Part shown: positions 1 to 64,000 of the stretch, in pieces | Layout of the letters: every line of letters begins with the position of its first letter | Numbering within the stretch: position 1 is the stretch's first letter | Source of the DNA: Lenisia limosa | Lineage: Eukaryota > Protista > Breviatea | Direction of reading: 5' to 3' | Assembly: GCA_001655205.1 (NCBI GenBank) | Contig: LPNZ01011617.1 | Span: 13,132 to 77,131 of the forward strand | Length of the DNA: 64,000 nt | The notes under the pieces: model-generated | What the model was told of the DNA's origin: nothing | Database searches by the model: none | What the model saw: the letters and a program-made list of their open reading frames with translations, nothing else | Translations under genes and position numbers: made by a program

Positions 1-3000
1 TTAAGTAATGAGAAGAGAACTCACTTAAATAAGCAACAAAGAAGAACAGTAGGCTCAAAGTGGTTCAAATTGAAACTGTACTAAGTATTTTTCATCTTTG
101 AGGTGTACCGAGCTCTTGAGGCCTTCACTAGAATCAAGAAGAGGAAGAGTACAACGAACATGTTTGGAGGATTTGATAAAACAATATATATTGTCCCCAT
201 ACATACAACTAGAATTCTATTATTTTACTGAACCATTTAGCTACTATGACGAACTTGATATTGTTCACCACATATTTGACACTCACCTTGGTGGGCTGAG
301 ATCAATTGTTTAGTGATTGTACTACTATATTGTGATCTTATTAGAATTCCCTGAATTTGACACGCTTTACGTTGATGAAGTACAAGATCTCACCATTTCT
401 TCAATTGCTCTCACGTTCTAGTTTGTGGGGGGCTCATCTTAATATAATATATCGATAATGAAATACGATGGTATTTTTGAGATAATAGCATACCATAGTT
501 AAATATATTACTATTGCTATATGATATAATATGATATAATATGATATATATATGATATATATATGATATATATATGATATTATTTATTATATGTATCAGA
601 TAATCATTTTACAATATTATATCATATGGGCTTTGTTTATGATTTAGTTCGACCAAGAAGGTGTCCGGACTGTTCTACACAGGAGACACTTGTCAGACCA
701 TATCCCAAGGAGTAGGGTTCAGGTGGGTTCCATGCTGAGTCATCACTTTTGCATATCATACATATGTTTTGTTGAAATAAGAAATAAAACAAGGGACTAT
801 CTGGCAGAAGCCGTCCAAAGCACTATGTTTTACCACCTTAAGGGACTCGAGTTTAACGATGTTCTTCTCTACAACTTCTTCTCTCCTGAAGCTTCTCTTC
901 GATCACATTGGGCTGTAGGGGGGGGGGGGACTTGGAAGGATATTTCCATTTCAGACTATCATTCTCACTTTTAGGCACTCTTCAGTCTAGCTAAACCAGA
1001 AAAGGCACAGTTTACAGTGGGTTTTTGGGTCTCTAATGATTATATTTTTGAGGGATAATTTACATTTTCAGGAAAATACTTCCAATATTGCTCTTCTAGA
1101 AAATGATGAAGATTCTACGGATGTGAGAAGGGAAGCCTTTTTTTGTCCACTGTTTCCCATATCGGTTGTTTTTACGCCTTTAGCATCTATCGAAGCACCA
1201 ATTCGACAAGGCTACTCACCAGATTTTGCTCTTCGAGGTAAACCATGCTGATATTGTATGTTCTTAACCTACTAGCTGAAGTCCCTTTATGTCGGTATCA
1301 CTCGAGCTAGACAGTCGGTTCTTTTCTTTGATTCTGAGTGGGTGTCAAGAGGAATGACTTATTATCTAACTCCGCAGTCATGATCAAGCCACACCCGCTT
1401 ACGATTGGTTTACAAGTAGGTCACTACCTGACCATACAGCTTTTTCTGCCTGATCATACAGCTCTATACTGCGTGACCATACAACTCTATACTGCCTGAC
1501 ACCATACAGCTCACAATATGGCCAAAAGAGAACACGTTGCTCAATTCATCCAGAGTTCCAATCAGAATGATGTACGTATGGGCAGACCTTTGTTTATCAT
1601 CTGACTATCCAGTTAGAAGCGATTGGCTACAATCTGATGGCACGTGGAGACTTCGCACAGGCGCAGGTAGTGTTCAAAAAATCTGGCAACAAGAAGCAGA
1701 TGGACGTAGGGATGAACTGGTTTCATGGTCTTCTCATCCATGCAGCTTTGCCGAGCCCATCATTTGAAGGAAGTCACAGACCCACAAAATGAAAATGTTA
1801 GCCCAAAATGTCTCAACACACTTACTTTGATAGCGCCCAACTGATCAGACAATTGGGGGTAAAGTTGACCAGGAAAACTGTATCGAAGCTGCTCTTATCT
1901 TCCTTGAGGTAATTGAAGTGACAGTGTCATTGTTGTTTTTTGGATTTGCTTAACTTACAGTATGGCGAGTATGAAAAGGCGGAGTTTATGATGTCGTCTT
2001 TCCCGTTCCTCTCAGCAATGGTACGTCAACTTTTGTTTCCATCCAAAAGGCCAAAATGACGCTTCCAGATCACATCGCACCTTCTCAAAAACCCCGATGG
2101 AGCTCTTGATGTTTGCGGGAAGAAGCACTTTCTTCTGTTTTTCATTCAGCTAACACCCTCAGATTATTGACAAATATCTCGATTCAGACGTTATTGATGA
2201 CGATGAGCGGAAGGACCTTCAGGATCTTGAGTTGTCAATCATCACCCACAATAAAACTCCGAATGCGATGGAGAGACACAAGCAGCATCACCTGCGAAAC
2301 AGGTTTGCATTGGGTAGTTAGCAATGGTATTTCGTTTAGTAGGCGGATATTTGACAGCTTTAGCGACTTTGAAAAGGCCTTGCAACTCCATGAAGAAGAC
2401 CTTTTAGGTTTAGGTGGGTTATTTGAGTTCTTTTTCAAAGTTATTCAGGGGCATTGTTAATTCTTCAGTCACTCCATCAAACAAACTTATTGAGCTAAGT
2501 GCAAGCCAAGTCTATACAAGAACAGTTAGAGGCTCTCACCACATATTTCACCATCTTCAGAAGAAATTCTCGGAATGTGAAAAAATATTCAACACTCATC
2601 TCGCACACTATGATGAAAGGAAAATGTTCAACCACAAGGTATTGTTAGAGTGAGAGTTTATCATGACGTTGTGATCATGATGTGGGATATGCCACTATAT
2701 AATACAATTCCATCTGCCTTGTGTGTTTAGCTTTCGTTTATTGCTTAGATTGAGTTTTGTGACAAATTCTCACTTCACCGCGAAAAACGAGATCTCCTAA
2801 TGCAAGCTGGAAATTTTGATGCTGTGGGTGAAGGGTGACAAGAGGGTTACAATATTGTATTTTTGCGATAACAACTCTGACTGCAGATTCTCTGCTCTCA
2901 AAAGACCGACAAAATGAAACTCAAAACATCAAAGGAGATTTTCAATAGCTTCCAACACAAATGGTGGGTAGAATGGAGTTTTATTTACCCTTTAGTTCAC

Positions 3001-6000
3001 CAGATACTCTTGAAACGTGCATCTTCAACATTGCAACTGCTGCTATTCCACCTCAGTCGCAGAGGCCCAGTCAGTACAAATACTTCAACGAAAGTCATCT
3101 AAAGAACCAATCCTGGGCGGATGGCCTTGGAAGAGTCTGGCCCTTTGACCTTCTGAGAACGGTTTGCTCAGCTTTCTACAGGATTGAATCTTATCTTTGA
3201 AGAGTAGCATTGATAGAATGAGCACTGAAGACTACAAGCAATGCAAAGCAATTGTGAAAACCATCGCCAAAGAACTCGAGACGTCTCTTCAAAACCACGA
3301 CTCCCAGGAGCGCTTAAAAGTTTGCTGGTTGAACCACTTTATTTTTTGCTGCTTGAGAAATGTGTTACCTTTTTAGGTATCACCAAGTCGTTTCTTTGCT
3401 TCTCTGGTCTTTATTGCTTCAGAGTGCATTGTCGACACTGCATTATTTATCAAGTTTGTTGGAGTTTGAAACTTGAGTTCGTCAGCTTCATATGAAAACT
3501 GCGATGTTTTTTATATTTCAGAAGTCTATTTGAAGTTGCAGACCTCTCTTCAACCCAAAAACAGCTCTTGAGCCTTTTGAAGCGGTGAGAACAACAAAAT
3601 TTAGAATGCAATTGAACATTGTTTATCATATTGTATTAGAAAAGTATCAATGACTTTGACCAGATACTATCTTTTTATTTCCTGTGTTTTGTTTCACCTT
3701 TATACTAATCCAAGCTTACTGGGTAGAATTGCAGAGAATGCTGCCTCAGTGGAGATGATCGACAATAAGGGTGAGGTGAAGGTATGCTTAAGGTGACACT
3801 ACTTACTCTATAGAAACTTACATCCCAAGTCAGTCCGTTGAAAACAACTGATGATGAATTGGTAGGAAACTCCTTCAGCTCTCACATCGAAGGTGGATAT
3901 AGCATCCATGTTTGGAGTCACATTTGGGACATTTGCGGAGTTTTCGTCATCCAACATTGTTGCTTCTGATGTTTTCTCTAGCAAGGCTAGCAAGCAAGAG
4001 TTGGTATCGAAGGTTACGGAGGAAACTGCAACAACTGAGCTGAAGAGGAAGCTTAATCACTTCCAAATAGCTGCCAATGTATACACCAGCCATCTTTTGA
4101 ACACTTCTACTGGACCTCTCTCAAAAGCTTTTGAAAACTACAAACCCTGTGTTCGATGTTTGGCAGAGACCTGCAAAGAAGCATCACATAAAGGAAAGAA
4201 AGACAAGGATAAAGTTGGTTTAAATATTTGGTCATTCATTTTCCAGGCATTCTTTTACATTCAACTGATGAACGAACTCTCCGTTCTTGTAAAGAAGTTG
4301 GAAATTGCATTCAAAACAGCCATTCCTCCATTCCTCAAGGAACAAGTTCGAGTTGCTAAGGCCTTGGCCTCAGATCATATCAAACTATGGGCTGTCGAAA
4401 GTACGAAGTACAAGATGGGTGTTATGTCCACGCTGGTTCCTTCTCTCAACACAGTCAAGTTTGTGGGGTACTGTCCTAATCTGACTCATGTATTTCTCAC
4501 TTTTTAGCGAAGTTGAAAAGGGAGCATTAATTCTTAAGCGATCCATGAACGAGGACCTTCAAGTCAATTTGACCAACTTGATTCTCCTGTATGCTTATTT
4601 TCAATATTCCAGTGGATACTGTCATACTTACGCTCTAGTGTTGAAGCGAATGGCATTGAATCCTACATCACTCAAACGGGAACGCTGCTGCAAAGGAGTT
4701 GCTTGACAGGAAGCACCAATGGAGAAGGGGAATGGGCACCTGAAGGATTGGATTTCCTTCCCGCCTACTATCACTACAAAGTAAGCCGTCTAACTGCGGA
4801 GCTGCAATGACACTTCAGAACTATGGATTGGAATACAGAATCGAGCCGCTTGATAAGGCCATGCACGCCCCCAAAAAGTTTGTTCAGTGCTTCTTACAGT
4901 TTAGCGTTTCATATTCTTTCAATGACCTCAACAAACACCTCACTGGTCTTGTGAACATCTTTGCTACACTTTCTGGGCAAATCAACTTCACAACACACAA
5001 GGTTAACCCAATTTGCGCGGAAGTGTCTTTGGGGATGATAATGCCGTGGTTGTGGTTTAGCACGTTTTCCATTCTGCCAAACTCTGAACGAGTTCTCCTA
5101 CCTAAACTGGTGAGTACTTTGTTGCTCTTCACATGATCATCTTATGCTTTAGGTCTATCAAAGTTTGAGAAACGGCAACGTCCCCTTTTTGACAGCGCGG
5201 TACACCGATCTTTTCCAACGAATTGTCGGAGTAAAGAAACAGAACTACCTTTCTGAGAGTAGATTCGCCGCGAAAAAAGTACCAGAACTGCTCAGTGTTG
5301 CGGCAAGCATCTTGGTAACCATCCTACCATTGATCAACAAATGCAACGAAGAGATTCACGCTGAAAGGCAGTTGTATCCCAATGTTGACTCTGCTTTCAC
5401 CTTTGATGATAGTGCTGAACTGAGTGTTGAGAAGGCGCGTCTGATGTTCCATGTCATATTCGATCTATTTTTCACAATCATTGCAACCCACATCTGCATT
5501 GTTCCTGTCTGCAAGGAGACTTTGACTGCACTTCGTACCATATTTGAATGGGTAAATGCTTACAAACACAGCAACAATACGCGTGTCAATGTTATCCTTC
5601 ACTGGATGAACAAGACCGGTCCCTACGGTGCCAGCCCTAAGAGGCTTGTTGTTGACGTCATGACCCAGTTGAATTATCTCCTCAAAAAGGGCGACATTAT
5701 GCTTTACCACGACGGAGGAATCAAAGTAACAGCTGGACCCTTTTCGCCCAAGTCCCCCCCTGTACATTGTCCACTTGCCAAATCTGTGATCCCAAAGTAC
5801 ACCAAAAGAAAATTCACGGAAGAGGAGAAAGAAGAAGAATTAAGACTTCAGAAGTTAGAAGAAGAGGAGAAGAAGCAAAAAGAAGAGAAGGAAGCAGCAG
5901 CTAAGGTGCTCTTCAGGGCGTTGAAGACAAGACAAGTTCAGGCCAAACATCATGACATGCAAATCATCCAGTCACTAATTAACAAACATTCTGATTTCAG

Positions 6001-8025
6001 CTCCACAGACGTGGCATCTTCTCAAGGAAATACACAATTCTATCCCAACAGCAAGGAGCATGAAGTCCTTTTGAAGCAAGCTAAGACCAGTTTACTTTGT
6101 GTTCATAAGAAAAACAAGCCCAAGACAATTACCTCCTCAACCTTCAAGATTTCGCAAGCGTACTCTTGTTCCATTTGCAAGTTCTCCTCCAAATGTGAAG
6201 ATCACAAAGTCAGTGGAATTGCTTTATACGGCTATGAATTTGCATTTTTAGAGAACAATAAATGTATTCACTAAAAATCATTTTCATTATTAAAAGGATA
6301 ATATTGTAGACTATTCGTAGTCACAAGGAAAGTGAAGAGCACAAGAAGGTGAAGGTGAGCTGGCCATATGTTTTGCTTGAAATCAAAATACCAGAGAACA
6401 CACTTGAGTTTAGTTGACCTCTCACCATGACTTACATTTCAGAAAAACTTTGAGAAGACTCGGGAAGCTATTATCGGTCTGTGACTTAATTTACCATAAT
6501 CTACGCTTTTTTTGTAACATTTAAGAGGTGACCATAATCTCCGAAATGGTTGTCAAAACTATTGAACGCATTACTGCGGCCAAGGTTGGTATACCCTCTT
6601 TGGTACTTTCTGCCTCCTGCTACCATGGTGATGTTGTAGGTTACTGGATACCGTAACGACTCTGATTTGGCCAATGAAAATATGGAACTGTTGAAGAGAG
6701 CCTTCTTAGAACTACATTCTTGGAAGAACACAAGCGACCTGGTCTCCACTGTATGTTCATTGCACTGAAACCAGTGATTTTGCCATTTCATCTTTGATTT
6801 TTCTTTCCACAGATTGACAAAGCCATCTCCACATTTGTGTCTATTCTCAAAAAGCATGTGCAGACAAAAAGTGGCAGAAAGGAAGGTGACGACCAGACTG
6901 AGGTTTGCTATCAACTAGAGCCTTTCTTCAACCAATCAATATTATTCTTTTCAGAAGGGTACCAAAGATTTGAATCAGACTGTAACAGGAACTGTTACAA
7001 AAAGCCAAAAGAAGATCACACAAAAGCAGCAGCATGAACGTTTCGCACGTGGGTACTCTCGGTTGTCTGTTGCTTTACCTAACTTATTAGGTGCATACAA
7101 AGCGCCTGCAGGTTCAAAGCTGTTCAACACCTCAGCAGTAGCAGAAGAGTTCCAGAAGCAGAGAGAGCAGGAGGAACGTCTCAAGCAAGAACATGCTCGT
7201 TTACAAGAACAACTTCGTGAGCAACAACAGTACCAACAACAACAGTACCAACAACAACAGTACCAACAACAACAGTACCAGCAACAACAACAGTACCAGC
7301 AGCAACAACAGCAATACAAGCAACAACAACAGTACCAGCAACAACAGCAGCAACAAATCTTGGTGCAACAGCAGCACTCATGTCAGTCACACATCTTACA
7401 GGTTGGTTATAGCAAGAGTATCATTTATCATTCTTTTGAAATCATCACTTTGCCCACTTTCAGGCTGCTGCGATTTCTCAACAACCACGCCTGATTCAAC
7501 ATGCTGTATTGGTAAGTTGATGTAGCAAGCTCACACTTCAGCAACAACCCCAACCTCCCAATCTTCAGCAACAACCCCAACTTCAGTTACAACAGGTCAG
7601 CTATAACAACAGAATAATGATATGCAAGTCTGATATAACAACGAAAATTTGTTGTTCTTTGGTATATGATAGTTTATGTTCATGTGTTTTTCTCAGCATA
7701 TTTTGAAATCATCATTTTACCCACTTTCAGGCTGCTGCGATTTCTCAACAACCACGCCTGGTTCAACATGCTGTATCGGTAAGTTGATGTAGCAAGATCA
7801 CACTTTAGCAACAAACTCAACCTCAGCAGTTGCAACAGGTCAATAGAGTATTGATATGCAATCGATTATATCAGCATCTTTCGAAATCATCACTTAACCC
7901 ACTTTCAGGCTGCTGCGATTTCTCAACAACCAAGCCTGGTTCAACATGCATGCAAGCTCACACTTCAACAACAACCCCAACCTCCCAATCTTCAACAACA
8001 ACCCCAACTTCAGCAATACAATTAG
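1..8025 (+). CDS. TRANK1: TRANK1-like UvrD/SF1 helicase + TPR protein (5' partial, many exons; 3' end uncertain, 7400-8025)
   Basis: Spliced exons give LYVDEVQDLT (Walker B, ~370), GLFYTGDTCQTISQGVGFR (~670-722), KGLEFNDVLLYNFF (~840-885) and LKSLYVGITRARQ (~1278-1315). TPR-like helical exons follow, then CSIC..H..SEEH (6160-6345). Further GT-AG exons at 6440-6902 lead into a Q-rich exon at 6953-7401. Confidence 0.85.
528..581. repeat. (ATATG/ATATATATG)n AT-rich microsatellite in an intron
   Basis: tatatgatataatatgatataatatgatatatatatgatatatatatgatat seen directly. Confidence 0.9.
1425..1512. repeat. Intronic ~22-bp tandem repeat, about 4 copies
   Basis: Unit approximately ctgaccatacagctctatactgc. 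Confidence 0.8.
7221..7356 (+). repeat. Coding 15-bp repeat (cagtaccaacaacaa) encoding QYQQQ / polyQ
   Basis: Seen directly, in frame with the exon KGTKDLNQTVTG... Confidence 0.9.
7415..8025 (+). repeat. Three tandem ~180-280 bp copies of an acceptor + low-complexity exon unit
   Basis: gaaatcatca..cccactttcag|gctgctgcgatttctcaacaacca recurs at ~7437, ~7705 and ~7883. Confidence 0.9.
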
Positions 8026-8236
8026 GTATAGTTGCCTTTATCACCATATTAGGCTCTTTAACGTTTCAGTTGAAATGGGAGAAATTATCATGGTCTTTAG
8101 TAGAGCAGGAGTATTGTATTTAGAGTGTAAGATATACTTATTAACTTGACTGAGGGTAAGATGTAACTTATTAACTTGACTGAATATAATTTTCCTTTTG
8201 AATACTTTGAACAACCCACTACATTAACATTATCCA

Positions 8237-11200
8237 TTATACTCTTCTGGGAGGGGGCGGACCTGGGGGTGGCGCTGTGAACGTTAGGATGCGACATGGA
8301 GTCGATATTGAGAAGCCATTCCCAGTGGAGCATCAAACCTCTTTTGGGGAGTCCGGGTTGAGATTGCGGACCGACAGCCTTCGGGGGCCCTGGAGGTGCC
8401 ATCCTCACTGAAGCGGGTACGGATACACCATCCAACTCTGGGGGGGGGGGGTCATGTTTGAAACAAAAAAAACTTATTATACACAGGGTTGAAAACAACA
8501 AAAGAAAGAACAATCCCCAGTCACTCGCTTCATCTCTGAGTATAGGCAAATCATTAAGACAGCACCCACCTGAAGTTTCAATCCCAGTGGTGGTAACAGC
8601 CATCTCGGTTGCGAACTCCTCTGACACTGAAGGTTTAGCAGGGACCTTCTTTTTCTTGTCTAAAACAACTAGGAACGTAAGAAGTCAACGGGGACGGACA
8701 TTTACTTCCGAAGACAGCGGCAACTCCTGCACCCGAGACCACTGTTCCAATCTACCATGTCAGCCGTCATATTGCTTGGGTATCTATGATATTTGATTCA
8801 CTTGGTTGTGCCTACCACTACAGCGCTGAGGATGTTGCTCTCTGACGAAGCCTCTTGTACTGACGTTTCATTGCAGAGAATAGACATGCACGACCTAAGA
8901 AGTGACCAATCAAGATTGACCTGACCCACTTTGTCGCCACCGGCTGAAACCCTGAACATCTGCTTGGCGTAATCTCAACAGACTCGGAGTTCTGTTTGTC
9001 AAAACCGATCCATTGATTCAGCGCCACAAACCAGGCATCGGACCGTTCGGGTTGCAAATGAAAAACCCTCACCACAGGGGCACTCGGACCATGGGCTTGC
9101 GTGCCTAGCAGGTTAGAACTGCCGTGTACATAATCACGACCAACCATTCGCCTGAAGGCGGTGAAGTGATGCACTTACCAGACAAGCAAATCTTCCCGGA
9201 AGAGCACCTGTTAAGTGAGCCCAGAAGGATACTGTGGCGCCAACCTCACGCCGTCACGCACGATATGGTCTTCATCCTCAAAACAGAAAGGGGTCGAGAA
9301 GGGGTACTAAACCACATAAGAAAAAACCCAGATCTTCTCACAACACAGTTTGGATATTGGCAGGAGAGGTCAGAATCACGGTCATCTTCACAACTGCACA
9401 ATAAGCTCCGAATAGCGCCTTACAACTCGCATGTGGCTGAATTCTGCTGCTTTTGGGTGCAATCATAGTTGTGTGACACACAGAATCCATTGTAACATTG
9501 TGAACTAGAGTGTGAGAACATATCCTGACCACTGATAGCACGTTACATGCCAACATATCGTTTCCGATTCCACTTGAAGGGGCAGAGGAGCAAGCTTCTC
9601 CATTGGGCTTAGTGCTAACTATCGAGTGAAAAAGACAAAAGAGGATGCCATAATATACAAACAACAGCTTTGAAACTTACTTGTACAGTCTTGGGAGAAG
9701 CCTGTACAAAAACTGGACAACTGCGAAGTGATTCAAAGAAAAACACCGCAAAGGAATACGAAGCAGCCTACTTGGCACTCGTCATGAGGTTTCCTGCAAA
9801 GTGTCCCGGACGAAGCCAGCTTGCATTCATCCGTACAACACGGTTGCGAGGGGCTGAATGGGTCAATCCATGTTGGACCACTTATGTAATAATGACAACA
9901 GCAAACCTGCACTCAGCATCTCCAATAAGCTGACAAGTGTTTTCGTCACAACAGAAGTTTTGAGCCCGTATACACCCCAATGGTCCGCTGGAGGATGAAT
10001 TGCATTGAGTTGAGGGACAAAAACCCTAAACATACCAGTCACACTCTTCGCCATCATCAATTAAGCCATCACCACTACATCAAATTAGGTTGACAGTAAT
10101 AATATGGGGAATGACAACAAGACACTACGACTTCGGAAGCAATGCACCCACCAAGTACTCAAAGCTGGGGGAACTACACCGTCAGATCAATATCCATTTG
10201 GTTTCACATTTGCTGATTCAAAAGCATTGGTTGAGACATACCATCAACACTGAGGCATGTGTCGCCGTCAATACTATTATCAATCTTTGTCGCACATGCC
10301 GAAGTAATCTAGGGGATAAATCCTCTTTAAAAAAGTCCTTTTATGGAATCATCCAAATCATATTCATCATGATTCCCACGAACACTTGAACTCATGCCTT
10401 CTTTCATATTCATAACCTGTGGATGTTACATCAGGAACTAACACAAAAGAGACCTACATCGCCTTCGTCACTGGTTGCAGAACAGCCGAAAGCTGTTAGC
10501 AGCTACATAGTCAAAACAAATCCCGTTGTAAACAGTTGTAATCTCTCACCCACCGCCCGTGTGGCACTTAAGATCTGTGTGTCATAAGGGATAGTTGGGC
10601 TCATAGCAACAGCACAGTAACTGAGTGTTAGAGAAAAAGTGGTGAACATAAAAAGGATATTCACTCCTATTACCTGTTTTGATCGCAGAACCCTTTACTT
10701 CCGTAATGGAATGCCCCACCATTGAGATTCCGTCCACTGAGGCGATTGTTATTGAATGTTCAAGAGTTTATCAACTGGAAGACCCGCCAACGTGAACGCG
10801 AATATAGTGGCGCGGTCGTCATCACCAAGGTTGAAGTCTACAGCAAAGTCTTTTGCCTGGAGTGAAAAATAAGATAACTTGCAGTTCTTGATTTTGAAAA
10901 CCCCCTTACCCTCGATGTCACAGTTGAAAGGGCCGGCATGCCATTTAGGAGGTCAAAATGCTCAGAGTAGAACGGAAGGTCATCTGAACGTCAACCAGCT
11001 AACAAAGAAAGAGAAGGGCCAGCCAATACACCCTTACTTACCAGGTCGAATAACAATGTTAATTAGTTTCATTTGAACGTTAAACCTCTTTCCTGGTCTT
11101 TCGTCAAAGAGCTTCTACAGACATTATTTGAAAATACACCTTATTCTGGACCTTACCCCATAAATCATCGTCCAAAATCACGTTGTACTTCACATTTCAA

Positions 11201-11611
11201 ACCTGAGCATGGCTCATCATTGTGTAAATGCGCTCTTCCGTTGCTGTTTTGTTGTATTCCATGTCTAGGCAATCAATGTGTTTTCTCAGAGAGAAAAATA
11301 AGAGGACATCCCTTTCAAACTTAATCATTAACCATCCCCATACATGCAAATGCTTTCTCATCAACAATTGCCACCACCTGGCCATAGCTAAAGAGTCAAG
11401 TTGGTCAAATCAACAAAGCCAAAAGAACGGACCAAACAGCAACGGACCACTTACGCTGGAGTTGATGAGTCCCTCTTCTTAATCTTCTATATCATAAATC
11501 ATGCATCATTAAAACTAAAATTAGAGCCTCGTTCCGTTCACCAACCATATTTATATCATGGCAAAAACAAAGTCCAAAAAAGAAGATAAGCAGGAATGAA
11601 GTACTTCTCAT
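8237..11611 (-). CDS. ADAM-like type I membrane protein: signal peptide, degenerate M12B domain, disintegrin, Cys-rich, TSP1, TM, Pro-rich tail
   Basis: Signal peptide MRSTSFLLIFFFGLCFC at 11611. Disintegrin DGLIDDGEECDC, CCDENTCQL and CCTDECKL...LCRKPHDEC. Cys-rich end DG.RCSSGKICLSGKC. TSP1 PWSECPCGEG...TRTVRC. TM ILSAVVIGTVVSGAGVAAVFG then KKKK. Ends APPPGPPPPRRV* at 8237. Confidence 0.85.
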
Positions 11612-11798
11612 TTTAAAAGCGAGGGGGAATGATGCTCAAGGACACCACTCTTTACTCTTTCTATTTTTTCCTTTCTATTTTTAAAAAACAAAAACGAGAG
11701 GGGGAAAGGAAGGATGGGCCCGGGGCAAACGGAAACCAAAAAGGCGACACCTGGCTGGGAAAAAAGGCGATGCCTGGCTGGGAGCCGGATAGAAGAAA

Positions 11799-11819
11799 CA
11801 AAAAAAAAAGAATAAAAAA
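11799..11819 (-). terminator. RNA polymerase III oligo(T) terminator of the tRNA
   Basis: The minus strand reads ATTTTTTATTCTTTTTTTTT immediately 3' of the tRNA discriminator base. Confidence 0.75.
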
Positions 11820-11820
11820 T

Positions 11821-11893
11821 TGCCGACTCCCGGGATCGATCCGGGGACCTTACGATCTTCAGTCGTACGCTCTNNNNNNNNNNACATGCTCTC
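11821..11893 (-). tRNA. trnF-GAA: tRNA-Phe(GAA); 5' ~20 nt hidden in the N-gap
   Basis: Minus strand AGAGCG TACGA CT GAA GA TCGTA AGGTC CCCGG ATCGATC CCGGG AGTCGGC A shows the anticodon stem-loop, T-arm and 3' acceptor strand. The 5' coordinate is estimated. Confidence 0.9.
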
Positions 11894-11925
11894 CAATCAG
11901 AATGCCGATCGTGAACAAAAAATTT

Positions 11926-13912
11926 CTAGTGGCTTCGGTACTCTTAAAGGCGGATTGGTGAGCCTTGACCCACCGGATGGCGGGGAGGCTATCTAGGCGC
12001 CTACAAGCCTGGGAAATGGCCAGCGAAGGCGGCGTTCCTAGGGTGGGGTGACGTAGTCATGGCGTCATTGACGGCGCTCAATTACCCTGTTGTCACAGTG
12101 GATTGTAACTAGAGCTGTCGGTGGGTATTAGGATGGCGTGGAGGATAGTTAGTCCTTCAGTTGCGTATATTGATGCTTCCATACTCGGTGGAGTGGATCT
12201 TGAAATTTCAATTTTCAGCTTTGGGATGAATATTCTATATCCTGTTTTACCCGATGTGGTGAGGGAACCGTCCGTGAAAAAGTCAACCGTTGCTGCTGCG
12301 GAGACAATCGGAATGAGAGGTGGGGGTGGATCGGGAGGAGGAGATGGCCTGTAGTGGGGCGCGATTCTTCCCTTATACTCCGAGGGGAGAGGCTTATGTT
12401 CTAGTAGCTCGAGAATCTTTGAGCATCGCCAACAACCGTGCGGACCTTCTGGCCAAGAAGGCGACATCGGGTCAAGGGGTCGAAGTAAGGGAACCACATC
12501 CTCTACCTCCTGACCGAATCACAAGGATCCCTCATCCTGTACTCATCATCACTGGAGGTCTCACCAGAAGGGACCCCAGGTCCGACGACCAGGGCCTTCT
12601 GCCTTGGTCACGCTTCCAGGACAGCGGAAGCTCACAGCCACCGGCTCCNNNNNNNNNNNNNNNNNNNNNNNNNNNNNNNNNNNNNNNNNNNNNNNNNNNN
12701 NNNNNNNNNNNNNNNNNNNNNNNNNNNNNNNNNNNNNNNNNNNNNNNNNNNNNNNNNNNNNNNNNNNNNNNNNNNNNNNNNNNNNNNNNNNNNNNNNNNN
12801 NNNNNNNNNNNNNNNNNNNNNNNNNNNNNNNNNNNNNNNNNNNNNNNNNNNNNNNNNNNNNNNNNNNNNNNNNNNNNNNNNNNNNNNNNNNNNNNNNNNN
12901 NNNNNNNNNNNNNNNNNNNNNNNNNNNNNNNNNNNNNNNNNNNATTGGCCCGTCCATCAAGACCATGATCATGGATGCGCTCCTATTCCCAGCTCCGGAG
13001 ACCAAGAAGAGAGCCATTTCGGCTTGCCGCGACCCCGTTGGCCTTTCTCGCTTGCCACCAGCAGTCCCTCGTCCAGGAATAAAGCTCCCCTTTTCAGTCA
13101 CACCGGAGGCCTGGCTGCAGGAATCTGCCCTTGCCTCTCAAGGAGGACATGAGATCCCTTCTCGACTCCAAGGCACCGCTGCCAAATGCCCCTCCGGGTC
13201 TGGCAAACCCGCTGTGACCTCTTGGAGGAGGCTGGCCCGCCCAACAGACCAGTTGCGGTCCCTGAAAGCCCGTCCGTCACCATGGACACCATCGTCACCT
13301 TGATCCCTGGGCCCTCGCCAACACCTGTCCAACCATTGTCGTACTCCCTATCACCTTCATTGTCACCTTCGCCACCCCCATCACCTCCAATTCCTTGACC
13401 TCTATCGCGCCGCCTCCGACCCCGGACACCCACGGACTTCGACTTTGACATCGCCAGGGGGGTCATCACGGGCAACCTCACCACCCACCCGATCATGACC
13501 TTCCATGGCCCTATATGTCCGTCGTTCCGGGAGTACCTGGGCTTATCTCACCTCACTAACCTCAACCATGCTACTTCACCTGCGAAACTATCAAGGACCC
13601 CCTCTCGTCCCCCGGAAACAACAGCCCGGACACCCAAACTCTCCTTGGCAATGCCCACAAGAGCCCTGAGCCCCGGCTTGCTAACCTCTCAATGCACTAC
13701 GCGCTACAGATCCCCACATACGCAATCTATACTGGCACAAACGAATTCATACCCAGGCTGGTATGTTTTGTCCAGTACATTTGGCACGGTTAAGTGTTCA
13801 TCGAGGCGTTGCCAACCTCCACTCATGAAAATTAATCTTCCACCAGTCAAATAGTGGTGGAAACTCTTGTTGACAGTTGTTTTTGTTTTCAGAAGAAAAA
13901 AAAAGAAAAAAA
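11926..13912 (+). mobile_element. 5'-truncated, 5'-inverted non-LTR retrotransposon (RNase H + C-terminal CCHC-like region, A-rich tail), decayed
   Basis: RNase H FFTDGS (12262-12282), HCDN and IRWVKAH (11959-11979) lie on the minus strand. Their continuation SIANNRADLLAK lies on the plus strand (12422-12457). CPS...NH.YFTC at ~13515-13590, stop ~13793, A-rich tail 13891-13912. There are frameshifts and an internal N-gap. Confidence 0.8.
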
Positions 13913-14439
13913 TTAGCGAGTAGGAAATTGAGTCACAGCAGTCACAGTTGAGTCATTTATTGTTGACAGCTTCAGTGTGTAGTTATGTAATTAGGTAATT
14001 ATTCTATATGATATGATACTATATAGCTATACTATATATATATAACGATTATGCCAAAACAGTGGTGGATGGTGGAAACCGGGTTTTGGAGAGTGGTGGC
14101 CCCTTGTGAAACTGCAAAGTCCCTGTGTCATCCGAGATGAAGAGACCAAGACCCTTCAAGATGCCTGAAACCATATGGTCCTTCGTTTCAATGCATATTT
14201 TTTAAAAAGTACATGAGGATTGCAGCTGAATTGATAGATTGATACAGTCCAGGATCTTGGTGTATTTCCTGTGCAGTTTCAAGACTGCAAAAACAGGAAT
14301 ATCATATTTGTTCATGAAGTCCCTATTTGATCACGTTGAATTGGTGACAAAAATATTGCATTGCATTACCTAAAGATGGAAAGAAACAAGAACCATGAGC
14401 ACGACTACTCTACTCGGCAACAATACTGGAGGGTCTAAC

Positions 14440-17400
14440 CAGTCAGACTGAACATTGCAAACTCATATCATCATATCATCAACCAGCAAACATTGAATTG
14501 TCGTACACATAAGACTCGGCAAAACGATCAAACAGCGCGGCCATTGGGGGGAGCGTATGTGCGGGTGCGGAAAGGAGGTCAAGAGCGTTTTTGTTGGCGG
14601 CATGGGACCCGGCTTGGAGACCCTCTGCGCTGTCTGAACAGTGAGGATTCGAACATTAGGACCAATCATGCACGCGACAAACCTTCCAAAGCAGTGTTCT
14701 TTGACTTGGTCATCGCATTACCGAATGTTCGGGTTATCAGCGATCCGGTTTTGTATTCCTGTGAGGTCAGAGGCAGGAAACGAAAAAGAAACGAGGGTAT
14801 CAATTATTGGCCAAACCATAGGGTCATTTTGGGTGAAAGTCAACCTGGTGATTTCACCGGTTTCAGCATTAATGGCTTTGAATTCATGGCGGTTGGTGAG
14901 GATGTGGAGGGTCTCGGGAGCTGCGGGTATATTAGTGAGGATGAAGAGGAATTGCCATCACATGAGACAAAACACAAACAAAGCAAAACTTTNNNNNNNN
15001 NNNNNNNNNNNNNNNNNNNNNNNNNNNNNNNNNNNNNNNNNNNNNNNNNNNNNNNNNNNNNNNNNNNNNNNNNNNNNNNNNNNNNNNNNNNNNNNNNNNN
15101 NNNNNNNNNNNNNNNNNNNNNNNNCATTTTGAGAAGGCAAGAGCGATGGAGTGCGTGTTGGTGGGAAGGTGGACTGTTTGAGTTGGCTCGGGGCCCTTCA
15201 ACGGTTAGTTCAACGATATAGTGCAATTCTTCGGTGTTTAAAACAATAAAGGTGCGACGATTGTTTTTCATATACCCCGGTACAATTTTAACCACAATAT
15301 TATCTATCCTCAGGAGATAAAAATAGTTTTTTTTTTTATCAATTGCGCACTTAAAATGTATAATAAAAGTGACAAAAGCAAGCAGAATAATAAAACGTCC
15401 TTCCGCCTCGCATTGAACAACTCTGCTCACTGAATTAGAAAAGAAGAGGACGATGCATTCGGAGTTGCCGTTGACAACACTCACGGCGGCAGCGGCCTTG
15501 CTATCTTGCTCAACAAAGTGGTGTGGTGTGGAAACCATGTCTGCAGAGTAATGGCATTTCAAATGAAAATATCGGCCCTTGGGTGCCCTCATCACATTCA
15601 AAAACTGTGTTTTTTTCATCCTCACCAATAACTTGAGAACCTTCTGGAAGGCTGGCAGACCACCAGGCGGTTGTGATGACCATGTTCCAACAGACAACAT
15701 GACTACAAAGTCACTTCGGCCAAAAATAACGCGGAAGATAAAAAACATTCCGAACCTGTCGTGGCGGGTCATGATGTATCCTGTGTCGGCCATGAATTTG
15801 ATAGCTCGGATAGGTCCGGCGGCGGGTTGTGACATTGAAGACAACATATGCATTGTGTCAGGGTTCCACAGGGTGAGCGTCTGAAGGAAATTAGCGGGAT
15901 AAGACGAATAACAGTTCGGGGTGCAGAGGAGCTGCTCATTACCTCCTCAAAAGCGATCGCCAGTACAGAGCCGTCCTTAGAGAACTCAAGGCAACGCGCC
16001 GGTCTATCTTTGTATGTGGCCGAGGCCTTGCAGAAAAAGGACGGACCGAGGCTTTTCGGATCTTGTGCCAACTGTGACGGAACCCAAATCTGCAGCGGTA
16101 ATATGGCGCTTTCAAATTTTTATTGCAGAATGACTGATTTCACCACCCCCATACTTTGACAACACCCTCATCATCAGACGAAGCAACCATGTTCTGCCGG
16201 GGGTGGAATGCCATTCCCGTTACCAGGCCCTGAAGAATAAGACGGGGAGTATGAAGAATAAGACGGGGGGTATGAAGGAAAAGAGCTTGTCTAAAATCGA
16301 ACTTGAATTTTTTGATTTTGTTCATAAAAATATCATTTTTTATTTTAAAGTACAGCCGCTAAAAAACATTCCACCATCCATTGTTAGATGAGCTGAAAAG
16401 AGCTATCCATCAAACTCTATGCGGTTCTGACACGCGGGCGAACTCCACATAGGCCTTGGACTGAGGGTGGGGAGCCCAAAGGCGCAGGGTCTGGAGGTGG
16501 CTCGACATCAGACTCATAACCGTCTAAAATGTGTGAGCACTGCAGCACAAATCCCTCAACACACCCGATCCCATTGCACCCTGTCAACACCACACATGAT
16601 CCCATCACACCCTGTCAACAGTACACAGGATTTGAGCATCTGATGAGAAGGCGGCGTGAAGAACGCGGTTGTAGGCGATAGGAGGAGGGGTATCGCCGCC
16701 CTTCATCTGTCTATTTGCGTCAAAGATCATCATAATCAGGATAGCGCCACATAACATATAAAAGCCCTCATACACAGTACTCATTTGGACGTGCGGGGCC
16801 ACGGTGAGATTGAACACAAACGCGTCACGTGAGAGATCGTAACTCTGCACACAGCCCGGGCCAGAGTTAAACAAAACCTGGGGGGGGGGGGNNNNNNNNN
16901 NNNNNNNNNNNNNNNNNNNNNNNNNNNNNNNNNNNNNNNNNNNNNNNNNNNNNNNNNNNNNNNNNNNNNNNNNNNNNNNNNNNNNNNNNNNNNNNNNNNN
17001 NNNNNNNNNNGTTTAACAACTAAAGGATTGACCAATATACCTGGTTTGTACCAGGGATGGTGACGAGCCCTGTACTGAGACGCTCAGCGCCAACATGCCC
17101 TAAAGAGTAAAAAAAGACACTGGCAAAGGTACAGCAAGACCAGCCCACCATGCTCTTTGATTCTGTTAGTCCTGGAAACCTTTGACAACGAACCACTGTT
17201 GATCACAAGTACCTCGGTTGCACCCAAAGCTGGAGGGTCAGTGAAAGAAGGGGCGGGAGAATGCTAAGCATCAAGAAACCAAGCAAAGTTTACAAGGGAA
17301 GCCAGTACCCACCAAGGGCGTAGTACTTTTGGTTCGGGGAGACAGTGATGCCATTAATATGTCCGGCCAGGCGAGGGAGGAAGGACTTTTGCCCGGTTGT

Positions 17401-19414
17401 CAGATGCCACGAGATAAGAACGTTTTCACGACCACCAGTGAGAAGATACAACCCATCACTTGTGTGTGTCATGCTTTTGATCTGATAGTGAGAGAGGTAA
17501 ATGTAAATGGGCCGGCTCCGTACCTTATATGAATGCCAATGCATGGTGGAGTAGTAACTGATCGTGTCGGATTCGCCAAACTGAGACTAAATAGCAATTA
17601 ATCCCGACCTGGAATGGTGCCATAACAAAACTATCAGTCAAACCATGATATCAATGGGCAAAACCAGGCTCACCTTGGGGGGCGAGTCTTGGTACTTCCA
17701 TGAGACAATGCGTCCAATGGAGTCGCCCAAAACCAGGACAGGCTCAGTGGGACTGAAGCTCAAGTTCGCCAGCGCGTTGATGTGTGAGAATCTAGGAGTC
17801 AGGCTGGTCTGAAGATGCAACAAAGAACGCAATGGTGACTAGCACAATGACCTACGATTTTGACTTGCCCGTTTTGATGTTCCAAAGAAGACAGCGCTTA
17901 GCCTGAAGAATGGCCAGGGTGTCTCGGCAGTAGGCAACTTTCTCAATCTTTTGACTACTCCAGTGAGTAATAATGTGAAAATGTGAACAGGAAATTGAAG
18001 AATGAAATCCAGCAGATTGATGTCCCTCTTACCTGATTTTGTTGTAAAGGGACGTAACCATTCCCGAGACAACGTCAAGACGCGTAATCTCTGTGAACTG
18101 CAGGGTGAACTAAAGACCTTTGTTGAAGCAAAAAAAAAAAAACAGAATGAACAACAAGCACCTTCTCCAACACAAGCCCGACCAACGAATTTGTTTTCAA
18201 CAGGAGTTTCAAGAACTAAAAGCACGGACTGCGAACCGGGAGGCCCATTCAGAACCTTGGGGGGTTAACGGCGTGGGTGGGAAGTAAAATTAGAAAATGT
18301 TTGAAAAAAAAAGAAAAGAAAAAAAGCCCAAATCAACTNNNNNNNNNNNNNNNNNNNNNNNNNNNNNNNNNNNNNNNNNNNNNNNNNNNNNNNNNNNNNN
18401 NNNNNNNNNNNNNNNNNNNNNNNNNNNNNNNNNNNNNNNNNNNNNNNNNNNNNNNNNNNNNNACAATCTTCCTTCCCAAGTCAATCACCTAAAAAAAAAA
18501 AAATGAGAAACGCTCAACTAGCTGCAAGGAGAAATACAATAGAAACGGGGAACAAGAACGTACCTTCGTGACTCTGGACTCCATGTAGTCCCAAAGCATA
18601 ACACGGCCGTCACGCGATGCTGAAATCAACTGGAAGGTGAGGAGGGGTGTGAGGAAATACCCAAACAATCGCTAAAAACATCAAGCGCAGGAAGGTCGTG
18701 AAAGCGGACACAAGAAAAGAGAAGGTTGACCATGTCACTTCCTCCAATCCCCCTTTATCAATGGAAGGGAGGAACAAGAATGAACTGGGAAAAACAACAA
18801 CAACAATAATAATTATAAAACAGAAAGCATTCCACCAACCTGGAAAGGGTTTGAAGGGTTGAGAGCCAAGCCGCTCACAGGGGCTGTGTGACGGTTCAGT
18901 TCCCTGGATTATCATGACAATAGTCATGCAAGAAAATTGACAAAATATAATTTGAGAGGGTCCAAACAACTCACACTTTGAGAAATTATTGTTTTTATAT
19001 TTCTTCATTTCAATCCCAATGCGCATCACCAGTCCACAACCTCCATACTTGTAGAGCTTGCCAGATAAAGTGGAGATCATCTTAATGATACTATCACAGA
19101 TGCTGAACATGAACCTGGGACCATCAGATTAGACTCTTAAATCATAAAAGCTCATTTTTAACGAGAGGGGGACGCATAGAGAGGCCCCAGACCTGCTGTC
19201 ATGGGAGAAAACAACTCCAGTATTCTCAAGTCCATGCCCTTGACCGAGGTCTTCTACGTCAGGAAGCTCAACAGGGGCAACATACTCCACCAGGTTGACG
19301 AGGGAAACGTTGTCTGAATTCAGCGGCTCCTAAAAGCCAATGAAATCTTATTCAGATGTATTTTTATATCTTCATCAATACTAAACAAAGGCTTACAATG
19401 GCGACCTCGTCCAT
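14440..19414 (-). CDS. WDR75: WD repeat protein 75 / UTP17 (t-UTP, SSU processome); 3' end approximate
   Basis: MDEVAI|EPL...VVFSHDSR|FMFSIC; LISASRDGRVMLWDY; HWHSYK; LLTGGRENVLISWHLTTGQKSFLPRLAGHINGITVSPNQ; GMAFHPRQNMVASSDDEGVVKVW; C-terminal LLSAPAHTLPPMAALFDRF. Confidence 0.92.
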
Positions 19415-19625
19415 TGTGAACGGAGGAAAACAAAGATTCACAAAACTACAAGATTTAACCTGTTGTTTAACAAACTACACTTTAGGAACCACAACTTGTC
19501 GCTCAAAAAGAACATTTCTTTCCTCGAATTTGCTAAAAACGGATAACACTGGTCCAAAATAAACATTCCCCATCCAACTGCTCTCACTCATCTCTCACTA
19601 GTTGAAGTGGAAATTGAGTGGCCTG
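19415..19625. promoter_or_regulatory. Putative bidirectional promoter between WDR75 and RAD51B (~210 bp)
   Basis: Inferred start codons are divergent (19414 minus, 19626 plus). Confidence 0.5.
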
Positions 19626-22180
19626 ATGTCATCAGGCGTACGTATTACAAATGCAGGGCTTCGGAAAGACCAAGAGTTACGATTGCAGAATGCAGGAGTG
19701 AAGTCTATTCGTGTTTGTTTGCCTCTCCTTCTTCTTTCATCTTGCTCTTACAGTCTACTAATTTAGTAGGATATGATGGAAAAGGTTCCAGCTGAAATAG
19801 TGGTATGCAAGGATCCTAGTCTGTTATCACCTTCTGCGTTCACCCCGCTAAAGTCATTCAGTTTGAAGCATCTATGTGCCAGTGTGAAGTTGATGAAGTT
19901 TATGAGAAGCTTTCCTCCAGGGTCATTCCAAGTGTTATGACGGTTGGCATTGGGTTGGAGCTGCCAGCGTTCTTGTAGATTTGCCAACATGCACTTTTAG
20001 CTGTTCCAAAATAATGAAGATTCTTAAGTGACCGTCAGGCTGACAAACTCCTTGGCGAACGTTGGTTTTTTCCCACTTCCCTTGGCCCGTTGGATGAGGC
20101 CCTTTCAGGAGGCCTCCCTTGTGGTACTCTCACGGAGGTTGGCAACCATGAAACAATTCTTATCTTCAAACGTTGGCTTTGTTGAAGGCAAATTCCCTCT
20201 CCAGTTTATTCAGGGCCTATCCAAATAAGGGCACAAGAAATTCAGTTAAGTAGCAATAAATATAATTTTTGAAGTAAAGCCCACATATATTAGATTCTTA
20301 AAATAAAGCATGGACTTTTCACTTTTCGTATTCACCATCCAGGTTGTTGGACCAGCCGGGTATGTTTCCCACCTCATTAGTTAGTCACGTCATTGTAATT
20401 TTTTGTGCTACAAATATTACATGCCTGTAGTAAATGTCTAATTTCCTCCAGTGTTGGGAAAACACAGTTCAACCTTACTCTTACGGCTATATGTTCTTTT
20501 GGTTACGGTTGTGTTGGTAAGAGGGATTATTATCATCTCAAACAGGTTGATAAAAAGCACATTTCATCTTATACTTTTTACCTTACTAATTATTGTTAAG
20601 AGCCCAAAGATGTTCTGTATATTGACACCGAAGGTTCATTTAGTGCGCAAAGGTATAGTGGCGTGTTCTTAAATTGTCGTGTGCCCCCCCCCCCTTTCTT
20701 ATTGCGTCGTAATATTTGACAATTTTGGGTTTTTTTTTTCCAAAATTATTTTTCTCAAGCTGAAATAGTGGTTTACTCCCTAATGATTCAGATTAATGGA
20801 GTTATTATCGATGCAAGGCATTCCACAGGGTAGGTCCAATTTACTCTTTAGGTAACCTTCCAAATCTTTACCGTTTTAGTTCAAGTCCAAGAGGCGATCA
20901 AAAGAGTACATTTATTTTCCCCTCAATCCATGAAAGACCTGAATGAATTGTTTGCGTTTCCTATTGTTTATGTTTGACATCCAACAATCTACCCACTATG
21001 AGCTGAGCTGTTATCATGAGGCACAAAATTACATAAATGTTCATACTATTCAATCAATACCAACTTTGTTCAGAGTTGACACAATGGAGGAACTTGTTAT
21101 CAGTCATGATGTCAAGCTCATTATTGTTGATAGTGTTGCGGCTTTAGCAAGATCGGTAAGTCAAAAAGAATATGTAATTTTACATTTGTGCAGGAATTTA
21201 ATTCAGGGAACTCTGTCGAAAGGTCCCAGCACTTAGCTAACTTTGCCGGGCAATTAAAGTAGGAAAGCAAGGAGCGTTTTGTTCACCGCTTTAGAGACAT
21301 ATCAGCAACTTATGATTTGATTGTTGTGGTTTCCAATCAGGTCAAGAGAAGATTTTCCAAGGAGAAGAGTTTCAAATTTATACAAAATGAAGGTAATATA
21401 TATGGATGAGTGCTTAATACTCATTTATTTTTGGAGGAAATAGTATTGTGTTGTCAAGAATACCGCATCTGTAACTTTGCAAAGTATCCTCAAAAATTGA
21501 TTTCTGTTGTATTGAAGAGGTGTAGTGAAGTTCAGTTCAGCATTTTTTTTTTACAAGTCTTATGGCATCATTTAGAGGCAGTCGATGGCAGAGATGACGA
21601 AGACGATGTGGCCCCTGCACTGGGGTAAGCAAGGGGATTGTGAGGAGACACATATATCATCATGTGTAAATTCCGCGGTTTTAATCCTTTCAGGCCAACA
21701 TGGGCACATTTACCTTCAGTTAGACTTCTGTTAGAGTATGACAGTTGGTGGGTTAACGTCTAATGAGCCCGTTTGTTTTGACATTATTATGAAATGTAAA
21801 AGGAAATACTGGCAACCTGAATGGGCATATCCGTTAATTCACCATTGTCAGTCATTCCCTTCTGATTTGCTGACCCTTTTTTTAGAGCTCTCTCCACACA
21901 TCAGATGGGCAAGGATAGGAAAATGTCCATGTAAGCAGAACATTTTTGAAAAAAACCATTTCATTATTTATTTGTCTTGGATGGACCTTCTTTCCCCTGT
22001 TGGCACTCATTCCATAGATGCAAATAATGTCAAAGTGCAGTTTGAGATTACAGCGGAAGGCCTGAATACGGGCTCCTTACAACGTAAGTTTCCACTCTAT
22101 GGAGTTTAATGACGGCAGGGGCTGGTGGAAGACACACCTCACTAAGAGGCAAAACGGTGTCTGCAATGAGACTTGTTTAG
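19626..22180 (+). CDS. RAD51B: RAD51 paralog, most like RAD51B
   Basis: MSSGVRITNAGLRKDQELRLQNAG; LDEALSGGLPCGTLTE|VVGPAG|VGKTQF (Walker A); VLYIDTEGSFSAQR; LIIVDSVAAL (Walker B); VVVSNQ; PALG|PTWAH. Last exon uncertain. Confidence 0.85.
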
Positions 22181-22434
22181 TACTCTTATGTTACTCGGTA
22201 AATCTGATGAAGTCAGCGGCGGCATGTAAACCCACTATATTTTCCATTTTGTGACATTTTAGGTTTGCTCAGACGCAGAATAAAATCCACTGTGTCACAG
22301 CAAGAAAGTTCTTGCTATTAATTATTATTTATTACAAAGAGGGGGGGTATTGTCCAACAAAAGTAAGAAGCTACATTACAAAGATCATTATCCACTCAAT
22401 TTATGATCTCTTCTCTTGATTCTATTCAAGCCAT

Positions 22435-25400
22435 TCATGAATGAGTAACAAGAATGGTCTCTCTGACGTTACTCTGCCCATCCGTGTACTCTTCAGCAAC
22501 TTGGCAGGTCATGTTCTGAATAATTAACATTTGATCTGGCTCAAACTTCAATCTCAAAAGCTAGGTTGTTCAAATACACCAACCTGTTCCTTGGCTTTTT
22601 TGGCCAAAAGAGCAGTGTTACCACCAAGACCGAAATAGTAACGCTTTGCTCCAAAAAAAGCAGACCCGGACGGTTTCATTGTTCCCTTCACCGCCTGGTT
22701 GTAAAAGGTATTTCTAACAAACCCAATAGCAAGAACCAAGGCCCAAATTAGAAATTCAACAAACAGCCAACCTTCATAAGAGCTGGAAGGCTGGATATCG
22801 AGTAGATCGTGTCGGTTGACAAAATATAGTCATAACCTAAACGGTAAGTAAAAAGCGAATTCTAAAATAAGCCAAAAAGCAGACCTTCAAACGCATTCTG
22901 CATCACGAGCTTATCAAAGAAATTCCAGTCCCCGCTGATAAAACGAGCATTGCCAACTTGCTGTCTGAAAGATAAAATGTAGGTGAACTGCTTTTTTGCT
23001 ATGAGTAGTCTAGTTTTTCAAAGATAACATGGATACATTTTTATTCGTTCATTCAATTTGAGATTTCGTCTTGTTCTTTCATCTCAACGTTATTTTTATT
23101 CTGCGCTCTCTTTGAGAAATTAGGAGCCTGGTCGAAGCCATGGGAGTATATAATCTAAGCATGGGGAAACATGGGTCACCCTTGCAAAATTTGGAGACAT
23201 TTCAAGTGGAGTGGCTCGGATGCAGCCGCTATTTTGCAGAATCAAATATTTCAATGCTTAGATGAAAGACTAGTACTTTGTTTCACTCAGCTTTTTGAAC
23301 TTTGGGGCTAAAAGCGAGATGAGATGTGCACCGTTTGGATATAATGCTACTAACCTCTCTACTCCCCGTAAAAAACTGTTTAATTGAATAAAACTTGCAT
23401 TTCCGAGAAGGAAGGCTCGAGAGAGCAAGCCAGCATTTGATGGATTTAGATATTTTCTTCATTTGATGGGGCAAATTACTGATTTCTCGACGTTCAATGC
23501 ATCTCTTTCTCTTTCCTCTAAATGTTTGTATATTTCAACAACAATCAATTTAGAGAGCAAAGGATAGAGATCAGGCGCACCCGAAAAAGAAAAATGAGAG
23601 ATCACTTCAAACTTGTACAAGAACCTAAAAAGATCGATGCACATCTCAATATTGAATTATATAAGCCGCTCTTAGGAAGGCCTATTCTTCGATTATTAAT
23701 CCGTTGATCCGAGACAGTTTTCCAAACTCTTGTGTATCCCAAGTTTCTTTTGCGTCAGAAAGTAAACGCTTTTCTTACCATTAGGAGATTTATATTTTTA
23801 GTAAATAGAAAGGGGTCGGGAAAGGACCGTTAAGTCACATTCCCAGAAGTAGAAATTCTAGTCAGGAGATGCCAATGAAATGACAATCCCAACCCTTTCC
23901 GCCTCTGGAGTGCAATGAGGGTTCCGGGATTGGCCTCCTTGCCTGAGTGATCACAAGGATGGCTGACCAAGGTAAGTTTACGGTCTGGCGAAATGACCAC
24001 ACTGAAAAACCAGGGTTTGTGCCCAGGGAAAAATACGGATTATTTTATCTATTTTGTGTTCTGAAGGTAGAGACGAGTAAATCCGAATTTTGGTGGCTAT
24101 TCTCTAGGAAGCCATGGTCGCAGGTTTGTGGTGAGTTAGGATACATACACCCGCTACAGATCAGATGATAGAGTATCAAGTGTAAGATGAGCGCAGAGGG
24201 CCTTTGAGCCTGAAAACCCCCCTTATATTGGGTTGAACTTATTGGGTTATGCTTTGTTTTTTAAAATCCAAATGTTAATAAAACGTCAGCAAAATGCTAA
24301 GCTTCCTTTGTCCACATATATATTGTATATTTGATATAATATTTTACACCCCAGTATCATTTCAAGGGTCCCTGCTGACAATGTATTGTGCTCTTTCAGG
24401 TTCTTCAACATCGTTGGCACTGTTAACCTTGACAAGACCTCTTCGTTCTGCGTATTAAAGCGGAGGGTGAAAGTGTATTATATATGCTGTTATATATTTT
24501 TTTTGTAACAATTCCTTTTTTTTTTGAAATTTTCCTAAAACTAGTAAAACTGTCAAAAAAAAAACTAGTTAATTTGATAAAATCCTAATTTAATCGCACT
24601 AATACATATGATATGATATGATGCGTAAGCATATAACAAAAAGAAAAGCTCAAAACTGTTTTTTATTAGATTCGACTGTTTTAGCCATAATATGACATTA
24701 TCACTCCCCAACATACATAATCTTGAAAGTCAACCATTGCACCTTTCAACAGAGCATAAATACCAGGAATACCAGCTCCACAGCCCAGCTACAGAGTAAG
24801 AAGATAGACTATTCATAATGTTACAGTAAATAATATTGGCTCTCTGACATCTAAAACACGTTTCCCTTCGAAGTCCACTTTCTTCTTGTCCATCCACTCG
24901 ACCAGGTCAACAGCGCACTCCCAAATCTTGAAACCCCCTGGAGAGTCAACAAAGAACTACTATTTGGGTAACAATCGTAATGTCTGCTCCTTCCCCTAAT
25001 CCTTGCCAACCCTCATAAACGCCTGGTTTCAGATCAGAGGTTTTGAGTAATCCTGCCAGGTCTGTTTCAGCCTGGAGACGGTGGATGTCCGAGACCTGAT
25101 TAATTAGGAATGCTGAGTGATCAATTAGGAATAATGCTGAGTGGTTCTGATCAGTCACTCCTTATCTTCGGATTCACAGCAAAAGCATGTGATGAAAATA
25201 TAAGTGGCAGCTATTCTTCCAAACAACAGTATCTAACAAGTGATGGAGTCAACAATAAATGTAAAACATATATGGTACATCAATTGGATCAAAGACATTT
25301 TGCTCTTCCTTTTCACATAATAAGGTCAACCCCGCACTCTTTTCAAAACAACAGCGCCATTGTTGAACTTCAAGTCATCAAACGTCAGGGTCTATGTTGT

Positions 25401-25580
25401 CAGTTTCTCAAAGACTCACCATCATGCTCACCTCTATTTTGGCATTTTCGTCCGAAAAATTGGGTTGGAAGAAAGCTGCAGGAAGCTGTGGGATCGCAGG
25501 TGACTCCTCTTGCTAACATATTAGTTTTGAACTGATTTCAAGGCAACCCAAACCTTTGCAAAAGAAAAGGTGAACACCAT
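22435..25580 (-). CDS. METTL18: Histidine N-methyltransferase METTL18/Hpm1
   Basis: MVFTFSF start; SDLKPGVYEG|GFKIWECAVDL; VLD|LGCGAGIPG; FQDY|NEEVL; FISGDW; YDYILSTDTIY; AKRYYFGLGG; ends RETILVTHS*. Contains a ~1.4 kb intron at 22966-24379. Confidence 0.93.
23040..23770 (+). pseudogene. Decayed ORF inside the METTL18 intron, possibly a Transib/RAG1-like transposase remnant
   Basis: Stop-interrupted readings include WGNMGHPCKIWRHFKWSGSDAAAILQ..CFTQLFELW and LFN*IKLAFP..YFLHLMGQITDF..NASL. The resemblance is from memory only, and no TIRs were found. Confidence 0.3.
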
Positions 25581-25876
25581 GATATTCAGGCAATGGAGGA
25601 CCTAAGAATATTAGGGAACGAAATTGATGAAGGAAGGGTAAAGCAGACTAAAATACTCAGTTCCTCCTCCTCAGTCAGGTCCCCACTTATATCTATCTAC
25701 ACAAATACAACATTATCATAAGGAGGAGAATATATGATGTAAAGTACATGAATATTCCTAGCTCTGTATATATGAACCAACCAGAGGCTAGCTTGGCGCA
25801 AACAAAGTAGTAGTCGAGAGTGTATATCCTGGACTATTTGTGGATTTTTTATGCGATTATGTTTTAGCTGTTTTAG

Positions 25877-28800
25877 AGTTTTCGAGGCTGGTGGGGAGTC
25901 GTGTGGAGGGGGAAGAGGGGTCTGAGGGGTGACCACCAGGTTGCCACCAGGACACTGCCAGGACACACACAAGCCAGGGCCAGAAGAAACTGTATGCCAC
26001 GTGCCCGTGAAAAATAACGGATTTGAACAGGAATAATATTTTTTTTTTATTTTTTGGGAAATTTGAATCGCAAGCTGAGGAGGAGGAGATATAATAATCA
26101 AGGGTGTTTGAAGAAGGAATTACGGCAGAATGGAGGGCGAAGATGTTTGTGGAATTCCGTTTCTCGTTTCCTATATCTTTTCTACAAAGCCTCCTTCATC
26201 CCATTTGATTTAATTCTTTTGAATACATGGCATATACAGCGTAAAAAGCCCATACTGCCTTCCTTACCCCCCCCCCCCCNNNNNNNNNNNNNNNNNNNNN
26301 NNNNNNNNNNNNNNNNNNNNNNNNGCGAGAGAGTTGACTCAAGAATGTAGTTGGCGCGGTTATATTGCAAATCATGTTGTAAAGGGTAATATTTGAGATT
26401 TAATAACTCCATTCGCCCAAATGTGACGTTCTTTTTACAGCTGGTTGGGATTCGATAATACGAGGGCTTTGATGAGTCATACCCGATATTCCCATTAAAT
26501 TGAAAGTACTTGAAGTTTTCTAATATTTTATTCATACTAGGCGCCGACAGTAAATATGATGGTGCCACAAACAGTATTGAAGAGAAGAATGAAGCACCAA
26601 GAGAAAATATTATAGAAGAAAATGTCGTGGAAGAAGTGAAAGAAGAAGAGGTGAAAGCAGAAGAAGAAAAAGAAGTTTCAAAAGAAGTTCTCGTTAAAGA
26701 AAACACAGTTGACATTCAAGACGGTCCGGAAGAACAGGCAGCAGCAAGAAAAATGCAAAGCGCCTGGAGAAGGAAGCAGTCCAGATCCGAGGGTAAGGAT
26801 GAAGAAGAGATTACAAGTAATAATGATAGAGATATTAAGGATGAAGAGACTAAAGAAGAAGGGAAAGAAGATGTGAAGGAAGAGGTGAAGGAGGTAAAAG
26901 AAGAAGAGAAAGAAATGGAAGAAGAGGCGAAAGAAGAGTTGAAAGAAGGGGTGAAAGAAGAAGAGGTAGAAGAGGTGAAAGCAGAAGANNNNNNNNNNNN
27001 NNNNNNNNNNNNNNNNNNNNNNNNNNNNNNNNNNNNNNNNNNNNNNNNNNNNAGCAGCAGCAAGAAAAATGCAAAGCGCTTGGAGAAGAAAGCAGTCCAG
27101 ATCACAGGGTAAAGATGAAGAAGAGATTACAGGTAAGAATGAAAGGGATATTAAGGATGAAGAGACTAAAGAAGAAGGGAAACAAGAGGTGAAGGAGTTA
27201 AAAGAAGAAGAGAAAGAGGAAATGGAAGAAGAGGTAAAAGAAGAATTGAAAGAAGAAGCGAAAGAAGAGGTGAAAGAAGAAGCGAAAGAAGAAGTGAAAG
27301 AAGAAAGAAAAGAAGAACTGAAAGAAAAGGTAAAGGAAGAAGAGAAAGGTGTAGAATTGAAAGAAGAGGAGAAAGAAGAGTTGAAAGAAGGGGTGAAAGA
27401 AGAAGAGGTAGAAGAGGTGAAAGAAGAAGAGGTAGAAGAGGTGAAAGCAGAAGATAAAGAAGTTTCAAAAGAAGTTCTCGTCAAAGAAAACACAGTTGAC
27501 ATTCAAGACGGTCCGGAAGAACAGGCAGCAGCAAGAAAAATGCAAAGCGCTTGGAGAAGAAAGCAGTCAAGATCACAGGGTAAAGATGAAGAAGAGATTA
27601 CAGGTAAGAATGAAAGGGATATTCAGGATGAAGAGACTAAAGAAGAAGGGAAACACGAGGTGAAGGAGTTAAAAGAAGAAGAGAAAGAAGAAATGGAAGA
27701 AGAGGTTAAAGAAGAATTGAAAGAAGAAGCGAAAGAAGAGGTGAAAGAAGAAGCGAAAGAAGAAGTGNNNNNNNNNNNNNNNNNNNNNNNNNNNNNNNNN
27801 NNNNNNNNNNNNNNNNNNNNNNNNNNNNNNNNNNNNNNNNNNNNNNNNNNNNNNNNNNNNNNNNNNNNNNNNNNNNNNNNNNNNNNNNNNNNNNNNNNNN
27901 NNNNNNNNNNNNNNNNNNNNNNNNNNNNNNNNNNNNNNNNNNNNNNNNNNNNNNNNNNNNNNNNNNNNNNNNNNNNNNNNNNNNNNNNNNNNNNNNNNCA
28001 GATCACAGAGTAAAGATGAAGAAGAGATGACAAGTAAGAATGGAGATATTAAGGATGAAGAGACTAAAGAAGATGAGAAAGAAGAGTTGAAGGAGGTAAA
28101 AGAAGAGGAGAAAGAAGAGTTGAAAGAAGGGGTGAAGGTGAAAGAAGAGTTGAAAGAAGAAGAGGTAGAAGAAAGAAAAGAAGAACTGAAAGAAAAGGTA
28201 AAGGAAGTAGAGAAAGGTGTAGAAGGGAAAGAAGAGGAAAAAGAAGAGAAGAAAGAAGAGGTGAAAGAAGAGTTGAAAGAAGAAGAGGTAGAAGANNNNN
28301 NNNNNAAGATCACAGGGTAAGGATGAAGAAGAGATTACAAGTAAGAATAGAGATATTAAGGATGAAGAGACAAAAGAAGAAGAGAAAGAAGAGGTGAAGG
28401 AAGAGGAGAAGGAGGTAAAGGAAGAAGAGAAAGAAGAAGTGAAAGAAAAGAAAGAAGAGGAAGTGAAAGAAGAAGTGAAAGAAAAGAAAGATGAGGAAGT
28501 GAAAGAAGAAGTGAAAGAAGAAGTGAAAGAAGAAGCGAAAGAAAAGAAAGAAGAAGAAGAAGTGGAAGAAGAAGCGAAAGAAGAGGTGAAAGAAGAGGTG
28601 AAAGAAGAACTGAAGGAAGAACTGAAGGAAGAAGTGGAAGAAGAAGAAGTGAAAAAGAAAGAAGTGAAAGAAGAGATGAAAGAAGAAGTGAAAGAAGAAG
28701 TGAAGGCAGAAGTGAAGGAAGAAGTGAAAGAAGAACGGAAGAAAGAAGAGAAAGAAGCTACCTCAGTTGCATTTGATGACTTTGAAGAGGAACAGACAAT

Positions 28801-31800
28801 AGAGAAAGACGGAGAGAAGATAGAAAAGCAAGATAAGGTGAAAGAGAAGGTTGAAGAGCAGGATGATGAAATTTGTGATGACTTTGAAGAAGATGAAGAT
28901 AATGAAGAAGAAGTGAAGGAAGAGATGAAGGAAGAGGTGAAAGAAGAGGTGAAGGAAGAAGTGAAAGAAGAAGAAGTGAAAAAGGAAGAGGTGGAAGAAG
29001 AGGTGAAAGAAGAAGTGAAAGAAGAAATGAAAGAAGAAGTGGAAGAAGAAGTGAAAGAGGAAATGAAAGAGGAAGTGGAAGTGAAAGAAGAAGTGAAAAA
29101 AATGAAAGAGGAAGTGGAAGTGAAAGAAGAAGTGAAAAAAATGAAGGAAGAAGTGAAAGAAGAAGTTAAAGAAGAAGTTAAAGAAGAAATGGAGGAAGTG
29201 AAAGAAGAAGTGACAGAAGTAGTAAAAGAAAAAGTGAAAGAAGAAATGAAAGAAGAAGTGAAAAAGGAAGTGAAAGAAGAAGGGAAAGAAGTGAAGGAAG
29301 AAGTGAAAGAAGAAGTGAAAGAAGTGAACGAAGAAGTGAACGAAGAAGTAAAAGAAGAAGTAAAAGAAGAAATGAAGGAGGAAGTGAAGGAAGAAGTGAA
29401 GGAAGAAGCGAAAGAAGAAATGAAGGAGGAAGTGAAGGAAGAAGTGAAGGAAGAAGTTAAAGAAGAAGTGAAGGAAGAAGTGAAAGAAGAAGTGAAAGAA
29501 GAAGTGAAGGAAGAAGTGACAGAAGAAGTGAAGGAAGAAGATAAGACTAAAGAAGAACTAAGGAAAAAAGACAAGGAAGAAAAGGGAGCACAAGAAGAGA
29601 AGAGGTATCTTGAAGAAGATAATGAAGAAGGATTTGAGTCAGACAGTTCAGAAGCGTCAGTATCATCTGTAGTCCATCACCCCCCTGAGCACCAGGCTAA
29701 GTCTCCTTCATCTCCTTGGTGAGTTCTTATTCAATTGGAAATGTAATATTTTTTTAACCTTAATAATATGAATTGGCCCAACCATCTTGCGGTCTTTTTT
29801 CAGGGAGTTGTTGACTTTTTCAGTTCCAAGTCGCCTACACCCCAGCATTCCCGCTCTCCTTCAAGGTATGAAGGAGAATAAGTGTAATAACAGTGTTGTT
29901 TTTCAAGTGGAATTTATTTACATGTTTCAGGTCATCTCAACACTCCCGCTCCCCCTCACCATCAAGGTAACATTGTGCTATTTGTTGTTGGTGTGGTACC
30001 GAAATAACCAAACTGATAGTTTAGGACACACTCTCCCTCCAACTCCCCATCTCCCTCACGGTTGGCCAACAAGAATAGTAATATTTTGTACCCGATCAAG
30101 CACTTATAGTTCAGGTCACAAAGATCATCCAGATCACCATCTCCAACACGGTAAACTGACATTTCTTTTTCTGGCTATTCTTTAACCTAATATAGTTCCC
30201 CTCGTTCGAGGTCGGCATCACCTTCTCCTCGGTAATGAAAAAGATGATTTGACATATACTCAAGTTTACTAGACAAGTTTTCAATATCCGCCCAGTTGAT
30301 TTGTTTGAGCCATATTCATATCTCAGATTGCAGTCCCCTCGTCGCACTCCCGAGCATAGGGAGCCGCCTTCTAACGAGACAACCCCGCAGCAGGTATGGC
30401 ATGTCAGAAATTGGATTTGAAGATCTTCTTGACATTGGAGTTCAGCATATTAACGACATAGACTGGAGTACGTCCGGTGCCCAGTTTAGAAAAACTGCAC
30501 ACCCCTCCCAGTCAATCCCCAAATGGTGCGAATTATATTTGAGCCCAACTCTGCAATTTCTTTGACACTCCCGCTAGCCCACCCTCATACTCAAGACGAT
30601 CTCACCCCCCGGGACCCGGCAGCTGTGCTTTCGGAAGCTGAGGCCGAGGCAAAACCAAAACCTCCAAAAGTGAGACACGTACAAAAAAGAAAAAGTATAC
30701 ATATGATATGATATATTAGATTGGAAAACTGTCTTATCATGTCGTGTTAACACAATCGTAGCAAAAGCGGAAGGGACCCTCGCGTCGTCAGCTGAGGAAA
30801 CAGCAAGAAGAAGCGGATGCAAGAAGGTCTCAAGTATGGACGGTTTTTATACCAGTTTTGCTTGGCCCTCTCCTGAACAATGCTATTCTGGGCTCTATGT
30901 TGTTGTTCTTGTCAAAAATGTTGTGCCTCAGCCATCTCTTTTTTTTTTGGGGGGTGGGTGGTCCAGTATTAATATGTGTCTTAATTAGCTTCTTACCGCA
31001 ACCTTTGAGTTATTTTTCAGATTTTCCCATTTTACTTTCTCAGGTTACAACAATAACTCGGATTGCCGACAAGAACAGCTCACAACAAGCAGTATGGGGG
31101 CTTCATGGCTGTAAATCCAAGCATCAAGGGCGGCACTGACCCCCCAGCGAACACCCTCACGTAAGGTGCTCAAGGAAGAGGTCAAAAGAGAAGTTCTCAG
31201 TGAGCTACTTAACGAGCTGCGTTCCGAACTCAGAACCACGCAGCAGATTTATCGTGGTAAAAAACCACCTAAAAAAGTATGCGTAGTCGCAAACTACGAG
31301 GCTTCAATTACATATCGATAGGTTCTGATCTGATCGTTTAGCGTCCAACTACCCCTGGACAAGACATGGAAAGGAAAGAGGTATTATGTCACCACTTATC
31401 CCGTTTCCACCATCCCACTAAATCCTCACACCTGCAGCGCGCGAAGACTCCGAGAAGAGCCGCCTCCTGCACTCCCCGGTCCGGGCAAAACACACAATCG
31501 CCGCAAACCGTTCCAGCATCACGGCCGTCTCGGCCAGTGTCTGCTTCTTCGAGGCCGTCCCGCCCGGTGTCAGCGTCACGCTCGGGGTACGTGTTCGCTC
31601 ACTCCTTGTTCCAAACAATTTCGGAAGGGGCTTATTTTATTAGATACACCACGCCAAGACGCTTGAATCCGCTCCCGGCTGCACAGCAAGGATGGCAAAG
31701 TGCTATTCTGTAGGGGCGTGGGGCGTGGGGAAATATTAACAAATATTTACTTTTCAAGGTTACCTAATCGATCTGGCCTCTTTGGTGCCCCTCCACCACC

Positions 31801-32173
31801 TCCAAGAATGTCTCCGTATCTCAAACCACAGCCTCCAAGGTTTGTAGGCCTGAGATTATTTCTCTCCCTTTACCTTATATACGTTGTTTCCATTGCTCTT
31901 TTTAACTAGTAGACGCCCCAATAATTCTGCAAACCCTCGTCGCAAGACTCAGGCAAAGCCTTCTGAACAGGGTGAGAAGACTCCTTTGTGAGCAATGTTT
32001 GACGATTTAGTTGATAATCGCATACGCCCCTCAGCGCCCGGCTCGGGAGGCCCTCAAAACGCGGCTCCAAGAAAAAGACGGTGAGCCTCTTTCACACTGT
32101 GGAGTATTCCCAATGTAATTGATTTACCAGGGCGACTCGCCAAAGTGCTGGCCTCCCCCCTAAACCCACATAG
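25877..32173 (+). CDS. Large low-complexity protein with IQ-like repeats, a Glu/Lys-rich (KEEV)n region and a Ser/Pro/Arg-rich C-terminus (5' end uncertain; gaps inside)
   Basis: AAARKMQSAWRRKQSR at ~26745, ~27060 and ~27530. Long open E-rich exon from 26541 to ~29718. Phase-consistent SPSPxR micro-exons at 29824-30231. Terminal exon ATRQSAGLPPKPT* at 32173. Confidence 0.7.
26620..29570 (+). repeat. Coding purine-rich repeats: ~470-bp IQ-containing units (at least 5 implied) followed by a 12-bp gaagaagtgaaa array
   Basis: atgcaaagcgcttggagaagaaagcagtc at 27069 and 27540 (471 bp apart). Unit tails reappear after the gaps at ~28000 and ~28306. Confidence 0.9.
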
Positions 32174-32332
32174 CATCATGTTTCCTTTTCCTTTCATTTT
32201 ATATTTTTGTTTTTGATATCATATTTCTTTTCTTATTCCCCACAGAACTTCACCACTACATCAACCGAACACAACATAACATCAAAATACTACGATACAA
32301 GAATACAATGTTAAATAAAGCCATCATTAGCC

Positions 32333-33532
32333 TTACAACCAATTCCAGTTTTCTGGTAGCTCGGGTTCTTTGATTTCAAAATCTGTTTCAATGCCAAGCT
32401 TCTTAAAAACCTCTGCGAGCTACACCATCATGAGAATACAAGAGAGGGGGATAATACGATGAAGAATATCGGCGTAAAGGTACTAATCACGAAGCGAATT
32501 CTGAAACACCAATCAAAAAAAACAAGCAATAACCAACGCTCAAACTAGATAACGGGGGGGGGGGATCTTATACTAAGACGTCTATACGATTATGTTCCAC
32601 TCCTGCATACTGTTGGCACTTCTGGCAGTTCAGGTTGGAACTTTTTCAAACTAAGAAATGAGAAGCAATCGAGAACTTTTGAAGGGATCAAACGCATCTC
32701 CTCACGGTGACGGCTTGCCTTGAGCCTTTGCCTCCTCTTCTACTTCACACATGACCTCTACCACCATCTGCCAGTCATCCTCGAAACCCTCTGAACGTTA
32801 TTCATTCGTGGAATAAATTGGGGAAAGTAAGAACAAAGAAAGAGAACAAGGGTATCTTCATAAACAACAAACCGTTAGCTGTTTGTAGGAAAAGGTAGTA
32901 CGCTTCCTCTTTCTTTCCAATGTTATACGCACAATGAGCATGAAGGTGTCGGCCAAACGTTGACGTCCCTTCCATTGTTTGCTTGAGATGAGAAATAAAA
33001 CAAGCCCTTCCATTGTTTCCCCATCACGCTTCTAAGAGATATTGGATTATGGAATAACAATAATTGCCCCATCATTGCCTCACAACTCTGTGCACACAGC
33101 TTTCTGCGTACCTCCCCGGCATAAAAAATATAATATATATGTATATACACGATGGAAGATTATGAGTGATGTGATAATCACCGGACTTTGGCTGTTGAGG
33201 TTCCATGCCCAACTTACATAATAGACTAAGCATTTGTAAGCTTGCTCGTAGAAACCAAGTTGGAACATCTCCTTCGCCACCTTGACTATCATCAAGAACC
33301 TTTTAAACGGGAAAATTGATGATCAGTGCCATATTAAAAGGCAAAATATAGAATGCAATTACACCTCACGTTGTAAACATCACCAGCATCAGGGGCTCTT
33401 TCAATCACATTTTGGATCCAAACTCGTGTTTCCGCAGCTGAGTGTCACAAATCAAAGATAACTCCTACGAATGGCATTTTTGGGAAAAGATAGGACTATG
33501 TCTCTTGAAATGATAGATGTTATCTCTGCCAT
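32333..33532 (-). CDS. Hypothetical protein, multi-exon, helical/TPR-like segment
   Basis: MAEITSIISRDIVLSFP; AETRVWIQNVIERAPDAGDVYN; FLMIVKVAKEMFQLGFYEQAYKCLVYY; EGFEDDWQMVVEVMCE; LAEVFKKLGIETDFEIKEPELPENWNWL*, with GT-AG boundaries. Confidence 0.6.
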
Positions 33533-33844
33533 CTTGATAGCTTGCAGTTCAAGCAAGATAAAAAAAATCAAGACTGTTCAAGAGACAAAAAGACACGTAA
33601 AACACGTAGAGAGCGAGTGAGAGAGGAGAGAGAGAGAGAGAGCGCGCGCTGGAGTTAGTGCTATGCGCGAACGCGTGGAACGCAACGTGCATCTTTTTGT
33701 TGGAAATTGTCGATTTTGATTGTTTTTACCCCCTTTGCGACCCCTATGACCCGTTGACCCGTAGCAGCAGTATCGCAGTGTCGCAGTTAAAGAATAACAA
33801 AAGAATAGGGTGAGAGCGGCCACGTTTCCGACGAAACTTCAGTG
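33533..33844. promoter_or_regulatory. Divergent promoter region with a GA-repeat and CG-rich patch
   Basis: gagagcgagtgagagaggagagagagagagagagcgcgcgc at 33608-33650, between divergent ATGs. Confidence 0.45.
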
Positions 33845-34263
33845 ATGAGATCTTCTCACTACAGGACAGCTTGCCTTCTTCTTGGGCTCTTTCTGCTTGT
33901 TTCAACATCTTATGCTAAGCAAAACTCTGTATGTAAGGACAATATCCTGCTTTTAGTCTTACGATTCCAGGTTGCATACCGAACACAAAATGGAAAGTGC
34001 AAGGTTTGTTTTATTAAGAGGAACTGTTGGTTCAACGCGTTATATTTCAGAACCAATGTACTGACCTCTCTGGTGTGGACTACCACAACTGTGTGAAACT
34101 CTGTGTGTCTCCAATGTGCTTTGACAAGCTCTATGGAGCGGATCCGGTTTGAGGAATTAGCCTCTTTACTCATATAGAAAATTTCATATTGACCTAGTAG
34201 TTGGAACCTGGTGAAATTGATGACAGGCAGTACGAGTTCAAAAAGTGCTTTATGTCTGGTTAG
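33845..34263 (+). CDS. Small secreted Cys-rich DUF4787-family protein (4 exons)
   Basis: MRSSHYRTACLLLGLFLLVSTSYA (signal peptide)|VAYRTQNGKCK|NQCTDLSGVDYHNCVKLCVSPMCFDKLYGADP|LEPGEIDDRQYEFKKCFMSG*. Matches the recalled DUF4787 pattern NC..C.SP.C...Y..DPLE.GEID.R...FK.C. Confidence 0.85.
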
Positions 34264-34387
34264 CGACCAAAATCATTTTTTCTTCCTTCCCATCTCAAAC
34301 TTTCATATTTATACTATTAATAATATATTACATAAATATGTAAATGAGTATGCAAGGGAGGCACGCTATCATATATCATATTGTATA

Positions 34388-34989
34388 CAGTGAGTTACAT
34401 ATCATATACATAAGTAATGGCCAAAAGTTTTTCCTTATAACTTATCGCAAATTAGGTCTTATTCTCTGAAAAGTTTGTCATTTTATTGTGATTTGAACTA
34501 CATTTTTTGCACAGATTATTATTAAAACAAATTTGTGATTTGTTTTGAACAAAATATATTACTTGAAATACCATAAAAAAAATCAGTGCATCAAAACGCT
34601 GAAAATTTCAAGTACTTAAGTTGGCCCGCCCCCCTTAGTAGCGATGATAGCCGAAAAAAACATCATGATATTGTGTCAATCAGGTTTCTCATCTCTTTTG
34701 AGGTGGTTTCAAAACAAGCAGATTGCTGCTTTTCTATCATATCTGATACAGTGGTGGATTTAACAAGAATCACGGTGTTTGTTATCAAGTAGTGGGGCAT
34801 GTTCAATTGGGTTAAACCACAGAATGGATCAAAATTCACCATTTTTTATTTAGCGAACTCAAATTTGGTGAATGCCAAAATCAAAATATATGCAAAAAAT
34901 ACGAATTTTGGTTCAATTCACACTTAAAAAAGACATATATTTTGCGACTTATACGGAAAAACTTTTGCCGTTACTTATGTAACTCACTG
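34388..34989. mobile_element. Tc1/mariner-type non-autonomous element (MITE, 602 bp)
   Basis: TA|CAGTGAGTTACATA..AGTAATGGCCAAAAGTTTTTCC at the left end, with the inverse ..GGAAAAACTTTTGCCGTTACTTATGTAACTCACTG|TA at the right end. TA target duplication; no ORF. Confidence 0.88.
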
Positions 34990-35039
34990 TATATCATATA
35001 ACTATTTAGTACTTTGTATGTAAACTATAAGAATATCAG

Positions 35040-38000
35040 ATGAAAAACTGTTAATACAATGTTACGATCTAATTATTCCCATTAAGGTAGTCAGGTTTGA
35101 TTCTTCTCATCTCTTCTACAGTCCAAACCCAAACCCAAGTTATAAGCCATGTCGATATGGCAATGGAATCAATTGATCTCATGCGTAATATCTTGAATTT
35201 CCCATTCTTTTGTAACACATATTACACTCTTAGACTGAGAAGCTGTACCTAACACATATTACAACTGAGAAGCTGTACCTAACACCAACTTATTACATAA
35301 TAATGGTTTCAGAAGATTCCGAAGATTGAAAGAAACAATTCATAGTCCACTTTCGACTCAAATCCGACAAACCAAGTTCATGACATATGAACAGTGGACA
35401 TTTTGTGCAAGTTGTTTCAATTGACAGGATGCATTCAAGATTGTATTACCTTTTGCTTCAAACAAAATTTTCAGTGACCAGGAATTGGTAAAATGAGCGC
35501 TTTATTGATTTGATTGTACAGTATCAGTGTATCACCAGACAACCTCATTTTTCACTACACAGTGCCACTATTTGAAATAATACCGTTTTTTACATTGTCA
35601 TAATAAAGATAATATAACATTAATGTACAGCGACGTGGTTTTATTGCTCAAACACACAGCGATCCTCATCGAACGTTCCTGAGCTATCACAGTTCTTGGA
35701 GGAGGGTGCCTAAGAGGTGAGGGGAAATATCTCAGATGAGGTAGCTCTGCAATTTCAAGCTAACCTTCTTGGTGTTGCTGACAAAAATAGAGCTGGTATC
35801 ATCATTGTCGCAAAACCAGGCACTGAATTGGTTAGTGCAAAAGAGGTGGAATAGGTTGTGGATACCCAATTGGACACTCGAAAGTTCCAGACTTGATGGT
35901 AACTGTCGACCCTTGGTTGAGACTTAAACCGAAGCGCGAAGATGAACTCTGTCAGTTATCACGATATCAAAACGTGCTTGAATTTTCAAGGAGAACTTCT
36001 TTCATATTTCAAATATTGTTCTTATTTCAACTTAAATATCATATTTGGAAGTGGTCAAAGAGTAAGGAAACCACAAGGGTGGGATCAATCAAATAGTCAG
36101 GACCCAACAAATCGGGCATCATCAAGAGTCACTCTGGACTGGACAGCAGTGATGCCACTTTCTTCGCCGCAATTCACGTCTACCATTCCAAGTGAATTCA
36201 TGTTAGATCTGAGCGGTCAATGGAACAATTCATGTTGGATCTGAGCGGTCAATGGAACAATTCATGTTGGATATGAGCGGTCAATAGAAAAATTTATGTT
36301 GGATATGAGCGGTCAATGGAACAATTCATGTTGGATCTGAGCGGTCAATGGGAAAATTCATGTTGGTCTGAGCGGTCAATGGAACAATGCTGACATCATG
36401 ATATTCAACCACCTTACTTTGTCATTGTAATACAGCTGTTCTGAAGTCGAGAACTACTGAAAAATATGGTCGAATCCTAATGCGTAAACGCAAAATACAT
36501 AAAAAATATCAATAGAAAATGTCAAAATGTCATTGAAGTATCCTCGATGGTATGCCTCATGAAAACAAACATGAACTATACTCCCTTTTTTACATATGCA
36601 CAGCCGGTCAAACAACCTCAATGACAAGATATCCTGATGTGGAGTCTTCAGAAGTGAAAACCGCATTGGAAATGTCCAATTTACTGGACGAGTGTGCTCT
36701 GAATTGTCAAATGTGGGGCTTTCCGGTTCCATGAGATACATTAGATAATAAATTGCCCAGCTGAACATACTTCAATAAATTCATGTTTTCGAAAACTGAT
36801 GCATAAAGAGTTACAGAAGAATGGGATGCAGTCACAGGTACGTTCTTGGTTGGGGTATTCGACTACATAATGAGCACCATGGTTTTGAATGTAACTTTAG
36901 CTTACAAGATAGAGTTTAGAATCACTGACAATTATGCTGTCCTCAAACGACTTCTCACTCTTGATCTGAGAAGTAATTTGAAGAAGAATAAAAAAGACAT
37001 TACTGCTATTTGAAATAATCCCCGGGTACCTCCGACATCATCACTTGCAGGTTGGACCGTGAAGTCACATTAGCAAATTTTTGGGACTGAATAGAGGCAT
37101 TCTAGGGTGTCATTAAATTGTTTCTCAAATTCACCAAGAAATTGACTGCTGCCTTCTTGCTGTTCAGAAGACATGTCACCTTTCGAGACTACAGTTATAT
37201 TATTGAGAAAAATTTAGTGTAGCTCAGCAAAGAAGAATTACCTCCTTACATCAATAGAAGCACCAACAATGTTTAAAGTGGTATCCTCAACATTCAACCC
37301 AACTTCTCCTATAACTATTAAAAGATGGTTTGTTGATTGGTGTAATAGCACAATTAGAGCTTCACTTCCGTTACAAATAAAACCAGAAATCTCCAAAAAC
37401 CCTCGATAAATCGCCTTGTCGGAAAAATTTGAGGTAGTCACAAGGTGTTCAAAATTGTTCAAACAATATGCCCAGTGGGAAAGAGATATAAAGCGTTCAA
37501 AAAGGATCAATATCGGACCATAATACAACCAGCAGATCTTAAAAGCTTCCTTCGAAAAGGCAGATCAAAGTTATTTCGGGGAAAATAGTTGTAATGGAAC
37601 TGAAGTGTGGAGAAATATGTACATATTATAATAGGTGTTTACAGGCTATTCTTTTGCTTGAGACCTGACTAGCCCATCGTTTTACCACCAAGAGCCTTAT
37701 TGAAATGGCAGATGTTAGCTAATATGTTTTCGATCTGGGCGTTTAAGATGAAATATTTGTTTGCACAATGCAATTTGAAAATTTTGGTGTTTTGTTGTAA
37801 ATCCTATAATCAGCACAGCTGTGGAAAAGTCCCCTCGCCCTCCACCTGCAGTGAATTCAATGTGGGCAGCCCCTCTGAAAGCGATGTCTTTGCCAACTAT
37901 TGGCTGAGATTCTGGGTTTGCCCTTGATGGTAAGTGATGAAAACAATAGTATCAAAAAGAGGAGGTAAATAAACTTCTTTATACCCTCCACCAACACGAT

Positions 38001-38588
38001 ATGGCTGTTTGCTTCCAAAGTCACAATAACCTGGACTAAGTAACTTCAAGAAATGGCTTTCAAAGAGTGAATAACTCGAAAAACAAAAAACACCGATATG
38101 AAAACGTTATTCCTGACAAAAGTGAAACCCTGTCAGTTCTCGGTAAAATCGGTACAAACCGTTCACACAGGAGCAAGAAAATAGTTAGCGGTTCAGCACG
38201 CACCTTATCCCAATCATTATGGGTCCTGACCTCGCCCAGGACAGAGTTGAAAGTAGCGTTGCCACTGGGAAGGTTCTGCGTGAGGAAGTAAAAGAGAGAG
38301 GGCCAGCATTATATCTCTTTCGTTTTGTTCAGGGTATTGGAGAAGAAACGGAAACAGAAACACTTACAAAGTATATGATGGTTGGGTCTGAACGGGCTGA
38401 CACGATGCAACTTTGCAATAATCCAAGGACAATATATAATGAAAGTAACCTCATTATGGCTGATGCTTGGATACTTGCTGATAAATATTAACAAGAGACG
38501 CAAATGTGAGAGACGCACGGACTATATACTGTATATCATATACGGACGGATTTCAAAGGTTCACACCGAGTCCGAGCCGAGCACCTAG
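35040..38588 (+). CDS. Hypothetical multi-exon gene of unknown function (ends approximate; could be decayed)
   Basis: Series of GT-AG-bounded open exons, e.g. RFRRLKETIHSPLSTQIRQTKF, DEVALQFQANLLGVADKNRAGIIIVAKPGTEL, YPDVESSEVKTALEMSNLLDEC, VTEEWDAVTGTFLVGVFDYIMSTM. No clear start codon. Confidence 0.45.
36196..36388. repeat. 32-bp minisatellite x6 (intronic)
   Basis: Unit aattcatgttggatctgagcggtcaatggaac, head-to-tail with no spacers. Confidence 0.92.
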
Positions 38589-38784
38589 CCTCCATCCCTC
38601 TCCATTTTTTCGGCATACGTCTGTAATTCTGATCATTCTTTCATTGCAAAATCACTGACTGACAACCTGACAAATGACAAGGGTAGTTTTGCAAAAGTTG
38701 GATGCGAAGCGCTGGTGTTTAACATCCACATTTCTTTTCTTTCATCAATATCGAAACGTGAAACAAAGGAAAACCATAGCTACT

Positions 38785-41743
38785 TTACACCTTGGCAACC
38801 TGTGAAGAGTGAGCAACCACAAAGAAAGTTCAATAACAGATAATAAAGTAGAAGAATACTAAACCCAGTCTAAATATAACTAATAGGACGAGACCTGAAG
38901 AAAGCCCGCCCACGGCAGCCTCGGGGTCCTGTTGAGGGAGCCACTTAGGCATTTCCACGCCTTGTCCCTGCAACATGTCCATCATTGGGGGGAGAGAAGC
39001 GGCAAGGCCACGAATAGGTGCCATGGGATCAGTTTTGCCAGGCTCTGTGGAGATCAAATATTATCCAAAAACAAGATATCAACCGAACAAAGATCACCAT
39101 CGTACCTCCACCAGTGTTCCAAATAGTGACACGAGGGTTAAGGCCCTTAATTGCTTCAGCAGAATACTTTGCGAGGGTAGGATAGAGGTTGGCCTTCTAC
39201 ACCGCGTCAGCAATGAAATGGAAAGCCCAAAGCAAAGCAACTTAGAGCTCACCAGTCCAAGAGAGAACTGTGCAAGCTGTGGGTTGTTCTTTGAAGCAGC
39301 CATGATAGCCTCTAGTCCGGCAGCCTGGGCCTCCAGCTCAGTGCGGTTCGCCTCGGCAATTCGCTAAAAGGTAAGACAACGAATGGGGATCAGGATATCA
39401 AGAAGCGCAGTTGTCCCACAGAGAGTCTGTAAAGCTCGGCTTCGGCCTCGAGTTTCTTGGCACCGGCATTACCTTCAGCAAGTTTGATTTCAGCCTTGGC
39501 CTTACCTAATACGTTAACTAAATAGGGACAAGATTGTTCATATTAGCAGCCTTGTGGTCCCAAAGAAAGATTCTTCATATTAGCAGCCTTGTGGTCCGAA
39601 AGAAAGCTTGTTCATATTAGCAGCCTTGTTGTCCGAAAGGAAGATTGAGTTTCTCGATAAATCCTCGAAAAGTTTTCATGTTTTTTTGTTTTTGTTTTTT
39701 TTTAAAGTGAGGCCCTAACTGCTACAGCCTCTCACCATCAGCTTCGGTAACGTCAACTTCTGCCTGAACACGGGCGCGTGACATGAGGTTGGCACGTGCC
39801 TTCTCGATCTCAGCCTGTTGCCTCTTCTGCTCAAGCTGAACGTCCAATTCTGCCTTGCGAATCTAAAGTGTGACAAATACTGGCCCCTATCTTTGTATAT
39901 CCTTTCAATACCCCCCCCCCCACCATGGCGGCAGTTTTCCCTTCAATATCGGCAACATCGGACTTTTTCTTATAGTCGGCACGGGCAACGGACAGCTCCA
40001 TGTTGGACTCGGAAACCTAGTGTATGAGAATGAATGTGCAACCAGCATTTCATTGTTTTCTATCATTGTCGATTTTATTATCTTTCTATTATATCATGAT
40101 GAATAAATCCTTCCACAAGAACTAGCCAACCTTGATTTTACGTTCGTTCTCACTGGCAACAGCGTCAGCTTCAATACGAGCGACCTCCTTCCGAGCCTGT
40201 GCTACACAAATATCATTTTATACTTGATGACTATACTCGAGAAAATGCTGAGAAGTTCAATCGATACTTGAGAAAGCGTAGAAGAGAAAAAGAAGACTAC
40301 CTTGTTTTTCCTTTTCTCCGATATCACCACGACGGCGGGCCTCAGCAACCTGGGGGTAAGTGGCACCAAAGAAGAAGGGAACAGAAAATAAAGAGAATCG
40401 CCTACTTCGACACGCGAGTCATTGACAGCACCCTCGAGAGCCTTCATGCGGCGGTACTCTGCAATGTCAGGGGGAGGGGAGAGCAAAATTGGAAAATCTA
40501 TGAAACAAAAAAAAAGCCCAAAATTAATGAAAATAGAGGTATAATACGACGAGGAAGGGGGGGAGTAAAATCATTTCTATCAGTTTAACTTTTTGAAAAA
40601 ACGACAAGAAGGTTTGAAAAAAGAGAGCCGTAATGGAGGAGGTGATGGGAGGGAGATCTTTATTGGTTCCATAATCTTTAAATTCCAACTCACTGAAATA
40701 TTCAGATCCTTGCATATCAGACATTTCTTCGATGTTTGCGTTGAAAATGACCAATCCAAAAAGATCGAGATCAGCCTAGAGATGTATGACAAGAAGAACG
40801 GTGTGATATGATGTTATTTGAGACATTAGACAGAAGGAGAATGCCAACCTGGATTCTGGTGTTGACATTCTTACGGAACTTGTCCTTGTCACTGAAGATC
40901 TCCACTAGACGGTTGAGAAGAAGAGATAGCTTGTGTACAAGGCATAGAGGCTTACTGATAGTGAGAGACGCACAGAGAACACGGAATTCACCCTGGATAA
41001 CACCAAGAACAGTGTTCTAAACATATAAGACCAGCCATCTGAAGAGCAAGGATTCGAGCTGTAAAGGAAACCCAAAAACCTGAACTTCTTCGGGTTGCAT
41101 TTTAGACATCATAAGGGCATAGTTCTTGAAAGCCTAAAGTTTAAGACACAGCAGATGTCTTTTTTCAAATGAAACCCGAACCTTATTCTCAATTATCTGG
41201 CTAGACTACTTAAGTCTTACCTCGGGTCTCTTGGGGTCGGGCTTGCATGGGCCTATAAAGTCATAACAGCATCCGAGGACAAGACAATGCGAGTGTCAGT
41301 TCACCATCATACCAATAGTAAAGGACACGGGAAGCTCGAACTCAACCATCTCCTTTGACATATTCACCAGTTGGAAACTGTAGTTGTGGGGCTGAAGGAT
41401 GGTCATTTCAATTATGGAGTGGCAAAGATGTCGGCAAAGATGTCGGTTAACAAAGTTTCAAAAAAGCTTACTTTCATATCCACGTAAGAAACCTTTTGGA
41501 AAGGCATACGAAAACCTGGGGAAATTATTTCAAAGAAGAGAGCAGGATCACAAACCTTTCTTAGCAATACTCATATCCTTTATCATTAGACCCGTGAAAA
41601 CAGCATATTGGGACGGAGCGCAGACCTATAAGATGAAATATATCATTAAAAAACTCCGAACTAACAATGTATCTGCTGAAAAGGTAGAGAACTATAAGCA
41701 GCACTACCACTGCTACAATGATATACACCCAGAAATCTGCCAT
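38785..41743 (-). CDS. Flotillin-like SPFH protein with an N-terminal hydrophobic anchor
   Basis: SQYAVFTGLMIKDMSIAKKG; PHNYSFQLVNMSKEMVEFELPVSFTIG; VLGVIQGEFRVLCASLTI.EIFSDKDKFRK; NANIEEMSDMQGSEYF; AEA/EA-rich coil; ISTEPGKTDPMAPIRGLAASLPPMMDML. Resembles plant/fungal flotillins. Confidence 0.9.
39536..39646. repeat. 37-bp tandem repeat x3 in a flotillin intron
   Basis: Unit gttcatattagcagccttgtggtcccaaagaaagatt. Confidence 0.9.
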
Positions 41744-42146
41744 TTTCAAGATTCGGGGAAACGTCCCTCAACTTTTTGAATTCTAATCTACTTGCTTTTC
41801 TTTTGTTCTCAATATCTCTATCAGCTTTCACGTGAAACTTTGAGACTGCTTTGAGACATTTTTCAGAATTGATAACCATTGATCATCAAGATCACGTAAC
41901 TACAATCCTCAGCCCTCCCAGCCTCAAAAAAGTAGTTTAAATTAATACACTAGATTACATTGTTGATAAGTAACTTTATTTTGATATATAATACCAAATC
42001 AATTGCTTTAATTCTAGGTAAGCAGGGACTCTGCTTCTAAACTTCTTCTTATCGCTACGATTGCAATATTTTTATTGATTGTGGTGATTGTTGAATTTAT
42101 TGGCTTCTCCCTGTGTATGCTTTATTCACAGTGTCACTGTTTTAGC

Positions 42147-45100
42147 ATGGCTGACTCAGTTCCATTAGAAGCGGTTGATGATGAAATTACCAATGATTTT
42201 GTTGGAAACTTTGATGGACTGGCTATTGGTTTGTGTTCTGGTACCCGTTTTTCTAATGTCATTTAGGCAGGGTAGGCACGTATACTGAAGCAGCTTACAC
42301 GAAGAAAGATGAGGGTTACGAATGGTTCGACGTGCTGGATGATATGTTCGAACACCACAGACGTGAGGATGGATGTCAAGGTCTTTTGTAAGGAAAGATG
42401 TTTATATATTATATCATNNNNNNNNNNNNNNNNNNNNNNNNNNNNNNNNNNNNNNNNNNNNNNNNNNNNNNNNNNNNNNNNNNNNNNNNNNNNNNNNNNN
42501 NNNNATGTATATATTATATACTATGTAATATGTACTAAATATCAGAAAGTACAGTGTATATAATATGTGATATGTAATATATTCCCTCATATAAGATATG
42601 TTGAATGTTTTTCAGAAAAAGAACAATACAAGAAATACGTTCTGTACAGAGAAGATTGAAATAACTAAACAAAAAGCTATATTGTTTATATCCTATTCAG
42701 GGAAGATCATGTATATTTACTTGATTTCTATTTAACAGTGTAGAAATGGCTGAGGGGGAGGTTTTCCAATCTGAGAAGATGAAGTCTGAAGATGGTCTCA
42801 ATGCTATCCTGGTTGGTTGCCACAGTTTCTAAATTTGAGAGTTTTGAATGAAATGTCCCTTATTTCTAGATGGGAGACTCCAAGATGGACTTTGGTGCTT
42901 TGACAATAGATTATCCTTGTATTGAGGACTTAATCGAAAACTCTCATCCAGACACTAATGTTTGAGGGGTGCTTTCTTAACTTTTCAATCAAGAGGGGTT
43001 CATGGACTGGATACTAGCTGGATGGAAGGGGTTCATGGATTTTACTTTACAGGAGGCTTTGACATGGCCAAATACTAAGATGATTTCCCCAGCCCCCGCC
43101 TCAACTTTTGACAACATTCTGCCCATCCCAATAAGAGGTAACTCGCGCAATCTATTGTTTTTAACAAGTTTTTTTATAGTTAACATTGCAGATATCCCCC
43201 CTGCGTGTAGGCAGCACCCGACGTCGGAAGCGTTCCTCAATCTTGCTCCTAATGAGGTGGAAATGGCTGCCATTTTCGATCGTCTTATTGCTGCCATGGT
43301 TGGGGGGGTGCTCCAGTCAGTATTTCCAGCCTTCTTTCACTGTGGTACAAAACAGTGATTGAAGCATACCTGCTTTGCTTTTTGTGCCCAGATAGATTTC
43401 ATTACCTAACCTCTGCAGGTACGCTGGAGCGATGGGATGCGGTGCTGCAGAAGCCACTAGCCTGGCTTTGTTTGTTTTGCTGTTATCAACCCTCGTGTGC
43501 TGTCAGCCTACAGAGTTTTTTTTCTCATAAATTTTCCAANNNNNNNNNNNNNNNNNNNNNNNNNNNNNNNNNNNNNNNNNNNNNNNNNNNNNNNNNNNNN
43601 NNNNNNNNNNNNNNNNNNNNNNNNNNNNNNNNNNNNNNNNNCCGATTTTACACAATTTACAACTTCCTCCCAGCCCACTTCTTTGCATCTCCGGAACTCT
43701 GTGAAGATTACAACGTGCCATTCCGAGGTACTTCTCTGGCATGTACATATTATTATTTTGGGAATTGTATGAACCAATAGGATCCTCTGACACATCTTCT
43801 TCCGTGCCATCCTCCGAATGCCGAATCGCATGCACGTGTCGGGTAAAATGCCCGGGCCTCTGTAGACGCACTCGTCTATTGCAGAATGTCAGTTTGTTGT
43901 TCGTCCGCTTAGCCTCTACGACCGTCAACCTCATCATTGACGCAGCAATTTGTGAAGTATGTGGCAAGCTCAATCCTGCTTCTTTGTAATTCTGACACTG
44001 CAGGAGGAAGATTTTCAGAGCTGCAATGGAGGACTTGGAGATGCTAGCCATTTGACGAGAGCCATGGTTTGCTTCTCACGATGTGCAATTGGATACAGTG
44101 CCAATTTTCAAACTTGATGTTTCTTGCCTTTAAAGTTTCTGAGGGTTTACTATTAAGGCTGAGAGCCTCTTCAAAGAAGCTGAAGAACTTTCGGCTGATT
44201 CTGGTGACGGGGGTGATAGAACGCTCTCCCAAGTTGTTTTAACTTTTTAGCGCAAATCACATCCCGACTGACTCTCTTCAAAGCCCTTTTCAACATAATT
44301 GACAACAGTGTATCTTTTATCCCTACTGTAGGATGGGGGCATTATCACAAGGACAGTTCTCGTCGACTCTTTTGGCTCATATTCTCTTTTAGGCTGAAGC
44401 TTTCAATATGATCTTTGCTGACATTGCTGTGGCGCAACCCTTGATATTCTCCATCCTTTCCTCACGTTCCACTCGCCCTTGTCCTTGCACGTGTGTTTGG
44501 TTCTCAAATTTGGATATATTACTACTAATAGCACTGATCATCAGTTGTGTTCCTGTCTTTAGCCATTCTGACTCCCTCCCCACAGATCTACAGATTCATG
44601 TTCATGCGCTGCACACTGCAAAAGTTGTCCACCACCCCGCATTGCTCACAAAAAGAAAAAGAAGGGTGCTAAGGTGGGATGTTAGTCTTCATCCTTATGG
44701 GAGAATTGTTTTCCGTTTTTCAGTGCTCTATTTTCCCCATTGTACCATCTCTTATTTTCATTCCTTACCTTTCCTTCCTCTTTTTTCTTTTTCATTCCTC
44801 AGGTCACAGCCATATCAGTTGCAGCAATTGAAACAAATCGTGGATGGGATTTTGGAGATGGTTGGCTTGACCATGGTCCTGCAGGCTGTTGGAACAAGGT
44901 CCAAGTTGCTGGTATGACGGGAAGTGGATTGACCGTTATGAACTTCAGACTCACATATTAGGAAACAATATGATGCTCACTCCTCGGCGATGCCTCTTTC
45001 CAAACATAGAGCAGGTTGGTGGTTCAACAGTTGCCACTCGCCCAAAGAAGTTACTAACAAAACTTAACCAGGCGTTTGCGGCGTTGAAGAGTTTCCTTGG

Positions 45101-47290
45101 TGACATCAAAGACAGTCTTTCCGCATGTCTCTCCATCAACTCAACTTTCACGTGAGAACCGTTTTTACCACCCTCCTCCCATTTTTATCAGTCCTTATTG
45201 TTTCAGTTTACTGGAGAAAATGGATGCAATTGGCAGACGACCAAACATTTGTATCGTTGCGAAGAGCATTGTTGCTGTACGGATCTGTTTTAATTTGCTG
45301 ATTGACTATGTAGCGTCTCACTCTCCAAGAAGCTCTTTTAGGAAGGGTTCATTCGTCAGAGATTATTTTCCAAGATCTTTGTGTTGGTTATTCTGCTCCT
45401 CTCCTAATCCCTCCTCCAGCACTATTTCTCAGCTCCTCCAGACACACGGGAGAAGGAGGGTATTCCTGAGTTTCTGATGCATATTGCAGAGGTTGGGACT
45501 CCTTGCAATAGATTAATACTAATTGATGATAATTAAATTTTGTAAAAAAAAAAGCTCAATTGTTAAACTGAAGAGGTAATCATTTAAAGAATGAATATTA
45601 TTGCATAAAATTAGGAGCAGTTTTAATAATTGCCGCGGCAATTAATTAAAATGAGCTCTTGTTTTTCTTCTGCCAAGTCTTCTACTTCTCTTTTACTTGC
45701 CTCACCGCCAAGCTTGTTGAATGGCTGGCCAAGGCACGCTTGGTCAACCCGGGCCGACTTCGACCGATTTCCTCGTGTGTCCTCCCCAACCTCAATGATA
45801 TATACCAAAAAGTGTGTGATGTTGAGCTTCTCCAAGTATTCATTTTTATTTAATCATCAGAGCAAAACTATTGACGAAAGGTTTGGTCTCGAATCGCGGC
45901 CGTTCGCAACTTTTTCAGCCTGGTTGTGTGCTGACACCTCGGAGGTATTTGTCCGTTCCGCCCTGCCTGCTGGTATCTTGGCTCCCTGGGAGATTCCTTA
46001 TCATGCCTGGTTTGTTGGCTTGGTTCTTATATGTTATGACGGTTGGCATATAGATTCTATCATGCGATGCCTGAATAGCAAACTGTCCTATGAAGTGACT
46101 GCTAGGTGACTGCTGGATTGACGTACTGACAGCGCAGGTACTTGGAGCACATTAGTGGCTTTAAAGCCCAGGTGTTCAACAGCCTTCAAGATGGATGCTC
46201 CGACCGCTTCCTACCCATGTTACCGGATGTTTCAACAGGTTTGGTCAGCGTAAGGTCTGACACTTCAGATGTGACCCCTCTTCCTGCTGGATTGCTGATC
46301 CCCATTAATCAGCTTTTGTCCCAAGGCTTTTGTAGAGTATGAGGAGGAGTGATAGTATCACAATTTGCAAACTAGAACTTTCATGTTTTATTCTTTTTAG
46401 TTCAGTATTGCCATGGAAGTTGGCAACTGGATCACCACACCCTCATTCAAGGTATTTTACACTGGTTCAACATCCTCTTCGATTTATTGATCTAATACTT
46501 GATTGGGTTTTTTTTGGTTCATAAATTTTCCATTTTATCCACTTCCCTCAGGTCAACACATGGGATAAGGCCTTTTTCCTGCGCTTCCGCCATCTTTATC
46601 AAATCGAAACACCGCCCCCAGTCGGTAAGCTTCCTCATACATTGTTAACTAGGACTCTGTGCAATGAATTGAGGGAAAAAAAAAANNNNNNNNNNNNNNN
46701 NNNNNNNNNNNNNNNNNNNNNATTTACCATATCCAGAGTTCAGCCGAGTTCGTCAGTCAGTTAACTGGTCAAAACTCAGTGTAAGTATCTTGCTGGTTTC
46801 TGACTTATGTCCATGTAGTATTATATCATTTCGATTAATAACTCTAGACGATGAGCATGATGAAATATGCGTTTGATTCCTTCAGTAAAGCTCAAGATGT
46901 AAGCTATGTGCTGATGATCCTAATTCTCAGGCATGTGACGATCCTCTAAAGAGATGCTCGTGCCCTTTGATCAAAACTCAGATCAGTCAAGCTTCAAGGG
47001 TTGGGAGGGGTGGACCTATTTCAGCACAAGAAAAAGTAGTTACATAGTGACATTTCAGGTTGCCAAGGCAATGAGCCAACATATTGTTCTTCTCACGTCT
47101 CAAATATCACGCCACCCTCTTTCTGATGTTTTCTCCGCCCCTCGACCAAGACCTGCCCTCGAGGTTTGTTATGGTGTTGACGGCTTTGGTCTGAACGGTG
47201 TTGACGGCCTCAGACTGAGTCCAAAGATCCACGAGAGCTGAACCCTCCAAACCCTTTCCCAGCTATGCCCAAGCCTGAAATCACGTAGGC
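42147..47290 (+). CDS. Large hypothetical multi-exon gene, family not recognised (3' end approximate)
   Basis: MADSVPLEAVDDEITNDFVGNFDGLAI|GRVGTYTEAAYTKKDEGYEWFDVL. Over 20 further GT-AG exons, e.g. RFYTIYNFLPAHFFASPELCEDYNVPFRG, VFYFSFTCLTAKLVEWLAKARL, VNTWDKAFFLRFRHLYQI. Confidence 0.55.
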
Positions 47291-47578
47291 CTAGTGGTGG
47301 ATGTGAAAACAACAGAACTGTTTTAATAGTTTTAGATTTGAAATTAGTCCGATTTGGCCCGTTATTACTCTCAAACTTCCGAAGGACTAATTGTTATGTT
47401 CTTTTCTGTTACTTACGCTGTGTCGAGCGACACCCTTCGGTTGGAGTGTAGTTCTTGGTATTTTGAAAGATCATTTCAATTACACGTACAGAGCAAACAC
47501 TTTATTCAGGTGCAGATCATCTTCATCATTGATCATGTCTGCAAGTTAACATACCAATAAATAGACCAGCCCGAGCTG

Positions 47579-48140
47579 CTAGAACATGACGGAATCTTCC
47601 TCGTAAAACGTTTCCTGTGGATAGCCTTCCAAAGGGGGTGCGAAGTCATCGGGATAGTGCCTGCTTTTGTGAGATGGGTTGAAGAGCTTGGAATGAGGGA
47701 TATAAAAATTGAAGCACTCCCTCCAACGTATTAAAAGTAGGATTTGTTGTTTCAAACTGGCCTGGCTCTTCAGGGGGAAACTCTGGTGGAGGCTCATTCT
47801 CAGTTGGTGTTTCATAACTTGGCATGGGAAGTTGAATATCCGACTCTTCTGGACTTTCGGATTTAGGCTGAGTTATCCGTATCTTCGTATCTTCAATAAG
47901 CCGTGCGAGCGGGCCTGGGATATGAGTGCCAAGTCAAGGTTTATGCCAGACGCACCTGGTATGCAACCAGTTTCATGCAAAGCTGATGTGAAGTCCTTAC
48001 AGACAAGTGGAGGGTCACCGGGGGCAGTTCGTGACGAAATCAAAATCGTTCCATCCAAGTTTACCTATTTGGTCAGACGAAAAAGGTTCTTGAAAAGTTC
48101 CGCTTACTTGGATTGTGAGCGAACAGAGACGCCCGGACAT
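47579..48140 (-). CDS. Small hypothetical protein (~150 aa, 4 exons, Pro/Glu-rich C-half)
   Basis: MSGRLCSLTIQ|VNLDGTILISSRTAPGDPPLVCKDF..|GPLARLIEDTKIRITQPKSESPEES..|LFNPSHKSRHYPDDFAPPLEGYPQETFYEEDSVMF*. Confidence 0.55.
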
Positions 48141-48209
48141 GTTTGGATGATTGAACACCAAGCCCAGTGACGTGGCACATGACGTCATTACTTCCACTCT
48201 AGACAGTAA

Positions 48210-48703
48210 GGGCGCGATTGCTTTTTTTTATTAAAAAGAGTTAAAAATTTTAAGTGAGCGATTGATAAAATTTGTTAAAATTATTTTTGTACCAGTAGAG
48301 TTTTACTTGAGACATGATCCACCATCATCTCTGTAGACATGGTCCACTAACGCAGAGAAGGCCTCAGGCCCAACACGGGCGACTCTTCTGAAGCCACTCT
48401 CAGAGAGACTTGATATGATTGACAACATTAAGACCAAACTGTTTAGGGGAAACAATACCGGCAACAGATTCTGCAATGACAGGGATCTTTGAATACTCTT
48501 CGGACTCCGCAAAAACACAACAGCAACCCCAGTTACAACAGTAAAGACGGAGACCATGGCAAGAGACAACAAAGTAAAATGTTGATGAAGTGAATGCATT
48601 TAATTAAAAAAATAAAATAAAAATCAATCGCTCACATAAAATAAAAAATAAAAAATAAAAAAAGGGAAAACAATTTATAAAAATATAAAAATCAATCGCG
48701 CCC
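48210..48703 (-). mobile_element. PIF/Harbinger internal-deletion derivative (494 bp)
   Basis: TIR GGGCGCGATTG at 48210 and its inverse at 48693-48703. Subterminal GTGAGCGATTGAT at 48254 and its inverse at 48623. Flanks TAA/TGA. The internal minus ORF contains LSESGFRRVARVGPEAFSALVDHVY, like the Harbinger N-terminal F...FRM....F..L motif. Confidence 0.75.
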
Positions 48704-48726
48704 TGAGGGTTATTTATGACACACGC

Positions 48727-51700
48727 CTACCGGGTATAGTTGGGTTCTTCTGGAGGTATCTCAATTTCCGTTTGTTTTGGTGTGGATTGCTGGGGCTCCA
48801 CTTCAGGAGTCTAAAGTGTCAGTATTTCAGTGTTCCAGTTGAGGGGTGCTCAATGATAGAAGAAAAGCCCAACAACGCTCTTCACTATTAATATGTAACT
48901 TTACACTGAACAGTAACCCACATCTCTCAACTCCACAACAGGAGTACCTTGAGTTGAGTCGGTTTGTGCGCTATCAAGACCATAGGGGAAGTCTAAGGCG
49001 TGAGGCGAGAACATCATAACAGCATGCTTACAAGGAGGCGGGATTGCTCTGGGCGGACCCGAGTACGACATCAGCGATTTGAGCTGTTCTCGCGCCTGAC
49101 CTTGTCGGTAATTGGTACAAGAACTAGTAAACAGCACATATGAGGACAATCACCAGACCTTCCCAGAATTCAACGTTTCCTTTTCCTACTTTTAGAAGTG
49201 AAAGAGTCGGCTGGGAAAAGCGACTTTGTGAGGAAGCCAAAGACGATCGCTTGTTGGATCACCTGGTCGTTTACAAGAATTCGTTACCATAATATTTGTA
49301 TACTTTTGATCATTACTTGACCTTCCAAAGAACGGAATATTAAATTATCTCACACAGAGAAGCAAGACAATGAAAGAGGGCCATCCATACCTGAATAACA
49401 TTTTCGAGGTTTTCGAGGGAGTTCATGGGGACACGCGACACCATGCATCCGGGACATTCATCTTCACCTCTTACAAACATAAGAGCTTGGTTGGATTCTA
49501 CCTATTCAGTGTCAGATTAAGTTCCGACATGATTTACGATACAACAAAAAGTAATAGCCCCTACATAGGGCCTGAAGAGATCAATGCCGCGCGCGGAGGG
49601 CTGTGGGAAGTCGGGACCTTCAAGTAGGCCCTGAAAGAGTCAGTTGTGTTAAAACAAATGAAGAGAGAGACTCACTCGGAACGAAATGACTTTCTCGGGC
49701 AGCACCTTTTGGAGACACATTGAATTGAACTCCAGCCTGTAAAGTAAGAAAAGCTACAGTACAAAATATCCGGAGAAAGATACATATCAATTGGAACATA
49801 TTAGTAGCAGATTTTTAAGGTGACATTACTCCCACAAACAATGAGTGTTTGTTTCGAACAAGGTGATCAGCAACACAGATTTTGACCTCTTTTTTCTGGA
49901 TGATAAGTGGGCAGAACGGCAAATATTTATACATTAGGAATGGGCTCTAATACAGCACACCTTTTTAGCCTTGCAGTGGGGGCAACCTCGACAGTTAAGA
50001 ACTTCACAATTCGTTTTAGGAGTTTTCTTTGTCTCATTCTAAAACAAAGTTAAGGGAATGAATAATGTGTTTGAGCTATTTATTCTTTGGGTCCCGACTT
50101 TACGGTGTATTTTTTTGAAAAAGGCGTGGAGCTTTTTGCTGAGGTCCACTGGGAAGGCGACAGGAGGGTCAAGTCGGAGAACAAAACGCGGAACGTGGTT
50201 TCTGTGTCAATTATAAGGCTGTGTAATACAATGTCAATAAGATAAACAGTTTTAAAACTAAAGATAATTTGATTGCTTAAATGAATGGTAGTTCCGCCCG
50301 AGCATACGAACGAGGGAGAGCTTCTTGAGTTGTTGGTTCTTCATTTCGCTCAGTTTCAAACATCAAAAGGCCATAGTACTTCTATACTATTAGAAATAAT
50401 ATGACCGGACTAACTCTTCCGGACCAGTCTGTGTAATAGTGGTATCGTGTTTCTCCCTCCAGTGCTTGCTGGTATCTAAGGAGTAAGGTGCTTGCCACAT
50501 CAGGACCCACCCATTATTTCGCATGTTTTGAAGGTGTTCCACGATGGCTTTCAAAGTGTGTTCCGGCCACGATGATAACGTCAGTAAGTCATCTAAGAAC
50601 TAGAGCATCAGGGGTATTGATAAGACTTGGTGTACCTGGGCAACATTCGAAAGCTCGCTTGCGGAAGGAGGGGAATAGGCGTCCCCGGTCTGAAGAGCAT
50701 TCCAGTCGAGCTCGATACACTCCTTGGCTTGCTCGGTGAGGGGAATGGAAGGTACCCAATTTCTTTCATCTTGAACTTGGACTACAGCAGTAATCTTGGC
50801 TGCTGATACTCCCATCTGGGGGGGGGGGGGGNNNNNNNNNNNNNNNNNNNNNNNNNNNNNNNNNNNNNNNNNNNNNNNNNNNNNNNNNNNNNNNNNNNNN
50901 NNNNNTATCTCATACCCACTTGTGGTTGATAGCAACGTAAAAATACATGTAACTCAACAAGAGATCTGATTTGTAGAAGTGTCCATATTGACCCTACCTG
51001 TACCACACACTGCGGCATTGTGAACTCCACTTGGTATGTTCCTTCGTCATTGATTAAAACATCAATGTCTCGGCTCGCAGCAAGCAGTTTTGAACACTAA
51101 AGAAATGACATATAATTAGAGCTTCGCTTCGGTTTAAAAAAGCCCGGTCAATTATCGATAGTTTTCGAGGATTTATCGAGAAACTCAGTCTTTTTTTTGA
51201 ACCGAAGCTCCGCTTATAATGTGGACTAACCTTGCACCACCTCCCGACTAACCTTGCACCACCTTCTGATGAGGAGTACAATGGGATCAGTGCGCTGGTC
51301 AAGACCCGACTGTAGTGCGTCGCGAGCGGCCGAGAACAGCGACTGTCGGTAAGCTGCTTCTTGTTCAGCAAGGGCTTTGGTCTTGGTAGTGATGGTTTGG
51401 GCGGAATAATGAGGTGGTGAAACATACTCTCTAGTAAATGGACTAAACAATGGAATAATGCAAAATTACGAGTGTCCCCAGTAAGAATCCAAAATATCAA
51501 CGTAAATGTTAATAGGTCTATTACTTCACGGTCCATGTGGTAACAGCTAATGAGACAAAACGTGCCCCCCTTTTAAGAAGTAGAAATATGAAATGAAAAA
51601 GGCAATATAATCCAAGTCTTCTCAAACTTTACTCTCGTCCAATTTATAAATCAACAGGCATCCAAACCATGTTCTCGAAAGTGACTTTATAGAAGTCCTC

Positions 51701-52071
51701 CACTGGGATACTTGAAGCAATCCACGCAAGGGAATCATCAACACCTTGAATGGCCTAACAGTAGCAAAAGTTAAAGTAACAAGTTTGAGGCTTCTGGTAA
51801 AGAGAACAATGGATATTATTGTCTGTCAAAGAAGGATTGTTCCATTCAAACCTAACACAGAGAAATCCAGCTAAATACACCCCTTGAACCTGGTCAAACT
51901 GGCGTTCCACCTCCTCAATGTTGATTGGGGTGAAGGGGTGTGCTGAAAGTTATGAGAAACCAAGACTATTCACCCACCTTGGCCGTCATAACTGTTAATG
52001 TCTTTGAGTTTCTGGAAAGCCTTACCCAGCTTCTTGTAAGAGCCAAGAAGGGTTTTCTTAGATGAGCTCAT
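48727..52071 (-). CDS. MED1: Mediator complex subunit 1 (Med1 domain) homolog; start uncertain
   Basis: RFVLRLDPPVAFPVDLSKKL resembles MED1 CFFLKFPQPIPVSRAFVQKL. GCMVSRVPMNSLENLENVIQ|VIQQAIVFGFLTKSLF resembles Med1 I..IPF.HP..V..IL..LR.Q..YN.L. Ends EIPPEEPNYTR*. Confidence 0.6.
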
Positions 52072-52495
52072 TTGGAACAGCCAGACTATCTAGTTGGTCT
52101 GTTTAGAAGGAGGAGGCTTGTCATTCATTGGCAATTCATTGGTGAGATGCCTATGATTTGGGGGTGGGTGCTGCGGGGATGTTTCTGTCAAGATTCACGC
52201 ACGGGGGGCAGCGGGAGGTAAGGTGCACAGTGGGTGTAAAGAAAACTGGATAGAGGAAAGGGGGAAAAGGGGGCTGGAGGGAGAAGCATGATGCCTGCAT
52301 GCACAAAAATGGAGATTGAGAAATCCCTTACATATGATATGTTGTATATGTATATTATTCCTTTCCCCCTTTTCCTCCATGCTTGTCGGAGCACCACTCT
52401 GGTTGTATAGGCTTTCAGTTACAACGAAACAATTGTATCCAAGAAACATAAAAACAACGTCAAAAAGAAAGAAACAGTCAAAAAATAACAATAAC

Positions 52496-54632
52496 CTAAA
52501 TAGCCGCCATGAAGCGCTCAAGCTCCTGTAGGTTAGTTTCAGCATTTCAATTCAGAATCACCCCCCCCCCCCCCCNNNNNNNNNNNNNNNNNNNNNNNNN
52601 NNNNNNNNNNNNNNNNNNNNNNNNNNNNNNNNNNNNNNNNNNNNNNNNNNNNNNNNNNNNNNNNNNNNNNNNNNCCAAGTCCTCCAAATTATACGTTCGG
52701 TCAGGCTAAAGGGTCATTTCTGCAAACAGTTCTACCCCAGCTAATTAGTTTCACTTTTGTGACCAATAGCCCCCAACCGTCTGAACAAAGAACACCCTCT
52801 TTTTCTTCATGATTGGTTTGATGTTTCCTGACCATTCGATCTCGCCTTTTTGTACCATCTTCTCCGGATCGACGTAAAGTAGTCGCGGCTTGCTGGTGAG
52901 GATCAACTGTCGCCTCTTGCCGAAAAGGCCCTTTCGTTTGAACACAAGACCCATGAACAGAACTTCTTCTCCGTCAAGTAGGAATTGACTCCTAAGTGAT
53001 GAGTCAGCAAAATAGTTGTGGTGTTAAAGGATTAAATACAACAAAAGGTAGCAACAGGGAACAAGGTGGCAAATTTAGCCATTGCTAACCATTTCTTAGC
53101 CTCGTCTGCATCAATAGTAGCCAAAGAAGCCCCGCGCCGCACAGGACTGGGTTTTGGCTCGCGTGGTTTTGGCTCCAACTTGGACAGGTCCGAAGGTGGA
53201 ACGTTGTCCCAGTCCACACCGGCAAAGAAGTCGTGCTTCTTCAGCTCATCAAAGTTATTATGTCCTTGACCGTCAGAGGGACATCGAATACAAAAATCTC
53301 AGTCAATCATAGGGGTGGTACTCTTGTCTTTAACGAGTTACATATCAATTAACTTAGTCATCCACTGAGGACAGGTGAGGTACTAAGTCACTCACAATAA
53401 ATTGTTATGCAAGTCAACGAACATCACCCCCAACCTATGCGCTCAGTGGGCTGACGTGTTAGTAATCTATCACAGAGATCACGAGCTTCTTCAGGGAAGT
53501 CGTCGGGATACTCATACTGCCCGTTAAGGATCTGTTGAAAGAGCTGGTACTCAACATGGTGCTTAAAGGGTAGGATGCCGGATATGAGCTGAAAGACGAT
53601 GCAACCAAGAGCCCAGAGGTCGGATCTGGTCGATCGTTATAAGTCTCTTCGGTGGAGGAAATTAAGATATTAGCAAATATAGTCCGTTTTGCGCATGCAA
53701 TACAAAGTCTGTCCAAAACAGCTCAGAAAAGAAACAAAAAAAAGGTATAGAATAACACCCACGGACCCCTTTCCGGCAGTTCGCTCTTCCAAGAGCTCAG
53801 GAGCAATGTACTCTGCAGTACCGCAAAAAGAGCCTGTTCTATCTCGTTCATCTGAAATAATCTACACTGTCAACCAACAATATCACATAAGAAGCCCGCT
53901 TATAAAGGTTATACGAAAGGTTCACATGCTACCATTCACCCACTTTCGCGGTTCCAAAATCAGAAATCTTGGTGTGCCAGTTCTCATCCTAAATGGTCAG
54001 TCCTGGTATCTCAATGTTCGTATGTACGTACCACGAGGATATTCTCTGGCTTCAAATCTCGATGAATGATATCATTCTCTCTAAGATGCTCTAAGCCAAG
54101 GACCACTTCAGCTATTACATTTTTGGCAATCTCGGCTGGAAGCTTTCCAATCTGAACGAATCAACGTGGGCAGAGTATAAGGCAAGAACACGGTGTTTTC
54201 GGTCCATATTGAATCATCATAAGGAACACTAAAAACCAGAATTCTCTTACCGTGTGTAGAACGTCAAGTAACTCCCCATGTTCGCAGTATTCAAGAACAA
54301 AATACAGGTGTTCTTGGTCTTGGAAAGTGAAGAAAAGTTTCACGATATTAGGGTGTCTAAGATTGCCCAATATCTCTTTCTATACAAATAAGCGGGAGAA
54401 TAGATAAACGGACCTCTGTAGAAACATATTTCACCTTTTTGAAACGCACAATTTGCTTTTTATCAAGCACTTTGATTGCATATTGAGTCTGTGTTGTTTT
54501 ATCAACAGCTTTAAAGACCTAGAATAGTGACACCAAGAAGATACAGTAATTATGACCAACCTGTCCGAAGCTACCTTCGCCTATAAGGTCTCCAAATTCA
54601 AAATCGTCTTTAGATTTTCTTTCCAGGGGCAT
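52496..54632 (-). CDS. PDPK1: 3-phosphoinositide-dependent protein kinase 1 (AGC kinase + C-terminal PH domain)
   Basis: [24 protein letters not shown]; [11 protein letters not shown]; [25 protein letters not shown]; [11 protein letters not shown]; [11 protein letters not shown]; HDFFAGVDW; PH segment [37 protein letters not shown]. Last exon uncertain because of a gap. Confidence 0.95.
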
Positions 54633-55109
54633 TTTTGTGCTTACATTATCGGTTTAAGTCCCAATATTTGACGACTTTACACTTGTGAAATCGTTGCTAG
54701 GGGTATTTTTGGAATCTGTCTCCCGAGAAAATTCTACTCTCACGTCTATTGATGCTCTATTTCCAAATTCCTCAAACTTGGGGTGTTCAAACTGTTTTTT
54801 TTTGGGGGTTGGTGCGCGGCGGGGGGCTACTGGGGAGAAATCTTAGGTCTTTTTCATAATGCACCTGAATTACCGCCCCAAGTTTTCAAGTTTTCGGTTG
54901 AGGTATGCTATATTATGTAATTAGAAGTAACTGAGTAACTGAACAACAACTGATCAACACTATATCACTACAAATTGTTTAGATATATAAAATCAAGTTA
55001 AACACAAAATACATGCACAAAGGTACCATAGAAAAATAGATCTAAGAAAGTGGAATCAGGGTGGTGGGGGTGGGAGGGCGAGTGAACTGCTTCAAGGAGT
55101 AAAGGGGTG

Positions 55110-58100
55110 CTATGAGTTAGAAGCCTCATTTTTGGGTGCCAGGGCTCGGAGTGTTTCTAAATCAGGCTCTCTCTGAAGGGTTAATATCAAGACGGTACTA
55201 GAAGTTGTCATACCTTTGGAATTGTCCACTCATGATTGGCGTCCCTGTCCATTGAGGCAGGCTCGTTTTCGTCCATTTCACAGTGCACAAAGGCTGAAAG
55301 TGTCATAAAGGCCAAGTAAGTACACTTGTGCATTGGATCAACGCTGTTTCTCACCCATAAGAGATCACAAATCAACCACCCAAAGATTATAAAAAACAAA
55401 AAGAATCCTCACTGGCAAAGGAATCTGGACCGCCATTGATGACAAGCATGACATCACGGTCCTTGTCGCCCGACAGTGTGGAATACAAAGAAGCAAGGTA
55501 TGACTCGGATGAATAACCAGCTGCATAGGTTAGTGAACAAACACGAATCCAACATTATTTCCATCACTAAAAAAATCATCAGAATATATCTTGACTACTT
55601 ACGTAAACAAGCCAAGCGTTGGGTCAAAAGGCGGGCAATTGAAAATCGAATGTTGGCAACCTTGGGAGTGAGCAAGAACGGGTACGAGTTCACGCATCAA
55701 GAATAAGAGTCAATGTTCCCACCGAATCGGAAGCAAGTCGGACTAATTCAGGTTCAAAGTCCCGACGGAACTCAGAGGGGGTCATGCCGCCGCAAGCCGT
55801 GAAAGCAACCCGGATAAACCTGGATGTCAATTTGACCAGAGATTGGAGAAAGGGGAATAAGGCAAAGATCCCCCCCCCCCCNNNNNNNNNNNNNNNNNNN
55901 NNNNNNNNNNNNNNNNNNNNNNNNNNNNNNNNNNNNNNNNNNNNNNNNNNNNNNNNNNNNNNNNNNNNNATTTTGGCAAGAAGATCAGCCCTGAACGATG
56001 ACAGTTCATCCTTTTTGACAGGAGATAGGAACTCAGGCGGTTTGTTGGTGACTCCCTTCAGCTTCTTTACCGAGGGGGGCAACTGTAAAGTTAATGGATA
56101 CCTTCACACTGACAGCCGTTTTTTCTTTCCTGAAGTGGGATATTGGAAAGGGTCTTGCATTCCCTTCTTTCTTTTAAAATACGATATTTCTCTACAAAAT
56201 ATGATGAAGCTTACCCGTGGGTCCAAAATCCAGGACGATACGACTTCCGACGATTCCGACGGCTGGAAGCGGGCAAAGAACCGACCCACCGCTAAATTGT
56301 AATGGTTTGTGTGCACGTGGCAATTATGCTGCTCAAGAAGTGTCACCATAGACCTACCTTTGCATGCTGTTTTACGAACGGCAACAACAGGGTCCTGACA
56401 CAAGTTGCAAGTCAACGCAAGAAGAAGAGTCTTCCCCTCCTCAAGAGAAGATGACAAGTACAGGTCAGGCAATTGCCTATTTGGAAAGTTATTTGCTTGA
56501 AAAAATTGCAGCAAAGAACTTTTCTCCACGCCCACTGTGCCATAATTTTGCGATGACGCCATGCCTCAGTGGTTGCGCGGAGGGTGGACAGCATGTTCAA
56601 ATACGCCGGGCGTCTTTCAAGCGGAAGGAACGGGAGAATGCGAGAAGTATTTCGTAATACACCAATCTAAAAATGGTGACCAGTCATCCTAAGAGCTCAA
56701 ATAGTACGTGCATATCATATGTAGTTCTTCACAAGAAACATTGCTTACTCTGACTTCTTCAATATCGTTGAGATACAGATCGTAGACTGGGATTATATGC
56801 TGAGCAACTTGTTCTGTTGCTGCAAAGAGTGAAAAGCTATCCTTGGAATAGAAATGTTAGATAAGTATATCAATCTAGATAAACACAAGTTCTATCATGT
56901 GGAAGGGGGGATATCATCTGGTCTAATTGCCTACTCAGGAAGAATGCCAGCTCATGAAGGCTTAAAGATACAGTACGACGAACTTCATACTGAAGGGCGA
57001 TAAGAGCACTTTCACAATGTAATGTTATAATGAGGCCTCCTCTAGACCCTCTCACGTGCTCATTATGGGACAGTCTTTCAAAGGCTGGGACCAAGTCGCC
57101 CCATCGCTCAGCGCCAACGGAAATGGCTACTCCAGGGAAGCTGAAGGCAGAATGCAGCAATTGATCCTTGTCGCTTGGGTTGTTGGTTGCTGCCGTAATC
57201 AAATGGCAGAAGGCCGCCACTGCGTCTTCTGGAGTCAGTTCTGGTGAATTGACCGAGGCAAGAACCTGCAGGATTATTGGTGCATTTCAATAATGATGGA
57301 TCTGAATAGGCAGAAACCGACCTGTCCAAAGATTTCAACAGCACTTTGTCTGACCCATCTGCTGTCGTCAGTTAAGAGGCGATTTGCGTGAGGAAGGAGC
57401 GTTTGCGCCCTCGTCTCAGCCTATATTGAATGAGCCAAGAATGGGGTGAAGTTGCTACAAATCAAAGCCTCACCTCCAGGACTGAAGCAATGTCAGGGAG
57501 AGTCTGTGTCATTGACCTCCTAACACCCCAAAGTGAATCCTCCAATAAGGCGACCACAAGGGGTACCTGGAGGGTCAATACGTTAGAATTGTGCGAATTT
57601 TATCTACCACTCAAATCCCAGCCAACATAGACCGACTCCACCACTTCATGGCTAATGTGAAAGGGAAGTAGGTGCGTCATGGCTGCAGCCTGCAGTGATG
57701 AGAAAGGAGAAAAAAAAAACTAAAAAAAAACAGGCCCTCCCAACCTCCCACCTTTCTGACTTTGAACTCCTTATCTTTACAAAGGACAATAAAGAGAGGA
57801 ATCATAACATCCTCATTCTCTTTTTCTGTCAAAAGAGTTGAAAGGCGATCGATCAGCTAAATCCGTCAATTTCAGCATCTCAATACACCCCGATATTTTA
57901 TTTCTCTATCCCTAAATAATATTTATCTCTCAAAACAACCACACCAACCATTGTGGCTTGGATGCGGTTGTTGAAATCTGGTGAATATGACAAAGTCTGA
58001 ACAAATATTTCAAGGCTCTGTAATCTCGAAGCCTCAGGAATAAGACTGCCAAGATCTGACATAGCATCAACAGCTGCCTCACGAGCCTGTAATATGAAAC

Positions 58101-58960
58101 AGGTGGACAACCTCAAACAAACAAACAAAAGGTCTGCAAATAACCATTTGCCTAGAAGAACAGGCCCCATCCAACCTGTGGAACATGATCAGTATTGAGC
58201 TCAGCTGCAGCGGGCAAAAGGATGGTTGTAAGCATGTCGTAGGCACCTACAACCGTTAGAACTCATGGGTAACCCCCAACATTTCAACTAATAAAAAAAT
58301 AACTGCCAAAAAGGAAACTGCAATAATTTGATTCTTCTCAGAGAAGGAGTCAAGTAAGCCCATCAAACCATCACCACCAAGGCTCAAAAGGGTCTGAGCA
58401 AGAGGATAGAGGGTTTGTGCAAGAGCAATTCTGACTGTTGGCTCATGGTCTTCTGAAAGGGGGTGATTCGGGCCAAGCATTTGACTTGGCGAAAACGGGC
58501 AATACTTAAGAAAGAGAATATTTTTTTAGTACATACGGATGATGGCATCAACGAGAGGGACCACTTCGAAGCAGGAGGAGTCAAAGCCAACTTCTTCACA
58601 TACGCTCATGAGATCTTTTACAGCTTCAACACTGAATATATTAAAATTAGTATAATTAAAACAAAGACAAGGACCTCAATAAGCGTAACATACCGTTTGG
58701 CGGGTCTTCTAAACTCAAGCATTGCACAAAGGCGGGGAAAACCTTCAAGATTCTCATCGAAAAGGAGAGTTGGATCATCCTTTACAGGATCAACAGCGTT
58801 GCTAGCTAAAAAAGGTCATTGGAAATCCATTAATGAAAGACCTACATAAGGGAGAGACGTCCATTTTTAGTCTTATTTAGGAACTTTAAAACAACCACAA
58901 CACCTAAATCTCGTTGACTCTCATCGTGAAGAAAGATAGAACGAAAACTATGAAGCTAGA
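55110..58960 (-). CDS. PPP4R1: Protein phosphatase 4 regulatory subunit 1-like HEAT-repeat protein (start uncertain)
   Basis: LSEDHEPTVRIALAQ; HSAFSFPGVAISVGAERWGDLVPAFERL; YEVRRTVSLSLHELAFFL; AWRHRKIMAQ; LCQDPVVAVRKTA; LSGDKDRDV. Confidence 0.85.
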
Positions 58961-59304
58961 AGAGATGTATTCGTTTGTTCTGCGATTCTATACACTAATA
59001 AGACGTTTGCACTTATTTCAAATGGTTAAACAATGAAATAGCACTGGAAAAGACGATTTTGGTTATTACTTTGCAATTTCTTCCAGAAGAAAAATTTCCC
59101 CCAACAAAAATAACAGTTCCTTTGCAATGAGTCGAGGTTTTTCATATTTTTACTCCGTCCAATGGTGGAATGGTAGACCAATAAGGCAGTGATGGTTGGA
59201 AGTAATTGTTGAAGATGAATCTTGCCCATTGGGTTTGCCCCTCTGTCCATTTGAAATTTGGAAATGAACATGAATTGACACACTGACATACTATACCACA
59301 TTGA

Positions 59305-61873
59305 TTACATATCTTCAACTGACCATTTATAGTGCTCTTTCCTTCTCAACTCGGCCTTATTACTGTTTTTGAACATTGTCGCTTCAAATCCATTCGATCT
59401 ACAGTGTCAACCAAAAGAAACAAAAGAACCACATAAGTCAAGTTAAAAGATACACATAGTACCTGTCAACACCGTCCCATCTGTAACCGGGGCGAATCTT
59501 GTATCGGTTAGGCGGGCCTGCTGGACCTGTGTAAAGAGGCCTCTTCTTCTCGGGCTTCTTTTCTCCATCATCCTTCGTTGTTCCCTTCCAAAGCTCTTCC
59601 TCCATACCATCGTCCCTGAAATATCAGCTCTCTCATCTCACATATCAAGTTACAAAAAGTACAGAGAAACCCCAATATACGCATCTTCTTTATTCATTTC
59701 AAGCATTGGGTCTCCCCAATGTTGTTGCTCCTTCTGCCACTTGTTAAGGTCTTCATCATCTGCGTATCTACAAAAATTAATGAAAACAAAAAGGGTCAAG
59801 GCATGGAGGAAAAGAAATATCGTAATTGGGGTATGATCGAAATATGTCTGTTAATATATTACATTTTTTGGTAGCTGTAGGCAACACATGGACGGACCCC
59901 TACCCCTACCTTGCCATTGGTTTTTGCATTTCCTTTAAATCCTGCTGTCTCTTCTCCTCAGCCGATAAGCGCTGCACGACACCAGATCTTCCCCACTATA
60001 TTTGAGTGAAGGACATTAAAAACACGTAAGTGCGTAATGTTGTACAAGAGTAACTCTGAACAAATCATTTAAACAATGTCAGAAGTATCCATTCCGAGTC
60101 ATAAAGTACCTGGAAATTCTGCTCCAAGCTCTTATTCTTCTCATTGATTAACTCAAGATTGGTCATTTTGCGATCTTCCTTTGTTGCTTCCTTTAAAACT
60201 AAAAAAATAAAGAGTACATTCAAAGGGCCATACTCCCCCCCCCCCACTTTCGCAAGTTGCCTTTCGGTGAGTACCGTGTGTGTCTAAAAAGTCACGAATC
60301 TTGCAATCAAAGACAACTCTCGAAATTCATAAAACTCATTGAAATAAAAACGCATAAAATTGTATAAAACTAATAATAACTCATAATAACATTTCACGTC
60401 ATTTCCACCACCACTAACGTTCAACTTTCTGCCGTCGTGGTGGTGAGCCTACAAAGTTAGTTGACGGGTATGCCGATAATCAAAAGCTTACTATCAGATT
60501 GGGGTGATCTTCTTCTTCTTGGGGGACTTGCTGCAATGTCAAAAAAAAGAAGGCTGAATATTTCATTACAGTTTTCTCATTAATCACAAGTCTCCCGCCC
60601 ATCCGCCCCCGTTTTATCTCAATCTAGTCTAATCTTTAAACCATCACTGTCATTTTCGCCTTCTTGGCGGGGAGGCTACTTTATCAGAAAAGCTAGAATG
60701 GGGATAGGGGTGTGGGACAATAACAACGAAACGTTAATGGATGTTTTGACAAAACTACTACTAAAACCAAAAGCCTCATTCCGCATTGGAAACATGAAAG
60801 ATACCCTCTATACCATCCGATCCAGAATCTGGCGATTTGTAGCGCCTTCTTGGTGGAGAGGCTACAGAATGTAATAAACGCAAAACAAACGAGATTTCAA
60901 GACCTATTCTTTTTTGTTAGCGAAATGTTACAATATAACTATGAAAATTACTCAAGCGCTAAATCAAATCCAAGGAAATACTGTTGTATATTATGTACAT
61001 ACAATAGCTATATGTATCTTTTCCCCATCCTCAAACCATCAGATCCAGAACCCGGGGACTGATGCCGTCTTCTTGGAGGAGAGGCTTGACAAGGTAAATA
61101 AGTCATTCCACAAAAGAATATGCAAAAAGAAAAGAGAAGAGTGCTCTTTTCCCCTTGTAATAAAAATCCATACCATCAGATCCAGAACTCGGGGACCTAT
61201 GGCGTCTTCTTGGTGGAGAGGCTAAGGAGGGTCAAAAAGTGGACATGGATGAAGGCAAATATCAGAAAATAAGTTAATTAATGCAAAACAACATATTTAG
61301 AGCCCCAAATAGATTCTACATACCATCTGATTCAGAACCTGGGGATCTGTGTCTTCTCCTTGGTGGAGACGCTGAAGAGCATAAAATGAAGGATACAGAA
61401 GAGAATAGGTTTGAAAAGTAACGAGGCGATGCCTATCAAAATTCTCTCTTACCATCTGATCCAGAATCCGGGGACTTGTATCGTCTTCTTGGTGGGGAAG
61501 CTAAACAAAGTCACTAAAAAAAGAAGTACACTACTGCATTAACCAAGATGGAAAGCTAATTGAACTCTTTTTGATTGCGCCTACCATCAGAAGCAGGGGA
61601 TTTTGACCTTGCGCGAGAACGCCCCCTTGTTGGAGGAGCAGGAGCATTCACTTTGACTGGTTTGATTACTTTGGCTGAAAGATGTTAGTGTTGACACAAC
61701 TACCCAGCATAATCTAACAAAGGTCAAGTAAAGAAGAACAATAAATGATAAAAGACCATGACCATACTGTCAGCAGTTCTGTCAACAATAGTGACTGCAG
61801 CTCCACGAATATGCTTCTTCTTTTTCTTCTTTTCTGTTCCATAGTTCTTGGCAAGGTAGTCTTGGAGTGACAT
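59305..61873 (-). CDS. BUD13: Pre-mRNA splicing factor BUD13/CWC26 (RES complex)
   Basis: [11 protein letters not shown] start; SPPRRR(H/Y)xSP repeats; [13 protein letters not shown]; [18 protein letters not shown]|[13 protein letters not shown]. Confidence 0.96.
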
Positions 61874-62168
61874 AGGGTTCGAAAAGTGGGTAAGAGAGGG
61901 TAATGAGCTTCTTGCTGGGTGCCTCCTCTCCCTGTAGATACGATGGATAGAGATGTGCGGATAGAGAGAGGCAAGAGAGAGAGCGGAGAGGCGAAGGCGG
62001 GAAGGGGGAAGCAAGTTATAGTTGTTTGTACCAGTATTTTCCCTGAGAAACAAATTTTCAAAAATTTTTTTTCCCTCTTTATCTTGTCAATAGCTTAGCA
62101 AGCTGTTTGTACATACGCTAGTGGACTGATTCCAAATTTTGGTCAGATCTATTTTTTAGTTTTTTAAA
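61874..62168. promoter_or_regulatory. Bidirectional promoter BUD13/EIF3E with a GA-rich tract; probable EIF3E 5'-UTR intron (~62107-62159)
   Basis: Divergent ATGs about 295 bp apart. agagagaggcaagagagagagcggagagg at 61962-61990. gtttgt...ttttttag lies just before ATG 62169. Confidence 0.5.
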
Positions 62169-64000
62169 ATGGCACACGATCTTACTCGCACTATGGCTCC
62201 ATTTATGGATGTCCATATGGTTTTGCCGATTTTTGACTTCCATCTGGATAGAAACGTTTGAGGGTTAAGTTAGTCAACTTTTATGAACTCTATGCTCTGT
62301 TGATCCTGTGATATTTAGTTTGTTTTTTATTTAGAGGTATTTTATCGGATTCAATGTTGATATTTTACAGGATTTCAACCACAAAGACATCAAAACGGCC
62401 AAGCTCGAGCTCCTTAAGCTTACTAATATGGTTGATTATACTTCTGAGGTCTACTGCGAGCTCAATGAAACCAGCGAGCCCCCTAAGGGTTTGTCAATTT
62501 TTTCTAGAGGTCTGTGTTTGACTTCTCAGAGTTCCTTGAGCATCGTGAACATATTTTGGAAGAATCTGAAGAGGTTAAAAAGCAGTGTGCCTCTCTCCTT
62601 GACTTATTTATCTCTGGCGAGGCTGAAGAACTTAAGAATGATAAGGTCTGCCGATTACAATGATTTCTTGGTGTATAATGATATTCTATTGCTAATATTC
62701 CAGAAATTCACAATCGAGCACTTGAAAGAATCCCACGATGTAAGTTCTAGGCTTTTAAGACTGCTTATATCAATACCGTATTTTATTTACTGACCCTAGA
62801 TTGATGAAGAGGTTGTTGAGAACCTTTATCATTATGCGAAGTTCAAGTATGAGTGCGGAGAATACGATGTCGCTGCTGATCTACTGGAGAACTTCAATCA
62901 TCTTACCACTAACAAGGACCATTCTTTCAAGTTGGCGCCAGATTTTTTTTTTTCTTATTCTCATCCTACATCTCATTTTCCTCATCCTCCTAGTGCTCTT
63001 TGGGGTAAAATTGCCTGCCATGTTCTTCAGGAGCAGTGGGATGTCGCCATTGAGGACTTGACTCGCATTCGCAACTACATTGACTCAAGAGTTTGAGGAT
63101 GATCTCGTTTTGTTGGGAGTTTTGTGGATTCTCCGTATTTGGTTTGAATGTGCAACCATATTGGACACTGTACCATCCCTGCAGCAATGACCCTTCAGAC
63201 GAACTCTCCTATTGTACAGCTCCAGCAACGCTCATGGGTGCTCCACTGGGCACTTTTCATCTACTTCAAACACCCTCAAGGCCCTAACCTCGCCATTGAC
63301 CTCTTCTTCCAATCCAAGTATGTACCTCCTTTGGTTGCTTCTATTTTTAATTATTATTATTTTTTTTCTTTGTTTCTCTATTTTGTTTCCCCAATCAAAA
63401 ACAGAATTTTANNNNNNNNNNNNNNNNNNNNNNNNNNNNNNNNNNNNNNNNNNNNNNNNNNNNNNNNNNNNNNNNNNNNNNNNNNNNNNNNNNNNNNNNN
63501 NNNNNNNNNNNNNNNNNNNNNNNNNNNNNNNNNNNNNNNNNNNNNNNNNNNNNNNNNNNNNNNNNNNNNNNNNNNNNNNNNNNNNNNNNNNNNNNNNNNN
63601 NNNNNNNNNNNNNNNNNNNNNNNGTCATCACTAACATGCGCCGCCGCTCAACGCTCAAGGAGCTTGTCAAGGTGACTTAGTCAATGTTTTTTGTTTTGTT
63701 TTCGCTGCTCTTCTGAACCTCTCAGGTTGTCTCTCAGGAGGCCTATAACTACAGTGATCCTATCACTGAGTTCCTCATTGCTCTCTACGCCGACTTCAAC
63801 TTTGACGAAGCTCTGAAAAAGCTCAAGGAGTGTGACGAGGTTGGAACTCTCCGGGACTTTGTCATCATTCATTGCTATTATCACAGCCTTATTTTATCTC
63901 TCATCTCTAACTCAATACCTAGGTTCTTGCCTCTGACTTCTTCCTCCATGGACTCCGCGCTGAGTTCATTGAAAACGCGCGTCTCTTTGTCTTTGAGACC
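62169..64000 (+). CDS. EIF3E: Eukaryotic translation initiation factor 3 subunit E (3' partial)
   Basis: [22 protein letters not shown]; [14 protein letters not shown]; [14 protein letters not shown]; ALWGKIA; [16 protein letters not shown]; [12 protein letters not shown]. Confidence 0.97.

Follow-up and report, generated by a model that had tools for sequence, protein, structure and literature searches.

A partly inverted LINE remnant beside a tRNA-Phe gene in Lenisia limosa and its family's association with tRNA and 5S genes

The tRNA-Phe gene and the composite element

We analysed a 64,000-nucleotide stretch of the draft assembly of Lenisia limosa (hereafter, the window; contig LPNZ01011617.1, positions 13,132 to 77,131). 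Between 11814 and 13912 of the window, a minus-strand tRNA-Phe gene is followed by a short assembly gap, the leader of the gene and a composite of LINE-derived sequences that is interrupted by a second gap. The features are as follows.

11814-11820: 3' trailer of the tRNA-Phe gene
11821-11873, minus strand: partial tRNA-Phe(GAA), tRNA positions 21-73, 100% identical to the tRNA in contig C8394
11874-11883: assembly gap 1, written as 10 N; real size probably ~26-30 bp
11884-11929: leader (spacer) of the tRNA-Phe gene; no match to any element copy; contains a variant Pol III upstream motif
11930-12423, minus strand: inverted 5' segment of a LINE copy; N-terminal two thirds of RNase H (TDGS...ATEG...WVKAHQ) and ~95 bp further upstream
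12424-12648, plus strand: sense part with the RNase H C-terminal motif NNRADLLAKKA, read in translation, and the linker after it; 88-95% identity to other copies
12649-12943: assembly gap 2, 295 N; hides the stretch that carries a putative CCHC finger (C-x2-C-x12-H-x5-C) in other copies
12944-13565, plus strand: sense part with the ORF end and the proximal 3' UTR; matched by 21 other copies
13568-13759, plus strand: 190-bp piece from a second subfamily within this LINE group; linker between RNase H and CCHC finger
13760-13912: unassigned sequence with a terminal A-rich run (13890-13912); no other match in the genome

The first-pass annotation of this DNA placed a minus-strand tRNA-Phe gene beside the element. 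The gene is real but truncated. Positions 11814-11873 align over 60 bp at 100% identity to a complete 73-nt tRNA-Phe(GAA), called by ARAGORN in C8394, together with 7 nt of trailer, and the anticodon loop CTGAAGA is read straight from the sequence. The 3' 53 nt of the gene are retained, while its first 20 nt lie inside gap 1. Because the gap cuts the gene, ARAGORN called no tRNA in the window. A search of the window with Rfam returned U1 snRNA only.

Since at least 20 nt of the tRNA are absent, the sequences flanking gap 1 are not contiguous. The leader, which terminates in ...CTAG where the element begins, contains GATCGTG (11907-11913); setting this variant at the usual position of the Pol III upstream motif suggests that ~26-30 bp are hidden in the gap, i.e. 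20 nt of tRNA and 6-10 nt of leader. A gap much larger than ~25 bp had been named in the first-pass annotation as evidence against the proposed targeting, and the estimated size is close to that value. By the same placement of the motif, the edge of the element would lie ~50-56 bp upstream of the tRNA-Phe gene. The alignment of this leader with that of C8394 was weakly significant, its score being equalled in 24 of 500 shuffles.

The window element is an old, decayed, partly inverted and composite LINE remnant and not a clean copy. In three other copies, the segment corresponding to 11930-12423 has the opposite orientation and is contiguous with the sequence from 12424 onward, the two forming a single RNase H reading frame; base-by-base comparison of the junctions placed base 11930 next to base 12424 in this normal order. 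In the window, by contrast, 11930-12423 is inverted relative to 12424-13565, with a junction that is exact to within 2 bp and a layout of the twin-priming type. RNase H is consequently split, with the N-terminal part read from the minus strand (12096-12300) and the C-terminal motif from the plus strand (~12430-12460). Position 11926, previously taken as the element's 5' edge, corresponds to the flank junction of the inverted segment. We considered a misoriented scaffold piece as the source of the inversion; flipping the 765-bp piece between the two gaps does not restore the normal order, and therefore the inversion lies inside contiguous sequence.

The interval homologous to gap 2 measures 298, 265 and 319 bp in C8394, C2893 and C10357, respectively. 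Thus, both flanks of the gap belong to one element and the estimate of 295 N is reasonable. As the other copies, too, carry frameshifts in this interval, continuity of frame across it has no meaning. In the C8394 reading frame, C-x2-C-x12-H-x5-C is located just ahead of the residues that start at 12944. The element had been described as carrying both RNase H and a CCHC finger: RNase H is confirmed for the family, whereas no CCHC finger is readable in the window, and Pfam assigned the window's own ORF pieces to no family. A minus-strand candidate for the finger ('CWRC...H', ~12434-12396) is mostly the antisense of the plus-strand RNase H C-terminal motif.

The 21 copies that match 12944-13565 run on beyond the point at which the window diverges. 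The window copy is missing the final ~330 bp of the family sequence, the terminus ...GTCCTTTCAAAA among them, and 13566-13912 is not its 3' end. The piece at 13568-13759 is 87-94% identical to sequences in C4212, C9425, C6592, C10590 and C11034, in each of which an RNase H frame is followed by the homologue of this piece and then by a zf-RVT match; we had considered the piece as an RNase H coding motif, but it is the linker 3' of RNase H in the second subfamily. The A-rich run at 13890-13912 does not hold up as the tail proposed for the element, since the 3' end of the family reads ...TTTCAAAA. A target duplication is unreadable for the window copy. Its missing 3' end is unlike a fresh insertion.

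Domains and insertion signatures of the family

Across its copies, the family has coding sequence for RNase H and, after it, for a putative CCHC (zf-RVT-like) finger. Direct matches to the Pfam RNase H profiles were below threshold, yet at the correct profile positions, and the element was missed by genome scans with PF00075 and PF13456; likewise, phmmer found no match in PDB for one RNase H piece. A search of 1.84 billion proteins with a profile built from the RNase H of four copies, however, gave 12 non-self matches at E<1e-3. Ten of these proteins were scanned; seven align in register with Pfam RNase_H, and six of the seven exceed its cut-off (E 8e-8 to 1e-29). Moreover, all eight matches in a profile search of PDB are retroviral RNase H domains, and hhalign gave RNase H a probability of 95.7% (E 1e-8). 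For the finger, the best match to Pfam zf-RVT reached 26.0 bits, below the cut-off of 27.5 (E 1.5e-5), and five loci gave weaker matches.

A genome scan with PF00078 detected no reverse transcriptase of the family in the draft assembly. Its only matches were to an unrelated AT-rich LINE (two loci), one LTR element and one bacterial group II intron, and none of them is linked to the family associated with tRNA and 5S genes. A search for copies that extend further 5' gave short extensions only, with no reverse transcriptase; the longest copy stops ~95 bp upstream of RNase H, and no copy found in this fragmented draft reaches the endonuclease/ORF1 region. The label LINE therefore rests on the 3' half of the element and on its insertion signatures.

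These signatures are as follows. Family copies have one common 3' terminus, which ends in CAAAA and is without an A-tail; the terminal 25-mer has 97 matches in the genome compared with none for a reversed control. Truncation at the 5' end is variable, the start of a copy falling at any point between the RNase H region and the final 20 nt, and every copy seen is a dead remnant that has lost its 5' part. Copies are stacked one inside another, newer copies entering at the boundary between leader and older copy regardless of the local sequence. Apparent direct repeats of 7-11 bp flank copies in C5829 and C8394 and may be target duplications: by eye, 11-bp and 7-bp repeats surround copies in C5829, and in C8394 a repeat that contains TGCTG(T) is found again and again beside three stacked copies. 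Finally, a second 5'-inverted copy with the same layout as that in the window is located at a tRNA-Val gene (C9329). Inversions were thus present in 2 of ~20 inspected loci, with no microhomology at the priming site.

Association with tRNA and 5S genes

Insertion upstream of Pol III genes is a textbook survival route for retroelements in compact genomes. The proposal in the first-pass annotation that the LINE family targets this region head-to-head holds at 19 tRNA loci, the window included, and at 17 of 29 dispersed 5S genes. In 13 other contigs, ARAGORN called a tRNA on the 5' side of the element, representing 12 different anticodons (Phe, Asp, Pro, Leu, Ser, Asn, Gly twice, His, Arg twice, Val and Glu); five further tRNA loci, identified from coordinates, bring the number beyond the window to 18 (C303, C2364, C3226, C6703 and C9482). 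The tRNA loci are a sample, as 63 of ~1900 rough candidates were scored, and gene context was checked for about one third of the contigs with a match to the 3' end. By chance, we estimate that ~0.2 of the 29 5S genes would adjoin a copy.

The 5' side of the element is directed towards the 5' end of the gene in 36 of 37 cases, including all 17 5S genes. The exception is a 3'-end match in C7964, which is in the wrong orientation and 210 bp from a tRNA. Other copies are therefore not placed at random with respect to Pol III genes, the outcome that had been named as contrary to targeting. No copies were detected downstream of tRNA or 5S genes in the loci examined. At the five 5S loci for which we have sequence, the junctions are located 50-61 bp upstream of the gene, directly after a conserved block; at tRNA loci, the first recognisable element bases are ~40-100 bp upstream. 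A B-box-like match in C4212 was not tRNA-like.

The conserved block has the consensus GAT[G/A]C[A/T]AG, then a T-run and CNGAAAT. It is common to 5S and tRNA genes, and the insertions start where it stops; several junctions read ...TAG and then a T-run. The motif begins at -30 to -34 in 10 of 13 other tRNA loci. The block looks like a previously undescribed promoter element. The motif is without a clear copy at tRNA-Asp (C2893), tRNA-Asn (C5829) and tRNA-Leu (C7737), and insertions nonetheless lie at similar distances there.

Proposed insertion mechanism and related systems

In our interpretation, the window very probably contains a broken insertion of a LINE family whose integration, by target-primed reverse transcription, takes place at a fixed site upstream of Pol III genes. 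The targeting interpretation of the first-pass annotation is partly supported, with most of the evidence lying elsewhere in the genome. We propose that the Pol III pre-initiation complex (TFIIIB/TFIIIC), which is common to tRNA and 5S genes, would position the integration machinery, and that the nick would fall just upstream of the footprint of the complex; a precedent for such complex-guided positioning is the proposal made for Dictyostelium TRE5-A. In the window copy, the second DNA end would have primed internally on the RNA, giving the inversion, and later deletions may have removed the 3' end of this copy and most of an older neighbour of the second subfamily.

Alternatively, an endonuclease of the element could recognise the upstream block and cut beside it without contact to transcription factors, in the manner of rDNA- or snRNA-specific LINEs that recognise their targets. 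A block that 5S and tRNA genes have in common and that ends where insertions begin would fit such sequence-directed cutting, as would the ...TAG and T-run at several junctions and the presence of a conserved motif right at them. However, the three motif-poor tRNA genes are hit at similar distances, the junctions scatter over 10-30 bp compared with a single nucleotide for sequence-specific LINEs, and newer copies enter beside older ones whatever the sequence. We therefore regard sequence-directed cutting as unlikely.

It is far less probable that near-random insertion was followed by survival only at harmless sites beside Pol III genes in a compact genome. The flanks of Pol III genes are classic 'safe havens' (PMC5006619), and every copy seen is a dead 5'-truncated remnant, as passive accumulation would have it; selection alone, however, cannot make 36 of 37 cases share one orientation, confine the junctions at 5S genes to ~10 bp, bring insertions repeatedly to one site with an identical target repeat or leave the downstream side free of copies in the loci examined. 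Least credible of all is an artefact, be it misassembly at the two gaps, duplication of a tRNA-plus-repeat unit or 'tRNAs' that are the heads of tRNA-derived SINEs sharing a LINE tail: while gaps border the region, the draft is fragmented into 11,727 contigs and the window tRNA-Phe is identical to that in C8394, the inversion lies within contiguous sequence and persists on flipping the 765-bp piece, the partners are genes with 12 anticodons plus 5S genes that have unrelated flanks and differing truncation points, and the canonical, intact tRNAs are oriented away from the element, contrary to the layout of a SINE, which argues against a tRNA-derived SINE.

The proposed integration guided by the Pol III complex has its closest parallels in LINEs of dictyostelid amoebae, the only organisms in which LINE targeting upstream of Pol III genes is documented (PMC5006619, PMC5911963). 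TRE5-A inserts upstream of tRNA genes at a distance of ~47 bp (range 40-54) and in a strictly orientation-specific manner, also targets the 5S gene, and has 5'-truncated, clustered copies (PMC5391098, PMC5911963). The Lenisia family resembles TRE5-A in the element 5' end that faces the tRNA 5' end, in distance, in 5S targeting and in 5'-truncated, clustered copies. By contrast, TRE5 ORF2 has an APE-RT-zinc finger organisation without RNase H and the elements have an oligo(A) tail, whereas the Lenisia family has RNase H, a putative CCHC finger and a ...CAAAA end; with its RNase H and without an oligo(A) tail, it falls outside TRE5. Moreover, the TRE5 host is an amoebozoan and the host here is a breviate, and the likeness is one of features.

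An RNase H-bearing LINE at such a position is not unprecedented, contrary to the first-pass annotation: NLTR-B of Polysphondylium pallidum bears RNase H and inserts 39-64 bp upstream of tRNA genes, and NLTR-A of Dictyostelium purpureum has RNase H downstream of RT and inserts 2-6 bp upstream of tRNA genes (PMC5006619, PMC5911963). NLTR-B, compared by description only, is similar to the Lenisia family as a non-LTR element with RNase H at a similar distance. RNase H in NLTR-A and NLTR-B is described as replacing the zinc finger, whereas the Lenisia family appears to have both; also, 5S targeting is reported for the Lenisia family here and not for NLTR (PMC5006619, PMC5911963). We consider it quite possible, and suggest tentatively, that the Lenisia elements are a previously undescribed RNase H + CCHC LINE lineage in which tethering to the Pol III pre-initiation complex evolved independently of TRE5 and NLTR.

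Ty3, Ty1 and DGLT-A have in common with the Lenisia family the 'safe haven' logic and the dependence on the position of Pol III genes (PMC5911963). They differ in being integrase-based LTR elements with other distances and no such orientation rule. The Tx1 group includes 5S- or snRNA-specific LINE families that reside inside multicopy RNA genes. Utopia is a LINE associated with the U2 small-RNA gene (PMC4640811). Utopia and these Tx1-group families insert at one nucleotide within a gene, whereas the Lenisia family inserts upstream, at positions spread over several bp, and does so at genes of two unrelated types.

The twin-priming model was reportedly put forward by Ostertag and Kazazian in 2001 for 5'-inverted mammalian L1 insertions. 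As in L1, the order in the Lenisia copies is flank, inverted upstream segment and direct downstream segment, and the flank-proximal base of the inverted part adjoins the start of the direct part with an overlap of 0-2 bp; the difference is that the Lenisia copies belong to another LINE family in a protist host. These exact inversions would carry the twin-priming signature beyond mammalian L1.

If the proposed targeting is correct and arose independently of that in dictyostelids, breviates would be the third eukaryotic group with Pol III-targeted retroelements, after yeasts and social amoebae. Lenisia limosa is a deep-branching relative of animals and fungi, and the same orientation rule, distance and tRNA-plus-5S range would add a case of convergence. 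Because the domain set of the family differs from that of TRE5, this would show that the targeting behaviour is independent of one protein architecture. The insertions could, moreover, serve as a footprint that marks the limit of the Pol III complex on the DNA and that highlights the conserved upstream block, in which case the junctions would show how far upstream a new, conserved Pol III promoter block reaches at both tRNA and 5S genes. The stacks of copies may also account for many of the gaps and contig breaks beside tRNA and 5S genes in the assembly.

Association of the family with tRNA and 5S rRNA genes

From a single insertion at 11821-13912, the first-pass annotation had proposed a LINE family that targets Pol III genes. 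We tabulated other copies in the 49-Mb draft assembly (11,727 contigs, with the window in C11617) for distance and orientation to tRNA and 5S genes; their distribution is not random. ARAGORN scans of the flanks of a subset of copies placed a tRNA gene beside the 5' side of the element in 13 more contigs (Phe, Asp, Pro, Leu, Ser, Asn, Gly twice, His, Arg twice, Val and Glu), and crossing an independent 61-gene tRNA table, which is a sample of the genome's tRNA genes, with the element coordinates added C303, C2364, C3226, C6703 and C9482. Moreover, the family lies 5' of 17 of 29 5S rRNA genes, in every case head-to-head; by our own arithmetic (~150 mapped fragments, 49 Mb) ~0.2 of the 29 would lie within 2 kb of a copy by chance; several of these 5S-linked contigs had earlier been scored as lacking a tRNA. 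The element's 5' side points toward the gene's 5' end in 36 of 37 associations. The sole exception is C7964:21322-21629, where a match to the family 3' end (3 mismatches) faces a tRNA 210 bp away; a divergent second Pol III gene to the right of this match could explain it. In total, the orientation and the many types of tRNA loci bear out the proposed targeting, which extends to 5S genes, and we conclude that the feature is real.

The 5S rRNA genes of this genome, at least 29, are dispersed singly on different contigs, neither in tandem arrays nor linked to rDNA, and most are near-identical.

Junctions at 5S genes were determined from five loci with sequence. The conserved 5S leader reaches to about -50, i.e. 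CCGATGCAAG at -27 to -36, a T-run and then C(C/T)GAAATATCGA, and the element starts at -50 to -61. At tRNA genes, a related motif lies at -30 to -41 and the first recognisable element bases are ~40-100 bp upstream, mostly 55-75. The block common to both classes reads GAT(G/A)C(A/T)AG at about -27 to -41, a T-run and C(C/T)GAAAT(ATCGA), and was located as follows:

Window, 11907-11913: variant of the upstream block
Other loci with the block, upstream of tRNA and 5S genes: L043, L018, L023, L025, L027, L029, L033, L035, L040, L050

The block resembles a Pol III upstream promoter element that tRNA and 5S genes of Lenisia limosa have in common; no description of it was found in the literature.

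Copies are stacked, and the fragments closest to the gene are the shortest and presumably the youngest. Two cases of direct repeats bounding single copies were read on C5829 (11 bp and 7 bp), and three stacked copies on C8394 share a flanking repeat that contains TGCTG(T). The same site has thus taken several hits, each where the leader meets the preceding copy.

Structure of the copy in the window

ARAGORN called no tRNA in the window. Nevertheless, all 60 bp of 11814-11873 match, at 100% identity, a complete tRNA-Phe(GAA) and its trailer on C8394, and by this identity the window tRNA comprises positions 21-73, its first 20 nt having been lost in the 10-N gap. Thus, the minus-strand tRNA-Phe next to the element stands, with its 5' 20 nt missing. 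The locus contains the following features:

11821-11873, minus strand: tRNA-Phe(GAA), positions 21-73, by identity to the C8394 tRNA
11884-11929, after the gap: tRNA leader, not element, matching no other copy
13568-13759: part of a second-subfamily element, spanning the linker from RNase H to the zf-RVT finger

GATCGTG at 11907-11913 in the leader is a variant of the upstream tRNA motif, which begins 30-34 bp 5' of the mature tRNA end in 10 of 13 other tRNA loci. If the motif lies at its usual place, the first gap would conceal ~26-30 bp and the element edge would be ~50-56 bp upstream of the tRNA. Aligned directly, the two tRNA-Phe leaders score barely above shuffles, 24 of 500 of which reach the same score.

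A genome search revealed that the first ~400 bp of 11926-12648 run the opposite way in C8394, C2893 and C10357, where they are joined directly to the rest; 11926, previously taken as the element's 5' edge, is in fact an inversion junction. The non-inverted arrangement gives a single reading frame through the whole RNase H domain; the window instead splits the domain between strands, with TDGS, ATEG and WVKAHQ of the N-terminal part encoded on the minus strand (11930-12300) and the C-terminal NNRADLLAKKA on the plus strand (~12430-12460). The normal-order sequence at the junction is ...GAAGCCA/TCACCAACAACCG; the inverted arm in the window ends ...GAAGCCA at 11930, the direct arm begins CATCGCCAACAACCG at 12424, and base-by-base comparison leaves an overlap of at most 2 bp. 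The flank is thus followed by an inverted upstream segment and a direct downstream segment, and the inverted arm ends, on its flank side, with the base normally preceding the direct arm. Twin priming, known from L1, leaves exactly such a flank/inverted/direct layout. The tRNA-Val locus on C9329 holds another copy built this way, which lacks ~120 bp where the two arms meet. Flipping the whole 765-bp inter-gap piece does not restore the normal order, and therefore a simple scaffolding error does not explain the inversion.

The intervals homologous to the 295-N gap are 298, 265 and 319 bp in other copies. In C8394, this interval carries a C-x2-C-x12-H-x5-C motif directly before the residues resuming at 12944; in the window copy this putative CCHC finger is hidden by the gap. 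Other copies extend ~330 bp beyond window position 13565, ending ...GATAAATACATTTTTTGTCCTTTCAAAA; with at most 3 mismatches, the final 25 nt of the family occur 97 times in the genome and the reversed control not once. The window copy lacks the terminus, and the 3' side to 13912, previously assigned to the element, is composite; 13760-13912, including the A-run, has no match elsewhere in the genome. In total, the window locus is a decayed stack of, in order, leader, twin-primed copy without its tail, piece of an older copy and unassigned DNA, and the original description of the copy needs correcting on four points (inversion junction, lost tail, hidden finger and composite 3' side).

Elsewhere in the window, the following gene identifies the sequence as eukaryotic:

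23817-23979, minus strand: U1 snRNA gene

At 23321-23607, ~200-500 bp past the U1 3' end, 110 bp share 86% identity with DNA next to a tRNA-Glu on C9383. The region 26000-30000 is strongly purine-skewed (GC skew up to 0.85, AT skew up to 0.68) and weakly resembles the part of the C9306 LINE locus that holds its Glu/Lys-rich ORFs.

Domains of the family and related elements

Direct matches to Pfam RNase_H were weak (E 0.009-0.31) but aligned to the right N- and C-terminal stretches of the profile; zf-RVT matched at E 1.5e-5 (26.0 bits, cut-off 27.5). A profile of four natural copies (A2), searched against 1.84 billion proteins, gave 12 non-self matches at E<1e-3, and of 10 scanned, seven fit Pfam RNase_H in register, six above the cut-off (E 8e-8 to 1e-29). 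Moreover, hhalign gave 95.7% probability (E 1e-8), and all eight PDB matches of a related four-copy profile (A1) were retroviral RNase H domains. Together, these profile, Pfam, hhalign and PDB matches confirm RNase H for the family.

No reverse transcriptase or endonuclease of the family was found in the fragmented 49-Mb draft assembly. Thus, the label 'LINE' rests on sequence traits, i.e. RNase H, the putative finger, a common 3' end, 5' truncation at varying points, apparent target duplications and the twin-priming layout. LINE-type reverse transcriptases were found only on C9306 and C11551, in an unrelated AT-rich family with no tRNA nearby. This second LINE family (L071, C9306:9885-13460; L072, C11551:6648-9911) has a YTDD/YADD motif and Glu/Lys-rich ORFs, with no tRNA within 1.5 kb, and is useful as an internal control for non-targeted LINEs. 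Two further loci are a 1.1-kb contig encoding a group II intron reverse transcriptase of bacterial type (L070, C6086:1-1148), consistent with bacterial contamination of the assembly, and a Ty3/gypsy-type LTR retrotransposon fragment with protease- and RT-like ORFs, unrelated to the family (L073, C10257:1-2989).

Known tRNA-targeting LINEs are all dictyostelid: TRE5 inserts 40-54 bp upstream of tRNA genes and TRE3 downstream, NLTR-A 2-6 bp and NLTR-B 39-64 bp upstream (PMC5006619, PMC5911963). Because RNase H and tRNA targeting already occur together in NLTR-A and NLTR-B (PMC5006619, PMC5911963), the novelty originally seen in RNase H at a TRE5-like position was overstated. Unlike TRE5, the family has RNase H and lacks an A-tail; unlike NLTR elements as described, it has a putative CCHC finger after RNase H. 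Nothing on breviate retroelements was found in the literature searched.

Positioning of integration

These data show that integration is orientation- and position-specific, upstream of two Pol III gene classes with different internal promoters, and that the family has the hallmarks of target-primed reverse transcription. We infer that the TFIIIB/TFIIIC-Pol III complex common to tRNA and 5S genes would place the machinery, which would then nick just past the upstream edge of the Pol III complex. The same complex-positioning model has been proposed for TRE5-A, which obeys the same orientation rule and has its primary site at -47, with 5S genes targeted at -35 to -39 (PMC5391098).

As the main alternative, an element endonuclease could recognise the conserved upstream block directly; this is made less likely by three targeted tRNA genes that have no clear copy of the motif and by the spread of junctions over 10-30 bp. 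The orientation, the variety of partner genes and the exact junctions are at odds with selection acting alone, with misassembly, with segmental duplication and with SINE heads.
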